From positions 32,001 to 96,000 of the forward strand of contig JAZDKB010000015.1 in NCBI GenBank assembly GCA_043803405.1: a stretch of DNA of 64,000 nucleotides, read 5' to 3'. The notes beneath the pieces were generated by a model. The model had not been told where the DNA came from and searched no databases. It worked only from the letters and a program-made list of their open reading frames with translations. The stretch comes from Spirochaetota bacterium (GTDB lineage Bacteria; Spirochaetota; UBA4802; JAFGDQ01). Position numbers and translations under genes: made by a program. Shown piece by piece: positions 1 through 64,000 of the stretch; the first letter of the stretch is position 1, and every line of letters starts with the position of its first letter.

Positions 1-904
1 TGATGAAGAAACGCATTTTGTGCCCGAAAACGTCGTGTACAGGATGAAATATTTTATTTAAAATAAATCCGAGTCCAAGCGCCCGTAATACCGGACCGCT
101 TTTAAGAAAGAACATGAACATGCGGAATTTGGCTTTTGACTGCGCTTTAAGTTTATTAACAAGGCCGTCGAAGAACAGCTCCCACATCTGGGGCGCTGCC
201 GGGAATATGGTAACAGGATTTTCCGCAAGGGCTTTAATGATGTCCGGGCCTTTAAGGGAATTTAAAAACGCGATGGTACTTCCGGAAACAAGGGGAGCCA
301 TAAAGGTAGCTTCAAAAGCATATACGTGATACAGCGGAAGCATGGCCAGCGTTACATCATCAGGAGTATATTCTTCCAGCCTGGTACAGTCAATTGCAAC
401 GCTCATAATGTTGCCGTGCGTAAGGGCAACGATCTTCGGATTGCCGGTTGTGCCGGAAGTAAACAGCAGCGAAGCGATATCATCCATACCGGTTGAAGGT
501 TCTTTTAATTTAGCTGATTTGACAGCCGGTGGTTCATCCTCAATATTATAAACTTTAATTGTTTTGAAAACGCCCCGGAACTGGCCCGACACAAAAGCCG
601 CGCGTATACCTGCGCTCTTTGCCATTTCCCTGTACTTTGCCGCAGAAAAGTTTGTATCCATCGGCAGAGCTACGGCACCGATCGCAGTTATTGCCATGTA
701 ACTAACGCACCATTCCGGGGAATTCACGGCAAGGATGGCGATAACATCTCCTTTTTTATAGCCTTTCTTTTGCAGGAATATCGCCCTATTTTTTGTTCTT
801 TGCCAGGCTTCGCCGAAACTGATGTTCTGATTTTTAAAGAGTATGCGCTCTGCATGAGTTTCGCAGAACGACCGGTAAGCAGTAAAAAGATTTTTTATTT
901 CCAT
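1..904 (-). CDS. AMP-binding (long-chain acyl-CoA synthetase-like) enzyme, runs off the left edge
   Basis: Not in the ORF track. Manual translation from ATG 904: MEIKNLFTAY...GYKKGDVIAILAVNSPEW...DIASLLFTSGTTGNPKIVALTHGNI, which contains the adenylate-forming P-loop. GAGG RBS upstream. Confidence 0.85.
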   Translation of the reverse strand, partial: MEIKNLFTAYRSFCETHAERILFKNQNISFGEAWQRTKNRAIFLQKKGYKKGDVIAILAVNSPEWCVSYMAITAIGAVALPMDTNFSAAKYREMAKSAGIRAAFVSGQFRGVFKTIKVYNIEDEPPAVKSAKLKEPSTGMDDIASLLFTSGTTGNPKIVALTHGNIMSVAIDCTRLEEYTPDDVTLAMLPLYHVYAFEATFMAPLVSGSTIAFLNSLKGPDIIKALAENPVTIFPAAPQMWELFFDGLVNKLKAQSKAKFRMFMFFLKSGPVLRALGLGFILNKIFHPVHDVFGHKMRFFI

Positions 905-1201
905 ATAGCCTCATTTTTGCAAGTGGATCTTAAGCAGAAAAATTAAAATTGAGTTCGGAAAACTAATTACTGAGTATAATGGTTTTTAAACACGCTCTCT
1001 GTGTGCTTATTACAGCAGATAAATAATTATCTGCCGGAACAAGCTCTGAGTAAATAACGATTTTGCGAAATATGATAAATAAGTATAAAAGCTTTGTAAA
1101 ATGTCAATAAGAATCCGGATATCCCCGGACGCCGCTTGAACAGGATTTTACTGTTCTAAAATATATTGATTGAAATAAAATTATATGATATTATTATCCG
1201 T

Positions 1202-1219
1202 GAACTGTTAAAACAGTTC
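1202..1219. promoter_or_regulatory. Perfect palindrome, possible operator
   Basis: GAACTGTT-AA-AACAGTTC in the divergent intergenic region. Confidence 0.3.
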
Positions 1220-1244
1220 TCTGCCTGAAAATTATGTATTATAT

Positions 1245-1349
1245 TTGTTGCAAATCTAAAGTGTCATTTCGACCGAAGGGAGAAATCTACCTTCGACAAT
1301 TAAGAGATTTCTCGTCGCTATGCTCCTAGAAATTACAGTTTTGCAACAA
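1245..1349. repeat. Palindromic (REP/RPE-like) element
   Basis: Outer inverted repeat TTGTTGCAAA...TTTGCAACAA. Inner GTCATTTCGA..GAGAAATCT / AGATTTCTC..TAGAAATTAC inverted repeat. Confidence 0.6.
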
Positions 1350-1410
1350 GTCAATTATATTAACCGTATAATGTAAATGGCTTAAATGGATCAAAAGGAA
1401 AATTACAGTT

Positions 1411-1896
1411 ATGAAAATAAGAAAACTCACATTGGAAAACTATACTAAGGTTTACGCATTGCTTCGGCAGTCATTTCCTGAAAGCGATTGCGAAGAACAG
1501 TTAGTTGAAAATCTTCATAAAAATAACAGGCCTCTTCATGAGTGGATATGCATCAAGAATGGCAGAACCGCAGCATATATCGCTTTCTCAAACGCGTATT
1601 TCAGGGCAAAGATATGCGGGCTGCATCTGGCTCCGCTGGCTGTTAATCCGGATCATCAGCGAATGGGAATAGGCTCCGAACTTCTCCGCTTTGCGCTGAG
1701 GCAGGAAGCAATAAGGAACAGCACAATCTTTGTTCTGGGCGATCCTGAATTTTACAAAAAATTCGGGTTCGAGCCCTGCGCAATGCCGATATGCCCGTTC
1801 GATGAGAACAACGCACATTTCCTGGCTCTGCGCAATAATACAACCAGCCAGTTTACAGTGGGATATGAACCTGAATTTAAAATTGGGATAAAATAA
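1411..1896 (+). CDS. GNAT family N-acetyltransferase (YhbS-like)
   Basis: LAPLAVNPDHQRMGIGSEL acetyl-CoA motif and VLGDPEFYKKFGF. Confidence 0.9.
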   Translation: MKIRKLTLENYTKVYALLRQSFPESDCEEQLVENLHKNNRPLHEWICIKNGRTAAYIAFSNAYFRAKICGLHLAPLAVNPDHQRMGIGSELLRFALRQEAIRNSTIFVLGDPEFYKKFGFEPCAMPICPFDENNAHFLALRNNTTSQFTVGYEPEFKIGIK

Positions 1897-1900
1897 AATT

Positions 1901-2056
1901 CCACGGGCAAGCCCCTGGTACTGACGTACCAGCCGCCACCTGCGGTGTCGGCGGGGTATTATGTTTCAAGGCCTTATCGATTTTTGTGCAAGCACAAAAA
2001 TCGATAGGCTTTCATCCTCGATGCAAGCGTCGAGGTATTACGCCTTGAAATAAAAA
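1901..2056. mobile_element. Multi-hairpin palindromic element (possible non-autonomous HUH/IS200-IS605-type element)
   Basis: Three hairpins centred on GCAAGC, plus CTGGTAC/GTACCAG and TTTCAAGGC/GCCTTGAAA stems. The 3' end recurs at 34176-34205. Confidence 0.5.
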
Positions 2057-2069
2057 AGGAATAACGCAT

Positions 2070-4850
2070 TTGCAAAAATTTAAAACAGGGCAACGCTGGA
2101 TCAGCGAGATGGAGCTGAACCTTGGGCTTGGTACAGTCAAAGAGATCAACAAACGTACGGTGAACATCTATTTCGCTGCAAGCGACTGCACACGCCTATA
2201 TGCCATTGCTTCCGCGCCTATAAAAAGGGTCGAGTTCAATGAAGGAGATATAATCCAGTCCCGTGACGGGCTGAACATTACAGTAAAAGCAAAATCGGAA
2301 AAAGACGGTATTATAATATATCACAGTGACGATATTGACCTGCCCGAAACCGAACTGAAGGATTCAATAAGCTTTACAACGCCGAAAGAGCGCCTGATTG
2401 GCGGGCTTACGGATGCCAGCAGCGATTTTAACCTGCGCTTCAGGGCTCTCGATTTTCAGCACAGGATGCGCCGCTCGCGCGTACGCGGATTCACAGGCGG
2501 GCGAATAAACCTTATCCCTCATCAGCTCTATGTCGCTAACGAGATAACCTCCATGCATGCGCCGCGCGCGCTTTTATCCGACGAAACAGGACTTGGCAAA
2601 ACCATAGAAACATGCCTTGTACTGCACCGCCTTCTGCTTTGCGAAAGAATTGATCGTGTCCTGATACTTGTACCTAACTCCCTGGTAAATCAATGGTTCG
2701 TTGAATTACTGAGGCGGTTCAACATCATTGTCAGGATATTCGATCCTGATTTAAAAGAATCAATGAAATCTTCGGACTCCGGTGTGAATCCGTTTTTAGA
2801 AAGCCAGCTGTGCATAAGCAGTACGGATTTTTTAACGTATGATAATGACTGGAGAAATTATGCAGTAGAAGCAGGCTGGGATATGGTCATTATAGACGAG
2901 GCCCATCATCTTCTGGAAGACAGCCCGGAATACCGCTTTGCAAAAGACCTTGGTGCAGTATCGGCAGGGTTATTGCTCCTGACCGCCACTCCCGAACAGT
3001 TCGGGACCCGCAGCCATTTTTCCCGCCTGCATCTTCTTGATCCGGAGAGATATTTTGACTTCGGGCTTTTTGAAAAAGAAGAGAACGAGTACTTTAAAAT
3101 ATCCGGAATTATAAACAAGCTTCTTGAAAAAGAAAAACTTAATGAAGATGAAGCAAAGATTCTTTCTTCAATATGCCATGGTATTTATTGTGCAACGGAT
3201 ACATTTCCTGCGGCCGCGGATATACCTGGATTAATTAAAGCCCTGCTGGACAGGTTCGGCGCAGGCCGCGCTATATTCAGGAACACAAGAGCAGTAATGA
3301 AAGGCTTCCCTGAACGGATCGCGAACCTGATCCCTCTGAAAGGCAGCTCCGACAACATAAAAAACATTGCAGCAGAATTCGAATCCGATTCTGCGGTATT
3401 TGATTTCAGTAATGATCCGAGGATAACATGGCTCGTATCTTTTATCCAAAATAATAAAGATAAAAAAGTCCTGCTGATCTGCCGCAGCATGGAAAAAGCA
3501 ATCGCGATAGGAAAAGCCCTGAGAAAGCTGATCAATGCCGACATTGCTCTTTTCCATGAGAATCTTTCCCTTCTTCAGAGGGACCAGAATGCAGCGAGAT
3601 TCGCCCACGAGAGCGGAGCCCGAATGCTGATCTGTTCGGAAATCGGGAGTGAAGGCCGCAATTTCCAGTTTTCGCACGACCTTGTACTGTTTGATCTTCC
3701 GCCTGACCCGGAGCTTCTGGAGCAGCGCATAGGCAGGCTTGACCGCATTGGGCAGGAAGAAACAATCAATATTCATATACTTTATCTGACAGGCAGCGCT
3801 TACGAAATACTCGCGCGCTGGTATCATTATGGCCTGGATGCTTTTGAACATAATGTTCCCGGAGCGCACAAGGTATATCAGGCTATGGGCGACCGCGTCA
3901 AGGAGATTGCATCCGCAATTGACTTTTCACAGCTGGAACCGGTCATTGAAGCATCCCGCGCCCTGTGCGCTGAAACAGCGCAGAAATTGCATGAGGGACG
4001 CGACAGGCTGCTCGAGCTTAATTCATTCAGCCAGGATGTCGCAGAGAGTATCATTGACGAAATTATAACGCTCGATAGCGAACCTGAACTTGAGGAACTG
4101 ATGCTGGATATTTTTCACGCTTACGGCATCCGGGAGGATTTTATTTCCACTAAAACATACAAGCTTACAACGGTTTTATCCGGCCCGGATTTCCCGCTTC
4201 CTGCATCCAGAAGCGGCGAGCTTCGAATAACATTTGACAGGAAAAAAGCGCTTAGCCGCGAGGATATCGAATTTATCAGCAGTGACCACCCCATGGTTAC
4301 AGGCTCGCTTGAACTGCTTCTCGGTTCGGAAAAAGGCAATGCAGCCGCTGTAGTATGGCGCCATGCCGGGAGCAGGGAAATACTCCTGGAAGCTGTCTAT
4401 GTCCTTGAATGCGTTGCTCCGAAAAAATTATACGCTGACCGCTTTCTGCCGCCGGTGCCTGTGCGCTCAGTAGTAAATCACGAACTAAAAGATTATACAT
4501 ATAATTTCAATCCTGCGGCAGTAAAGCCAGAAGACATGGCTTTTTCAGATATCTGCAATGACCCGACAATCAAACAATTGCTTCCAGCGATGATGGCCAA
4601 ATGCACTGAACTGGCCGAAGGCAGTGCATGCGAAATAAGGAGCAGAGCAGCGGGTGAAATGGAAGCTGCTCTCGGCAGGGAGGTCGAACGCGTTACCGGA
4701 CTGCACAAAATAAATAAAAATATTAAAGAAGATGTGATTCTGCATTATAAAAAAGAAGCAAACCTGCTGGGGGACGCAATAAGGTCGGCCAGGCTGAGGC
4801 TCGATTCACTGCGCTTTATTTTCAAAGGCGATGATGAAGCAGGTGTCTGA
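2070..4850 (+). CDS. rapA: RNA polymerase-associated SNF2-family ATPase RapA/HepA
   Basis: N-terminal FKTGQRWISEMELNLGLG, DETGLGKT, DEAHH, SEIGSEGRNFQF, LEQRIGRLDRIGQ, RapA C-terminal region. TTG start with AAGGA RBS. Confidence 0.93.
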   Translation: MQKFKTGQRWISEMELNLGLGTVKEINKRTVNIYFAASDCTRLYAIASAPIKRVEFNEGDIIQSRDGLNITVKAKSEKDGIIIYHSDDIDLPETELKDSISFTTPKERLIGGLTDASSDFNLRFRALDFQHRMRRSRVRGFTGGRINLIPHQLYVANEITSMHAPRALLSDETGLGKTIETCLVLHRLLLCERIDRVLILVPNSLVNQWFVELLRRFNIIVRIFDPDLKESMKSSDSGVNPFLESQLCISSTDFLTYDNDWRNYAVEAGWDMVIIDEAHHLLEDSPEYRFAKDLGAVSAGLLLLTATPEQFGTRSHFSRLHLLDPERYFDFGLFEKEENEYFKISGIINKLLEKEKLNEDEAKILSSICHGIYCATDTFPAAADIPGLIKALLDRFGAGRAIFRNTRAVMKGFPERIANLIPLKGSSDNIKNIAAEFESDSAVFDFSNDPRITWLVSFIQNNKDKKVLLICRSMEKAIAIGKALRKLINADIALFHENLSLLQRDQNAARFAHESGARMLICSEIGSEGRNFQFSHDLVLFDLPPDPELLEQRIGRLDRIGQEETINIHILYLTGSAYEILARWYHYGLDAFEHNVPGAHKVYQAMGDRVKEIASAIDFSQLEPVIEASRALCAETAQKLHEGRDRLLELNSFSQDVAESIIDEIITLDSEPELEELMLDIFHAYGIREDFISTKTYKLTTVLSGPDFPLPASRSGELRITFDRKKALSREDIEFISSDHPMVTGSLELLLGSEKGNAAAVVWRHAGSREILLEAVYVLECVAPKKLYADRFLPPVPVRSVVNHELKDYTYNFNPAAVKPEDMAFSDICNDPTIKQLLPAMMAKCTELAEGSACEIRSRAAGEMEAALGREVERVTGLHKINKNIKEDVILHYKKEANLLGDAIRSARLRLDSLRFIFKGDDEAGV

Positions 4851-4941
4851 TCCGGAAATTCCATTATTTGTTTCAGATTTGCCCCTAAAATATCGATATA
4901 ATTATTGATAAGCATATTCGGGACCAGCATAAAATTACGTA

Positions 4942-7176
4942 ATGAAAATTTTTGGTTTTTTTAATAGTTTCAGTGATTCATTTCTTGAAGAATATTCCGG
5001 TGAAGATTATATAACCAGACAAAAAGCAAGAACTCTGCTTTACATTCTTTTTGCAATAGAATTCGTTCTCCTCCCTGTCTTTACCGTTGCGGAATACATA
5101 CGCTATCCGGCACCGATCAATTTTCTTATTCCCTTTATTACCCTGTTCCTCATAGCATTGATCATCATAATTTTTAAAAAAGGACATTACACAGCCGCAG
5201 CGCATGCCCTGATAATCTGTATATTCGCAGCCCTCTGGCTTATAAATTTTATTGGAAGCAACGATGTAAATATATTAAGCAGGATGGATAATATTATGAT
5301 TATCCTGGCTGCCTTTACCTTGCCAGCCCTTATCATTGATAGAAGAGCAGGTGATATTATTATTTATTTTTTTGTAAATTTAATCTTCCTGATTTTATTT
5401 TTTATCCAGATGAAATTTGTTTTTAATTTGCCCATGGATGTAATTACCGAATACGCGGTTGATTCGCTTTGCTCCCTTTGCTTCATTGGACTCACTTCTT
5501 ACCAGATAGTAGTTATAAACATGCGCGCCCTGGACAGCGCCAGGCATGCCGAATTCACAATTACGGCAAAGAATGAAGAACTTGTATCCTCCAACGAGGA
5601 ATTTGAAAGCATAAACAACGAACTCAGACAATCGCAGCAGGAACTCATAAAAAGCGAGGAGGAACTGCGGCAGAGCCAGGAACGCTATAAAAACATTATC
5701 GAAAGCATTGAAGAAGGATATTTCGAGACCGATCTTTACGGAAGGTTTATTTTCGCAAACAGCGCCCTGTTGAAAATCACGGGTTATACGGAAGATGAAG
5801 TGATGGATCCTGATTTCCGTCTGTACGGATCCAGTGATTCGGACGTGGAAATAAGCTCCATTTTAATGGAGCTTTACAAAGCAGGTAAACCGGCGGACAT
5901 AATTGACTTTGAAATTACAACGAAAGATGATGAAAAAAAAATAATCGAGATGTCTTCAAATGCAATCAGGGATACCTATGGAGCTATTGTCGGGTCAAGA
6001 GGGATCATCCGCGATGTGACACAGAAGAAAAAGCAAATGGATGAAATATTTAAAATTAAAAAGATTGAGTCCATCGGTCTTCTTGCAGGCGGTATAGCCC
6101 ACGATTTTAATAATATGCTTACTGCTATTTTAGGCAACCTGTCCCTTGCAAAAATGAATATAAATCCTGATGATGAAAATTGCGGTATAATATCCGACGC
6201 CGAAGAGGCTGCCCTGCGGGCAAAGGATCTGACCCAGCAGCTGCTTACATTTTCGAGAGGCGGAGCCCCGGTAAAAAAAATAGCATCCATACAAGACCTT
6301 TTAACGGATACTGTAAAATTTGTGCTGCGCGGCTCACACATAATCCCGGAATTCAGCATCGATGAAAATCTATATAATGCGGAGATCGACACAGGCCAGA
6401 TAAGTCAGGTCATTCATAATCTTGTCATCAATTCCATGCAGGCCATGCCGGATGCGGGTGCCATAAAACTAAGCGCAAAAAATTCCCGTATTGCGAACGG
6501 AGAAATCACTTCCCTGCCGGAAGGAGATTACATAAAAATATCCATAACCGATGAAGGTGACGGAATTCCGGAAGAGATACTCCCGTATATTTTCGATCCT
6601 TATTTTACATCAAAAGAAAATGGAACAGGACTTGGCCTTGCAATAACCTATTCCATAATTAAAAAGCACGGGGGTTATATTATTCCGGAGTCTATGCCCG
6701 GCAATGGCACAACATTTAACATTTATCTGCCTGCGTCGGCAAACACGGAAAACCTGGAAAAGGAAAATAATTTTTCAGCAGTAAACAGGCTGTATAATGC
6801 AAATAAAAAAGCCCTGATTATGGATGATGAGCTCATAGTAATCAACACGACTTCTTCAATGCTTAAGCAGCTGGGCTTTGAGGTTGATCATGCTTTGAAC
6901 GGCGAAGAAGCAATTGCAAAATATAAAAACCGCTATAGTTCGGGAAATCCGTTTGACCTCGTAATAATGGATCTTACAATACCCGGAAGCATGGGCGGGA
7001 AAGAAGCAATTAAGATACTTACAGGATTTGATCCTTCCGTTAAAGCCATTGTGTCGAGCGGATATTCCAACGACCCTGTTATGGCTGAATATAAAGCGCA
7101 CGGATTCTCGGGAGTTATTGTAAAGCCTTACGGTGTAAGGGACCTTGCGGAATTAATTCAGAATATCCTCATCTGA
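4942..7176 (+). CDS. Membrane hybrid sensor histidine kinase (TM-PAS-HisKA-HATPase-REC)
   Basis: About 6 TM segments, PAS, GIAHDFNN H-box, GTGLGL, receiver DLVIMD. Confidence 0.92.
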   Translation: MKIFGFFNSFSDSFLEEYSGEDYITRQKARTLLYILFAIEFVLLPVFTVAEYIRYPAPINFLIPFITLFLIALIIIIFKKGHYTAAAHALIICIFAALWLINFIGSNDVNILSRMDNIMIILAAFTLPALIIDRRAGDIIIYFFVNLIFLILFFIQMKFVFNLPMDVITEYAVDSLCSLCFIGLTSYQIVVINMRALDSARHAEFTITAKNEELVSSNEEFESINNELRQSQQELIKSEEELRQSQERYKNIIESIEEGYFETDLYGRFIFANSALLKITGYTEDEVMDPDFRLYGSSDSDVEISSILMELYKAGKPADIIDFEITTKDDEKKIIEMSSNAIRDTYGAIVGSRGIIRDVTQKKKQMDEIFKIKKIESIGLLAGGIAHDFNNMLTAILGNLSLAKMNINPDDENCGIISDAEEAALRAKDLTQQLLTFSRGGAPVKKIASIQDLLTDTVKFVLRGSHIIPEFSIDENLYNAEIDTGQISQVIHNLVINSMQAMPDAGAIKLSAKNSRIANGEITSLPEGDYIKISITDEGDGIPEEILPYIFDPYFTSKENGTGLGLAITYSIIKKHGGYIIPESMPGNGTTFNIYLPASANTENLEKENNFSAVNRLYNANKKALIMDDELIVINTTSSMLKQLGFEVDHALNGEEAIAKYKNRYSSGNPFDLVIMDLTIPGSMGGKEAIKILTGFDPSVKAIVSSGYSNDPVMAEYKAHGFSGVIVKPYGVRDLAELIQNILI

Positions 7177-7268
7177 CCCTGCCTAATAACACTGCACCAC
7201 TCACTAAATATTTATTGAAATTTATTACTGCAGGTACTAGTATTAAAAGACAATATAACCAGTTATTT

Positions 7269-7287
7269 AACATCGATTCTCATTATC
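7269..7287 (-). promoter_or_regulatory. Possible Fur/PerR box
   Basis: Minus strand GATAATGAGAATCGATGTT matches 14/19 of GATAATGATAATCATTATC, upstream of a ferritin-like gene. Confidence 0.35.
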
Positions 7288-7405
7288 ATAAAATGAATGC
7301 AACAGAGAGAATTAATTCTGCATGTAATTCGAAGTAATACAAGGTTTACGAAAACCAGATGTATTAATACTGGTCAATTAAATATTTTTTAAAGGAGAAA
7401 AATTT

Positions 7406-7861
7406 ATGACACTTGATGATTACAAGAAAATCATTTCAAATGCGATTCTCAATGAAATTGAGGCGTATACGTTTTACAATGCAGTAGCCAACAAAGTAAA
7501 AGATATAAAACTGAAGGAAATGTTCACTTCACTTGCAGGGGAAGAGCAAAAACATAAACTTACACTGGAGGGCTTCCTCAAGAAAGCTCCGGAAAAAATT
7601 CATTTTTCCGCGTCAAAGGATTATAAGGTTGCTGACACACTTCCCACTCCACCGCTGACTATTGACCTCAAACCGCTGGATGCTTTGATTATAGCCATCA
7701 AGAAGGAACTGGAAGCCATGCAAATGTACACCCAACTGGCAAATGCAAGCGCGGATGAGGGGCAAAAGAAAATATTTGCCGAGCTGGTGTCCATGGAGAG
7801 AGGACATAAAAGTAAACTTGAAGACATTTATACAGATATGGCATTCCCCGAAGTTTGGTGA
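7406..7861 (+). CDS. Rubrerythrin/ferritin-like di-iron protein
   Basis: Duplicated E..A..FY...EExxH / E..A..MY...ExxH motifs. AGGAG RBS. Confidence 0.88.
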   Translation: MTLDDYKKIISNAILNEIEAYTFYNAVANKVKDIKLKEMFTSLAGEEQKHKLTLEGFLKKAPEKIHFSASKDYKVADTLPTPPLTIDLKPLDALIIAIKKELEAMQMYTQLANASADEGQKKIFAELVSMERGHKSKLEDIYTDMAFPEVW

Positions 7862-7976
7862 GTTCAATAGTTATGAAAAATAAAGCCCATTGTTTATTAT
7901 TATCAATGAAATTGCAAATATCAGACCGGCGGAAAAAAGGATGATTTTACAATATAGCCGCACCCTAAGTTAAAAA

Positions 7977-8876
7977 TCATCCTTTATAAAAATCTTTTAT
8001 GGGCTTTATTTTTTTATTTGCGGGAATGCCTGCCTTAATGAATGTCCCGTTATCCAGCTCCTCGAATGCAGTCCGCAGCTCTGCCTGTGTGTTCATTACA
8101 ATAGGCCCACCCCATGCTATCGGCTCATTCAGGGGTTTACCGGAAACAAGAATGAATCTAAGCCTTTTAGAATCTGCTGCCGCAATTGATATCTTATTTC
8201 CGCTGCCGAAAAGCGCACCCTGCCCTTCCGAACATTTTCTTCCTTCATCATCAAAATCGCCTTTGCCTTCAAGGACAAAAGCAAACGCATTGAATTCCTG
8301 CGAAATATTAAATTCAAAAAATACGCCCGGCTCAAGTGTGATATCGAAATAGTCTGGATTTCCTGTAATATCCTGAGCAGCCCCCGGAGTCCCGTTGTAT
8401 TGTCCGGATATAATTTTAACGCTTATTCCTTTTGCATGATTTATTTCCGGAACGCTGCCTGCATTTAAATCGCGGTAACGCGGTTCGCTCATCTTTTCAG
8501 CTTTCGGAAGATTGACCCATAGCTGAAGTCCTTTCATTGTGCCTATATACGGCCTGGGCATCTCCTGGTGAATTATGCCGCTTCCTGCAGTCATCCATTG
8601 AATATCCCCGGATTTAATCTTGCCTGAATTTCCAAGGCTGTCGCCGTGTTCAACTTCGCCTTCTATCATATATGTTACTGTCTCTATTCCCCTGTGGGGA
8701 TGCCACGGAAATCCCGCGACATAGTCATCCGGGTTTGATGATCCGAAATGGTCGAGCATAAGGAACGGGTCGAATTGCGGTATTTCCGCAGTTGCAAAAA
8801 CCCTTTTCAGTTTAACGCCTGCTCCTTCGACTGTGGGCCTTTCTGTGAATATTTTTTTTACTTTTCTTGTATTCAT
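7977..8876 (-). CDS. Pirin family protein
   Basis: DPFLMLDH, GFPWHPHRGIETVTY, QWMTAGSGIIHQE, GPIVMNT. Confidence 0.95.
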   Translation of the reverse strand: MNTRKVKKIFTERPTVEGAGVKLKRVFATAEIPQFDPFLMLDHFGSSNPDDYVAGFPWHPHRGIETVTYMIEGEVEHGDSLGNSGKIKSGDIQWMTAGSGIIHQEMPRPYIGTMKGLQLWVNLPKAEKMSEPRYRDLNAGSVPEINHAKGISVKIISGQYNGTPGAAQDITGNPDYFDITLEPGVFFEFNISQEFNAFAFVLEGKGDFDDEGRKCSEGQGALFGSGNKISIAAADSKRLRFILVSGKPLNEPIAWGGPIVMNTQAELRTAFEELDNGTFIKAGIPANKKIKPIKDFYKG

Positions 8877-9009
8877 AATCTTCTCCGTTCTAAACTGAAT
8901 TTTGGAAAGATATTTGCAGGTATTTAATCGTTGCTAAAAATTATTAAAAATATACTTTGTATTTAATATTATAAAAATAAAATTTGCAAGAAATTTAGTT
9001 AAATATAGA

Positions 9010-9053
9010 GGGGCGAACCCATGAGTTCGCCCTTGGCTTTGCGTGTTCGCCCT
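9010..9053 (+). repeat. REP-like palindrome plus half copy
   Basis: GGGCGAAC-CCATGA-GTTCGCCC followed by GTGTTCGCCCT. Same family as 39652-39738. Confidence 0.65.
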
Positions 9054-9129
9054 GGGACCATTATATTGACAATATATTTGGCCGAAATTTAATTCTCACA
9101 ACTTTTATACAGGCGTAAATGGATAAATA

Positions 9130-9633
9130 ATGTCAGTAATACAAAAGCATAACCGGTTTATAGCAATCGACTTTGAAACCGCAAATTTCGAAACAACAAG
9201 CGCATGCGCGCTGGGCATTGCAGTGGTTGAAAATCTTTCGGTTACAGAGGAATTTTACACGCTTATTAAGCCTCCTTCGGATTATTTTACATTTACAGAT
9301 ATCCATGGCATTACATGGGATGATGTGAAAGATAAAATGACATTTAGAGAGCTTTGGCCCGGAATTCAGAACTATTTCGAAAATATTGATTTCGTTGCAG
9401 CGCATAATGTCGGATTCGACAGAACGATTCTTAAATGCTGCTGCACTCATTATAACATAAATATACCGGAAGTAAATTATAAGTGCACATGGCAGCTTTC
9501 AAGAAAGAGGCTTAGGCTTAAAAGCAATGCACTCGATAAGGTAAGCGCTCATTTCGGGATCAAGCTTAACCATCATAATGCGTTATCCGACGCAAAAGCA
9601 TGCGCAAAAATTATGATCAATTTTTTACTATGA
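9130..9633 (+). CDS. DEDDh 3'-5' exonuclease (DnaQ-like)
   Basis: IAIDFETAN, AHNVGFD, HHNALSDAKAC. Confidence 0.92.
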   Translation: MSVIQKHNRFIAIDFETANFETTSACALGIAVVENLSVTEEFYTLIKPPSDYFTFTDIHGITWDDVKDKMTFRELWPGIQNYFENIDFVAAHNVGFDRTILKCCCTHYNINIPEVNYKCTWQLSRKRLRLKSNALDKVSAHFGIKLNHHNALSDAKACAKIMINFLL

Positions 9634-9868
9634 AGGGATGTCTGAACCAGTGATTAAAATGATTTCAAATGATTTTGCAGATTACGCCAGTGCTTAATCG
9701 TAGCCGAAGGCCATTTTAATCTGCGATTCTGGAGTTATCAACGATTAAAAAGAGGTTGAAATTATATTTTAATAATTGTATGTATTGATTAATTGATATC
9801 TGAATAAATAATAGAAAGCATTATATTTATTTCTAATATAGAATAGAGTGTAAAAGGGGAAATTTCTA

Positions 9869-10180
9869 ATGCAAAATTATTTAACTGGAAAAATAAAAGA
9901 AAAAATACTCAGTATTGAACATGATGCTGTAATAATTCTTTATGGCTCGCGCGCCAGAAAGGATTATAGGGAGACATCGGACTGGGACTATCTGATTCTT
10001 ATTAATGGTGTTGTAAATTCCGCCAGAATAGACCGCATACGTTCAGCGCTTTATGAAATTGAAGTTGAAACAGACCAGATTATAAATTCGATTATCCGCA
10101 GCCGCGAGGAATGGGAAAGCCCTAAATACAGCGTTCTTCCATTTCATAAAAACATTGAACGCGAAGGCATTCGAATATGA
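9869..10180 (+). CDS. Minimal nucleotidyltransferase (MNT), putative antitoxin
   Basis: LYGSRARKDYRETSDWD (GS-x10-DxD). ATGA overlap with the next gene. Confidence 0.9.
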   Translation: MQNYLTGKIKEKILSIEHDAVIILYGSRARKDYRETSDWDYLILINGVVNSARIDRIRSALYEIEVETDQIINSIIRSREEWESPKYSVLPFHKNIEREGIRI

Positions 10181-10569
10181 TTCAGGCTAAAAAAGATTTA
10201 CTGAATTACCGCATATCAAGAGCTGAAGAATCTCTTGAAGAAACAAGAATTCTCGCATCCGCGTCACATTGGAATGCATGTGTAAATAGATTGTATTATG
10301 CATGCTTCTATATCGTATCCGCCTTACTTATTAAAAACGATCTCTCATCAGCAAAACACTCCGGTATCCGCTCTTTGTTTAACCGGTATTATGTTAAAAC
10401 CGGAATAATTGCAAAGAATATTGCAGAAATTTATAATTTTCTTTTTGAAAGAAGGCAGGAAAGCGATTATGATGACTTTGTTACTTTCAGCGAATTTGAT
10501 GTTACTCCATGGATTGATGATACTGATATATTTATAAATATTATTAAGAAATTATTAACTGAAGAATAA
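10177..10569 (+). CDS. HEPN domain protein
   Basis: NRLYYACF, KHSG, RQESDY. Translationally coupled to MNT. Confidence 0.88.
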   Translation: MIQAKKDLLNYRISRAEESLEETRILASASHWNACVNRLYYACFYIVSALLIKNDLSSAKHSGIRSLFNRYYVKTGIIAKNIAEIYNFLFERRQESDYDDFVTFSEFDVTPWIDDTDIFINIIKKLLTEE

Positions 10570-10682
10570 AAGTATATTACCTGCTATTGTATTCCCTTTG
10601 CAGAAAAGAATTAACAATCCCGATGAATGTATTAGTAGAAAAGCATTATTGCTTTATCACACACTCGCCGGTCGGGCTTAAA

Positions 10683-10839
10683 TGAACCTCCTGTCCACTT
10701 CTGACACCAGGACATCCTTGTCTGTCTGTCAGATGCAAACGGACCTCCGTGTATCAGCTATAAACGCGACTTCCTGTCGCATAGCCGGTATTAGTACATC
10801 CTGTACGTCACCGCACCCGACACTAAGGCATCCATGCCT
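10683..10839 (-). repeat. GGA-loop hairpin array A (six modules), candidate CsrB-like sRNA
   Basis: Minus strand AGGC-AUGGAU-GCCU, GUAC-AGGAU-GUAC, GCGAC-AGGAA-GUCGC, ACACGGAGGU, AGAC-AAGGAU-GUCC, UGGAC-AGGAG-GUUCA. Confidence 0.7.
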
Positions 10840-10870
10840 GTCGTCTCCCGGAATTTTTTTTACTAGCTGA

Positions 10871-11092
10871 AGAAAGTCTGTAGTCCGGGCAGTCGCAAGG
10901 GGAGTCTGGACAAAGAGCGGATCTACACTCTCTGTGACTTTGACAGACAATACGGATCATACCACGGTTACTAAAAGCGGAACCAGCAGCGCGTATTCAT
11001 CATTCAACACATTTGATATTGTCGGCGGCGGAGCAACGAGCGGAGAAACCAAATCGACTTATGTTGATGATGTGACTGTAGAAAGCCTTTAA
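10871..11092 (+). pseudogene. Start-less C-terminal fragment of a beta-rich (Ser/Thr-rich) protein
   Basis: Open frame GVWTKSGSTLSVTLTDNTDHTTVTKSGTSSAYSSFNTFDIVGGGATSGETKSTYVDDVTVESL*, bounded by TGA 10868-10870. No ATG or RBS. Confidence 0.5.
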
Positions 11093-11295
11093 TCGATGTC
11101 TTGAATAACCTGAATACTCAATAATCGGGTACAGGCTGGCGATATTCCCTCGTTTAAGCTTTCTCTTTTGCTGGGACGTAATCCTGCAGCGCATGTATTT
11201 AACGATCTTATTTTCTGCAAGCGCTGTAGCATTTATGTGATACAACGTCAGTTTAAGCCCGGTATGGCCCGCAATCCGGTCATGAGCTTTTTACC

Positions 11296-11324
11296 TTGAC
11301 ATTCGGCCTCTTAAGGGCTTTAAT
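11296..11324 (+). promoter_or_regulatory. sigma70-type promoter
   Basis: TTGACA-17 nt-TTTAAT upstream of the DUF4404-like gene. Confidence 0.55.
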
Positions 11325-11412
11325 TAAGTATATGAAGTCCGGAGCTGAAATTCATGTCGCAGTCCCTACATGGAAAACATGGAGTTAATCCGATTTGATG
11401 AGGAGATATTTT

Positions 11413-11745
11413 ATGATTAATGACACGATTTCGAATATAGAGAAGAGCATACGGAAATCTTCGACGCTCAATAAAAAGCAGAAGAAGGACCTTCATTATC
11501 AAATCACAAAGCTTAAAAAAGAAATATCGGTCCTGGCAAAGACCAATCCTGAACAGGCACAATCCATAGCCGGTTTTACACAGGTGTCGCTATATGAAGC
11601 CATTCGCGGTGAAAAAAATCCTGAACTCGCTAAGCTGTCATTCAACGGGCTTAAAGAATCGGTCCGCAGATTTGAAGTGACTCATCCACAGCTTGTGGCT
11701 GTTATTGACGGCATCATGGAACAATTAGCCGCTATGGGGATATGA
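11413..11745 (+). CDS. DUF4404-like small helical protein
   Basis: C-terminal ESVRRFEVTHPQLVAVIDGIMEQLAAMGI. Start moved to ATG 11413 behind the AGGAGA RBS. Confidence 0.75.
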   Translation: MINDTISNIEKSIRKSSTLNKKQKKDLHYQITKLKKEISVLAKTNPEQAQSIAGFTQVSLYEAIRGEKNPELAKLSFNGLKESVRRFEVTHPQLVAVIDGIMEQLAAMGI

Positions 11746-11893
11746 TAAAGCAGATTGCGGTGTCTGTCGATTTGTAAGAGACTGGTTTGAGGATAAATAG
11801 ATTGCTGAAAATTATCTGAAAAACCGGTATTTGTTGAAATATGTGTCAAAACATAGCCCAACCAGTGAACATATTATCATAAACTGTCAGATT

Positions 11894-11995
11894 GAAGCTT
11901 CAAGCTCACAGTTTGTAATCTCAAACTCCCATGCCGAAGCTTCAAGCTCTCAGTTTGTGATCTCGGACTCTCAGTTTCAAGCTTCGAATTTTAAG
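11894..11995. repeat. About 2.4 copies of a 42-bp tandem repeat
   Basis: Units begin at 11894, 11936 and 11978 (GAAGCTTCAAGCTCWCAGTTTGTRATCTC...). Confidence 0.7.
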
Positions 11996-12000
11996 TTGGG

Positions 12001-12022
12001 TAAAACGGACATCCTTGTCCTG
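12001..12022 (-). repeat. Solo GGA-loop hairpin module D
   Basis: Minus strand GGAC-AAGGAU-GUCC, flanked by the TAAAAC seen in the arrays. Confidence 0.55.
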
Positions 12023-12207
12023 CTAATTCCTTTGCGGCTAAAAAAGCCTTGAAATACTATACATCTTTTAAAAATAATTCATTTCTCCAAATAAAAAACA
12101 TTGCAAACTAAACCGGATTATTTCATCTTTTATCTTTTATTAATTATGGTATTAAAATCACATGATTAGTGATCCGGGAATGAATTTATAAATGTGAGAG
12201 GAAAGAT

Positions 12208-12729
12208 ATGGCTGTTACCAACATAAACAATGTGTTTCATTTAAAAGTTACGATTGAATGGGCAGGAAAGACAAGGGGCAATCCGTACAGAACCATAGCA
12301 ATACCGCAGAATGCTTCATTATATAATCTGGCAGAGGCTATAATTGATTCTTTCGATTTCGATTTTGACCATGCTTTTGGATTCTATAATAATTTAAAAG
12401 ACTGGTACAGGTCAATAGTCGGCTATGAACTCTTTACTGATATTGGAGAAGGAAGTAAATTTCCGGGCGTCAAAAAAACCAGATTATTAAAAGTCTTTAC
12501 GGAACTAAAAACTAAAATGCTGTTTATGTTCGATTACGGAGATGAATGGTGTTTTATTGTTCAACTGGTCAAAATAACGGATTTTGATAAAAATATCAAA
12601 TATCCTGTTATTACAGATTCTTTCGGCGATGCTCCGCCGCAGTACGATTATAACGACGAAGATTATGACGATGATGATTTTGATGACGACGAAATTGATT
12701 ATGACAATGAGAAAAAGCCGCAAAAATAA
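12208..12729 (+). CDS. pRiA4b ORF-3-like family protein with acidic tail
   Basis: RTIAIP...SLYNL..AI..SFDFDFDH, FDYGDEW, APPQY, followed by an Asp-rich tail. Confidence 0.8.
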   Translation: MAVTNINNVFHLKVTIEWAGKTRGNPYRTIAIPQNASLYNLAEAIIDSFDFDFDHAFGFYNNLKDWYRSIVGYELFTDIGEGSKFPGVKKTRLLKVFTELKTKMLFMFDYGDEWCFIVQLVKITDFDKNIKYPVITDSFGDAPPQYDYNDEDYDDDDFDDDEIDYDNEKKPQK

Positions 12730-12739
12730 AATATTGCTG

Positions 12740-12819
12740 CACCAGGGCATCCATGTCCGTCGGTCAGATGCAAACGCGCGTCCATGCGCTCATCTGACAC
12801 TAGGACATCCTGTCCGTCG
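12740..12819 (-). repeat. GGA-loop hairpin array B (three modules)
   Basis: Minus strand GGAC-AGGAU-GUCC, GCGC-AUGGAC-GCGC (inside GTCAGATG/CATCTGAC), GGAC-AUGGAU-GCCC. Shares CACCAGGRCATCCWTGTCYGTCKGTCAGATGCAAACG with 10705-10741. Confidence 0.75.
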
Positions 12820-13917
12820 CTAATAAACGAAAGCGGATTTAGTTATATGTATCATCTTTGTAATACTGCATTGTTCTCCTGCATCGTTTTTCATAACAAG
12901 TGAGAAATCATTAAACTCGCGATAGTAATTGAATTTAAACTGAAGATTCTTTTCCTCTGCCGGCAGGTCCCTTATAAGGCGGTCGTTAAAATATACTTGA
13001 ATTGTACGGTCCTTTGATTCATGCGGCAAAGATACATCAACATACAGAATGTTGTTGTATAATTCCGATTTTATCCGGCATTCAAGTTTTTTTGATATTA
13101 CATTCATTTTAAAATTCGATATCTCATGGCTTTTTAACACAAGGTATCGTTCAATAAGATGAAGATCGTCAAATCCGTAATTATTTCCAAGTATCGTGCT
13201 ATAAGCATATTTGTAGTTATCCCTGACGAGATTAAGCAGTTTTTTATTGAATAAACCATAAGGATATGCAAAAGAAATTACCTGTACCCCGAACATTGTT
13301 TCGAGAACTGTTTTCGAATGCGCAATTTCTTCCGTGATATTATCAATTGAAATACTATTCAAGTTCGGATGAGTAACCGTATGAGAACCGACCTCCCATC
13401 CTTCTTTTATCAGTTCACTTATCTGATCTTTGTTCATATACATTCTCGTCGGGTCGTTTTCTATCTTATCGGTTATTATAAACAGAATCCCTTTATATCC
13501 ATATTTTTTCATAATTGGATATGCATAATTATAGACGGACTCGTACCCGTCGTCAAAATTTATAAGCACAGGTTTTCTATTATTCCCGAGAATATTTCTT
13601 TCTGCCGGAGCCAGTACAACGGGAATATCCTTTGACAGGATGGTTTTGTAACCGGATGAATGCAGAAACTTTATCTGCTCTTCAAATTCAGCAGGAACAG
13701 TATTAATATAATTATCTTTTAATAACGGTGAAGGATTTATATGATGATAACAAATTACCGGAACATGTTCAAAATAGTGAATCTTTTTGGCCACCTGTTT
13801 GCCGCTGCAATTATGCAGAAGAAATACCGCAGAAAATATTCCTACGGACGAATATTTAAGAATCTTAACCGCAAAGACATGTACGGATATCTTAACCTTA
13901 TTTATCAGAGATTTCAT
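12820..13917 (-). CDS. Polysaccharide deacetylase (CE4/NodB), probable lipoprotein
   Basis: PVICYHHI, INFDDGY, GSHTVTHP, FAYPYG. N-terminal hydrophobic stretch ending in Cys. Confidence 0.9.
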   Translation of the reverse strand: MKSLINKVKISVHVFAVKILKYSSVGIFSAVFLLHNCSGKQVAKKIHYFEHVPVICYHHINPSPLLKDNYINTVPAEFEEQIKFLHSSGYKTILSKDIPVVLAPAERNILGNNRKPVLINFDDGYESVYNYAYPIMKKYGYKGILFIITDKIENDPTRMYMNKDQISELIKEGWEVGSHTVTHPNLNSISIDNITEEIAHSKTVLETMFGVQVISFAYPYGLFNKKLLNLVRDNYKYAYSTILGNNYGFDDLHLIERYLVLKSHEISNFKMNVISKKLECRIKSELYNNILYVDVSLPHESKDRTIQVYFNDRLIRDLPAEEKNLQFKFNYYREFNDFSLVMKNDAGEQCSITKMIHITKSAFVY

Positions 13918-14051
13918 TTTAATCCTCCTTCAAAATATTCATATCGCCTTGGGGCGTTATCATAACTAAACCCTCTTCCGTATTAGCGAAAGAAGGTCAG
14001 ATGTAACTCAGAATGCGAACTTTATATTCTGAAGAAGGGATGAATTGCTGA

Positions 14052-15536
14052 TTACAGTCTCAGCCGGATCCTGAATCTTTCAAGGACACCGGCGAAAAGC
14101 ACTACACTGAAAGCAAAGAATAACGATCGCCATAATCCCATGGAAGCACCCCAGCTATTGTAAAAGTCACTCCGGAAATAATACACATCCAGAAGCGTCA
14201 GTCCGTATATAAGCAGGTCGGACAGGATATATGCCATAAGGGCGTTGCGGCCAGCGTGTTCCATAATTTTTGTAACTTTATTTTCCTTTGAAACATCTGA
14301 AACAATATATATCAATACCCACGCCAATGCTGTAAATGCCGAACTCAGGAGGCCCCACGACGGAGTCGCACTAAGTTTGCTTATTATGAACATGGGATGC
14401 ATCTTGCTTAATGAATGCAGCATATAGCCTGCAGCGGCAAACCCTATGCCCAGCACGGCAGCGCGTGTTATGCGGCACCGGTGCGTTTTCTCATGTAAAT
14501 TTTCCGAGATCAGAATACCCAAAGCAGCGCCGGACAGGCAAATGGCAGAATGAGTTCCCAGGAAAGGACCAATGCTCACTATATTATTGATAAAGGAAAG
14601 GCCCTGGAACATGCCGGCTTTATCCGCGAAATACATACAGTATAATAATGCCGCAGCGCCAAGAATTCCCGCAGGCACTTTCTGAAAAAAAATATAAACA
14701 GCAGCGGACACAAAATACGCCCAGCCGATGAGCCCGATAATACCCCACCAGTGCGCCCTCATCTGCATAAGCCCGGCTCCGTTTTTACTGCTGTACGCAA
14801 AGGCCAGGAAAACAAGCAGCAGAACTCCCGTAATTCTGAAGATTTTAAGCACTTGACTCATCCAGGGGTAAGAACGCGGAAAGTCGATCCTGAACAGGAT
14901 AACTCCTGCTGCCATGAGAAAACTCCAGACGCGGTAATCAAAGAACCCGTTAAACCTGTCGATCGATTCTGCATTAACCATAAAAAAACCGATTAAAATA
15001 AGCAGAGCTGACCTCCTGGCTACATGCTCCCATATTTGCTGGACGCTCTCCCCGTTTTTAAGCCTCTTCCCAAGTGAGAAAGGCATAGACAGTCCCACTA
15101 TAAACAAAAATGCCGGGAATACCGCATCCGCTATGCTCATGCCGTCATGACCGTATTTTACATGCAGAAACATTTCCGGAGCACCTGCAATATTGTAAAC
15201 GTCATTCACAAATATCATTACAAGTATAACCAGGCCTCTGAGAATATCGACTGATCTCATCCGTTCAGAATTCATGACAGGATGTCCCTGCTTAGAGGAA
15301 TTATCATCAGGCTGCCCGGATTTATTTTCTTTTCTGTTTTTATTTAATATTTGATGCATTAAGTTTTTAATACTGATATGCCTGACTTTATCCAGGAAAA
15401 ACCGATTAAGCTGAGAATAATGTAATTGTAATGACTGAATCTTTTTATATAATTCCATTATTACAACTTTGATGTTATATTCGGGAACACTCATTTTTTT
15501 CAGCAAATTATTGTATTGCATAACATGTTTATTCAA
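14052..15536 (-). CDS. Multi-TM HGSNAT/DUF5009-like membrane acyltransferase; start uncertain (ATG 15275 likely)
   Basis: RMRSVDILRG..ILVMIFVN, ADAVFPAFLFIVG, WWGIIGLIGWAY, ISKLSATPSW, GRNALMAY. Confidence 0.82.
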   Translation of the reverse strand: MNKHVMQYNNLLKKMSVPEYNIKVVIMELYKKIQSLQLHYSQLNRFFLDKVRHISIKNLMHQILNKNRKENKSGQPDDNSSKQGHPVMNSERMRSVDILRGLVILVMIFVNDVYNIAGAPEMFLHVKYGHDGMSIADAVFPAFLFIVGLSMPFSLGKRLKNGESVQQIWEHVARRSALLILIGFFMVNAESIDRFNGFFDYRVWSFLMAAGVILFRIDFPRSYPWMSQVLKIFRITGVLLLVFLAFAYSSKNGAGLMQMRAHWWGIIGLIGWAYFVSAAVYIFFQKVPAGILGAAALLYCMYFADKAGMFQGLSFINNIVSIGPFLGTHSAICLSGAALGILISENLHEKTHRCRITRAAVLGIGFAAAGYMLHSLSKMHPMFIISKLSATPSWGLLSSAFTALAWVLIYIVSDVSKENKVTKIMEHAGRNALMAYILSDLLIYGLTLLDVYYFRSDFYNSWGASMGLWRSLFFAFSVVLFAGVLERFRIRLRL

Positions 15537-15669
15537 TTTGAACTAAATTTTAAACATCGGCGTTCTTATGACGTTCGTTTAATATATAAAAAATAATTCT
15601 AAACGGCAAATTTTATGGAAAAAAATAAAAAAAATTGTGAGATCGTAAAACGGGACAATAATAGTAGTG

Positions 15670-15757
15670 ACCGACATGATGTCGGTTATGCAGGCAAAGG
15701 CAGGATGCCGACAAGCCAGACATCCTGTCCTTCTTGGCATTTGCCACTTCCTGTGGC
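15670..15757. repeat. GGA-loop hairpin array C (mixed orientation)
   Basis: ACCGAC-ATGAT-GTCGGT and GGC-AGGAT-GCC read with the purine loop on plus. GAC-ATCCT-GTC and GCCAC-TTCCT-GTGGC carry GGA on minus. Confidence 0.65.
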
Positions 15758-15889
15758 GTTGCTGTACGCCGCTTCTTACTGGAATGAACTATACTAAAAG
15801 CAGTAAAATTAAAACTTCAGGATTTTTATAATTGGGATAAATGGCGCTCTTTAAAAACCTGATTAATAAATAGCAATTTTAGCAATACG

Positions 15890-16255
15890 TTATTTAACTA
15901 AAATAACTTTTTTGTAGGATCCTTTTATACTGCAATTTGCGGTAATAGAAATTTTATCGCCTTTTTTAAGAGGCTTTTCTATTTTATATTTAGCATTCTG
16001 AAACTTGGAATTTTCCTGCTTTTCAAACGATAAATCTGTTAATTTTACATTGTTTAATTCAATTACAACTGTTTTAACAAAATGCTTTGTAACATCTTTT
16101 GCCGGAGTTTTATCAATATCATGCATTATTTTGATATTAAGTTCTCCTGACTTCTGATTAACCTGTCCGTCAATACCGGATGGCGCATGAGCAAAGACCG
16201 GAACCTGAGCAAATACAAAAAGAAAAAAAGTACCGATAAGTAATAATTTTTTCAT
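15890..16255 (-). CDS. Secreted hypothetical protein with His/Cys motif
   Basis: Signal peptide ending VFA-HAP, then IMHD, KHFV, ANCSIKG. AGGAG RBS. Confidence 0.75.
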   Translation of the reverse strand: MKKLLLIGTFFLFVFAQVPVFAHAPSGIDGQVNQKSGELNIKIMHDIDKTPAKDVTKHFVKTVVIELNNVKLTDLSFEKQENSKFQNAKYKIEKPLKKGDKISITANCSIKGSYKKVILVK

Positions 16256-16384
16256 AAAAATTTCTCCTTTTAAAATTTAATTAATAATTTATAATTTAAA
16301 TTAATAATAATGTCAAGTTATTTCTAACAGAGTTCCCGACATACCTGATTCATCTGCCGGCAGCAGGAGGGAATATTTGCAGCG

Positions 16385-16852
16385 CTAAATATTAATCAAT
16401 TCAGGTATTAAATTCCACGCAACAGCCCAGGTCACTTTATTCGTCTGTTCAAGACATACAACGCCGGCCGGATGAAATATTACTATGTTGGCAGATTCGG
16501 AATCCGTAAGAAGCAAAGAAGCAAGTTTGCCAAGGAATGGAAGATGCCCCACAATCATCAGGTGTTCCGGTTTCTCTTTAAGAATATCCTCTTTAATTTT
16601 ATTTACGGAGTCATTCGGGGCAAGTCCTTCTTTTTCCGCTAACCCGTTTTTAGGTGAGAAAGCTTCGGAAATTAGTCCGGCAGTCTCCCTGGCGCGGAGT
16701 TTTGTACTGTGCCATATAATATCAACATTTATCTTTCCTTTTAAAAAATAGGCTACCTTTAAAACATCGGCTTTACCTTTTTCAGTTAGCGGCCGGTCTG
16801 GATCAAGCGTCTCAGGCACACACTCTCCATGCTGAACAAGATATAATCCCAT
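16385..16852 (-). CDS. sixA: Phosphohistidine phosphatase SixA
   Basis: LYLVQHG, DRPLTEKG, HSTKLRARETA, IVGHLP. Confidence 0.85.
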   Translation of the reverse strand: MGLYLVQHGECVPETLDPDRPLTEKGKADVLKVAYFLKGKINVDIIWHSTKLRARETAGLISEAFSPKNGLAEKEGLAPNDSVNKIKEDILKEKPEHLMIVGHLPFLGKLASLLLTDSESANIVIFHPAGVVCLEQTNKVTWAVAWNLIPELINI

Positions 16853-16973
16853 AATACCTCCGGCAATATTAATATATGTCTGATATCATAACTTATTATT
16901 TATTTTTTTCAATAACAATTTAAGCTTTCTTTACGGTCCGGTACAAACGGACATAATCATTTATTTATTATTT

Positions 16974-18002
16974 TTAATTTACTTTTACTTTGCCGGATAT
17001 AACGTTCATGTAGTCATCATAATTCTTTTTTAACAATGCCGGCGTATCCAGTCCGTACGGACATTGTGACTTGCACTGTCCGCATTCAACACAGTCTTCA
17101 ATCTTCTTCATCATTTCCTGCACTTCCGGAGTAAGCCAGTTTTCGGAGGGTGAACGTCTGAGTAATAATGACATTCTTGCAGCGTTATTGATTACAATTC
17201 CTGCCTGGCATGGCATGCAATAGCCGCATCCCCTGCAGAAATCTCCGGCAAGCTCCTGCCTGTCTTTTTCAATCAATGCCTTTCTTTTGCCGGTCAGCTG
17301 GGGGGGATTGTCAATATAGCTTAAAAATTCATCAAGTTCAGATTCCTTCTGTATACCCCATATTGGCAGTACGCCGTCGTACTGCGAAATAAAAGCATAC
17401 GCTGCCGAAGAATCCGTAATGAGACCGCCGGATAACGCTTTCATCGCTATAAATCCCATGTTTCTATGTCTGCATTTTTCCACGAGTTCAATTTCCTTTT
17501 CCGACGACAGATAACTGAACGGATACTGCAGGGTCTCATAAAGCCCTGAATCTATGCATTCGTGCGCAATACCCAGCTTATGATTTGTTAAGCCAATGTG
17601 TCTTATTTTGCCCTGCATTTTTGCCTCAAGCATACATTCGTACATTCCGGTTCCGTCTCCCGGCTTGTAGCAGACAGCCGGTATATGGAACTGGTAAATG
17701 TCAATATAATCTGTTTTCAGCATTTTCAAAGACGTCTCTATGTCTTTCCGGAATCCTTCCGGTGTGCCGGAAAAAGTCTTGGTAGCTATAATTATCTTTT
17801 CACGTATTCCCTCAAATGCCCGTCCTAATTTTTCCTCGCTGTCCGAGTATACACGTGAAGTATCGAAAAAAGTTATGCCTCCTTCGTATGCCTTTCTCAG
17901 AATTTTAACAGCCGCCTCCATATTAACTCGCTGTATAGGAAGAGCGCCGAATGCGTTGCGATCTGTCCTAATACCTGTACTGCCTAATGTGATTTGTGCC
18001 AT
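16974..18002 (-). CDS. Aldo/keto reductase with C-terminal 4Fe-4S dicluster
   Basis: GITFFDTSRVY, LKTDYIDIYQFH, CRGCGYCMPC...CVECGQCKSQCP. Start moved to ATG 18002 (AGGGG RBS). Confidence 0.9.
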   Translation of the reverse strand: MAQITLGSTGIRTDRNAFGALPIQRVNMEAAVKILRKAYEGGITFFDTSRVYSDSEEKLGRAFEGIREKIIIATKTFSGTPEGFRKDIETSLKMLKTDYIDIYQFHIPAVCYKPGDGTGMYECMLEAKMQGKIRHIGLTNHKLGIAHECIDSGLYETLQYPFSYLSSEKEIELVEKCRHRNMGFIAMKALSGGLITDSSAAYAFISQYDGVLPIWGIQKESELDEFLSYIDNPPQLTGKRKALIEKDRQELAGDFCRGCGYCMPCQAGIVINNAARMSLLLRRSPSENWLTPEVQEMMKKIEDCVECGQCKSQCPYGLDTPALLKKNYDDYMNVISGKVKVN

Positions 18003-18092
18003 AATTATATTCCCCTGATTTAGTATTGACAAAAATACTCTGACAGGCAAGATTTTTTTTAAAAAGATAAATGTGTCATGTATTTTATTTAG

Positions 18093-18147
18093 TTGACATA
18101 ATGCAGGCTCTTATTTACTATTGTAAATACAACCGTTGCATTTACAA
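18093..18147 (+). promoter_or_regulatory. sigma70 promoter with overlapping palindromic operator
   Basis: TTGACA(18093)-17-TACTAT, then TTGTAAATACAAC-C-GTTGCATTTACAA (13-bp inverted repeat, 1 mismatch). Confidence 0.6.
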
Positions 18148-18168
18148 CTAATCAGACAGAAAGAGGCC

Positions 18169-18627
18169 ATGTTCCGCAGCAACATAAAAATTTTTCCGCA
18201 GTTTCTTAAAAAGGTTTTATACGAATACGACTCGTCAAAGCTTGAACTTGACATCAATAAAACCCAGATAAATATCCTCATGCTTATTTATGAACATAGT
18301 GCTAAATCAATGTCCGAAATAAGTCTAATGACAGGACTGGAGAAAAGTTCCTTTACACGCTCTATCGATTACCTTGTAAAAAACGGATTTATAACAAGAA
18401 ATTCCCCGGTAAACGATAGAAGAAAAATCAAATTATCTCTTACCGGTAAAGGATTAAAAGCAGCAAAACTTATTAAAAAGGATTTTAATGCATATTTAGA
18501 TTCGTTAATATCATATTTTTCGGAAAAAGAGAAAGAAGAATTTTTTAATTCATTAACAACAGTTACTAAATATGTCAGTAAAATACTGGAAACCAATAAA
18601 AGACAATCAGTGCAAAAGATTAATTAA
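18169..18627 (+). CDS. MarR family transcriptional regulator
   Basis: wHTH with KSSFTRSIDYLVKNGFI..NDRRKIKLSLTGKG. ATG 18169 behind AGAGG. Confidence 0.9.
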   Translation: MFRSNIKIFPQFLKKVLYEYDSSKLELDINKTQINILMLIYEHSAKSMSEISLMTGLEKSSFTRSIDYLVKNGFITRNSPVNDRRKIKLSLTGKGLKAAKLIKKDFNAYLDSLISYFSEKEKEEFFNSLTTVTKYVSKILETNKRQSVQKIN

Positions 18628-18688
18628 GTGAGAAGGGAATCTGACAATACAGTCTGCAAAGAAAATATTATTTAATGGAGTAATCAAT

Positions 18689-18988
18689 ATGGAAAAAACA
18701 TTACAGGAACTTATAGGCGACTGGGTAACAGCCAATAAAAAAATCTTCTGGAAATATGAAGTCTCTTCCTTTTACCAGACGTATAAAATAAATGTAGCCA
18801 ACCTTCCAAAGCCGGGGAAAGAGGACATTAAAGTAGTATCGCATCGCATGTTATTGAGTAATGAGCAAAAAATACAATTATGCAATATTATAAAAAAAGT
18901 ATATAATGGTCCTGACAAGTTAAAAAAATCAAATATCGACTTACAGATTGATTATGTAAAAGGCATGGTAAAAACAGCAGTTATTTAG
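18689..18988 (+). CDS. Hypothetical protein
   Basis: 99-aa ORF with GGAG RBS, no recognised motif. Confidence 0.6.
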   Translation: MEKTLQELIGDWVTANKKIFWKYEVSSFYQTYKINVANLPKPGKEDIKVVSHRMLLSNEQKIQLCNIIKKVYNGPDKLKKSNIDLQIDYVKGMVKTAVI

Positions 18989-19382
18989 CTCCCTTTGCAG
19001 AAAACGGTCCCTTCAGCAGGAACAATCGGATTTCACCCTCAAACGGGCTGGAACACTTTGTTCCATGTCTGCCGGGATTGACACTTATATTATAAAACTC
19101 ATTGCCACTCTCAAAAAAGTACTTCGTCTCCCGCACTAAGTAAAATCGAATTAACAAAATTACTAACAATTTCGAGTAAACTAATATCACAGAAACCGTG
19201 AATTGACTTTTTCCGGCATAATATTACTATATAATAAATCGGCCTGAAGAATACATTCTATGCTATAGTCTTAACCATATATTCTTATAAATATTCGCAG
19301 ATATGTTTAGAATTTTACGCATGATAAATTCAGGTTTGTGAGTTATTATACGGGCCGTAAAAAAAATGGATGAGGTGTAGTA

Positions 19383-19823
19383 ATGAGATTTATGATGCTT
19401 ATGATACCGGATGTTTACCAGAACGGAAAATCCGGAGAGAATTTTTCGCCTACGGCGGAAGCTGTAAAAAAAATGATGAAATATAACGAGGATCTCGCAA
19501 AAGCCGGGGTATTGATTTCTCTCGATGGACTTCATCCTCCGGCCGCAGGAGCGCGTATATCTTTCAGGGGAGAAAAACCGAAAGTCACGGATGATCCATT
19601 TGCCGGAGCAAAAAATGTCCTGGGCGGATACTGGATAATACAGGTAAAGTCAAAGGAAGAGGCAATTGAATGGGCAAAGCGCGTACCTGCAGAACCAGGA
19701 GATATGATAGAAATCCGTCAGTTGTTCGAGATCTCTGAATTTCCTCCTGATGTGCAAAAAGCAGCCGGGATTTCGATTGTACAGGAGCAGGTAGAAAAGC
19801 TTAGGTCCTCTGTCTCCGGATGA
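19383..19823 (+). CDS. YciI family protein
   Basis: MRFMML, YNEDLAKAGVL...GLHP, VTDDPF, GGYWIIQVKSKEEAIEWA. Confidence 0.9.
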   Translation: MRFMMLMIPDVYQNGKSGENFSPTAEAVKKMMKYNEDLAKAGVLISLDGLHPPAAGARISFRGEKPKVTDDPFAGAKNVLGGYWIIQVKSKEEAIEWAKRVPAEPGDMIEIRQLFEISEFPPDVQKAAGISIVQEQVEKLRSSVSG

Positions 19824-19867
19824 ACCGTCTTAAGAGAAAGTATTTACCGAATCAGAGAGGTGCGTAT

Positions 19868-19993
19868 ATGCGGAAAATTACTCCATGCATATTCATAGCA
19901 GTGATCGGAAATTTTTTTTCCCGGATCAGTTACAGATGCGATAAACACCATTCTTCGATAAGACAAGCTAGTTGCCGTAGAGGCGGATTTTAG
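19868..19993 (+). pseudogene. Stub of a VOC/PhnB-type gene
   Basis: GAGGTG RBS then MRKITPC, like the typical MQKITPxLWF start of VOC proteins. Similarity is lost after about 8 codons and the frame stops at codon 42. Confidence 0.4.
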
Positions 19994-20005
19994 ATAAATA
20001 ATGGA

Positions 20006-20437
20006 TCAATAAATATGATAATATGAAACAGCTATGTTTTTATTGAACGGGTTTGCTTCAAAGAAAACATGTTCATTTTTACTTTTAAAGACTGCTTCAA
20101 TAATGCCTAGCATTAATCCGCTGATTGCTCCGCCTGCTACAGTGTAATAAAAATCCTTCGGATCGCGATAGCCTCTCCCCATCCAGTCATCGTATATTAC
20201 CTCCTTGGCTGCTCCGGCAAGAGCGGCCATGCCGATGCTCCATGCTGCAGGATGAACTCTCGATCGATCAAAGACCAGTTCTTCCAGCCTGGGGCAGATA
20301 AAATATGAACCAGCGCCTATAATGATCCCTGCTCCAAGATGAAGCTTTTTGTCCGGCGCAATATGGTACTCTCCATAAATCTCTCCCGAAGCCCCCATTA
20401 AGAACAGGAATACTAATGCAATTATTATAAATCTCAT
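20006..20437 (-). CDS. YfiM/DUF2279-like membrane protein
   Basis: DKKLH...AKEVIYD...DFYYTVAG pattern with hydrophobic segments. Confidence 0.6.
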   Translation of the reverse strand: MRFIIIALVFLFLMGASGEIYGEYHIAPDKKLHLGAGIIIGAGSYFICPRLEELVFDRSRVHPAAWSIGMAALAGAAKEVIYDDWMGRGYRDPKDFYYTVAGGAISGLMLGIIEAVFKSKNEHVFFEANPFNKNIAVSYYHIY

Positions 20438-20720
20438 AATTTTTTAAATATGTTTTTCATTGCCTTATAATATTAATACCTTCCTGTTATGTATAAATTA
20501 TAAATCGGTCAACCAGATTATATAGATGTTAAACCATAAATAAACTATCGATCGCAACAGCCACCTTCACTCAGGATACATTGTTTAATAAAATAATGAA
20601 AGAGATCAGAAAATTTAATGCAAAAATTAATGCCATTTAATAATTATTGGTTGATCTTTAAACTGATGCTGCTATATACAGGGAACAGGATAATTCAATA
20701 ATATTACACCCTGAGGTATT

Positions 20721-20957
20721 ATGGAATTTAAAGAAGGAGAAATATATTTAAAGCCTGATAAGAACAAACCGGAAAATTATACCTGGATAAAAATTCTCTC
20801 ACCACTGGAAACAAATGAATTGGGAGAGAAATATATAGTCTATGCTGCTTACGATTATAACAAAAAGATCTGGCATAAATACGAAGTGAGACAGTATTCC
20901 TGTAATGAATTTAATAACCAGTTAAAACGCGTTAAATCGGCTGGGAGTGTTGAATAG
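20721..20957 (+). CDS. Hypothetical protein
   Basis: 78-aa ORF with GAGGT RBS. Confidence 0.55.
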   Translation: MEFKEGEIYLKPDKNKPENYTWIKILSPLETNELGEKYIVYAAYDYNKKIWHKYEVRQYSCNEFNNQLKRVKSAGSVE

Positions 20958-21006
20958 TAATAAAAATACTTTAAGTAGAACACTGATAAACATCTGAAGA
21001 AACAGA

Positions 21007-21912
21007 ATGAAAAAAGATCACATAGACATAAAAGGCTTTCTAATAATACTCAGCATTACGCTTTTATGGGGACTTAATTATTCGGCAATTAAGATATCGA
21101 ACACAGGGCTGTCACCTGTATTCACGTCCTTTCTTCGCTCCGGGATAGCAGCTTTACTCGGAATAATATACTGTTTAATAATAAAAGAAAAAATATTTCA
21201 CAAAGGCATACTGCTTTTTCACGGTATGATAATTGGCATTCTGTTTGGTCTAGAATTTGCATGTTATTACATGGGATTGCTGTACACGGACGCTGCAAGG
21301 TCTGCAATATTTATGTATCTGTCCCCGTTTGTCGTGGCAATAGGCGCGCATATATTCCTAAAGGAAAAGCTAAATGTTGTAAAAACAATCGGACTTGTAC
21401 TTGCCTTTGCAGGAATATATTTTGTATTTAGAGGTAAACCCAGCACTTATAATAAAATGATGCTTGTGGGTGACCTGCTTGCGATTATAGCTGCGCTTTT
21501 CTGGGGAGCCACAACTGTATACATAAAAAAATATCTTGCAGATAAAATTCATCCGATAAATACGTTTCTGTACCAGTTTATCTTTTCCGTACCTGTACTG
21601 CTCATCAGCGCGTTCGTACTGGAAGATAAATGGGTGACAAATTTTAACGGGTATATTGCAGCTTCTATTGTGTATCAGTCCGTGATTGTCGCTTCCGTTT
21701 CCTACTTCATCTGGTTCAGATTAATCCACACCTATCCGGTAGCAAAACTTTCCACATTTACATTTCTAACACCTGTATTCGGAGTGCTCTTCGGGAATCT
21801 GCTGTTCAGTGAAGAACTGACCATTGGCCTCATTTCCGGCCTTGTGCTTGTATGCGCAGGCATCTACTGTTCCAATTACAATAAAAACACAGAAATAATT
21901 CCTAAACCTTAA
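21007..21912 (+). CDS. DMT/EamA family transporter
   Basis: About 10 TM segments, LWGLNY..IK, R.G.A, FLKEKL, FLTPVFGV...EEL. Confidence 0.92.
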   Translation: MKKDHIDIKGFLIILSITLLWGLNYSAIKISNTGLSPVFTSFLRSGIAALLGIIYCLIIKEKIFHKGILLFHGMIIGILFGLEFACYYMGLLYTDAARSAIFMYLSPFVVAIGAHIFLKEKLNVVKTIGLVLAFAGIYFVFRGKPSTYNKMMLVGDLLAIIAALFWGATTVYIKKYLADKIHPINTFLYQFIFSVPVLLISAFVLEDKWVTNFNGYIAASIVYQSVIVASVSYFIWFRLIHTYPVAKLSTFTFLTPVFGVLFGNLLFSEELTIGLISGLVLVCAGIYCSNYNKNTEIIPKP

Positions 21913-21951
21913 AACGTGATTATTAAGGTATGTAGCTGACTCATAAGAATG

Positions 21952-22054
21952 CCACAGAGACACGAAGGCACTGAGTTTAATAATTATTTATAATAATATT
22001 TCAATATTTTACTATAAATTACAGATAATTCTTTAAGCCTCTGTGTCTCTGTGG
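21952..22054. repeat. CCACAGAGACAC-type inverted repeat pair
   Basis: CCACAGAGACAC (21952) and GTGTCTCTGTGG (ending 22054) around an AT-rich spacer. Confidence 0.5.
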
Positions 22055-22238
22055 TAAAAATTTTAGTTCGGAACATCCTCATGCCATGTAATTATTCATA
22101 TTTAACGTTTAGGAATAATATCTGAAATATTAGGCATAATTTAATACTTGAAAAAAATATACAGATGGCTGTTTCTTGTCTCAATTTTATTGAATGCCAA
22201 AATTTAGATTTTTTTAATAATGTTATAAGGATTATGTT

Positions 22239-24569
22239 ATGCTTCCATACGCCCTTTCCATTTTTCTTTCAGCGTTTCTGGTTTTCGTAGTTGAGCTTTT
22301 AATCGGCAAATTTTTACTTCCCTGGTTCGGGGGTACACCTTCAGTATGGACAACCTGCCTCATGTTTTTCCAGCTTCTTCTCCTGGGAGGGTACGCCTAT
22401 TCATACTGGGTTGCAGGCATAAAAAATCCGCTGAGACAGAGAAATACGCATATTGCGCTTCTCGTTATTTCAATGATATGGATAGCAGTATTTGCAATCC
22501 AGTGCGGTTCGCCGCTTCTCCCTTCTGCAAATTTTCGTCCTGAGGACAGCAGCTTCCCTGTCATTAAAATCGTAGTATTGCTCTTTCTTTCAGTAGGACT
22601 TCCTTTTTTTGTATTATCAGCTAACGGGCCTCTGGTACAGGCCTGGTTCAGCCGCGTTTTTCCGAACGCGCACACATACAGGCTTTATTCGCTTTCAAAC
22701 CTTGGTTCACTTCTCGGCCTTTTGACCTATCCGATACTCATTGAACCTCATTTTAACTTAAAAAACCAGGCTGTAATCTGGACAGCAGCATTTTTGGCAT
22801 TTTCAATCCTAACTGCTTTTTGCGCCATAATGGCCGGAAGAATCCGGATGGTAAAACAATCCGCTGCCCCAAAGAAGGCCGAAGTTGTAAAGACGCCAGG
22901 CGTACCGGGAGAAAAAAAACTTTCACCGCATTTTACCAGGATCCTCTGGATTGTTCTTCCGGCCTGTGCCTCTGTAATGCTGATGGCATCAACTAACCAG
23001 ATGTGCCAGGAGATTGCCGTTATCCCGTTTCTCTGGGTTCTTCCTCTTGTTCTGTATCTCATTTCATTCATCATCGCGTTTGATAATGAGAAATGGTACC
23101 GCAGAAACATCTTTCTCCCTGCTTTTGCATTAGCGGCTATCGGATCATGCTATGTACTTTCCGTGGGATTCAGTGCACCGATTCTTATTCAGATACTGAT
23201 TTACTGTTTTACAATTTTTGTCTGCGCGATGGTATGCCATGGGGAGCTTGCACGGCTGAAGCCGGAAATAACGCAACTGACACTCTTCTATTTGCTTGTC
23301 TCAACCGGAGGAGCTATTGGCGGAATATTTGTTGCAGTCGCAGCGCCTTTGCTCTTTTCCGGTTTCTGGGAATTTCAGATCGGTTTATGGCTTATAGCAC
23401 TCCTCATAATAATTCTTCTTGTAAGAGAAAAAGAATCATGGATATTCAGGAAATATCCATGGCCTGCCGTTCTGGTATTTTTCACATTTGTTGTTCTTAA
23501 ATGGATCTGGGACAAATATGATTCAATTGACTCATTCAGCGAATTTCAGAGTGTTCTTTTTAATAACGGATTTTTCCCAATACTCATTTTTGGCATACTG
23601 TTACTTTTTGCAGTTGATTTTATTTTTAACCGAAAAACCGGCAAAAAAATTCCATGGATAGGGGTATCTTCCCTTTTTGCGTCAGTGATTATTCTCGGCT
23701 GGACCCTTGCAGGCGATATTCAAAAAATGAATCAGAATGCCCTTAAAACAGCTCGCAATTTTTTCGGCGTCCTCAGTATTCAGGAATATAATGCGGATGA
23801 TCCGTCATCTCACCGTCTTAGTATGCAGCATGGACGGATCTCGCATGGAATACAGTACCAGGCAGCGAACAGAAAAAAAATAGTTACAACATACTACCAC
23901 CGTTCAAGCGGCATAGGCCGGGCAATCATTACGCATCCGAAATATACTCATGAAAAAAATATCCGTATCGGCGTTGTCGGACTCGGAGCAGGAACACTTG
24001 CGGCTTACGGAAGACCAGGGGACTATTTCAGATTCTATGAAATAAATCCTCACGTGGCAGAAGCTTCTTTTGGTAAAATGGCCAGCTTCTCCTTTCTTAA
24101 TGACTGCAAGGGAAAAGTTGACCTGGTTATGGGTGATGCAAGAATTTCGATGGAAAGAGAACTCAGGGAAAATAAGAGACAGAATTTTGACGTACTTGCA
24201 ATCGATGCATTCAGCAGCGATTCTATTCCGGTGCATCTTTTAACCAAAGAAGCGATCGATATCTATTTTCAGCATCTTAACAGGGACAGGGGAATTCTCG
24301 CACTTCATATTACCAACAGGCACCTCAACCTCCAGCCGATAGTCTCGCAGTTATCGGATTCGATCGGTTTAAAAACTGTTCTCATCGATGACAATACAAC
24401 TACAACCGGAGAATGGAAAAATACCTGGATGCTTCTCTCAAAAAACAGGAAAATTCTTCAAAGTACATTGATCGCCAATGCATTGTCGAAAATGGGAAAA
24501 AACAATAAAAAATTCAGACCATGGACAGATGACTACAGCAACCTGTTCCAGATAATCAAATACAATTGA
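22239..24569 (+). CDS. Fused multi-TM / spermidine-synthase-like SAM-binding protein
   Basis: LLPWFGGTPSVW, YRLYSLSNLGS, CHGEL, VGLGAGTLA, YEINP, GDAR, DAFSSDSIPVHLLT, WTDDYSNL. Confidence 0.88.
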   Translation: MLPYALSIFLSAFLVFVVELLIGKFLLPWFGGTPSVWTTCLMFFQLLLLGGYAYSYWVAGIKNPLRQRNTHIALLVISMIWIAVFAIQCGSPLLPSANFRPEDSSFPVIKIVVLLFLSVGLPFFVLSANGPLVQAWFSRVFPNAHTYRLYSLSNLGSLLGLLTYPILIEPHFNLKNQAVIWTAAFLAFSILTAFCAIMAGRIRMVKQSAAPKKAEVVKTPGVPGEKKLSPHFTRILWIVLPACASVMLMASTNQMCQEIAVIPFLWVLPLVLYLISFIIAFDNEKWYRRNIFLPAFALAAIGSCYVLSVGFSAPILIQILIYCFTIFVCAMVCHGELARLKPEITQLTLFYLLVSTGGAIGGIFVAVAAPLLFSGFWEFQIGLWLIALLIIILLVREKESWIFRKYPWPAVLVFFTFVVLKWIWDKYDSIDSFSEFQSVLFNNGFFPILIFGILLLFAVDFIFNRKTGKKIPWIGVSSLFASVIILGWTLAGDIQKMNQNALKTARNFFGVLSIQEYNADDPSSHRLSMQHGRISHGIQYQAANRKKIVTTYYHRSSGIGRAIITHPKYTHEKNIRIGVVGLGAGTLAAYGRPGDYFRFYEINPHVAEASFGKMASFSFLNDCKGKVDLVMGDARISMERELRENKRQNFDVLAIDAFSSDSIPVHLLTKEAIDIYFQHLNRDRGILALHITNRHLNLQPIVSQLSDSIGLKTVLIDDNTTTTGEWKNTWMLLSKNRKILQSTLIANALSKMGKNNKKFRPWTDDYSNLFQIIKYN

Positions 24570-24618
24570 TTATACCCGATCCTGTTACAACTATAATTCA
24601 AATGAACAACTAATAATT

Positions 24619-25704
24619 TTATTCCGCGACGCAAACATTATTCCTACCTTCAGTCTTTGCTCTATACAATGCCCTGTCAGCATTATAGATCAGGAAACTA
24701 AGGTCCTTATCGAAATCCGGCGTACAGACAGCAACACCGAAACTGGCTGTAATTTTAATTATATCTTCAGTTTCATCTATGTGGAATTCCGTTTTTTCAA
24801 TTTTATGTCTCATCCTTTCCACTATAGCGCATATTTTTTCATTATTAGTATCCGAAAGACAAATAAGAAATTCTTCTCCCCCATATCTTGCAATAAAATC
24901 ATAAGTCCTGGACATTCCTAAGAGACATTTTGAAAATCTCTGCAATACAGCGTCCCCGGCCTGGTGACCGTAGATATCATTAATCTTTTTAAAATGATCA
25001 ATATCTGTCATTATCAAACCTATGGATTTTCTGGTTCTGCGGCTTCTTTCAAGTTCCAAATCGAATCTTTCCGAAAAAGCCCTTCTGTTAAGAACGCCGG
25101 TAAGGTAATCCATTGAAGCATTCCTTTCTGCCTCAGCCCTTGCTTTCTTCAGCTCTTCCTCATTTTTATAATATGCAAAGATCTCCTTATCTATAATAAC
25201 ATTGAAATCCTTAAGAGCCTGTTCAGTTTCTTCAATAATTTTTTCTTTTTCCTTCAGTTGTGTTTCAATATCCGTGTTCAGCTTGGCAAGATTATAATTA
25301 TTTTTTTTCATAAAGCGCAATTTCAGATGAATATCGATGCGGTTAAGAACTTCATTAATATTAAAAGGTCTTGTTAAATAATCAACGCCTCCGGAGGTGA
25401 ATATTTTGTCCTTGTTTTCAACAGTTTCATTTCTGCAGATATAAATAATCGGTATATCAGCCAGTTTCTCATTTTCCTTTAGCATTTTGCAGATCTCATA
25501 CCCGTCTGTTTCTGAAATATCTATTTTAAGTAAAAATAAATCGGGCGGGTTTTCCAATGCGGACTGCTTTGCTGAAAGTCCGTTGGAAACGCTTCTCACG
25601 TTATAACCGTTCTCCCTCAGCATAATAGTCAGGAGATTAATGATGGACGGAGAATCGGATATAAGAAGTATACCGGCGTTAGTTCTAAATCCCGATTCGT
25701 GCAT
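24619..25704 (-). CDS. Diguanylate cyclase with N-terminal pseudo-receiver
   Basis: DYLTGVLNRR, DIDHFKKIND.YGH..GD, RTYD I-site, GGEEF. Confidence 0.92.
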   Translation of the reverse strand: MHESGFRTNAGILLISDSPSIINLLTIMLRENGYNVRSVSNGLSAKQSALENPPDLFLLKIDISETDGYEICKMLKENEKLADIPIIYICRNETVENKDKIFTSGGVDYLTRPFNINEVLNRIDIHLKLRFMKKNNYNLAKLNTDIETQLKEKEKIIEETEQALKDFNVIIDKEIFAYYKNEEELKKARAEAERNASMDYLTGVLNRRAFSERFDLELERSRRTRKSIGLIMTDIDHFKKINDIYGHQAGDAVLQRFSKCLLGMSRTYDFIARYGGEEFLICLSDTNNEKICAIVERMRHKIEKTEFHIDETEDIIKITASFGVAVCTPDFDKDLSFLIYNADRALYRAKTEGRNNVCVAE

Positions 25705-26165
25705 TATTGCTGTTCCTTTACCTTTTTTCTTGTGATCTTAAATACCAGCTTAAATCTCTGGCTATACTTGTTGAAGTCAAAGCAAGGACAGCCGGATCGG
25801 TATAGTTTCTTCTCTTCGCACATACGTATGCCTGCTCAAATTTATAATCATCACCGGCTAAAGCGCCGATAAAGGAAATATTTATTTTATTCCTTAATGT
25901 AAATTATTTCTTCCGCTTTCACGCTCATTTCGTCAACTAAAATAATTCCTACATATCTTTCAGGATGTCAGGCTGCCGTCCGCCGCTTATAAAATAAATC
26001 CTGTTTTCAGTAATTAAAAATGCTTGATCTTTTTCATTGTAAAAGCAATTTTTGCAAAATTCCATATTGATCGAAGCTGCAAATGAACACTGATACTCGT
26101 TTAAAAACAGCCGGTAAAAGGAATTTAATTTTTTAAGAATGGATAAAGATAAAACGGCAAAATAA

Positions 26166-27668
26166 ATGATAAAGATTTCCGGGTTAAATAAAGCATTCAG
26201 AGAACAGGTGCTTTTCGATGATTTAAGCCTTAGTGTAAACCGCGGCGAAAAGATAGGCCTTGTAGGACGGAACGGGCATGGGAAATCCACATTGTTCCAG
26301 ATGATACTGGGGAATATCGATGCAGATTCCGGTACTATTTCGGCTCCGAAAAATTACCGCATAGGGCACCTGGAACAGCATCTTCATTTTAGTAAACCGA
26401 CAGTTCTGGAAGAATGCTGCCTTGGCCTTCCGCCTGATGAAGAATACGAGACATGGCAGGCTGAGAAAATACTATCAGGGCTCGGCTTTTCCGAACCAGA
26501 TTTGGAAAGAGCGCCGTCCGAGTTTTCGGGCGGATACCAGATACGCATGAACCTAGCAAAGCTTCTTGTTTCGCGGCCCGATATGCTTATGCTCGATGAG
26601 CCGAATAACTATCTTGATATCGTTGCAATAAGATGGCTGGAGGACTTTTTAAAATCATGGGAAGGCGAATTTATTCTTATAACACACGACAGGAGTTTCA
26701 TGGACAGCGTTGTTACACATGTGGCAGCCATACACCGTACAAAAGCCAGAAAAATAGAAGGCGATACAGAGAAGCTCTATAGCCTGATAAACCAGGAAGA
26801 AGAGATATACGAAAAAACTCGTCTTAATGAAGCAAAGAAACGCAGGCAGGAAGAGATGTTCATAGCACGCTTCAAAGCGCGGGCGAGTTTTGCAAGCCGT
26901 ACGCAGTCCCGCGTAAAAAAGCTCGAGAAGCAGGGCGAAATGAAAGCTCTTGACAACATTGAAGACCTTGAATTGTATTTTAACAGCGCAGATTTTGCCG
27001 CAAGCCAGATGATGTCCGCGGAGAATATATCCTTTTCGTATAACGGCAAGGAACCTTTTCTGATTGACGGCTTTTCAATCGGCATAGGAAGGCGCGACCG
27101 CGTCTGCATAATTGGAAAAAACGGCAAGGGAAAATCGACGCTGCTTAAGCTTCTTGCAGGAGAACTGAAACCGGTCAGCGGGCGTATCAATAAACATCCT
27201 GTATTAGAAGAAGGATATTTCGGGCAGACAAATAAAATCGATCTTGATGATAAAAAGACGATCGTTGAGGAATTAAGAAGCGCAGATAAAGCATGCAGCG
27301 AATACAAAGCAAGATGCATAGCAGGCGGGCTCATGTTCTCGGGAGACAACGCCCTAAAAAAGATAAAGGTATTATCCGGGGGAGAAAAAAGCAGGGTGCT
27401 GCTTGGAAAAATTCTTGTGACCCCATGCCATATCCTGTTCCTTGATGAACCGACGAATCATTTGGATATGCAGTCTTGCGATTCCCTGATCGAAGCAATA
27501 GACAATTTTGATGGCTCTATGGTAATGGTTACTCACAACGAAGCGCATTTGAGAGCGGTTGCCACAAAGCTTATTGTCTTCGATAATGATACAATAACAG
27601 TATACACCGGCACTTACGATGAATTCCTGAACGATATAGGCTGGTCGGATGAGGAACTAAAAATTTAG
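26166..27668 (+). CDS. ABC-F family ATPase
   Basis: Two ABC domains ([33 protein letters not shown]), no TM segments. Confidence 0.93.
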
Positions 27669-27777
27669 AATACTTAGAGCCTATTTTACTTGATAATTCC
27701 AGTATTAGCTAAAAGGATAATATCTATAGCACAATTATAAATCTACTGAAATTGATACTTAATCGAAATAATCATTT

Positions 27778-28668
27778 ATGTCAAAATCAGATTTCCATTC
27801 TATTGTTCGTATTGGCGTTTCGGTAAACGGCCAGACGGTTTTTGAATTTTTATGCAGCAGCTTTCCGAAAATCTCCAGGTCCGTCTGGCAGAACAGAATT
27901 GAGTCCGGCAATGTATCTTACGAAAATTCAAAACCGGTTGAGATGCCGGATACCGCAGCAGCAGGGATGAAAATATATTATTACAGAGAAGTCGAAAACG
28001 AAACCGTTATTCCATATAAAGAAAAAATTCTTTTCGCTGATGAGCACATACTGGTAGCTGACAAACCCCATTTTCTTCCTGTTGCCCCGGCAGGGAAATA
28101 TGTAAATGAGACGCTTTTAAACAGACTGAAAAAAAACACAGGCATTGACAACATGGTTCCCGTAAACAGGCTTGACCGTGAGACAGCCGGCATTGTTCTT
28201 TTTTCCATAAACAGTCGTTCAAGAGATGCTTACTATAATCTGTTCAGAAAAAGACTTGTTCATAAAACATATAAAGCAGTCTCTCCGGAAAATCCAGCTG
28301 TCAAAGGCAATAAGTGGCGAATCGAGAACAGGCTTGTTCAGGGCGATCCGTGGTTCAGGATGAAATGTTATAATGGGAATGTTAACAAAGGTAACGAAGT
28401 TAATGCTATAAGCAATATAATTTTAGAAAAATGCGACAATGGTTTTTGCTATTTTACTATTCATCCCGAAACCGGGCAAAAACATCAATTGAGAGTGCAT
28501 TTGGCTTTACTTGGATACCCCATCTTAAACGACAGATTTTATCCGGTTCTTTTTCCGGAAGAAGCAGATGATTTTTCAAAACCATTAAAGCTGCTCGCAG
28601 AAAAGATATGTTTTAAAAGCCCTCTGACCGGGCATCTGCAGGAGTTTGAAACAGAGCAGCACCTGTAA
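27778..28668 (+). CDS. RluA-family pseudouridine synthase
   Basis: DKPHFLP, NRLDRETAG, TGQKHQLRVH, PILND.FY. Confidence 0.9.
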   Translation: MSKSDFHSIVRIGVSVNGQTVFEFLCSSFPKISRSVWQNRIESGNVSYENSKPVEMPDTAAAGMKIYYYREVENETVIPYKEKILFADEHILVADKPHFLPVAPAGKYVNETLLNRLKKNTGIDNMVPVNRLDRETAGIVLFSINSRSRDAYYNLFRKRLVHKTYKAVSPENPAVKGNKWRIENRLVQGDPWFRMKCYNGNVNKGNEVNAISNIILEKCDNGFCYFTIHPETGQKHQLRVHLALLGYPILNDRFYPVLFPEEADDFSKPLKLLAEKICFKSPLTGHLQEFETEQHL

Positions 28669-28790
28669 TTATTTTTTATTCTTGCCGTAAATCTAATAAA
28701 ATATAAATACCGGTTTAAAATATATTCCAGCTGATTAAAAATTATATTATTATTTTGTGATATAGACTTTTAAATAATTGAGGAATAAAA

Positions 28791-31082
28791 ATGTCAGTTA
28801 ATAAAAACATCCAAATAGTAAGTAAAGAACTCAATATTAAAGACGAGCAGGTTGAAGCAGTAGCTGCCCTGTTATCCGAAGATTCGACCATACCATTTAT
28901 AGCGCGTTACAGGAAAGAAGCAACCGGAGGGCTTGATGAAGTTCAGATTGCTGCAATAAGAGACAGATTGGAACAGCTGGACGAACTCGATAAAAGAAGA
29001 GAAGCCATTCTCAAGTCTATGAAGGAAATGGATAAGCTTACTCCGGAACTCGAAAAAGAAATTATTGCAGCAGAGACACTTGCGAAGCTTGAAGATATTT
29101 ATCTTCCCTTTAAGCCGAAAAGAAAAACCAGGGGAAGCGTAGCAAAGGAAAAAGGCCTGGAGCCGCTTGCCGAACTTATATTCTCACAGAAAAAAATCGA
29201 CCTTGAGAAAACCGCAACAGAATATATAAATACAGAACTTGGAGTGAACACATCCGAGGACGCTCTTCAGGGGGCAAGGGATATTATTGCTGAATGGATA
29301 AATGAAAACAGTCTTGCCAGGGAACATGTCCGCAATCTGTTCGCAAAAAGTTCATCTATGTCCTCAAAGATAATTAAAGGAAAAGAGAAAGAAGGCGGTA
29401 AATACCGCGACTATTTTGACTGGTCGGAATCAGTTGTAAATGCGCCATCGCACAGAATACTGGCGTTGCTCCGCGGCGCAGAAGAAGGATTTCTCTCCGT
29501 GCACTTTCTTCCTGAAGAGGACGAAGCCGTAGCTATTCTGGATAGAGAATTCATTAAAGCCGATAATTCTTCGTCAGAGCAAATAAAGCTTACAGTCAAA
29601 GACAGTTATAAGCGGCTCATGGGGCCGTCCATGGAAACCGAAATGCGCTCCATATTAAAAAAACGGGCCGATGTTGAAGCGATAAAAGTATTTTCGGATA
29701 ATATAAGAGAGCTGCTCCTTGCGTCGCCTTTGGGACAAAAATCCGTGCTCGCGCTTGACCCGGGGCTTAGAACCGGGTGCAAACTTGTGTGCCTCAGCAG
29801 GCAGGGAACTCTTCTCCACAATGAGGCGATCTATCCGCTAGAGCCTCATAACAAAAAAACTGAATCAGCTAAAATTATAAAAGAACTTTGTGAAAAATAT
29901 AAAATTGAAGCAATATCGATAGGAAACGGCACCGGAGGAAGAGAAGCTCTCGCGTTCTGCAATGAACTTGGACTTGAAAATATAATCATTACAATGGTTA
30001 ATGAAAGCGGAGCGTCAGTATACTCGGCTTCGGAAACAGCGCGTAAAGAGTTCCCGGATTACGATGTTACGGTAAGAGGCGCCGTCTCCATCGGTAGAAG
30101 GCTCATGGATCCGCTTGCGGAGCTTGTAAAGATCGATCCGAAAGCTATCGGGGTTGGACAGTATCAGCATGATGTGGATCAGAAGGATCTGAAAAAATCG
30201 CTCGATGATGTTGTGGCAAGCTGCGTAAACTCGGTGGGCGTAGAGGTAAATACTGCAAGCGGCCACCTGCTTCAGTATGTTTCCGGTCTTTCGGCAAGGA
30301 TGGCGGACAGCATCATTGAGATCAGGACCAGGAACGGCCCTTTCAAATCGCGGGCAGAACTGAAAGAAGTCCAGGGAATGGGCCCGAAAACTTATGAACA
30401 GGCAGCAGGTTTTCTGCGCATCAGGGATTCGGAAAATCCGCTGGACCGGAGCGCGGTTCATCCTGAAAGCTACAGGATAGTTGAGCAAATGGCTGCCGAT
30501 CTTTCATGCACTGTAACCGACCTGATAAACGACAGTTCCCTTAGAGATAAGATCAGGCTTAAAAATTATATAACCGAAAGCGTCGGCCTCCCTACCCTAA
30601 TGGATATCGTAAATGAACTCGCAAGGCCCGGAAGAGATCCGCGCAAAGAATTCGAACTATTCAGCTTTTCAGAAGGAGTGCATCAGATATCGGATCTTGA
30701 ACCCGGCATGAAGCTACCCGGTATTGTAACAAATGTTACGGCATTCGGAGCATTTGTCGATGTGGGAGTGCATCAGGACGGGCTTGTGCACATAAGCCAG
30801 CTTTCGGATGGATATGTCAACAGCCCTGCTTCGGTTGTTAAAGTGCATCAGAAAGTTAATGTTACTGTAATGGAAGTTGATGTTGAAAGGAAAAGAATAT
30901 CCTTATCCATGAAAAGCGATCCAATGAATCCGGAAATAAAAAAAGAAAAGAAGAAAGAACGTACAGAAAAAAAACAGCATGCCGGGAAAAATAAATCAGC
31001 AGAGAAAAAGAATAATAACAGGAATAACCAGCCTGGAAAAGTTCTTCCGTTCGCAGGCCTTGCAAATTTACTGAAGAAATAA
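28791..31082 (+). CDS. tex: Tex transcription accessory protein
   Basis: TIPFIARYRKEATG, LDPGLRTGCK, VNESGASVYSAS, DPLAELVKIDPK, C-terminal S1 domain. Confidence 0.95.
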   Translation: MSVNKNIQIVSKELNIKDEQVEAVAALLSEDSTIPFIARYRKEATGGLDEVQIAAIRDRLEQLDELDKRREAILKSMKEMDKLTPELEKEIIAAETLAKLEDIYLPFKPKRKTRGSVAKEKGLEPLAELIFSQKKIDLEKTATEYINTELGVNTSEDALQGARDIIAEWINENSLAREHVRNLFAKSSSMSSKIIKGKEKEGGKYRDYFDWSESVVNAPSHRILALLRGAEEGFLSVHFLPEEDEAVAILDREFIKADNSSSEQIKLTVKDSYKRLMGPSMETEMRSILKKRADVEAIKVFSDNIRELLLASPLGQKSVLALDPGLRTGCKLVCLSRQGTLLHNEAIYPLEPHNKKTESAKIIKELCEKYKIEAISIGNGTGGREALAFCNELGLENIIITMVNESGASVYSASETARKEFPDYDVTVRGAVSIGRRLMDPLAELVKIDPKAIGVGQYQHDVDQKDLKKSLDDVVASCVNSVGVEVNTASGHLLQYVSGLSARMADSIIEIRTRNGPFKSRAELKEVQGMGPKTYEQAAGFLRIRDSENPLDRSAVHPESYRIVEQMAADLSCTVTDLINDSSLRDKIRLKNYITESVGLPTLMDIVNELARPGRDPRKEFELFSFSEGVHQISDLEPGMKLPGIVTNVTAFGAFVDVGVHQDGLVHISQLSDGYVNSPASVVKVHQKVNVTVMEVDVERKRISLSMKSDPMNPEIKKEKKKERTEKKQHAGKNKSAEKKNNNRNNQPGKVLPFAGLANLLKK

Positions 31083-31254
31083 TTCAGTCTACCGCGTCTG
31101 GCTAATAACGATATATTCGATAAGCAATATCGGTATACACAATAATTGATCCCATACAGGCATTTTTTAACTACTCTTTAGAGACAGCTTTATCAGATGA
31201 TTGGACGGAGTAGAAACCAGCGGAAATTAGTAATCCAATTCTAAATCACTCAGG

Positions 31255-31311
31255 TTGACTGACTTTTTTAGCAAAACTACATAGACGAACCGATAAAAAA
31301 AAGTCAGCCAA
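31255..31311. other. Long intergenic inverted repeat
   Basis: TTGACTGACTTTTTT ... AAAAAAGTCAGCCAA (15 bp, 1 mismatch). Confidence 0.4.
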
Positions 31312-31583
31312 GTTGAATAAATTACAATATTTAAATTTTATAAAAAAATTCAAGTTAATCTTGCCGTTTACTAAACTCTTTTATATATTTAGATGATAAA
31401 TTTAAAAGATTTGCTTAATGTTTTTCAATAAATGTTTAATTTTACCGGTTTTACAGCTATTAGCTTATCAGGATTTTTTAATCAAGATATCAAGATGTTA
31501 TAAAAGTAATATGCATTAAATGGTCTTATTCAGCTAACATAATTTTAAACAATTCATATTTAATATTAAAACGGAGAAAAATT

Positions 31584-32840
31584 ATGAGAATAAATTTAAA
31601 CGTATTGAAAAGCTTTATTGCTTTTTCTATCATTTTTCCGGCATTTTTATTTATAAACTTTTCCGCATGCGGCAATAGTACTACTCAGGATTCTCCTGAT
31701 ACAGGTTCACCTTCTATTCCTTTAAACCTTAAAACAACCTCGATATTATCATATAGAGTAAGTCTTGCATGGGATGCATCAACAGATAATAAAGGAGTAA
31801 CCGGATACAGAGTATATCGTGATGGCAGTGCAATCGGCACTTCAGCCAACACAACATACAGCGACACATCTGTCAGCGCAAGCGTTAGTTACGCGTATAC
31901 AGTATCTGCTTACGATGCGGCAAACAATGAAAGCGGAAAGTCGGATGGGATTAATGTTACTACCCCGGCTGGAGCAACGGAACCGACTATTATTGACCAT
32001 CGCTTTACAGACGCTTCAGTTATACCTGATACATACATTACAGCCGCAAAAAGCAACCTCCATATTGCATATCAGCATACTTCACACGGAAGCCAGATAA
32101 TTTCCGGCATGGATGCACTGGAAGCTTATGCACCATACAACAACAGATATGAATGGAGCGATAACGGAAGCGAAGGTCTGGATCTTGATTATTATGATCC
32201 TATTATGGCAGGATATCACGACCTCAGTACAGAGGATTCCGAAAATGCAAACGGGGATACACCCTGGACAATCGCAACAAGAACATTTCTGGATAATACA
32301 AGTAATTATCATATAAATGTTGTAATGTGGTCATGGTGCAGTATTAATGGACATAATATTAGCAGATATATCACAAATATGGAAAAATTAATATCCGAAT
32401 ACGGAGTCGGCGGCAGTAATGCCAGGGCAGCGGCTCATCCTGTTGAGTTCGTATTTATGACTGGACATAGCCAAGGCCAGGGCGAGAGCGGTTTCGTAGC
32501 ACAGGCTGCCGCAACGATACGCGAACATTGCGTAAACAATAACCGCTGGCTTATAGATTATTATGATATTGAGTGCTATGATCCAACAGGAAATTATTAC
32601 GGAGATAAAAACATAACAGATAATCTTGCTTATGTTGCCGGCAACTGGGCTATCGAATATATTAATGCTAACGATGGCAGTATTCTCGATATATTAACAA
32701 TGGGAGACGGAGGCAGCTTCAGTGGATGCACGAGTTGCGCTCACTCGGATACTCCCAGGCAGGCAACTCTGAATTGCGTGCTAAAAGGCCAGGCAGCATG
32801 GCAGCTCTTTGCACGCATTGCAGGTTGGGAAGGAAACTAA
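31584..32840 (+). CDS. Lipoprotein: FN3 domain plus uncharacterised hydrolase-like domain
   Basis: Lipobox FSA-C, FN3 LAWDASTDNKGVTGYRVYRDG...AYDAANNES, then HTSHGSQ...WSWC...FMTGH...CAHS. Confidence 0.8.
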   Translation: MRINLNVLKSFIAFSIIFPAFLFINFSACGNSTTQDSPDTGSPSIPLNLKTTSILSYRVSLAWDASTDNKGVTGYRVYRDGSAIGTSANTTYSDTSVSASVSYAYTVSAYDAANNESGKSDGINVTTPAGATEPTIIDHRFTDASVIPDTYITAAKSNLHIAYQHTSHGSQIISGMDALEAYAPYNNRYEWSDNGSEGLDLDYYDPIMAGYHDLSTEDSENANGDTPWTIATRTFLDNTSNYHINVVMWSWCSINGHNISRYITNMEKLISEYGVGGSNARAAAHPVEFVFMTGHSQGQGESGFVAQAAATIREHCVNNNRWLIDYYDIECYDPTGNYYGDKNITDNLAYVAGNWAIEYINANDGSILDILTMGDGGSFSGCTSCAHSDTPRQATLNCVLKGQAAWQLFARIAGWEGN

Positions 32841-33090
32841 TAACAAAACATAGTATTGTTTTCTGCATCATAATTCCGTCAGTCCGCACATTTTTTATTA
32901 GACGTTTCAAGAAGGCTGATAAACAAATATTAATATAAAAACGTCATGTTGTTATATCAGCCTTAATATCTTTAAAACAAATAATAAAAACCTTGACAGT
33001 TAACATATCTCTTATTGTAAAATAACCAGGTTCCACGAATAATATTCGGGAAAGAAAAATTATTTTAAAATTTTTAATAAAGGAGCAAAA

Positions 33091-34143
33091 ATGAAAAAGA
33101 TATTATTAACGCTCATTTTAATATCGGCTTTTTCATTAACAGGAACATTAGCAATGGATAAACCAGGGATGTATATGGAATTTAAAACGAATACAGGAGA
33201 TTTCCTGTGCGAGTTGTATTATAAGGAAGTGCCTTTAATGGTTTCCAATATTGTCGGATTAACTGAAGGTACCAGGGAATTTACCGATCCTGCTTCGGGG
33301 AAACCTGCAAAACGCCCTTTCTATAACGGACTTATTTTCCACAGGGTTATTGACGGTTTTATGATACAGGGCGGAGATCCGATGGGAAACGGAAGAGGAG
33401 GCCCGGGTTACAAACTTATAGATCAGATAAGCAGGAATCTTAAACATAACAGCGAAGGCATGCTTTCAATGGCCAATGCCGGGCCGGATACAAACGGCAG
33501 CCAGTTCTTTATTACGCTTGCCCCGACACCGCATCTTGACGGGAAACATGCAATAATTGGAAAAGTAGTAGAAGGCATGGATATCGTTAAAAAAATCGGT
33601 AAAGTAAAGAAAGATCGATCCGACAAACCTTCGGAAGATGTCATTATGAAAGAAGTAAAAATTGTCAGGATAGGCGAAGAAGCTAAAGCATTCGATGCTG
33701 AGAAAGAATTTGCAAAAAAAAATAACATTGAAAAAAACCGGCAGGGAGACAAACAAAAAGAGGCAGAAATATTTTTAAAAAAACTGGGTGTCGATACAGC
33801 TAAAATACAAACGACCAAAAGCGGACTGCAATACTATGTAAGCAAACCCGGAAGCGGAGAGAAACCTGCTAAAGGTAAAACCATTATTGCCCACTATGCC
33901 GGTTACCTGACAAATGGACAAAAGTTCGACAGTTCATACGATCGGAAACAGCCATTCTCAACTGCTATAGGCGTAGGCAGAGTAATACCCGGCTGGGATG
34001 AAGCATTTTTAGCCATGGGAAAAGGCGAAAAGAGAGTATTGATAATACCTTATCAACTGGCTTATGGCGAGCAGGGTTATCCCGGTGTTATTCCTCCGAA
34101 GGCAACCTTGATTTTTGACGTAGAATTACTGGATATAAAATAA
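33091..34143 (+). CDS. Exported dual peptidyl-prolyl isomerase (cyclophilin + FKBP)
   Basis: Signal peptide. FHRVIDGFMIQGGDP, SMANAGPDTNGSQFFIT, then FDSSYDR, VIPGWDE, IPPKATLIFDVEL. Confidence 0.95.
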   Translation: MKKILLTLILISAFSLTGTLAMDKPGMYMEFKTNTGDFLCELYYKEVPLMVSNIVGLTEGTREFTDPASGKPAKRPFYNGLIFHRVIDGFMIQGGDPMGNGRGGPGYKLIDQISRNLKHNSEGMLSMANAGPDTNGSQFFITLAPTPHLDGKHAIIGKVVEGMDIVKKIGKVKKDRSDKPSEDVIMKEVKIVRIGEEAKAFDAEKEFAKKNNIEKNRQGDKQKEAEIFLKKLGVDTAKIQTTKSGLQYYVSKPGSGEKPAKGKTIIAHYAGYLTNGQKFDSSYDRKQPFSTAIGVGRVIPGWDEAFLAMGKGEKRVLIIPYQLAYGEQGYPGVIPPKATLIFDVELLDIK

Positions 34144-34151
34144 TTGTATTG

Positions 34152-34223
34152 AAGGATCATACTCTTCATTCTTATTCGATGCAGTATTACGCCTCGAAAT
34201 AAAAACTGAAAAGCATGATCCTT
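34152..34223. repeat. Hairpin enclosing a deleted copy of the 1901-2056 element end
   Basis: TCGATGCA-GTATTACGCCTCGAAATAAAAA versus TCGATGCAAGCGTCGAGGTATTACGCCTTGAAATAAAAA. Outer inverted repeat AAGGATCAT/ATGATCCTT. Confidence 0.6.
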
Positions 34224-34532
34224 TGTATATACAGAAAAAATTAAGATACCGCAATATTCCTCGAATTAACAATTCAGGATATTTATTTCTTACAATAAAT
34301 ATCTACCCTCAATTATATAGATGTTATATATTATTCTTTTGACTTATTGAGAATCCGGATGTAAAATAATAAAATTGATTTTACAGGAAAAGTAATTATA
34401 TTATTATTTTCTTTCTGAAATGTTTTCATCCGGCGAAATCGGGCTGTGGTTCATAGCTGCCGCTTTCGTTAAAGCAAATATTTATAATCCGCCACGTTTT
34501 AACGGCAACCAATTCGGTTAAAAAAGCAAACT

Positions 34533-35804
34533 ATGAAAATAAAAATCTCATTTAATCCATATTTACGCAGCATTGCAATAGCCGGTATTGTATTATTTCT
34601 GTTGCAAGTCGCGGGTCTATTCTTAAGCTGTTATGTTTATCTTCAAAATTTATCATTAAAAATAATAATTATTTATTTTATTGCTGCGTTTGGCATAATC
34701 GCGTCGTTTGTTGTTATATATTTATTGATATTGCCCCCAAGGCTAAAACGACTCATTTCAGCTTTAAATAATATAGCTGAAAAAATTTACGACCGGAATT
34801 ACGACGGCAATACATTAAAAAAAATCGCTTTTGAAGATTTGCTAAAGGAAAGCGAATCTGTAATTACAAATTACCGTAATTCAATTGAGGCTACCGAAAC
34901 CCAGATAACAAGGCTGGTCGATGCTATTGAGAAAAACTCGGATGTATTGAAATTCTTATCACAGAAGGCGGAAGAAAATTTTAAATCTACAGAGACTGAT
35001 CTTAAGACTGTGGAAAATATTTCATCAATGACTGCTGAGATTGTCGAAGGCGCCGAAGAACAGCATGTGAGCCTGGGGCTTCTTGTTGCAAGAATGATTG
35101 ATTTTACCAGGATAATAGAAACTATAGCTGTCGAATTAACAAACCAGCTTAATGTTATCGATTCCATATCCGACAGTTTCGCGGCCGGCAATCAATATTT
35201 ACGTAAGATGCAGCAGAGCATGGAAGAAATCAGCGCCAGTTCAGCGAAAATGGCCGAGTCTCTCAAACTCATCACAAAAATATCCGGCCAGATTAATTTG
35301 CTGTCTTTGAACGCTGCCATAGAATCCGCGCGTGCTGGAGAACACGGGCACGGCTTTGCTGTAGTGTCCGATGAAATATCCAAACTGGCTGAAATGACTT
35401 CCTCAGGCATAAAGGAAATAGACGCGCTCATAAGCAGGAACGAAAAAGAAATTAAAAACGGCATATTAAACGCAGGCAAGACCTTTGAAACGATAACCGA
35501 TGTTCTTCGCGGAGTATCTTCGGTAAAAGAAATGATGCATTCCGCTAATGAAAAAATGACATTCCAGATCCATAATAATTATATAGTAGATGAAGAGTCG
35601 GAAAAAGTTAAAAGCGGCACAAGCGCGATTAAAAACGCCATAGAAAAACAGAAATTCGCCATCGACGGACTAGTTGTATCAATCGGAGAAATACGCGAAA
35701 TGTCTCAGTACTTTTCATATCTTACATCCAAGATTGTAAGCAATGTTGCCGAGATTTCAGATGGAATAAAAAAAATTGATTATTCGGTTAAGTTAAAAAA
35801 ATAG
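34533..35804 (+). CDS. Methyl-accepting chemotaxis protein
   Basis: Two adjacent TM segments, QINLLSLNAAIESARAGEHGHGFAVVSDEISKLA. Confidence 0.92.
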   Translation: MKIKISFNPYLRSIAIAGIVLFLLQVAGLFLSCYVYLQNLSLKIIIIYFIAAFGIIASFVVIYLLILPPRLKRLISALNNIAEKIYDRNYDGNTLKKIAFEDLLKESESVITNYRNSIEATETQITRLVDAIEKNSDVLKFLSQKAEENFKSTETDLKTVENISSMTAEIVEGAEEQHVSLGLLVARMIDFTRIIETIAVELTNQLNVIDSISDSFAAGNQYLRKMQQSMEEISASSAKMAESLKLITKISGQINLLSLNAAIESARAGEHGHGFAVVSDEISKLAEMTSSGIKEIDALISRNEKEIKNGILNAGKTFETITDVLRGVSSVKEMMHSANEKMTFQIHNNYIVDEESEKVKSGTSAIKNAIEKQKFAIDGLVVSIGEIREMSQYFSYLTSKIVSNVAEISDGIKKIDYSVKLKK

Positions 35805-35903
35805 AACTCATCTCAAAAATTTTGTTATGTATTTCAATTTATCAAATATAAAACTTAATATTGAGATCTCTTGTAATATTTTTATCCGGTAATTCCGAAT
35901 TAA

Positions 35904-36119
35904 TCAACTGACTTTATTTATTCTTTTCTGCACCTTCTTCCATGATTCCGTAATTAAAAACGACTCGTCCATGTAATCAATCATTTTTATAAATCTTGCG
36001 ATTGGAACGGAAAACGTAAGCATATCCGCTGGAATATAAGGCCTTGCAGAAGGATCGAACATACCGATAACAGCTCTTTGCCGTTCCTTATCTTTTTCGA
36101 GATAAGGATAATATATAAT
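35904..36119 (-). pseudogene. C-terminal fragment of a DUF169-like protein
   Basis: IIYYPYLEKDKERQRAVIGMFDPSARPYIPADMLTFSVPIARFIKMIDYMDESFLITESWKKVQKRINKVS*, with in-frame TGA immediately upstream (36122-36120). Confidence 0.7.
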
Positions 36120-36266
36120 TCATCCCAATTTATAAATCCAGCTTACGATACACTTAAAGAATATTGATATTATCAGCCTGATAAAAATATATTGACAAAA
36201 CATACTGCCGGATGTGTTTATAAATTCTTAAAATTATTATATTTAAAATTCTTTTTACGAGGCACA

Positions 36267-39029
36267 ATGGACTATTCAAAGACAATAAATCTGCCAGCTA
36301 CCGATTTCCCCATGAAAGCGAATTTGTCGCAAAGGGAACCGGATATGCTTAAAAAATGGAACGAACAGGATATATATGATGAAATTCAAAAAAGCAGGCA
36401 AGGCAGCGAAATATTTATTCTTCACGACGGGCCTCCTTACGCGAACGGCAACATTCATGTAGGCACTGCCTTAAACAAGATTCTGAAAGATATTATCGTT
36501 AAACATAAAACCATGTCCGGCTTCAAAAGCCTGTACGTGCCCGGATGGGACTGCCATGGATTGCCGATAGAACTTCATGTTCTTAAAGAATTAAAGGAAA
36601 GCAAAGATAATCTCGATGTTGTGAGCATAAGAAAAAAATGCAGGAAATACGCGGAAAAATGGGTCAAGATACAAATGGCCGATTTCAAAAGGCTCGGTGT
36701 TTTCGGCGATTTTAAAAATCCATACCTTACAATGTCGGCTCAGTACGAAGCAAAAATAGTCGAGATTTTCGGCGAAATATTCAGGAACGGATATATATAC
36801 AGAAGCAAAAAACCGATCTACTGGTGCCCGACCTGCGAGACTGCCCTTGCTGAAGCGGAAGTTGAATACGCAGATCATACTTCGCCTTCTGTTTATGTAA
36901 AATTCAAAGTAGATCCAAAAACAGTAAACATCGACGGAGTCGACAAAGATAAACTCTATGTCGTCATCTGGACGACTACGCCGTGGACTTTGCCTGCCAA
37001 CCTTGCATTGTCATTTCACCCGGACTTTCCTTACTCGGCATATAAATTCGGCAATGAATATTACATAGTCGCGGACGGTCTTGTTGACGCGATGTGCGGC
37101 ATAGCAGGAATACAGAAAAGCGGGAAAACGCCTGTCACCATTGATCAGCTTAAAAAAATGAAAGTGTATCATCCGTTTATTGACCGTGAATCAAAGGTTA
37201 TTTTTGGAACGCATGTAACCCTGGAACAGGGAACCGGAATTGTACATACAGCTCCCGGACATGGACATGAAGATTATATAATAGGACTCGAATACGGACT
37301 TGATACATATTCTCCTGTTGATTATCAGGGAAAATTTACGGATGAATATCCGGAGATGAAAGGGATAAATGTTTTCGATGCTAATCCGAAAGTAGTTGAA
37401 TTATTAAAACAAAAAAATGTTTTAATATATACGCATGATATCAACCACTCTTATCCCCACTGCTGGAGATGCAAAAAACCGCTCATATTCAGGGCTACGG
37501 AACAATGGTTTTTAAAGATCGATCATAATGACATGAGGAAGAAAGCGCTTAAAGCAGTCGATAATACAAAATGGATCCCTAACTGGGGAGAAACTCGTTT
37601 CAGGAGCATGGTTGAAGGTAGACCGGACTGGTGCCTGTCGCGCCAGAGGTCATGGGGAGTGCCAATTCCTTCATTCAGATGCAAAAAGTGCGGGAAGAAT
37701 TTAATGAGCGCTGAATCAATTCAGCATTTCGGTAAACTGGCGCTTACAAAAAGCATTGATGCATGGTACACCGACGACATCCGGGAACTGATCCCGGCCG
37801 GGACAAAATGTTCGTGCGGTTGTACGGATTTCGAAAAGGAATTCGATATTCTGGATGTGTGGTTCGATTCCGGGGTATCGCACTTCGCAGTGCTGGACGT
37901 GCGTGCTGAGCACAGGTGGCCTGCCGATATTTACCTGGAGGGAAGCGACCAGCACAGGGGATGGTTCCAGTCTTCGCTATGGCCTGCGCTCGCGCTGCGC
38001 GGACGTGCGCCGTTTAATACTGTCATTACGCACGGGTTCGTTCTGGACGAAAAGGGCGCTGCAATGAGCAAATCCATGGGCAACGTAATACCGCCTATAG
38101 ATCTTATAAATAAATTCGGCGCAGACATTCTGCGGCTGTGGGTATCAAGCGAAGATTACAGGAACGACGTTAAAATCGGCACAGACCTGATGACTCAGGT
38201 CGCTGACTCGTACAGAAAAATCCGCAATACGTTTAAATTCATAATAGGCAATCTTTCGGACTTCAGTCCAAAGGATGCCCTGAAATATGATGATCTGAAC
38301 GACATCGACAAATGGATACTGAATAAATTATATCATTTATCAGCTCAAATAACTAAAGCATATGAAAATTACGAATTTCATCTAGTATATAGAAGGATTC
38401 TTAACTTTTGCGCCGTGGAATTATCTTCAATATATTTTGACGTTTCCAAGGACATTCTTTACATAGAAGAAAAAAATGCCAAAAAAAGACGTTCTGTTCA
38501 AACTGCTCTAAAAGAATTATATGAAACAATACTCAGGCTTTCTGCGCCAATTCTTTCCTTCACATCTGAAGAGATATGGAAGTTCGGAGGAAATACCGGT
38601 TCAATACATACGCAGAAATACAACAAACTGAATGATGCATATAATAATCCGGATATCGAAAATAAAATGGAAGCCATTGTGAATATTAAAAAAGATGCGC
38701 TTAAAGCGCTCGAATTAAAAAGAGCGGAAAAAGCAATCAGGTCTTCGCTGGAAGCGGATTTAAAGATATTTCCCAAGGATGAAAATGTTAAAAAGTGGCT
38801 GAAAGATATGGGCAGCGATCTAAACATTTTTTTCCAGGCAGCAAAAGTGGAAATACTGGATGAAAAAAAAGCCGGGCTTGCTGAATATGAAAAATCATTT
38901 ATTATGGCTGAAAAAACAGGCGGTGCAAAATGCATGCGCTGCTGGAACTTTACGGACAATATCGGCAGCGATGCTGCGCATCCGGAGCTTTGCCCAAGAT
39001 GCACTAAAATTGTGAAGAATATTGCATAA
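36267..39029 (+). CDS. ileS: Isoleucine-tRNA ligase (type 1)
   Basis: HDGPPYANG, HVGT (HIGH-like), WTTTPWTLP, EGSDQHRGWF, AMSKS, C-terminal CMRCW..CPRC. Start ATG 36267 (MDYSKT). Confidence 0.97.
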   Translation: MDYSKTINLPATDFPMKANLSQREPDMLKKWNEQDIYDEIQKSRQGSEIFILHDGPPYANGNIHVGTALNKILKDIIVKHKTMSGFKSLYVPGWDCHGLPIELHVLKELKESKDNLDVVSIRKKCRKYAEKWVKIQMADFKRLGVFGDFKNPYLTMSAQYEAKIVEIFGEIFRNGYIYRSKKPIYWCPTCETALAEAEVEYADHTSPSVYVKFKVDPKTVNIDGVDKDKLYVVIWTTTPWTLPANLALSFHPDFPYSAYKFGNEYYIVADGLVDAMCGIAGIQKSGKTPVTIDQLKKMKVYHPFIDRESKVIFGTHVTLEQGTGIVHTAPGHGHEDYIIGLEYGLDTYSPVDYQGKFTDEYPEMKGINVFDANPKVVELLKQKNVLIYTHDINHSYPHCWRCKKPLIFRATEQWFLKIDHNDMRKKALKAVDNTKWIPNWGETRFRSMVEGRPDWCLSRQRSWGVPIPSFRCKKCGKNLMSAESIQHFGKLALTKSIDAWYTDDIRELIPAGTKCSCGCTDFEKEFDILDVWFDSGVSHFAVLDVRAEHRWPADIYLEGSDQHRGWFQSSLWPALALRGRAPFNTVITHGFVLDEKGAAMSKSMGNVIPPIDLINKFGADILRLWVSSEDYRNDVKIGTDLMTQVADSYRKIRNTFKFIIGNLSDFSPKDALKYDDLNDIDKWILNKLYHLSAQITKAYENYEFHLVYRRILNFCAVELSSIYFDVSKDILYIEEKNAKKRRSVQTALKELYETILRLSAPILSFTSEEIWKFGGNTGSIHTQKYNKLNDAYNNPDIENKMEAIVNIKKDALKALELKRAEKAIRSSLEADLKIFPKDENVKKWLKDMGSDLNIFFQAAKVEILDEKKAGLAEYEKSFIMAEKTGGAKCMRCWNFTDNIGSDAAHPELCPRCTKIVKNIA

Positions 39030-39090
39030 TATTTTTGAATACACCCGTTAAAGATTGCAGGAAAACAATTATTTTTAATTTCGAGGATAA

Positions 39091-39591
39091 ATGAAAAAAT
39101 ATATTTATACGGCATTGATATTTATGGTTTCTCTCTTTCTGGATATAATTACAAAATATCTTGTACTAATCAATATTTCAGAACATGAAAGAATTAATAT
39201 TGCGGGCAGCTTTATCCAGTTAACTCTTGTTTACAACAGGGGCGGACTTTTCGGTATCCTTCAGGGGTATCAGAATCTATTTTTAATAATTTCTATAATT
39301 GTATTAATATTTATAATTATATTTTTTATCTACGAAAAAAATAAGAACATGATTTTCTGTACTTCAATGGCTCTGATTACTTCCGGTGCAGTCGGCAACA
39401 TACTGGACAGGGTTACGGGCAGGAAAGGAGTCGTGGATTTTATTTACATTGGAAGCGACAATGTGTTCCGCTGGTGGGCTTTTAATGTTGCAGACGCGGT
39501 TATAGTTGTCGGGGCATTCCTGCTTTTTATCATGTTTATAGAGCAGGAGAAAAAAAGAAAAGCAGCGGAAAAAACCGGAGAGAAAGAGTAA
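39091..39591 (+). CDS. lspA: Lipoprotein signal peptidase II
   Basis: DIITK, NRGGLFG, GAVGNILDR, VVDFI, FNVAD. Canonical position after ileS. Confidence 0.95.
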   Translation: MKKYIYTALIFMVSLFLDIITKYLVLINISEHERINIAGSFIQLTLVYNRGGLFGILQGYQNLFLIISIIVLIFIIIFFIYEKNKNMIFCTSMALITSGAVGNILDRVTGRKGVVDFIYIGSDNVFRWWAFNVADAVIVVGAFLLFIMFIEQEKKRKAAEKTGEKE

Positions 39592-39651
39592 AAATATATA
39601 GAAATACTCTGTGTGTCAGCATAGAATTCGCTTTTTTTATAATATAAAAAT

Positions 39652-39738
39652 GGGGCAGACACATGGGTCTGCCCCTACGGACGTTCAAATGCAAATACGC
39701 AGGCAGAATAATGTAGAGGCGACCCCATGTGTTCGCCC
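39652..39738. repeat. Pair of GTAG REP elements
   Basis: Minus GTAGGGGCAGACCCATGTGTCTGCCCC (39678-39652) and plus GTAGAGGCGACCCCATGTGTTCGCCC (39713-39738). Confidence 0.75.
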
Positions 39739-39857
39739 TGATAACAAAACAGTTCGCCACGCTCATTGCTACAAAATATCGTATCTATCCTCTAAGAACC
39801 TTAAAAGATGCTCTAAAACAGAGCATCAATATTAAAAACACATATTCAGTAAATAAA

Positions 39858-40235
39858 TTAGATATCAACGATCTTTATACTGCCTTCAGCTATCTTCTTA
39901 TTATCCTGTCCGGTTACTTCGAGCGTAAATTCGCCTTCATCATAAAAATATAAATTAGCTCTTACTCTTGTTTCTTCAGGTTTTACATCTATAGTTAATG
40001 ATTCGAATTTTTCGGACTTATATTTGGTTTTTTTAAATATATTAATAATTAATTTCCCGACATTAAATGATGACTCGGCGCTGATAAGCGCGGTCAGCTC
40101 CCCAGTGGAAAACTGTTCGCCGCAACTTACTCCTTTGCCTTCTGTTGAAACGCCTTCGCAGAATTCTATTGTTTTCCTTGCTTTGCATCCGAAAAATAAT
40201 ATAAATATTATAAATAATAAAATTACTTTTCTCAT
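39858..40235 (-). CDS. Hypothetical lipoprotein
   Basis: MRK + hydrophobic stretch + FFG-C. Starts directly after the kdsD stop. Confidence 0.7.
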   Translation of the reverse strand: MRKVILLFIIFILFFGCKARKTIEFCEGVSTEGKGVSCGEQFSTGELTALISAESSFNVGKLIINIFKKTKYKSEKFESLTIDVKPEETRVRANLYFYDEGEFTLEVTGQDNKKIAEGSIKIVDI

Positions 40236-41225
40236 CTATTTACGTCTCCCGTAATTGTGTTTTACTATATCGTGGATATGAATAACGCCGGCGATTTTCT
40301 TGTCCCTGCCGAGTACCGGAAGCAGGGTGATCCTGTTTTCTTCCATTATCATAAGCGCTTCCCTCGCAAGAGAGTCTTCAAATATCCATTTAGGTTCCGC
40401 CTTTGCAAAATCGTCGGATTTTTTTTGCAGAAAAGATTCATCTTCTTCGACCAGGCGCTTAATATCGCCGTCCGTAATAATACCCCTTAAATGCCCTTTA
40501 CTGCCCTCCATCAGAACTGCGCCGAAATTAGTGCTTACCAATATCTTTATAACCTCGCGCATCGGTGTATGCCTTTGCACTATTGGCAGATTTGTTTTAA
40601 CCATAAGATCGGATACGCAAAGCAGTGTCTGTCCCAGCCTGCCCTGCGGATGAAACAAATAAAAGTCCTCTTCTTTAACATTCTTTGCTTTCATTAAAGC
40701 AGCCGCGATTGCGTCGCCGAGAGCCAGTACGGTAGTAGTACTTGCCATGGGCGCCAGGTTTAGCGGGCACCCTTCCCTCTCTATTTTATAAGTAAGAAGT
40801 ACATCCGCTTCCTTCGCGAGATCCGAGCCGGGATTGGACGTAATCGCGATTATACGCGTTTTCATAAGCTTTAAATGCGGGATCAGCTCCGCGATCTCCC
40901 TTGTTTCTCCGGAATGCGATACTGCAATCACAATGTCATTGCGTGTAATAAGCCCAAGATCGCCGTGCATAGCATCGGACGGATGCATAAACACGGCCTG
41001 GGTGCGTGTCGATGTGAGCGTAGCCGCGATCTTTTTACAGATAATGCCGGATTTGCCCATACCGGTAACAATGACCCGGCCTTTGCATTTCAATATGGCA
41101 TCCACAGCCAAAGAAAAATTTTCATTAAGCGAGCGCGACAGATCCTTTAGCGAATCGATTTCAATACCAAGAACCTGCCTTGCTGTATCAAGATAATCTG
41201 TTTTTTTAGACTTTAGTAATCTCAT
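40236..41225 (-). CDS. kdsD: Arabinose-5-phosphate isomerase (KpsF/GutQ, SIS + CBS)
   Basis: TGMGKSG, HPSDAMHGDLG, EGCPLNLAPMAST, FHPQGRLG, CBS pair. Confidence 0.9.
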   Translation of the reverse strand: MRLLKSKKTDYLDTARQVLGIEIDSLKDLSRSLNENFSLAVDAILKCKGRVIVTGMGKSGIICKKIAATLTSTRTQAVFMHPSDAMHGDLGLITRNDIVIAVSHSGETREIAELIPHLKLMKTRIIAITSNPGSDLAKEADVLLTYKIEREGCPLNLAPMASTTTVLALGDAIAAALMKAKNVKEEDFYLFHPQGRLGQTLLCVSDLMVKTNLPIVQRHTPMREVIKILVSTNFGAVLMEGSKGHLRGIITDGDIKRLVEEDESFLQKKSDDFAKAEPKWIFEDSLAREALMIMEENRITLLPVLGRDKKIAGVIHIHDIVKHNYGRRK

Positions 41226-41530
41226 AACAATGAACCCTGTAATTCCTCGTTATCATCTATCTCGCCGGTATCTTCTTTTATTTTAAGTTTTTTCTTTCTT
41301 ACTTTTTTAGCACCTTTACTATCTTCCGTTTTCTGCAATATCTCTATTTTTCTCTCAGCTTCTTCCAGTTTTTCCCTGCATATCTTTTTTAAAACAACGC
41401 CTCTTTCAAAACGCTCAATAGAACCATCAAGATCAAGTGTCCCTTCCTCCAGCTTCCGTGCAATGTCTTCGAGCTCTTTCAGCGCTTCTTCAAAGGTAAG
41501 CTTATCGGGTGACTTCTCTTTTTTTTCCAA
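41222..41530 (-). CDS. xseB: Exodeoxyribonuclease VII small subunit
   Basis: TFEEALKELEDIARKLEEG.LDL..SIERFERG. Confidence 0.92.
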   Translation of the reverse strand: MEKKEKSPDKLTFEEALKELEDIARKLEEGTLDLDGSIERFERGVVLKKICREKLEEAERKIEILQKTEDSKGAKKVRKKKLKIKEDTGEIDDNEELQGSLL

Positions 41531-42803
41531 AATACACCTCTTTATTTGTAAAATTGACAGTACTATTAAATGATCCGTCTATCAGCACAGTCTGAACATC
41601 ATCCCCGTCTTTTAATCCTTCAATACTTTTAATAATTTTACCATTATTATTTAATGTTAGCGAATATCCTTTTCCGAGTATGCCCACAGGGGAAAGATTG
41701 GACGCGCTATTATACGCTAATTCCAGTTTGTGGGATTTCTCTTTTAAAATATTATTCATAAGTAAAATATTATCAGGGAGCATCAGCAGCCTGTTCCTGC
41801 ATTCCGTTATTAGCTCCTTCAACGATGAAACCATTATTGTCTCAACGTCGGAAAGAAACATTTCTGCGTTATGAACGATATCCATCGGATTCCTAAAAAC
41901 ACCAAGACTTTCTATACGCTCCAGTTTTTGCAGCAGGTTACGGGTAAGATAATTAAGCGAATTCATTGATCTTAAAGAAAGCTTCTCTGCGTAGTCGGCC
42001 AGCTCCGCCTTTACAGGTATGGCAATCTCAGCCGCTGCGGAAGGCGTAGGAGCCGCGTAGTCAGCAGCATCATCGGAAAGCGGATGATCGACCTGGTGCC
42101 CCACGGCCGAGATAATGGGAACATGCGAATTATAAAAAGCACGCACAACAATCTCTTCGTTGAAAGCCATCAGATCCTCGAACGAGCCTCCACCCCTGCC
42201 CGCAATAATAACATCGATATTATGCTCAGGTTTGTTGAGTTCTTCAATGCCTTTAACAACCGACTCCGCCGCAAGAGCGCCCTGCACTTTTGCGGGCGCT
42301 ATTACGATTTCAATGTTCGGAAATCGCCTCATAGCTACTTTAATAATATCCCTTATCGCGGCTCCGGTCGGGGAAGTGACTATGCCGATACGCTGCGGCA
42401 AAAACGGTATTTTCTTTTTGTGCGAAGCATCGAAAATGCCCTCTTCCAAAAGCCGCTTTTTCAGCTGTTCAATGCGCTTTAGAAGCTCGCCTATGCCTTC
42501 AAGGCGCGCCTCAGAAACTATAAACTGGTACGTCCCTCTTTTATCGAAAATATTAATACTGCCGAACGCAAGTACATTCATTCCTTCTTCAAGCTTAAAA
42601 TTCAGGCCCCTGTTCGCGTACTTAAAAAAAGCCGAAGAGATTACCGCACCGTTATCCTTCAGAGAAAAATATATATGTCCTGAAGAATGATACGTTAAAT
42701 TTGATATCTCGCCTTTTACCCAAACGCTGTTTAGCTCCGGGTTCTGTTCCAGCGTATTTTTAATTGTTTTTGTGATTTCGGAAATAGTATAAACTCGCAT
42801 CAT
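41502..42803 (-). CDS. xseA: Exodeoxyribonuclease VII large subunit
   Basis: VWVKGEISN..SGHIYFSLKD, TSPTGAAIRD, RGGGSFEDL, SAVGHQVD, APTPSAAAE. Confidence 0.96.
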   Translation of the reverse strand: MMRVYTISEITKTIKNTLEQNPELNSVWVKGEISNLTYHSSGHIYFSLKDNGAVISSAFFKYANRGLNFKLEEGMNVLAFGSINIFDKRGTYQFIVSEARLEGIGELLKRIEQLKKRLLEEGIFDASHKKKIPFLPQRIGIVTSPTGAAIRDIIKVAMRRFPNIEIVIAPAKVQGALAAESVVKGIEELNKPEHNIDVIIAGRGGGSFEDLMAFNEEIVVRAFYNSHVPIISAVGHQVDHPLSDDAADYAAPTPSAAAEIAIPVKAELADYAEKLSLRSMNSLNYLTRNLLQKLERIESLGVFRNPMDIVHNAEMFLSDVETIMVSSLKELITECRNRLLMLPDNILLMNNILKEKSHKLELAYNSASNLSPVGILGKGYSLTLNNNGKIIKSIEGLKDGDDVQTVLIDGSFNSTVNFTNKEVYFGKKREVTR

Positions 42804-42964
42804 AATACAATATATTTGTTTAATCCTGAATTTAAAATCAACATAATTTTTTCACAATGTGCCGTAAAATATTATAGAATAGGATTATTATTTTTTTAAT
42901 TGCATTAAATAGCATAAGTCAATAACCTATAATTGTTCATAACGATACAATAACCGGAGCATAT

Positions 42965-45900
42965 ATGGCACAGGATCAACTGCAGACGTTAAAACTCGAG
43001 ATAAGCAAAAATTTTACACTACTCCCTTACGAAAGAATAGCATTTCACAAAATACTCGGACTGGTAAAGTCCGAAACAGGCATGCAGATTCTTTTAAAAG
43101 AAATGAACCTGAATCCGCTGGTAAGAGAAAGTGCGATTATGAATTTAAAAGATATCAACAATAAAGAGGTACAGACTGCTTTTGCACTTCTTTTAAAAAA
43201 GAAAATTACAGACATAGAAAAAATATATATTTTTGAAAATTTTGAACATTTCGGCACTCCTGAAATTATTCCTATCGTAATAGAATTTATCGAAGAAAAT
43301 AAAGTTAATGAAGATCAGATGGCTGTTCTTTCAAAGGCGTTTAGCGTACTTAAAGCAGTCGGCGGAGGATCGGACACTGTAAAAGATTACTTATATTCCA
43401 TTGCTTCAAATAAAGACAGCACTAACAGTTTAAGGTCACTTGCCGTAATAGCGCTCTCTGCATTCAAAGACATAGTAATTCCGGGCGGAAAAGACAATAA
43501 AGCATTTCTGGAAGAAATATTAAAAGAAAATTCTGAAGAACTTATCTGTGCCGGTTACAATTCAATTTCCATTTTGAATGATGATATAACAAATAAAATC
43601 CGGCAGGACAAATCTGATGAAGAAGACATATTTACATACTCTCCAGAAAAAGACGACAGGGCAATACTGGATATACGCGTCCTTATAGGCAAAATGACAT
43701 CAAAATTCGACACATACTCGGATAAAAATAAAATAGCAATTATTAATGCAATGATCTCAAGCAATCACAGGGAACTGCTGATATATCTTATGAAAGCTCT
43801 AAACTCGAGTAACACTGTATTAATGGACATGACTCTTGATCTGCTTCTCGCTAACACACAAAAACTCCACGACCCCGACAAACTCTTCCGGAATCTTATT
43901 TCCCTGTCAATAGACAGCCCGAGAGGTGGAAGGACTATAGTAGCTATTTTTGAAAAATATTTCAATAATCTAAAAGAAACCAGAAGGAACATGCTTTTTA
44001 AAGATAAGCTGTTCAACTATATGATCGTTACTCTCGAAACCTATTTCGAAACCTACAGAAAAGACTTTATGGTTGCCGAAGTAGTGGAAAAAAATTTCCC
44101 CGAAAATGTTCAAAAAATACGCCGGTTCATTTTAAATAAATTTCCCCCGGAATATAAAAAGAAAATATTCAATTTCCTGAAATCGAACGACAGTTCCATT
44201 CTTAAAAATATTCTAACAGAGATCGGTGGATATATACCTTATATTAATGAATCCGAAAAAGACGAACTGGAATGTTTTCTGGAAATGCTTTACGAAAAAG
44301 AAATCAGGTCCAGGGAAATTTATGCTTCGAGAATTGACGATATTATATTTGAAAAACGGTATTTAAAGGACAGAATTATACGGATATGCGAAATAATAGG
44401 AAAATTAAAAATAGAAAACGGCGCAAGCCCGCTGGTAATCATCTATAATTATGTTAAAAAATATACAGATAAAGAAATACTCGATGCCGCTTCCTATACT
44501 CTTTCAATGCTTAACTATTCATATATGCTCGGAGAACTGGAAGTTCTGTTATCAGCCGGAGATGAATCCGAACAGCAAAAAGCAGTCCAGTATCTGTCTC
44601 TTTACTCGGATCAAAGATCGCTCAATATTATACTCGACTACTTAAAGCAGCATGCGGATTCCTCTTCAGACGTCATTGTAAACCTGCTGAATACTCTTTT
44701 AAAACAGAACCTGTTTGGAAACGTAGCAGCCGGTTCTGCACTAAAGGAAATAATCGAAAAAAATCAGAACATAGAAATTAAAAGGCTGGCTATTCTGTGT
44801 CTGGGGAAATGCGCAAGGGAAGCGGACATACAATATCTTGATGGATTGTTCAATTCATTTAAGGATAATCCTCCGAAAGAGGCTATAATAATGTCTGTTG
44901 AGCATATTATGAATCATGCATTAAACATTAATAAGCGGCCCATAATACAAATCTTATCCGAATACATTAAGGATCCAGGCATCAAAGTGAGAATTCTTTC
45001 CTGCTATTTATTAACTAAAATGGGCAATAAAAATGCATTAAAATCCATTATGGATATGATGACTATTAAAAATAAAAAGATCCAGAGAGAAATAATTTCA
45101 ATATTTGAAAATCTTAAGTCTATTGATTTCGCATATTTCCTGATATCGCTTTTAAAAGATGAATATGCGATATCGGCCGATATTATTTCGCTATTAAGCC
45201 TTCTCCCGAAAGAAGAATTAAGCGAGATCGACCATTTTATTACAAATATTTTTAAAAAACATGAATTTATCGGGGCTAAAGAAACCGCAGATGTCACCAC
45301 GCAGCCTGTTAACGGACTCATTGAAGATAAATGCTTTATTCTAAACATAGAAATAAATAATTTTATAGAACAAATAAACACTCTAAGCATAATCGAAATG
45401 AAAATGCTGCAACAGCAGATAAATGACATCGTTATTCCTGAAATTTCCGGCGCAGGCGGAACTGTTACCCATATACTTCACGGCAAAATAATGGCATATT
45501 ACAGGGATCCATTGATCGCATGCAAAACAGCATTATCTATTCACGATAATTTTATAAAATTCAACAGTACAAGACTTGCCGCTGACAGATTCAAAATATT
45601 TATTCAGATATTGTCGGAAAACATTAAAATAATAAATGATGAAGTAATAAATCTTGATGAATCAGAAATACGGCATCTCAATTCAATGCCGGTTTATAAC
45701 AGGATCATTACAGACGAAAATACAAAAAGCCTTATTGATAAAGAATATAACATACAGCCAATACCTGATATGGAATTTATACAATGTACTATTAATAACC
45801 GTTTCCAGGAAATAATCGGGCCGGTAAATTTTATTAATTTATCCGCATTGATATTAAATAAACTGTCCAAAGAAATTGATGAAAGGAAGAAAAGAGAGCT

Positions 45901-46144
45901 CGAGCTCGAAGCCGAGTCAAAGCAGAAACAGAGCATGCAGAACAAATCGCCCGAAGCGATTGCTTACGCACAGGCAATGGATGACCTGGGCAGAATATTA
46001 AAAGATGACTTAAACAACGTTAACAAATATATACAGAAAAGATCAACAGACAGAGAACTCTTAACAAATGTTTCAAAAATGCTTTCAAATGTATATAAAA
46101 GGTTCTTCGTGGAAAAATCGAAGATATTCTCGGAAATGGAGTAA
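42965..46144 (+). CDS. Large HEAT/ARM-repeat protein with degenerate class III cyclase-like domain
   Basis: HEAT-like units (PLVRESAI, EIKRLAILCLGK, DPGIKVRILSC). C-terminal region follows the cyclase secondary-structure pattern. Confidence 0.7.
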   Translation: MAQDQLQTLKLEISKNFTLLPYERIAFHKILGLVKSETGMQILLKEMNLNPLVRESAIMNLKDINNKEVQTAFALLLKKKITDIEKIYIFENFEHFGTPEIIPIVIEFIEENKVNEDQMAVLSKAFSVLKAVGGGSDTVKDYLYSIASNKDSTNSLRSLAVIALSAFKDIVIPGGKDNKAFLEEILKENSEELICAGYNSISILNDDITNKIRQDKSDEEDIFTYSPEKDDRAILDIRVLIGKMTSKFDTYSDKNKIAIINAMISSNHRELLIYLMKALNSSNTVLMDMTLDLLLANTQKLHDPDKLFRNLISLSIDSPRGGRTIVAIFEKYFNNLKETRRNMLFKDKLFNYMIVTLETYFETYRKDFMVAEVVEKNFPENVQKIRRFILNKFPPEYKKKIFNFLKSNDSSILKNILTEIGGYIPYINESEKDELECFLEMLYEKEIRSREIYASRIDDIIFEKRYLKDRIIRICEIIGKLKIENGASPLVIIYNYVKKYTDKEILDAASYTLSMLNYSYMLGELEVLLSAGDESEQQKAVQYLSLYSDQRSLNIILDYLKQHADSSSDVIVNLLNTLLKQNLFGNVAAGSALKEIIEKNQNIEIKRLAILCLGKCAREADIQYLDGLFNSFKDNPPKEAIIMSVEHIMNHALNINKRPIIQILSEYIKDPGIKVRILSCYLLTKMGNKNALKSIMDMMTIKNKKIQREIISIFENLKSIDFAYFLISLLKDEYAISADIISLLSLLPKEELSEIDHFITNIFKKHEFIGAKETADVTTQPVNGLIEDKCFILNIEINNFIEQINTLSIIEMKMLQQQINDIVIPEISGAGGTVTHILHGKIMAYYRDPLIACKTALSIHDNFIKFNSTRLAADRFKIFIQILSENIKIINDEVINLDESEIRHLNSMPVYNRIITDENTKSLIDKEYNIQPIPDMEFIQCTINNRFQEIIGPVNFINLSALILNKLSKEIDERKKRELELEAESKQKQSMQNKSPEAIAYAQAMDDLGRILKDDLNNVNKYIQKRSTDRELLTNVSKMLSNVYKRFFVEKSKIFSEME

Positions 46145-46581
46145 TAATTCAATAGTGTTAATGATAATTAATGCCCTTATATAATCTTTCCTTTATAAAA
46201 TATTTTCGCCCTTTCAGGAAGGGCTTGCATGTAAAAATAAAAAAAATAACCCGATTGTCAACAGGAATACAAATAATGCTTGAATTATCGGCCTGTATTA
46301 TGTCATATATGTCAAAAAAATTTATGTTTTATTTTACTTTGATTTCTGAAAATACTTTATTATTATAACAATACTGTATAATAAAATATTTTCTCTGATA
46401 TAATTTTTAAAAAAAAATTCGATAAATAAAAAAAAAGTTTGAATTATTTTCATTCTATTTTTAGAAAGGATTGCTTTTAAAAAAATAACAGCAGGAGATT
46501 CCTATACGGAATATTGCAAAAATTATTAAAAAAAATGGATCCTGAAATAGATCCGCATCTCTTTCTTTGGGGGATGGAGAA

Positions 46582-47172
46582 ATGGATAAAAATCTTCTCC
46601 TAAGTAAATCATTGAGGCCAAAAACAGCCTCTCCTATTCACTATCTTACCGTTGGAAACAGAATACCAAAGGATTACTTTGTTACCAGAGGAAAAGGTGA
46701 GAGTAATATCACAATTCATGCCGGCTCGTATCATCTTGCATTAAAGAAAGCCGGGATCGAGATGTGCAATATTATCACTTATTCTTCAATTTTACCCGCC
46801 ATTGCACAGGAAATTAAAAAAACAACTAACCATGTTCACGGATGTGTCATGGAGAGTATTATGGCTGTTGCAAACGCTGAGAAAGGCGAAAACGCGACCG
46901 CAGGGATTATTTATGGATGGCTGTACGATAAAAAGTCCGGTGAAAAATACGGCGGCCTTGTATGCGAATATAACGGCAACAAGACCGATGAATCGGCAAT
47001 AGATCAATTGCATGACAGCCTTCAGGAACTATACGTAAACGGATTTTCCAAAAAGTATTTCCTAAAGGATATTCGTTGTATTACTGAAAACATTATTCCC
47101 AAAAAGGAATATGGAACTGCCATTGTTGCGTTATGTTTTACGAATTATATTTATCCTGTTATTAATGGATAA
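46582..47172 (+). CDS. pdaD: Pyruvoyl-dependent arginine decarboxylase
   Basis: IPKDYFVTRGKG, SYHLAL..AGIE.CNIITYS-SILP (Ser-Ser cleavage site), GCVME, YGTAIVAL. Start ATG 46582. Confidence 0.88.
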   Translation: MDKNLLLSKSLRPKTASPIHYLTVGNRIPKDYFVTRGKGESNITIHAGSYHLALKKAGIEMCNIITYSSILPAIAQEIKKTTNHVHGCVMESIMAVANAEKGENATAGIIYGWLYDKKSGEKYGGLVCEYNGNKTDESAIDQLHDSLQELYVNGFSKKYFLKDIRCITENIIPKKEYGTAIVALCFTNYIYPVING

Positions 47173-47177
47173 TAATA

Positions 47178-48038
47178 ATGACAATTAATCCAGGTTTCGG
47201 AGATGTCCCTCCCGAATTTTCAGTTTATAAAAACTCAAAGATAGTAATTCTGCCGGTTCCCTTTGACGCTACGAGCACATGGTTAAAGGGAGCCGATAAA
47301 GCTCCGGACGCGATTATCGAAGCGTCATGGAATATGTATCTGTACGATATTGAAACCGACAGTGAAGTTTACAAACTCGGCATTTATACCGATAAACCTG
47401 TAAGTGAAGACAAATCCCCGGATAAAATGGTAAATGACACCAGAGAAAGGATAACCGGCCACCTGCAGAATAACAAATTCGTTGTTACCATTGGAGGGGA
47501 ACACTCGGTCTCGATAGGATCGGTTTACGCTCATAAAGAATTTTTCGGCAATAAAGTCTCAGTGCTGCAATTTGACGCTCACGCAGACCTCCAGGATGAA
47601 TATAACAGTTCAAAATATAATCACGCATGTACCATGTCCCGAATAAGGGAAGCATGCCCCATCGTTCAGGTAGGCATACGGAGCATGGACCGGTTCGAGC
47701 GCAGCCGTTCCGATGATAAGCGTGTTTTTTATGCTGAGAACATTCATAGTAATCCGGACTGGATGGATTCGGTTGTTGAACTGCTGACCGATACAGTTTA
47801 TATTACGATCGATATTGATGCCTTTGATATTTCCATTATGCCGTCTACCGGAACTCCGGAACCCGGAGGTCTTTTATGGTATGATGTACTGGAACTGTTA
47901 AAAAAAGTCACATCAAAAAAGAAAGTAATCGGTTTTGATGTCGTAGAGCTTTGCCCGAATGAATACAGTAAACCTTATGATTTCCTGGCAGCAAAATTGA
48001 TATACAAGCTCTTAAGCTATATTTTTAATCATCCGTAG
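47178..48038 (+). CDS. speB: Agmatinase (ureohydrolase)
   Basis: GGEHS, FDAHADL, IDIDAFD...TGTPEPGG. Confidence 0.92.
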   Translation: MTINPGFGDVPPEFSVYKNSKIVILPVPFDATSTWLKGADKAPDAIIEASWNMYLYDIETDSEVYKLGIYTDKPVSEDKSPDKMVNDTRERITGHLQNNKFVVTIGGEHSVSIGSVYAHKEFFGNKVSVLQFDAHADLQDEYNSSKYNHACTMSRIREACPIVQVGIRSMDRFERSRSDDKRVFYAENIHSNPDWMDSVVELLTDTVYITIDIDAFDISIMPSTGTPEPGGLLWYDVLELLKKVTSKKKVIGFDVVELCPNEYSKPYDFLAAKLIYKLLSYIFNHP

Positions 48039-48054
48039 AGACGCACGGCCGTGC
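48035..48054 (+). repeat. Truncated GTAG REP overlapping the speB stop codon
   Basis: GTAGAGAC-GCACGGCCGTGC. Its TAG (48036-48038) is the speB stop. Confidence 0.5.
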
Positions 48055-48084
48055 ATATAATACATATTTGGAGAATAATTAATC

Positions 48085-49101
48085 ATGAACAAAAAAAGCC
48101 TGTTAAATAAACAAATAAAACACATCGATATTACATCGTTCGATGCTACTAAAATAATCGATTCGATGAGCGATATGTCTTTTACAGCGCGCGATACTGC
48201 CGCTGCTGCCGAAATATTCAAGCGTATGATCATGGACAAAAACTGCTCGATAATTCTGACGCTTGCAGGCAGCACCAGCGCTGCAGGATGTATGAAGATA
48301 TACGCGGATATGATAAAGTACAACATGGTAGACGTCATAGTAGCTACGGGCGCGAGCATAGTGGATATGGACTTTTTTGAAGCGCTCGGATTCAAGCATT
48401 ATAAAGGCAGCCCTTATGTTGATGATAAAAAACTGCGCAGCCTTTACATTGACAGGATATATGACACATTTATTGACGAAGAAGAACTTCAGCATTGCGA
48501 CTCTGCCATCAAGAAGATCGCTGACTCCTGCGAAGCGCGCCCCTACTCCTCTCGTGAGTTTATTTCAAAAATGGGAGAATATCTAACTAAAAATGCAAAA
48601 AAGAAAGACTCGCTTGTTGAGTTGGCTTACAGACATGGTGTGCCTGTATTCTGCCCTGCATTCAGCGATTCGAGCGCAGGCTTCGGCCTTGTTATGCATC
48701 AGCACGAAAAAGGTAAAAACTACACAACAATAGACTCTGTCAGGGACTTTTACGAGCTTACACAGGTAAAAATAAAAGCTAAAACTACAGGCCTTTTTAT
48801 GATAGGCGGAGGCGTACCCAAGAACTTTGCCCAGGATACCGTTGTTTGCGCTGAGATACTGGGAAAGGAAGTTCCGATGCACAAATACGCGGTACAGATC
48901 ACGGTAGCTGACGTACGCGACGGCGCATGCTCCAGCTCGACATTAAAGGAAGCATCCTCATGGGGCAAGGTGGACACAACCTACGAGCAAATGGTTTATG
49001 CTGAAGCAACATCCGTTCTTCCGCTGATCGCGAGCTATATTTATCACAGCAAGGAATGGAAAAAGCGTACGAGACGCAACTGGGGTAAGCTTTTTAATTA
49101 G
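48085..49101 (+). CDS. Deoxyhypusine synthase-like protein (homospermidine pathway)
   Basis: IDRIYD, VFCPAFSDSSAG, IGGGVPKNF, SSTLKEASSWGK (catalytic Lys motif), EAT.VLPL. Confidence 0.9.
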   Translation: MNKKSLLNKQIKHIDITSFDATKIIDSMSDMSFTARDTAAAAEIFKRMIMDKNCSIILTLAGSTSAAGCMKIYADMIKYNMVDVIVATGASIVDMDFFEALGFKHYKGSPYVDDKKLRSLYIDRIYDTFIDEEELQHCDSAIKKIADSCEARPYSSREFISKMGEYLTKNAKKKDSLVELAYRHGVPVFCPAFSDSSAGFGLVMHQHEKGKNYTTIDSVRDFYELTQVKIKAKTTGLFMIGGGVPKNFAQDTVVCAEILGKEVPMHKYAVQITVADVRDGACSSSTLKEASSWGKVDTTYEQMVYAEATSVLPLIASYIYHSKEWKKRTRRNWGKLFN

Positions 49102-49158
49102 GATACAGCTTAAAAATATAACTTTAATTCCGTCAGTAACTACAAATTGAAATAAATA

Positions 49159-50541
49159 TTAAGCATCTCCTCTCGCAATATCCAGTTCCTGAAATCTCAA
49201 ACGGTACTTGCGTACTGCATTATTTCTATATGAAAGATTTGTCGCTAAAACCATAAAGGGATTTCGAAAGAAAATAAGATTTATAAAAAAACGCTTTAGA
49301 ATATTGGAAATCGAATAATAATCTCTGTTGCAAATTTCATTTTCATCAATAATATTCGACCATGACAGATTCTTATATTTAACTACAGGGAATGTAAGCG
49401 TATAATAATCCCAATCCTCAGGAAATTTATTTGCAGTTATGCGTCCCTCTGATTCCATTTTCTTCCATAGACGCGTACCCGGCAGAGGAGTCATAAATAC
49501 CGCGTTAAGTGCATCAATCCCGTAACTTTTTGCCGCGCTGGCAATCTGTTGCCCAATGCCTTTTGTATCTACATCGAGTCCCATAATAAAAGAACCTACA
49601 ATAGAGATCCCATGTTTATGTATCCTTCGGACAGATTCTTTAAAATCGCGCTTTTTAGCCCCGCTCCGCATATTAAATTTTTTACTTACCTCGAGAAGCC
49701 CGTTATCATTTACAGATTCAAACCCGATAAATATGCCTTTACATCCGGCTTTGGCAGTCAATTCAAGCAATTCATCATCGTCGGCAATATTAATAGTAAC
49801 CTGCGTAATCAATGTCTTGGAAAGCTTTGCTTTAATCATCGCTCTCAATAATTCCTTGGTTTCTGCAATATGTACAGGACTCGTCCCGATAAAATTATCA
49901 TCTACAATCAGTACATGTTTCTCCCGAATAGTCTTAAATTCTTCGATTATACTCTCAATGGGACGACGCCGGAATTTTCCGCCGTTAAAAGATGTCACAC
50001 TGCAAAAGCTGCAGTTTAAAGGACATCCGCGGGATGTCTGTATTGATCCGAAAAAATAACCTTCAGGTAACAGGTCATGCCGTGCAACCGGAGATTTGTC
50101 TAAACTGAGATGCGTCCCTTTATAAATACGCTTTAACTTATTCTTCTTAAAATCTTCCAAAACCTGGCCCCATATGCTCTCGGCTTCACCCGTTACAGCA
50201 CTATCAACTTTTTTTAATACCTCATCCATGCACATGCTGGCATGTATGCCTCCCATAACCACAGGGATATTTTTTTTTCGAAATTCGTCCGATATTTTAT
50301 AAGCACGCGCTGCCTGTGAAGTGAATGCTGTTATGCCGACAAGGTCAGGACGCGGCAATTGTTTATAATCTGGCAGGCCGAGGTTTTCATCGATAATGGT
50401 AATATCCCAGTCAGATGGGGTTAAACCTGCAACTACAAGCAGCCCAAGGGGCTTCCAGATGCGGTATTTACTCCATCGGCTCACATTTGAGTTTTTATAG
50501 CTGATAGCTGAATTTAACGGATTGATAAGTAGTAATCTCAT
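49159..50541 (-). CDS. B12-binding domain radical SAM protein
   Basis: PLGL, VVMGGIHAS, GEAE, RGCPLNCSFC (CxxxCxxC), IGFES, TPLPGT. Confidence 0.93.
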   Translation of the reverse strand: MRLLLINPLNSAISYKNSNVSRWSKYRIWKPLGLLVVAGLTPSDWDITIIDENLGLPDYKQLPRPDLVGITAFTSQAARAYKISDEFRKKNIPVVMGGIHASMCMDEVLKKVDSAVTGEAESIWGQVLEDFKKNKLKRIYKGTHLSLDKSPVARHDLLPEGYFFGSIQTSRGCPLNCSFCSVTSFNGGKFRRRPIESIIEEFKTIREKHVLIVDDNFIGTSPVHIAETKELLRAMIKAKLSKTLITQVTINIADDDELLELTAKAGCKGIFIGFESVNDNGLLEVSKKFNMRSGAKKRDFKESVRRIHKHGISIVGSFIMGLDVDTKGIGQQIASAAKSYGIDALNAVFMTPLPGTRLWKKMESEGRITANKFPEDWDYYTLTFPVVKYKNLSWSNIIDENEICNRDYYSISNILKRFFINLIFFRNPFMVLATNLSYRNNAVRKYRLRFQELDIARGDA

Positions 50542-50662
50542 GTTTCCTCGCTAATTTTTTTAATTAATAAAGCTACTGCCCAAACTTACTGCGTAATGCT
50601 ATAATAATAATCCGGTAAAAATTAGTTTAATTATTCGTAAGATTACCCGAATTTCCGGAAAA

Positions 50663-51055
50663 CTATTCCAATACTTGTATAAATACCTGCCTGTTCCTTG
50701 GGCCGTCGAATTCGCAGAAATAAATGCCCTGCCACGTTCCAAGCTTTAGGCTGCCGCCCTGCAGTATCACGAACTCCGAGCATCCCACAAGGCTGGACTT
50801 GATATGCGCCGGCGAATTGCCTTCCGAGTGATTAAAGCGCACGCTCTCGAGCCCAAGATGTGCAAGGCCTTTCAGCATGTCGCTTCGCACGTCGGGATCG
50901 GCGTTCTCGTTAATTGTAATTGCAGCCGTAGTATGAGGCGTATAGATATAACAAACGCCGTCTTTTACTTTAAACTCTTTTACTGCTTTATTCACCTCGG
51001 ACGTAATATCTATCAATTCTTCCCGTACATTTGTCTTTACTGAAAAAGATATCAT
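50663..51055 (-). CDS. yjbQ: YjbQ/UPF0047 family protein
   Basis: PHTTAAITINENADPDV, HSEGNSPAHIKS, LGTWQGIYFCEFDGPR. Confidence 0.92.
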   Translation of the reverse strand: MISFSVKTNVREELIDITSEVNKAVKEFKVKDGVCYIYTPHTTAAITINENADPDVRSDMLKGLAHLGLESVRFNHSEGNSPAHIKSSLVGCSEFVILQGGSLKLGTWQGIYFCEFDGPRNRQVFIQVLE

Positions 51056-51268
51056 AATAATTTTTTCATTTCACTGTAAGTTTTGCCCTTTTTTGCACAA
51101 CAATATCTTTTCATGTATAGAACCTCATGTATTTATATACATAAAAAAATAAAATTTTGTCAATCTCAATATCAATAATCGGTTAAATATAAAAGCATTT
51201 GACAAATATAAAATTTACAATCTTTATTTAATCGAATAAAACTGAATAAATGCCAGGAGAAAATAAAT

Positions 51269-51550
51269 ATGTATAATCTCACACACGTTGAAGGAAAAGA
51301 TAAAGGCAAAATCGTTCTTTACGGCCTGACCACCTGTGCATGGTGCAAAAAAACAAAAGCTCTACTCGATGAACTTGGCGTTGATTACTACTACGTGTTT
51401 CTCGACAGTCTCAGCCAGCCGGATAAAGAAATGGCAGTCGACGACGTTAACATCTGGAATCCCATGTGTTCATTCCCGACGCTTGTTCTAAAGGACAGCA
51501 AGTGCATTATAGGATTCAAAGAAGAAGAAATTAAACAGGAGTTAGGATAA
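51269..51550 (+). CDS. Glutaredoxin-like protein (methanoredoxin-like)
   Basis: LYGLTTCAWCKKTK..LDELGV, NP..SFPTLV, IGFKEEEI. Confidence 0.9.
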   Translation: MYNLTHVEGKDKGKIVLYGLTTCAWCKKTKALLDELGVDYYYVFLDSLSQPDKEMAVDDVNIWNPMCSFPTLVLKDSKCIIGFKEEEIKQELG

Positions 51551-52065
51551 TGACCGACGAAGCTGTTGCAAAGCTCGAGCAGAAATTGCTGGCAGATGCA
51601 AAAAGCGGAGGATATTTCCTGAACCCGGACGCTGGGTTTGTCCGCGAGCTTGTAGAAAGCCTGCTTATAAACGAAGAGAGATACGGATACCAGGCATGTC
51701 CGTGCCGGCTTGCCTCCGGCAAAAAAAAAGACGATCTTGATATAATATGCCCGTGCGATTACCGCGACGCGGACGTATCCGAGTTCGGAGCATGTTACTG
51801 CGCACTGTACGTTTCTCTGGCCATAAGCAAAGGAGAAATGAAAGCGCAGCCGATACCTGAAAGAAGGAGGCCTCCGAAAGAGAGGAAGCTTGTAGGGGCG
51901 GGTACTAAACCCGCATATGGTAACCAGACAGCAAAGCCCACAGGAGAGCTGCCTTTGCCCGTATGGCGCTGCAAGGTGTGCGGATATCTGTGCGCACGCG
52001 AAGCGCCGCCGGACTTATGCCCAATTTGCAAGGCAAAGAAAGAGCGATTCGAAAGATTTATGTAA
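51550..52065 (+). CDS. Ferredoxin:thioredoxin reductase catalytic domain fused to rubredoxin-like domain (FDR-type)
   Basis: CPC, CPC, CYC motifs plus WRCKVCGY...CPICKA. TAATG overlap with the glutaredoxin. Confidence 0.92.
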   Translation: MTDEAVAKLEQKLLADAKSGGYFLNPDAGFVRELVESLLINEERYGYQACPCRLASGKKKDDLDIICPCDYRDADVSEFGACYCALYVSLAISKGEMKAQPIPERRRPPKERKLVGAGTKPAYGNQTAKPTGELPLPVWRCKVCGYLCAREAPPDLCPICKAKKERFERFM

Positions 52066-52070
52066 ATATT

Positions 52071-52751
52071 TTATTTCCCGCGGAAAATGTTCTCGTTTTT
52101 TACACCGCTTAAAGCGCTGTGTTTTTTAATGCTCCCGGAATCATTGTCGCCGTTAAGGTTTGTCATTATCACTTTGCCGTGTCCCTTTCCGTACGCGTCA
52201 ATAAAGTCCTCTACAGCGCCAAGTACTGTAAGCTTTCCGGAGTCTATAAAGTTTTTGTATCTTTTAACTGCAAGCTTTACCTGGTAGTCCACGTTCATTT
52301 CAGCGGCTTCCAGCCATATCTTCTCCGCATCTCCTTTCTGACCCGCAAAACCGCGCACCGGAAGGCAAAGATGATCGAGTTCTTTTATAATGTCCGACGA
52401 TTCATTCTCATAATTGCTCATCGAAGCCTTTATGGCCCCGCAATGCACGTGACCCAGAATCAGGAGCAGCGGTGTTTTCAGATGCAGAATCCCGTAATCA
52501 ACTGAACCGAGAACAGGCACAATCTGGTTGCCGATATTCCTTATAGTAAATATTTTATTGGTCGCGTCTTCACCGAAAATATCGGACTGTACGCGCGAGT
52601 CGGAACACGCCACAAGTGTTACATCAGGCGTTTGAGTGTCGCGGAACTTATCAAAATATTCCTTTTTGCGTTTGTCCGTATAGCGCTTGTTCCCTTCAAT
52701 GATTTCTTTAACTACTGCTGTAATATCAGATGCGGCTCGTTCATGGCTCAT
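52071..52751 (-). CDS. Beta-class carbonic anhydrase
   Basis: CSDSRV, RNIGN, GHVHCGA. Confidence 0.92.
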   Translation of the reverse strand: MSHERAASDITAVVKEIIEGNKRYTDKRKKEYFDKFRDTQTPDVTLVACSDSRVQSDIFGEDATNKIFTIRNIGNQIVPVLGSVDYGILHLKTPLLLILGHVHCGAIKASMSNYENESSDIIKELDHLCLPVRGFAGQKGDAEKIWLEAAEMNVDYQVKLAVKRYKNFIDSGKLTVLGAVEDFIDAYGKGHGKVIMTNLNGDNDSGSIKKHSALSGVKNENIFRGK

Positions 52752-52904
52752 AAGAATTCTCCAGAATATTGTAATTTAAAAAAATAATATACCTAAATAA
52801 AATGTTTGCAAAAAAACGTATTTTTCTTAATTAAAGTAATAAGAAGAAATATTTAATCCGGCAATCAATAAAAATTAAAAAGCTAAATTTTGCAACAATA
52901 AAAT

Positions 52905-53777
52905 ATGAAAGTAAAAAGAACCATCTTCGACGCGCACGTACATATTTTTAAACCAGGCATTATTGATAATGTGGCAAACCGGCCTGAAATAGGGAAAGCC
53001 CTTAACCTTGACATGGAGCACGCGCACGAAAAGCTGGGCGTGGATACACTCGAAAATGCCATGAAGTCCGCGAATGTTGAGGCATGTCTTGCCCTGCCGA
53101 CCGCAAGTGCCGCAAAGGTTAAAAAAGAGAACGATACTTTTATTGCTATATCGGAAAATTCGGACTACATATACACTGCGTGCACCCTGCATCCGGATTA
53201 CGCCGGGAAGAAGGAAGAAATCGAACGCTTTAAAAATAAAGGCATAAAAGTGATAAAGCTGTGCTCATTCTCGCAGGGATTTGTGCTTAACGGTCAGAAA
53301 GCAATGGAAATGTTTGATCTGATCAGCAGTGAAAACATAAACAACAAAGCAGGATTTTCAGTTCTTCTGGATACGTTTTTCGATGCTGACAGATTTTTCG
53401 GAACAAAACCGATTTATAATACAAAGCCTGCGCTTTTTGCCGATCTTGTAAAAAATTTCCCGCAAATAAATTTCATTGGAGCGCACATGGCAGGCCTTCA
53501 CGCTCCGTACACTGAAGTGCGAAAACATCTGCTGCCGGCGGAAAATTTTTTTATGGATACTTCCAACGGCGCGCATACTCTTCAGGAAGCAGACTTCATT
53601 GAATGTCTTAAACTGCATGGTCCGGAACACATTATTTTCGGCACAGACTGGCCGTGGTTCGGTTATGACGGTGAAATAGAACTTGTCGAACATATGCTGG
53701 ACAGAGCCGGTTACAGTGAAATACAGAAAGATTCCGTTTTCCGGGGTAATATAGTAAAGACACTCGGAATTAAATAA
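52905..53777 (+). CDS. Amidohydrolase family protein
   Basis: DAHVH, LHP, AHMAG, MDTS, FGTDWPW. Confidence 0.88.
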   Translation: MKVKRTIFDAHVHIFKPGIIDNVANRPEIGKALNLDMEHAHEKLGVDTLENAMKSANVEACLALPTASAAKVKKENDTFIAISENSDYIYTACTLHPDYAGKKEEIERFKNKGIKVIKLCSFSQGFVLNGQKAMEMFDLISSENINNKAGFSVLLDTFFDADRFFGTKPIYNTKPALFADLVKNFPQINFIGAHMAGLHAPYTEVRKHLLPAENFFMDTSNGAHTLQEADFIECLKLHGPEHIIFGTDWPWFGYDGEIELVEHMLDRAGYSEIQKDSVFRGNIVKTLGIK

Positions 53778-53868
53778 TTATTTGTATTTACTTTATCTTT
53801 TATATAATTTATAATTACTTATATTCGCTTTTCATCTTTATGTGAACTTAAATCAGCGGATCAGATTG

Positions 53869-56800
53869 ATGAAAAACAAAAATAAGCCCACGCCCAAAGA
53901 AGAAAATATTTTTGAGTATATTTTTGAAAACATTCCCGATGGCGTTCTTATAACGGATATTCAAACAAAAAGTTTTAAGATGGGCAATCCTTCCATATGC
54001 CGCATGCTCGGCTACACTAAAAATGAATTTTTAAATATTGACCTGTATAAAATACATCCTAAAGAATCGATCCCGCTTATAGAAAAACTATTTAATCAGT
54101 TATTAAACGAAGAAATTGAAATAGCAAAGGACATACCTGTCTTAACTAAAGACGGGACTTTGTTATATGTAGATATTACCGCAAAACCCCTGCAATATAA
54201 CAAAAAGATTCATTTGCTGGGGATATTCAGAAACATTACTGAACGCAAAGAGGCTGAAAACAAATTTCGCCAGACTCAGGAAGTGTTAATAACAACGCTT
54301 AACGCAACCGCAGACGGAATTCTTCTTGTCGATAATCAGGATAAAATCAGTCATATAAACAGACAATTTGTCGAGATGTGGAATATACCGCAGGATATTA
54401 TTGACTCCAGGGATGACAGGCAAATGATCCGTTCTGTTCTGTATCAGCTTACTGACCCAAACGGCTTTGTAAATATATTTAAAAAATTTTACGACAACCA
54501 GTTAAAGGGTTTTGATGAAATCAGATTTAAAGACGGAAAGGTATTTGAAAGCTATACGGCTCCGGTTTTAATAGAAGGAGTTAGAATCGGCCGTGTATGG
54601 GATTACAGGGATATTACAAAAAGCAAACATGCTGAAGAAGCTCTGCAAAAAACCGCAACTGAACTTAAACTAATATTCAAAAACATGCTTAACGCTTTTG
54701 TTATATGGGAATCGGTGTTTGATAAAAATGGAAAATATATAAGCTTTCGATTCGGATTCTTTAACGAAGCATATGCGCGCATATCCAAACTGAAACTTGA
54801 AGATGTTAAAGGCAAGGATATATTTAAAGTATGGCCCGACACAGAACAAAGCTGGGTAGAGGCTTATGGAAGTGTAGCCGTAACAGGAAATCCTTATACC
54901 TTCGATATGTATCATAAAGCAACCAGAGGCTGGTATCACTGCAATGCATATCGTCCAGCCGACTCACCTTCTCAGGTCTGCGTTATCTTTGAGGATATTA
55001 CCGAGCGCAAGCTGGCAGAAGATGCGCTCAAAAAGAGTGAGACGTTACTAAGCAGTATTTTTGAAGCAAGCCCGGCAGGCATTTTGCTCCTTGTTAAAAG
55101 AGTTCCTATAAAAGTAAATCGTTCATTTTGCAGTATTACCGGTTATTCCCAGGAAGAATTATTTGGACGCACAACACGCCAACTTTATTTCAGTGATGAA
55201 GAATACAACATCGTCGGCGAAGCATATAGCGAGCGAAAGAGCAAAGGTTTATCCATGGTTGAAACGCGTTTTAGACGTAAAGACGGATCAGTAATGCACA
55301 CGCTGATAAGTCTCAGTTATATAAATCCGGATGATGAAGAAGCAGGCGATATAGCCGTATGTTTTGACATAACCGATCTTAAAAAAGCCGAGCTTGCGTT
55401 AAAAGAAAGCGAAGCAGTATTAAAAAGCCTTTTTAACGCCGCGCCTATAGGCATAGCCATTTTAAATGATCGTATGCATATTAAGGTTAACAGTTCATTA
55501 TGTAAAATTACCGGATATCCCGAATCGGAATTAGTTGGGATGAATTCCAGCGATCTCTATATCAATAATCAGGAGTATGAGAAAACCGGCGAAAAATTAT
55601 ACGGGAAGATGAAGGAAAACGGCCTTGGAATTGCAGAATCGCATTTTAAACGCAAAGACGGCACAATCATAGACGTAATTTTATGTATAAGTCCGCTTGA
55701 TATTAATAATATATCCAACGGTGTTGTCGGAACTGTTCTTGATGTTTCGGATCTTAAAAAGATAGAAGCGGAAAAATCCAGGTTAGAACAAATGCTCGTG
55801 CACTCTCAGAAAATGGAGGCAATAGGCACAATGGCAGGCGGTATAGCGCACGATTTCAACAATATCCTTGCCGGAATTTTCGGATATTCGGAATTGTCTT
55901 TAAATGTAGACGGAAATCCGCCTCAAACCGAAGAATATATACGCCAGATTATAAAAGCTTCGGAGCGGGCACGCGATCTTGTTACCAGGATACTTATATT
56001 CAGCAGGCAGACCGATCTCGCGCTTAAACCAGTTCTGCCGAAACAAATAATTGAGGAGGCAGTAAAATTTCTGCGCGCTTCAATACCTGCCATTGTGGAA
56101 CTGAAAGAAATTCTTAAAAGCAACTCAGTAATAATGGCAGAGCCCACTATGCTTCACCAGGTAATTATAAATCTCTGTAATAATGCTATTTATGCAATGA
56201 AGTCCAGGCCAGGTGTTATTGAGATCGGCCTTGATGATATGCTGGTAGACAAAGATTTTGCGCGAATGCACACAGGCATTATGCCCGGAAGGCATATTAT
56301 AATACGGGTCTCGGATACAGGAAGCGGAATAGCTCCTGAAATTCTTGGACATATATTTGAACCGTTTTTCACAACCAAACCGCAGGGAGAAGGCACAGGT
56401 CTGGGGCTTTCAGTTGCCCACGGGATCATTAAAAAACTGAGCGGGATTATAACTGTAGAGAGTGAGGTCGGGAAAGGAAGCATTTTCAGCGTTATTATAC
56501 CTGCCGCAGATGATAAAGAAATAGAAATAGACAGATCCGATTCAATTATAAAAGGCGGAACGGAAAAAATACTCCTTATAGATGACGAAGAAATAATAAT
56601 AAAGACGCTAAGTACAATACTGGGCGAGCTGGGTTACCAGGTTAAAGCTTTTACAGACTGTCTGGAAGCGCTTGATGAATATAAAAACAACTCTGCCGGT
56701 TATGATCTTATAATAACAGATTATTCTATGCCCCACATGACCGGTATTGAAATGCTAAAGGAAATAAAAGAAATAAAAAAAGATATTCCGGTTATATTAA

Positions 56801-56934
56801 CTTCCGGTTATCTTGACAAAGCAATGGAAGAGAACGCCTTAAAAGAAGGCGTCAGCTTAGTGCTTGCCAAACCGATAAGCACATTCCAGATAGCAGATGC
56901 GGTTCGTAAAGCAATGGCCGGCGGCAAACAGTAA
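53869..56934 (+). CDS. Cytoplasmic multi-PAS hybrid histidine kinase
   Basis: About 5 PAS domains, AGGIAHDFNN, EPFFTTK..GEGTGLGL, receiver DLIITD. ATG 53869 or GTG 53842 start. Confidence 0.93.
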   Translation: MKNKNKPTPKEENIFEYIFENIPDGVLITDIQTKSFKMGNPSICRMLGYTKNEFLNIDLYKIHPKESIPLIEKLFNQLLNEEIEIAKDIPVLTKDGTLLYVDITAKPLQYNKKIHLLGIFRNITERKEAENKFRQTQEVLITTLNATADGILLVDNQDKISHINRQFVEMWNIPQDIIDSRDDRQMIRSVLYQLTDPNGFVNIFKKFYDNQLKGFDEIRFKDGKVFESYTAPVLIEGVRIGRVWDYRDITKSKHAEEALQKTATELKLIFKNMLNAFVIWESVFDKNGKYISFRFGFFNEAYARISKLKLEDVKGKDIFKVWPDTEQSWVEAYGSVAVTGNPYTFDMYHKATRGWYHCNAYRPADSPSQVCVIFEDITERKLAEDALKKSETLLSSIFEASPAGILLLVKRVPIKVNRSFCSITGYSQEELFGRTTRQLYFSDEEYNIVGEAYSERKSKGLSMVETRFRRKDGSVMHTLISLSYINPDDEEAGDIAVCFDITDLKKAELALKESEAVLKSLFNAAPIGIAILNDRMHIKVNSSLCKITGYPESELVGMNSSDLYINNQEYEKTGEKLYGKMKENGLGIAESHFKRKDGTIIDVILCISPLDINNISNGVVGTVLDVSDLKKIEAEKSRLEQMLVHSQKMEAIGTMAGGIAHDFNNILAGIFGYSELSLNVDGNPPQTEEYIRQIIKASERARDLVTRILIFSRQTDLALKPVLPKQIIEEAVKFLRASIPAIVELKEILKSNSVIMAEPTMLHQVIINLCNNAIYAMKSRPGVIEIGLDDMLVDKDFARMHTGIMPGRHIIIRVSDTGSGIAPEILGHIFEPFFTTKPQGEGTGLGLSVAHGIIKKLSGIITVESEVGKGSIFSVIIPAADDKEIEIDRSDSIIKGGTEKILLIDDEEIIIKTLSTILGELGYQVKAFTDCLEALDEYKNNSAGYDLIITDYSMPHMTGIEMLKEIKEIKKDIPVILTSGYLDKAMEENALKEGVSLVLAKPISTFQIADAVRKAMAGGKQ

Positions 56935-56951
56935 TTTAAAAAATTATTATT

Positions 56952-57218
56952 ATGAAAAAGCTAAAAGACAAAACCGATTTACAAAGTATCCCGGGCATAG
57001 GGCCAAGTATGAAAAAAGATCTTGTTGATCTCGGAATAGACCTTGTACCTGACCTGAAAGGGAAAAATCCGGAAAAATTATATAATGATCTGTGTAAAAT
57101 AAGAAATACACATATAGACAGATGCGTTTTGTATGTTTTCAGATGCGCTGTTTATTATGCTGAAAATGAAATACGCGATCCAGAACTCATAAAATGGTGG
57201 AACTGGAAAGACAGATAA
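56952..57218 (+). CDS. Cdd1-like helix-hairpin-helix protein
   Basis: LQSIPGIG.S...DL..LGI, DRCVLYVFRCAVY, KWWNWKD. Confidence 0.85.
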   Translation: MKKLKDKTDLQSIPGIGPSMKKDLVDLGIDLVPDLKGKNPEKLYNDLCKIRNTHIDRCVLYVFRCAVYYAENEIRDPELIKWWNWKDR

Positions 57219-57230
57219 AATAAAAACAGG

Positions 57231-57608
57231 TTATTTTATTACATTCGCTTTTATTTTAAAAACGACTTTTTCCTTATCAGGGATATTCGTATAAATATAT
57301 ATTGATTTTGTTACCTGACCTTCATCGTTACCGGAATTAAAAGATATCTCAAGAATTCCGTCTTCGCCGGGAGATATTTTATCCTTATTTGTTTTTGTTT
57401 CGGTGCATCCGCAGCTTGTTCTGATTTTTTTTATAATAAGATCCGAATCTCCATTATTTTTAAATGTAATCGATTCCTTAACAATTGTATTCTGCTTAAT
57501 TGTCCCAAAGTCATGTACGGTTTTAATGAAATCAATAGACGGATTCCCGAATAATGAATTATTAACCATTAAACAGCACAATAAAATTAAAAAAAACATC
57601 CTTTTCAT
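57231..57608 (-). CDS. DUF1573 Ig-like exported protein
   Basis: HDFGTI, FKNNG..DL.I..I.TSCGCT, ISPGE.G. Confidence 0.85.
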   Translation of the reverse strand: MKRMFFLILLCCLMVNNSLFGNPSIDFIKTVHDFGTIKQNTIVKESITFKNNGDSDLIIKKIRTSCGCTETKTNKDKISPGEDGILEISFNSGNDEGQVTKSIYIYTNIPDKEKVVFKIKANVIK

Positions 57609-57628
57609 TTTTATTCCTCGAATTACGG

Positions 57629-58312
57629 TTACTTTACAAATGTAATGTTTTTACTTCCCCCGCAGCTTGAGCACGAACATGAAAGGCTACCGCTTTCCGC
57701 TTTTTCAAATGCTTCCCTGCCCTCCCTGAACGCGAAATAAGCAATGCCAAGCGCTCCGGCAAGATCAACATAACCTATGCGAAAGACTTCGTATAGTATG
57801 CTTGAAACAAGAAGTATAAACGATAAATAAAAGCATGTCTTAGTGCAATTCGCGTCAGCAATGATCGGTTTGGAATCGAGAGCTTTGCCAACACGCATTT
57901 TATAAGAATACAAAAACCACATGCTTATTATTGAAACTGCGGAAACAATAATGCCAGCTATCGTTGTTTCCGGTTTTGTATCAAAAACAATATTAAGAAC
58001 AGCAGTTACGATCAATCCCGCGGTTAACAGATAGAACGCGAATCCTGTGATCCGCAGCGCCCGCCTTTCGAATACATCTATGGCAGTAATATCGGAAGTA
58101 CGCATCCTGCGGAGCATGTGCCATACACCTGCACCGGAAATAACCTCGACAAAGCTGTCCACGCCGAAACCAAAGAGCGCAACAGTATCATACGAAAAAC
58201 CGAAAATAGTTGAAACAAGGCCTTCTGCAATGTTATAAACGATCGTTATTATGCTGAGAATATATGCTATTTTTAAATATCTTTCCCTGTTATTATCCAT
58301 AATTGTTATCAT
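57629..58312 (-). CDS. Cation-efflux-like membrane protein with Cys-rich tail
   Basis: YNIAEG, ALFGFGVDSFVE, ADANCT..C, REGREA, C-terminal CSCSSC. Confidence 0.8.
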   Translation of the reverse strand: MITIMDNNRERYLKIAYILSIITIVYNIAEGLVSTIFGFSYDTVALFGFGVDSFVEVISGAGVWHMLRRMRTSDITAIDVFERRALRITGFAFYLLTAGLIVTAVLNIVFDTKPETTIAGIIVSAVSIISMWFLYSYKMRVGKALDSKPIIADANCTKTCFYLSFILLVSSILYEVFRIGYVDLAGALGIAYFAFREGREAFEKAESGSLSCSCSSCGGSKNITFVK

Positions 58313-58508
58313 ATTTGTTTAAATATAAAATATTTATATTAGAAGTCAATGGAATTTATATTAAATATTTGAATTAAAGTTGACTTATTTCCGGATTAAT
58401 TGAACTATAAATTTATAGCAGGTCTTTTCTCTTTACTATTTTATTTAGAACATTAATATTATTCTGTAAGAATTATAAAGCCCATATTGAAAACAAACAG
58501 GAATTCCA

Positions 58509-58883
58509 ATGAAATATAACGGAGAAATTGAGTTTTACATTGAAGAAGTAAACGAACAGCGTGTAATCAGCAGAATGCCTGTAAAATCCGGAATGCTTAA
58601 TCCTTTCGGTACTGTCCATGCCGGCGCAATTATCTGGCTGGCGGATGTAACGGCAACTGTTTTGGCGCTTGGAACGGAAACGATTCCCGAAAACGGCAAA
58701 GGATTCCCCCTTGCCGTAAATCTTTATACAAGTTTACTCGGCAATCAGCAAAGCGGCGAAATAAAAGCCGAAGCCGGCTTTGTCCGCAAAGGAAAACAGG
58801 TCTTAGTGGTGCGTACAAAGGTCACAGGAAATAATGATAAACTGCTGGCGGAAATAACGACAACGCATATTCCTGCAATCTAA
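58509..58883 (+). CDS. PaaI-family hotdog thioesterase
   Basis: LNPFGTVHAGAIIWLAD. Confidence 0.88.
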   Translation: MKYNGEIEFYIEEVNEQRVISRMPVKSGMLNPFGTVHAGAIIWLADVTATVLALGTETIPENGKGFPLAVNLYTSLLGNQQSGEIKAEAGFVRKGKQVLVVRTKVTGNNDKLLAEITTTHIPAI

Positions 58884-58940
58884 GCATTTTAATGAAATAA
58901 TATTATTATCTAAAAATATAGTAATAATCAGGAAAATATT

Positions 58941-59594
58941 ATGGCAGATTATAAGATCGTTCAAAAGCTGGATGAAAAATTAATTGCTGATGGGATTATA
59001 GATGCCGCATATAAAGATGATTACCGCAAGGTTCATTCAAGACTGAATGCTCATTATAAGAAAAGCGGAGCAGTTTTGCCTGCAGAAATGTTCGATAAAA
59101 ACGAAACAAGACTGCGCAAATGGCTCGGAGAATTATATAAAAAAGGCGCATCACAGGAAAGGCTGACCTGCTACCTGCGATGCGGGCTGGCTCATCTCTC
59201 CTTTGATTTTATCGAATCTTCCTACAAGTCAATCGGCAATGACGACCTTGTTACACGGGCATTGCTGTCTTTTAAAAGCCGCGAATTTCATAAAACCTAT
59301 TACAAAGCTACCGATACTGCAATTCTGGTTAAGAAAAAACGGACAATAAAAATAAAAAGCGCCAGGAAAATTAAAAGTAAAAAGACAAAGGACAAACCGA
59401 AAAAAAAGATTACTGCTGTAAAAAAGGTTTTATCAGCTAAAGCAAAACCCAAAAAGAAAGTAAAAAAGCCAGTCAAAAAAACAACACGCAATAAACGGGT
59501 AACTGTGACAAAAAAATCCGCCACTAAAAAAAATACAAAATCCAAATCCTCAACTAAAAAAAAGCACATATTAAAAATTAAATTATTCAGATAA
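58941..59594 (+). CDS. Hypothetical protein with long Lys-rich (histone H1-like) C-terminal tail
   Basis: About 125-aa globular N-terminus, then about 90 aa dominated by K/T/S/A/V/P. Confidence 0.75.
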   Translation: MADYKIVQKLDEKLIADGIIDAAYKDDYRKVHSRLNAHYKKSGAVLPAEMFDKNETRLRKWLGELYKKGASQERLTCYLRCGLAHLSFDFIESSYKSIGNDDLVTRALLSFKSREFHKTYYKATDTAILVKKKRTIKIKSARKIKSKKTKDKPKKKITAVKKVLSAKAKPKKKVKKPVKKTTRNKRVTVTKKSATKKNTKSKSSTKKKHILKIKLFR

Positions 59595-59607
59595 ACAGGG
59601 GGCGGTC

Positions 59608-59991
59608 ATGTCGGTCAAAACACTGCAGGGAATTACAGGAGCATTCTTTATTATCCTCGGATTAATGGGAATTTTACCGGGTGTGGATGAAGGCATTTTC
59701 TCTCTTAATAACAGAAGATTATTTATTGAGGTCATTTTTGGCATTGTTGAACTCTTTTGCGGTTTCATTATGATATATGGGCTGTTTTCTCACATACAAA
59801 AGCACACATTGCATAAAGCAAGCATGGTGGTTTTGATCTTCTGGCTCGTAAGAATTATTCTGTCAGTTTTCATCTGGGGAATGCCCTCCGTCATTACTGC
59901 CGATTCCGGGCTGAACTGGCTGCTGCTTATAAGCGTTGAATTGATTGTCGCATCTGCTATCTGGCTGTTGGCAGTAACTTACAAAAGATAA
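59608..59991 (+). CDS. Hypothetical 4-TM membrane protein
   Basis: Four hydrophobic segments, GGGGG RBS. Confidence 0.7.
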   Translation: MSVKTLQGITGAFFIILGLMGILPGVDEGIFSLNNRRLFIEVIFGIVELFCGFIMIYGLFSHIQKHTLHKASMVVLIFWLVRIILSVFIWGMPSVITADSGLNWLLLISVELIVASAIWLLAVTYKR

Positions 59992-60285
59992 CCAGTTTAA
60001 GAATTAGATTTATTTAAATTCAATACGATGAACGACATTTTATAAAATACAGATAAGCTTACTTTACAAAATACTATATTTATCAATTACAAGACAAAAC
60101 CCTAACATTGTATTAAATATTATTGACACAATTGCATTATTCTTTTTAATTTAAAACAATAAAAATCGGGCGTATTTTATTGACTATAATCTTTAAAATT
60201 ATTATGTTTATGAGGGAAATTATATTTTATTTTCAGCTACTCAATTCCTGACATTCACACAGATATAAAAGAATAGGAGGATAAT

Positions 60286-61017
60286 ATGAAAATAATATCG
60301 GTTTTCATTGCTCTTTTAATATCGCTGATTTTTACCGGCCAGAATTTATATGCTAAAATTGTTGTTGAAGCCACAAAAGGCGAAGCTGCATACAAGCAGG
60401 GAAATCAGTGGCTTCCTTTAACAAAAGGGCAACCGCTTGAGGAAGGAGCCAAAATAAGCACAGGCGCAAAATCATGGGTTCTGTTGAATATTGACGGCGA
60501 CAGCGTAAAAGTAAATCAATTAACAATGATGAAAATATTCAGAAACAGGCTGTCCGCAGGTACAAAGGACACCAATATAGGTTTAAAACACGGCAGCTTA
60601 AAAGCAAGAATCGGAAAGATAGGTACATTAAAAACAAATTTTAAAATTACAACTCCGGTTGCTACTTCCAGCGTCCGCGGAACTGAAGAATTCAACAAGA
60701 ATGGCGCAAAATCCGGTAACTTCGTGCATGCTCCGGCAGGTACGCTTACGGTTGAAGACAGGAACGGGGGTTCTTACTCTCTCACTGGCAACTCGGCGTT
60801 CAACATAGGCCCGAATGACCCCAGGCCGCAAAATCTTCTCTTTAATTTATCCGGCAGATCGCTTATCCGTTTAATCAATCCAAACTCAACCGATACTGAA
60901 AAAGGATCGGCGGAATTTTCGGGTTTTGACGCATTTACAGGTAATGATAATCCTGTGGGATCAACACAACGAAACAGCGCAGGCCCTTCATCTGTTAACT
61001 TGCAAATTGAATGGTAA
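60286..61017 (+). CDS. Exported FecR-domain protein
   Basis: Signal peptide, G..L.EG..I.TG..S, F.ITTPVATSSVRGT. AGGAGG RBS. Confidence 0.85.
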   Translation: MKIISVFIALLISLIFTGQNLYAKIVVEATKGEAAYKQGNQWLPLTKGQPLEEGAKISTGAKSWVLLNIDGDSVKVNQLTMMKIFRNRLSAGTKDTNIGLKHGSLKARIGKIGTLKTNFKITTPVATSSVRGTEEFNKNGAKSGNFVHAPAGTLTVEDRNGGSYSLTGNSAFNIGPNDPRPQNLLFNLSGRSLIRLINPNSTDTEKGSAEFSGFDAFTGNDNPVGSTQRNSAGPSSVNLQIEW

Positions 61018-61030
61018 AGGGAGCTTATTA

Positions 61031-61492
61031 ATGAAAAAAATTTTACTTTATATAATATCAGCCTGTATTCTTACCTCCTCTCAGTTGTCGGCTCAAAATT
61101 TACAGAGCATTGAATTTATTAACAATGTTGCAGATAAAGACAAGGCTCTATATGCAGATGGCATCAATTTCTTCATGCTTGTCACAGGTAAAAAGATACA
61201 ATCCTTTGAGGAAAATATAAGAGTTCTGAACCGTGAAGGCATAACAACAGGAATAACCTTAACAAAAAATTCCCCGCTAAGAAGAGGCGCTCTTGCGCTT
61301 ATGCTTGCCAGGTACCTGCGTCTTGGGGATTCGTTATTTTATAAAATATTCGGAACAGAGAGATATGCCTACAGAGCGTGCGCTGCAAATAAATTAATGA
61401 GCTACGATGGAAGCGAATGGGAGACATTAAGCGGCGGAGAGCTGATTGAAATAATGACCAATGTTTCCGAACTGACCGGAGGTAATGAGTGA
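61031..61492 (+). CDS. Exported hypothetical protein (possibly SLH-like)
   Basis: Signal peptide from ATG 61031, PLRRGALALML...SLFYKIF..ERYAYR...LSGGELI. Confidence 0.65.
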   Translation: MKKILLYIISACILTSSQLSAQNLQSIEFINNVADKDKALYADGINFFMLVTGKKIQSFEENIRVLNREGITTGITLTKNSPLRRGALALMLARYLRLGDSLFYKIFGTERYAYRACAANKLMSYDGSEWETLSGGELIEIMTNVSELTGGNE

Positions 61493-62880
61493 AAATCAAA
61501 ATAATTTTTATTTGTGTCTTAATTTCTGTTATTAATATTTCCCTTTATGCACAAGTAAAGAAACCAGCGAAACAAACTGAGGACACATATATCCCTGAGT
61601 TTAGGGCAGAAGACAACATGAAGCCGCTAATTGCAACGCCAGAACCTTTCACAATAAGTTACGGCGGCTGGCTTACGACTGCAATAATTGATAGCAGAAG
61701 CGGAACCACAAGCTCAACATCTGAAATTATGTCTTCTGTAACCCTTGCCAGAGTTTGGTTAAAGACTACTCTGCCGTATAACAGCTATATTTATTTAAGA
61801 GGTAAAGACATATATACATATTATATAAAAGATGATGATTTGGATCTAGATAATGAAAACGACATAGACCTTGATGCAGGCTTTTTTTATATGTCCCTAT
61901 TAAAGAACAGCATTAATTATTCCGTAGGAAGAAAATTTTATTTGCTTGGAAGCGGGCTTGTTTTTAACGGCAGAGGGGATGGCGGAGAGTTTAACTTTTA
62001 TTCTAAATATGCTGATTTGATGGTTTTTGGCGCGTACACGGGGCTGCTCAGTAAAGAGACGAATCCGTATCGCCTTACTTCACAATATTTTACAAATGAA
62101 GAAAGCAAAGATGAAGGGAAAAGAATATTTGCAGGCGGCTTAATAAGCAAAACTTTTTTAAACCACACTTTATATCTTTTAGGTCTCTATCAAACCGATA
62201 AAAACGATGAACCGGACAATGCTAATACAAGCTATAATTCGCAGTATTACGGTTTAGGATTTAAAGGCGTTTTCAAAAATGCCTTCTACTATGGCGAATA
62301 TATAATAGAACGCGGGGAAAGCTTCACTAATTCCTCCGGCAGCAACGAAAAACAAAGCATAAAAGCATCGGCAGCAATACTCAGCATGAATTATTATTTT
62401 GATATAAAACTAAGTCCGGCAATTCTCCTGCAATATGCTTACGGATCGGGTGATTCCGATAAAGACAATCCGTCATCGCTAACAGGAAACACCAGATCCG
62501 ACGACAAAGGATTTATTTACTTCGGCAATTATTCTGGTGGCTACGGGCTAAGGCCATATCTTTCAAATATACATATTTACAGAGCAGGAGCGGCAATATC
62601 TCCTTTCAGCGATTTCAGCAATATCATCTTTAAAAGAATAAATATTTCAGCAATCTACTCAAATTATCAGAAAGATGTTTCAAACAAAGGAATCAATGAA
62701 GGCGAAGCTACAGAACCAAATAAAGATTTGGGGCATGGCTTCGATCTTGGACTTGCATGGCAAATCTATTCCGACCTCTCATTCTTTGGAAATTTCGGAT
62801 TGTTTATACCCGGATCAGCATACGCATCCGGAGAAAAGAACAGAACATTTATTATGGCCGGAATCAATTTGTCGTTCTAA
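61489..62880 (+). CDS. Outer-membrane beta-barrel (alginate-export-like)
   Basis: Signal peptide, Tyr/Gly-rich amphipathic strands, YAYGSGD.D, F.PG.AY, terminal GINLSF. GTGA overlap with the previous gene. Confidence 0.75.
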   Translation: MKIKIIFICVLISVINISLYAQVKKPAKQTEDTYIPEFRAEDNMKPLIATPEPFTISYGGWLTTAIIDSRSGTTSSTSEIMSSVTLARVWLKTTLPYNSYIYLRGKDIYTYYIKDDDLDLDNENDIDLDAGFFYMSLLKNSINYSVGRKFYLLGSGLVFNGRGDGGEFNFYSKYADLMVFGAYTGLLSKETNPYRLTSQYFTNEESKDEGKRIFAGGLISKTFLNHTLYLLGLYQTDKNDEPDNANTSYNSQYYGLGFKGVFKNAFYYGEYIIERGESFTNSSGSNEKQSIKASAAILSMNYYFDIKLSPAILLQYAYGSGDSDKDNPSSLTGNTRSDDKGFIYFGNYSGGYGLRPYLSNIHIYRAGAAISPFSDFSNIIFKRINISAIYSNYQKDVSNKGINEGEATEPNKDLGHGFDLGLAWQIYSDLSFFGNFGLFIPGSAYASGEKNRTFIMAGINLSF

Positions 62881-62903
62881 TAATTTTTGTTACTTAAATT
62901 TAC

Positions 62904-62927
62904 AAAAGCCGGCATACACCGGCTTTT
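62904..62927. terminator. Bidirectional intrinsic terminator
   Basis: AAAAGCCGG-CATACA-CCGGCTTTT between convergent genes. Confidence 0.8.
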
Positions 62928-62970
62928 ATTTTGCAAAAACTTAAATTAGATTTTCAACAGTAAAAACAAA

Positions 62971-64000
62971 TTATTTGCTCGTCATTTTATAAACGCCGTC
63001 CCAGTCTTTTGAAGGAGGCCTTCTGATATATTTCTCGCATCTTTCAATATAATACAAGGAAGGTCCGTCATCCTTAACTATTTTTAAACCCTGCTGGAAA
63101 TATGAAATTGCGCCTTTCCAGTCTCTCTTTGCGAAATACTCCTGAGCCTTATTATATTTTTCCATCATTGCATACATTTTATCCGGGAGCTTGTCTTTCT
63201 CTCCAAGGAGTTCATAAATAACAATAGGTTCATCCTTGCCCACAACCCTTATGGTATCGAGCCTGCGAACATCAATTAAATCCTTTACAGAATCGTATGT
63301 AGAACCACTGATCATAGCATAAGTGCTGTACACTTTATTAACTCCCTCAAGGCGCGAAGCGAGATTTACTGCATCACCCATCGCAGTATAGCCCATTTGA
63401 GTGTTTGAACCCATATTCCCGACAACCGCTTTCCCTGAGTTCATTCCCATTCGCACATATAAAACATCTTTATTGTTTTTTTTCCACACTTCCTGCATTT
63501 CTCTTAAACGCTTCTTCATATCAATGGCAGCCATACAGCATCTGCGGGCGTGATCTTCATAAGGAAGAGGCGCTCCGTAAAAAGCCATTATAGCATCACC
63601 AATATACTTATCAACAGTGCCGTTATGCGACAAAATTATATTAGTCATTTCAGATAAATATTCATTAAGCAGGTTGACAAGTTCCGGCGGAGTCAGCTTC
63701 TCGGAAATCGTAGAAAACTTAGCGATATCTGAAAAGAAAATGGAAATAGTCTGCTCTTCACCGCCAAGTTCCAGAGCTTTGGGGCTTTCTATTATTTTAT
63801 CAATAACCGCCGGGGCAAGGTAACGTGAGAATGCGTTTTTAATATAGCGTTTCTGGCCTTCCTCCTTCATCAGCTTCATACCTGCAATTACGAAAGACGG
63901 CAATAATACGGCAAGGCTTCCGCCAAGCTGATCGAACCAGATATTAAATAATCCGAATAAAGAAATATTTATAAAATTATAAATAATTATTCCTGCTACA
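62971..64000 (-). CDS. Membrane class III adenylate cyclase (likely CHASE2-type), 5' part beyond the window
   Basis: FFSDIAKFS, DKYIGDAIMAF, GDAVNLASRLE, TPR-like C-terminus ending WDGVY. Frame stays open with TM residues to the right edge. Confidence 0.92.
   Translation of the reverse strand, partial: VAGIIIYNFINISLFGLFNIWFDQLGGSLAVLLPSFVIAGMKLMKEEGQKRYIKNAFSRYLAPAVIDKIIESPKALELGGEEQTISIFFSDIAKFSTISEKLTPPELVNLLNEYLSEMTNIILSHNGTVDKYIGDAIMAFYGAPLPYEDHARRCCMAAIDMKKRLREMQEVWKKNNKDVLYVRMGMNSGKAVVGNMGSNTQMGYTAMGDAVNLASRLEGVNKVYSTYAMISGSTYDSVKDLIDVRRLDTIRVVGKDEPIVIYELLGEKDKLPDKMYAMMEKYNKAQEYFAKRDWKGAISYFQQGLKIVKDDGPSLYYIERCEKYIRRPPSKDWDGVYKMTSK

Follow-up and report, generated by a model that had tools for sequence, protein, structure and literature searches.

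The GGA-loop hairpins between positions 10,683 and 15,757 of the window, the 64,000-nucleotide stretch of Spirochaetota DNA analyzed here, are paired inside a fixed unit of 56-59 bp, mostly 57 bp, that is very probably a non-autonomous mobile element. Whole units were gained or lost at single sites in genes, where they were kept if in frame, in hairpin repeats, in tRNA fragments, and within the unit itself. As a whole, the data are best explained by a mobile two-hairpin element with dumbbell-type transposition, whose GGA loops would serve as protein docking sites; we consider this reading probable. The exact unit ends, a predicted end-pairing that would place the two termini side by side, and the sense-strand insertions in tRNA fragments are additions made here. 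The unit, its ends, and the tRNA insertions are described in none of the papers listed by the literature searches, which covered few subscription papers.

The interval contained 14 such hairpins, whereas 200 dinucleotide shuffles of it averaged 1.0 and never exceeded 5; the remaining 59 kb of the window held 23 of the same pattern. Genome-wide, there were 264 single hairpins versus 103-109 in three shuffles, and a descriptor search returned 40 two-hairpin units versus 1-3. The initial annotation had counted about 14 hairpins at four intergenic sites; all four sites hold them, and 14 were read directly from the sequence. Its fixed A(N)GGA(N) loop held for 13 of the 14, in the form C-A(N)GGA(N)-G (all minus-strand hairpins, 12 in number, except for the plus-strand one at 15699-15709), and failed for the ACCGAC/GTCGGT hairpin at 15670-15686, whose ATGAT loop carries GGA on neither strand. 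The word ACAAGGATGT was present in two modules as reported, near 10711-10722 and 12007-12020. The dispersed hairpins are thus real, but they are not free modules.

Read on the GGA strand, the unit comprises (C/T)GAC, hairpin 2, TA(G/A)T, an arm, hairpin 1, a short bulge, and the complementary arm. Among 53 aligned units, 36 were 57 bp long, 12 were 58, three were 56, and two were 59. All 106 loops, mostly 5-nt AGGAN, conform to A(N)GGA(N), and the C-G pair that closes them never varies, loop form being part of the selection for this alignment. The stems covaried as first proposed, with structure and loops conserved: 97.9% of 792 stem cells were paired and 13 of 15 pairs changed on both sides, figures biased toward structure as the units were picked by a pairing-demanding descriptor. 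The first base of the terminal word (C/T)GAC pairs internally. Specifically, base 1 covaried with base 21 in 87 contexts (63 C-G, 22 T-A, no C-A or T-G, two other). The unit termini were not complementary to each other, i.e., there are no terminal inverted repeats. No fixed target word followed the unit; the next four bases were CGAC in 12 of the 53 and 24 other words in the remainder. Stem mismatches on the GGA strand were G-T in 10 cases versus A-C in three, and folding energy favored neither strand.

The true extent of site A is 10671-10843, with six GGA hairpins on one strand. Unit 1 (10728-10843, minus strand; 58 bp without its guest), delineated from the sequence and a model R1 match at 10815-10843, runs from a CGAC start through hairpin 2, TAGT, the arm, and hairpin 1 to a GTTT bulge and the complementary arm. 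Its 5' flank is similar to a host repeat in which genome G001 carries a different unit (locus L017; G000 denotes the focal genome, other G numbers the genomes compared, and L numbers loci). Hairpin 1 is split in its 5' stem by a nested unit of 58 bp that belongs to the TGAC/TAAT subtype (10753-10810, minus strand; R1, 53.6 bits). Such nesting also occurred at G000:C9:161016 and in hrpA of G002. The site A insert may be circularly permuted; G-T pairs explain its arms equally well. A decayed second unit of 57 bp with partly unpaired arms (10671-10727, minus strand; R1, 37.2 bits) lies head-to-tail in tandem. Site B holds the 3' half of a unit (11995-12020, minus strand), consisting of hairpin 1, the GTTT bulge, and an arm remnant, and adjoins an unrelated tandem/palindromic repeat. 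It was the sole module lacking a 5' half among the eight perfect hairpin-plus-GTTT modules listed, and a related repeat in G001 lacks it.

Site C contains a complete 57-bp unit (12763-12819, minus strand; R1, 65.2 bits) that begins at the base directly adjoining the stop codon (12820-12822) of a polysaccharide deacetylase gene. G001 and G006 do not have it behind their homologous stop codon, where synteny breaks. A second unit is cut down to CGAC and hairpin 2 (12739-12762, minus strand), as read from the sequence and a weak R1 match at G000:C15:44713-44762. Site D belongs to a different subfamily, with inserts. Its decayed subfamily-B element (15651-15779, plus strand) has a long, TwoAYGGAY-like basal inverted repeat, carries inserted hairpins, and shares flank and core motifs with 22 subfamily-B rows of the genome. 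Both the hairpin without GGA and the GGA hairpin on the plus strand given above lie within it. In G001 and G006, the element is missing upstream of the gene homolog. Within it, an inverted insert with two GGA hairpins (15703-15757, minus strand; hairpins 15743-15757 and 15718-15730) matched the descriptor, with weak matches to R1 (21.6 bits) and Bacillaceae-1.

The suggestion that the hairpins were possibly mobile was borne out directly by filled and empty sites in hrpA, a RAYT gene, an RHS pseudogene, and tRNA fragments, together with the nesting. In G000, hrpA carries three different 57-bp units in frame within an open 1389-aa frame; the spacing is 95 aa versus 38 aa at the empty site in G001, G005, and G006, and the G000 insertion site is filled in G002 by a composite of 114 bp. 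A unit in frame in the RAYT gene gives a motif of 31 aa versus 12 aa in 63 of 65 motif-bearing sequences (81 examined). The RHS pseudogene holds a 56-bp unit and has an empty paralog on the same contig. Leucyl-tRNA synthetase and HrpA are among the proteins lengthened in frame by the element, by 17-57 residues. Three metagenome tRNA 5' fragments (L301, L325, and L363) differ from the adjoining intact gene by a 51-bp unit. These clean pairs, which are 51-bp relatives from other organisms, showed no target duplication; the RAYT and RHS targets themselves start with CGAC, so a 4-bp duplication is possible there. Among 118 metagenome 5' flanks, eight matched a tRNA as far as the junction, each of them in sense orientation, versus none of the shuffled flanks. 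When junction-spanning tRNAs were sought with ARAGORN, four loci were returned, none of them convincing. No circle or excision product was observed.

Two target models were dropped. A fixed GTCG/CGAC target with 4-bp duplication is at odds with the variable next-base words and the tRNA pairs. Target-templated stems, proposed from an arm equal to the RAYT target 9-mer, failed as the identical arm occurs at unrelated sites.

We next compared the unit with described families. CsrB/CsrC and RsmY/RsmZ have the same ANGGAN-type GGA hairpin loops. They are discrete, conserved, independently transcribed genes, whereas copies of the unit are dispersed, polymorphic, and in either orientation. The closest known families are TwoAYGGAY (RF01731) and Bacillaceae-1 (RF01690), and Rfam gave no match in the window at gathering score. 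TwoAYGGAY (PMC2864571) likewise has two neighboring GGA-loop hairpins and many copies, whose number differs widely from genome to genome; Csr/Rsm binding and a mobile-like spread have been proposed for it. The unit fits a looser form of its AYGGAY loop, A(N)GGA(N), mostly as pentaloops. In TwoAYGGAY, a basal stem encloses both hairpins and the model spans 168 positions; the 57-bp focal unit carries no such stem itself, its flanks vary, and empty sites place its end at the arm. Subfamily B of this genome does have an enclosing basal stem. RF01731 had no match in the window (gathering cut-off, 43 bits) and three elsewhere in the genome at subfamily-B-type loci, one over the cut-off at 52.9 bits. 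A 2026 preprint (bioRxiv 10.64898/2026.09.22.753630) gives an extended form of TwoAYGGAY and already proposes both a sponge role and mobility for it; its available text derives mobility from copy number and arrangement, as opposed to the exact ends and empty and filled sites used here.

Bacillaceae-1 (reverse complement; PMC4333381) resembles the TCC strand of the unit in having a bulged outer stem around one hairpin followed by a second. It comes from another lineage, and the available text of PMC4333381 does not describe it as an insertion element. Its best match in the window, on the strand opposite the nested unit of site A (10742-10807; 31.7 bits, E 0.0056), fell short of the gathering cut-off of 35. 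REP/RPE repeats (GTAG- and CGTC-tagged; PMC3733652) are also short and structured and likewise occur nested within other palindromes or in the reading frame of genes, and their CGTC class is not known to have a transposase either. The unit differs from them in its two hairpins, fixed GGA loops, variable stems, terminal word (C/T)GAC, and absence of a GTAG tag; neither this tag nor a unit-flanked RAYT gene, as in a REPtron, was found at the loci searched. It is also unlike MITEs, as its ends are not complementary and L301, L325, and L363 show no duplication. HUH elements of the IS200/IS605 and IS91 types lack terminal inverted repeats and target duplication, have hairpins adjoining their ends, and form tandem arrays. 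The unit resembles their derivatives in lacking terminal inverted repeats and in its near-end hairpins and tandem arrays. Insertion without target duplication was seen in the three clean pairs, the RAYT and RHS cases being compatible but ambiguous. Unlike these elements, the unit has no constant tetra- or pentanucleotide as its target, and no HUH gene was found linked to it or co-occurring with it. IS608 follows a guide-tetranucleotide pairing rule, which the unit matched at only two of three positions.

The unit model matched 32 times in the focal genome and in 42 of 61 genomes of the order, at 0-57 copies per genome, with no match in 19. No cognate HUH transposase with matching ends was found in the genomes and loci searched. 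Among 129 flanking ORFs, candidate partners were limited to one IS200 TnpA, one GIY-YIG, and one integrase core, with no linked reverse transcriptase or ligase, and no neighbor gene recurred among 942 ORFs. Neither G026, a single contig with 19 units, nor G002, with 33 units, gave a Y1 or Y2 transposase match at E ≤ 1e-5; conversely, G017 and G155 have 12-14 Y1 matches and lack the unit. In G019, two units lie near an IS200 tnpA, on opposite sides of the gene. Viral contigs gave no matches to the two-hairpin pattern, and plasmids gave none. Thus, flanks, Y1/Y2 co-occurrence, and HUH loci do not support a link to RAYT, IS200, or IS91 transposases.

For the movement itself, we tentatively favor a dumbbell mechanism, which we regard as plausible but short of probable. 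The GGA strand is predicted to fold into two abutting helices (1-21 and 23-end), and the first and last bases would therefore meet at one junction. A trans-acting enzyme would cut and join there, and the element would travel as a dumbbell, single-stranded and probably circular, that enters targets which are themselves folded single strands. Peel-and-paste is the transposition mode of IS200/IS605, and the proposed movement would resemble it. The A(N)GGA(N) loops would be protein docking sites needed by the element. The variation tolerated in them follows that of CsrA sites very closely, which counts against a DNA-enzyme reading, as such an enzyme need not account for it.

The loops were rightly described as CsrA/RsmA-type: they fit the ANGGAN hairpin motif of CsrA/RsmA (PMC3791407), and Leptospira CsrA binds GGA hairpins (PMC8668096). 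The search recommended for csrA and fliW found both in the genome, with csrA (G000:C18:87008-87163) directly after fliW. In one alternative, a host CsrA dimer is recruited to both loops at an RNA or ssDNA stage as a mobility cofactor, any sponge effect being a by-product. The uniform loops (as selected), the Leptospira precedent, the tRNA-matching flanks, all in sense, and the presence of csrA in 65 of 71 genomes of the order and in all 16 unit carriers tested outside it agree with this. Of the six genomes without a csrA match, five are <90% complete and all have flagellin. Since csrA is near-universal in the genomes searched, its co-occurrence with the unit is uninformative. Against a cofactor role, the GGA strand is antisense in the hrpA and RAYT-gene copies, the units lack a linked reverse transcriptase or ligase, and no insertion was found among the 46 tRNAs called in the focal genome. 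We judge this alternative rather unlikely.

A distributed set of CsrA sponges under host selection, acting as RNAs, as the initial annotation had suggested, seems to us less likely still. The loop match, covariation, presence of csrA and fliW, and six GGA hairpins on one strand at site A favor it, and CsrA binding is not a new idea, having been proposed for TwoAYGGAY and Bacillaceae-1 in 2014-15 (PMC4333381), with the 2026 preprint adding a sponge role. The data on orientation argue otherwise: random orientation, listed by the initial annotation among the refuting outcomes, is what was seen, and clustering around a RAYT/HUH gene, listed with it, was not found. Relative to the upstream gene, the GGA strand was sense at 35 of 70 loci, antisense at 34, and neither at one; in subfamily B, it was sense in 12 of 20 and antisense in eight. 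With orientation random and the hrpA copies antisense, a dedicated sponge is not supported. Promoter-like sites were at chance level by consensus scan (21 in the region versus 17.3 expected), and no minus-strand terminator-like site followed site A. Moreover, tandem and nested insertion accounts for site A, the sites are not conserved within the genus, and 19 of 61 genomes of the order lack a model match although csrA is almost always present. The GGA strand lay, if anything, on the C-rich strand, a weak replichore bias (16 of 19 matches in G026, 11 of 14 after merging neighbors; 8 of 14 and 13 of 20 in G000). The loops are candidate CsrA docking sites, but nothing found shows that the element is kept as a CsrA sponge.

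Finally, a plain REP family maintained by a resident RAYT is largely refuted and very improbable: the unit is short, palindromic, dispersed, and sometimes in frame, as REPs are (PMC3733652), and the genome has two Y1 transposase genes, but each is flanked by its own, different palindromes, the unit lies inside a RAYT gene as an insertion, the GTAG tag is absent, and 40 other HUH transposase loci gave one strong and one weak match. Returning to the mobile two-hairpin element, any copies that sense transcription happens to reach would probably be bound by CsrA, and such binding is presumably not the reason the four sites exist.

TwoAYGGAY-class elements are widespread and unexplained, and according to the 2026 preprint it is not yet settled how their mobility relates to regulation. 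The exact ends, empty and filled sites, and end-to-end fold make this question directly testable. In an extended reading that we think unlikely, the unit would be the minimal mobile core of the class: a single-stranded dumbbell circle of 51-59 nt with a CsrA site at each tip, excised and joined where its ends meet, landing in folded single-stranded targets such as tRNA loops, hairpin repeats, and itself, and requiring the host CsrA dimer. If true, this would be a mobile element that has a global RNA regulator as cofactor and spreads CsrA sites, perhaps along with new sponge RNAs, through many bacterial lineages. In lineages where only FliW is established, copies in tandem or nested arrangement could supply raw material for CsrB-like sponges.

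Fourteen hairpins were read from window positions 10683-15757, at the places assigned to them in the initial annotation; 200 shuffles of the span gave a mean of 1.0 such hairpins and a maximum of 5. The GGA loop was confirmed in 13 of the 14, as C-A(N)GGA(N)-G, the exception being an ATGAT loop at 15670-15686. Twelve of the GGA-loop hairpins lie on the minus strand and one on the plus strand (15699-15709). The neighboring genes comprise a nucleotidyltransferase-HEPN pair, a DUF4404 gene, a pRiA4b ORF-3-like gene, a polysaccharide deacetylase gene, and a weak DUF5009 match. The window also contains a partly palindromic 36-42-bp tandem repeat at 11881-11988, with a longer relative in another genome (G001:C128), and, adjoining the first hairpin site, a short start-less reading-frame remnant at 10880-11095 that is single-copy in the genome.

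Genome-wide, the hairpins occur as pairs, with 40 two-hairpin units versus 1-3 in three shuffles. On the GGA strand, the unit of the focal subfamily consists of (C/T)GAC, hairpin 2, TA(G/A)T, an 8-10-nt arm, hairpin 1, a 3-6-nt bulge, and the complementary arm. In this genome (G000) and its order, 53 distinct units measured 57 bp (36 units), 58 bp (12), 56 bp (three), or 59 bp (two). The proposed stem covariation was borne out by an alignment of 53 units, in which pairing holds for 97.9% of 792 cells and two-sided changes appear at 13 of 15 pairs, figures biased toward structure because the descriptor used to pick the units requires pairing. Covariation of the first base with base 21 lies outside the descriptor's selection criteria: across 87 contexts, the combination was C-G in 63, T-A in 22, C-A or T-G in none, and other in two, counts that are inflated by related copies although the pair nonetheless switches inside both subtypes. 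G2, A3, T19, and A20 are invariant. We infer that hairpin 2 reaches the first base through C1-G21, G2.A20, and A3-T19, with C4 bulged. Because the last base is paired to base 23, the unit's two ends would come together at a single helical junction.

At site A (10671-10843), one unit holds another within its hairpin 1, and a decayed third comes next; the six-hairpin array there thus reflects accumulated insertions rather than an sRNA gene. Site B is the 3' half of a unit, site C a full unit starting at the base immediately following a stop codon plus a truncated unit, and site D a decayed member of subfamily B with an inverted two-hairpin insert. Subfamily B, which is TwoAYGGAY-like and represented by 22 rows in G000, has long, variable basal inverted repeats. 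Its 25-30-bp basal arms vary by copy, yet are near-perfectly complementary within each (e.g., G000:C3:114662-114786), so that one arm mirrors the other. For the focal unit, a covariance model yielded 32 matches in G000 at E<=0.1. It had matches in 42 of the order's 61 genomes, among which copy number ranged from 0 to 57, and in 15 of 121 that belong to the phylum but not to the order. In metagenomes, a pattern scan found at least 120 loci, with full pairing in 116 of 125 copies of hairpin 2.

The unit is mobile, as the initial annotation had considered possible: insertions occur in hrpA, a RAYT gene, an RHS fragment, palindromic repeats, and tRNA fragments. In G000, the hrpA frame, open over 1389 aa, includes three different 57-bp units arranged head to tail. 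Among five relatives, the units are absent from three (spacing 38 aa versus 95) and one had no match; in the fifth, G002, the same site is filled by a 114-bp composite of the first unit with another nested inside, which argues against an assembly artefact. The RAYT gene (L004:1020-1727, G000:C18) contains one in-frame unit, its motif spanning 31 residues versus 12 in 63 of the 65 sequences showing the motif (81 examined). Besides the 57-bp insertion, this gene has an early frameshift; GTAG-type palindromes of its own lie on either side, and one of them also occurs within the gene. The RHS fragment holds a 56-bp unit, and its paralog on the same contig is empty. A second GGA-hairpin insert, 41 bp long and of another subtype, occurs a few bases further on (L030, G000:C10:138170-138210). 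Relatives have the unit embedded in other palindromic repeats; in G015, for example, one host repeat contains it at approximately 25 loci.

In metagenomes, a 51-bp unit sits in frame in each of two leucyl-tRNA synthetase genes, and three tRNA 5' fragments depart from the neighboring intact gene by a 51-bp unit, without duplication. These fragments come from a search in which 13 of 217 units had a candidate empty paralog; tandem repeats accounted for most of the others. A tRNA match extended right up to the junction in eight of 118 distinct 5' flanks, always in sense orientation, and in no shuffled flank; since one flank matches its own ARAGORN call and several have a common origin, these represent about five events. 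At L247, L252, L301, L325, and L363, the unit splits the D-loop of duplicated tRNA-Leu or tRNA-Arg 5' fragments, which in four of the five loci lie directly upstream of the intact copy; at L345 and L365, it lies in the T-loop of a tRNA 3' half. Just 12 of 53 units are followed directly by the four bases CGAC, so there is no strict target.

No enzyme that would move the unit was identified. A scan of 129 of 135 flanking ORFs (four window genes were handled separately and two short ORFs excluded) returned one IS200 TnpA, one GIY-YIG, one integrase core, about ten toxin-antitoxin genes, and otherwise ordinary genes. Clustering 942 ORFs from 188 loci revealed no recurrent neighbor. Y1/Y2 transposases do not track the unit: none was detected at E<=1e-5 in G026 (one contig) or G002, and G017 and G155 had 12-14 Y1 matches and zero units. 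Clustering around a RAYT/HUH transposase, named in the initial annotation as part of what would speak against its reading, was not observed: among 40 transposase loci besides the interrupted RAYT, one had a strong and one a weak unit match. A 21-bp tandem repeat and palindromic repeats adjoin a short IS200-type tnpA at L003:1915-2115 (G000:C7). At G000:C15:228300-233900 (L029), a type I restriction gene is followed by an array of short genes of toxin-antitoxin type (ParE, addiction antitoxin, nucleotidyltransferase), whose spacers contain six 250-300-bp repeats with attC-like words, each carrying units. An integron integrase is located at G000 C9:269679.

Most likely, the unit is non-autonomous and is mobilized in trans in the form of a folded single strand. 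It would be excised as a dumbbell-shaped circle and then inserted, a route that fits the lack of terminal repeats and target duplication, the tandem arrays, the self-nesting, the liking for folded targets, and the convergence of the two ends at one junction. We infer the circle, the enzyme, and the nature of the strand, DNA or RNA. IS200/IS605 elements move by peel-and-paste, which the proposed excision and insertion resemble.

The initial annotation had considered the hairpins a candidate CsrA-sponge system. The genome does encode CsrA and FliW, in adjacent genes, and the unit's loops fit the ANGGAN hairpin motif of CsrA/RsmA (PMC3791407). In Leptospira, CsrA binds GGA hairpins, FliW is named as its likely antagonist, and one CsrA-related ncRNA is mentioned, in L. 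biflexa (PMC8668096). A dedicated sponge is disfavored by the orientation of the GGA strand relative to the upstream gene, which, using crude ORF calls, was sense in 35, antisense in 34, and neither in one of 70 loci (six of 76 having been dropped as duplicates). Further against it, subfamily B is oriented 12 sense versus 8 antisense, the hrpA and RAYT-gene copies are antisense, and promoter-like sites are about as frequent as chance predicts. Sites C and D are absent beside the homologous genes in G001 and G006, where synteny is broken. Moreover, 65 of the order's 71 genomes searched carry csrA, yet no unit was detected in 19 of 61. A bolder and less probable reading, in which the element would spread with CsrA as a cofactor, draws on the close fit of the loops to CsrA tolerance and on the sense-only tRNA insertions.

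Among known families, the unit shares the layout of TwoAYGGAY (RF01731; a table entry in PMC2864571) without its basal stem, and corresponds to the layout of Bacillaceae-1 (RF01690) read backwards. Window units fall below the cut-offs of both models; one subfamily-B copy outside the window passes that of RF01731. CsrA binding has been proposed for both families (PMC4333381). For extended TwoAYGGAY, a 2026 preprint (bioRxiv 10.64898/2026.09.22.753630) proposes multivalent sponges and mobile-like expansion, leaving the link between mobility and regulation as a question. REP/RPE palindromic repeats are treated in PMC3733652. The unit is real and belongs to a class that is known yet unexplained; what is new here is the lineage, the defined ends, and the defined insertion behavior.
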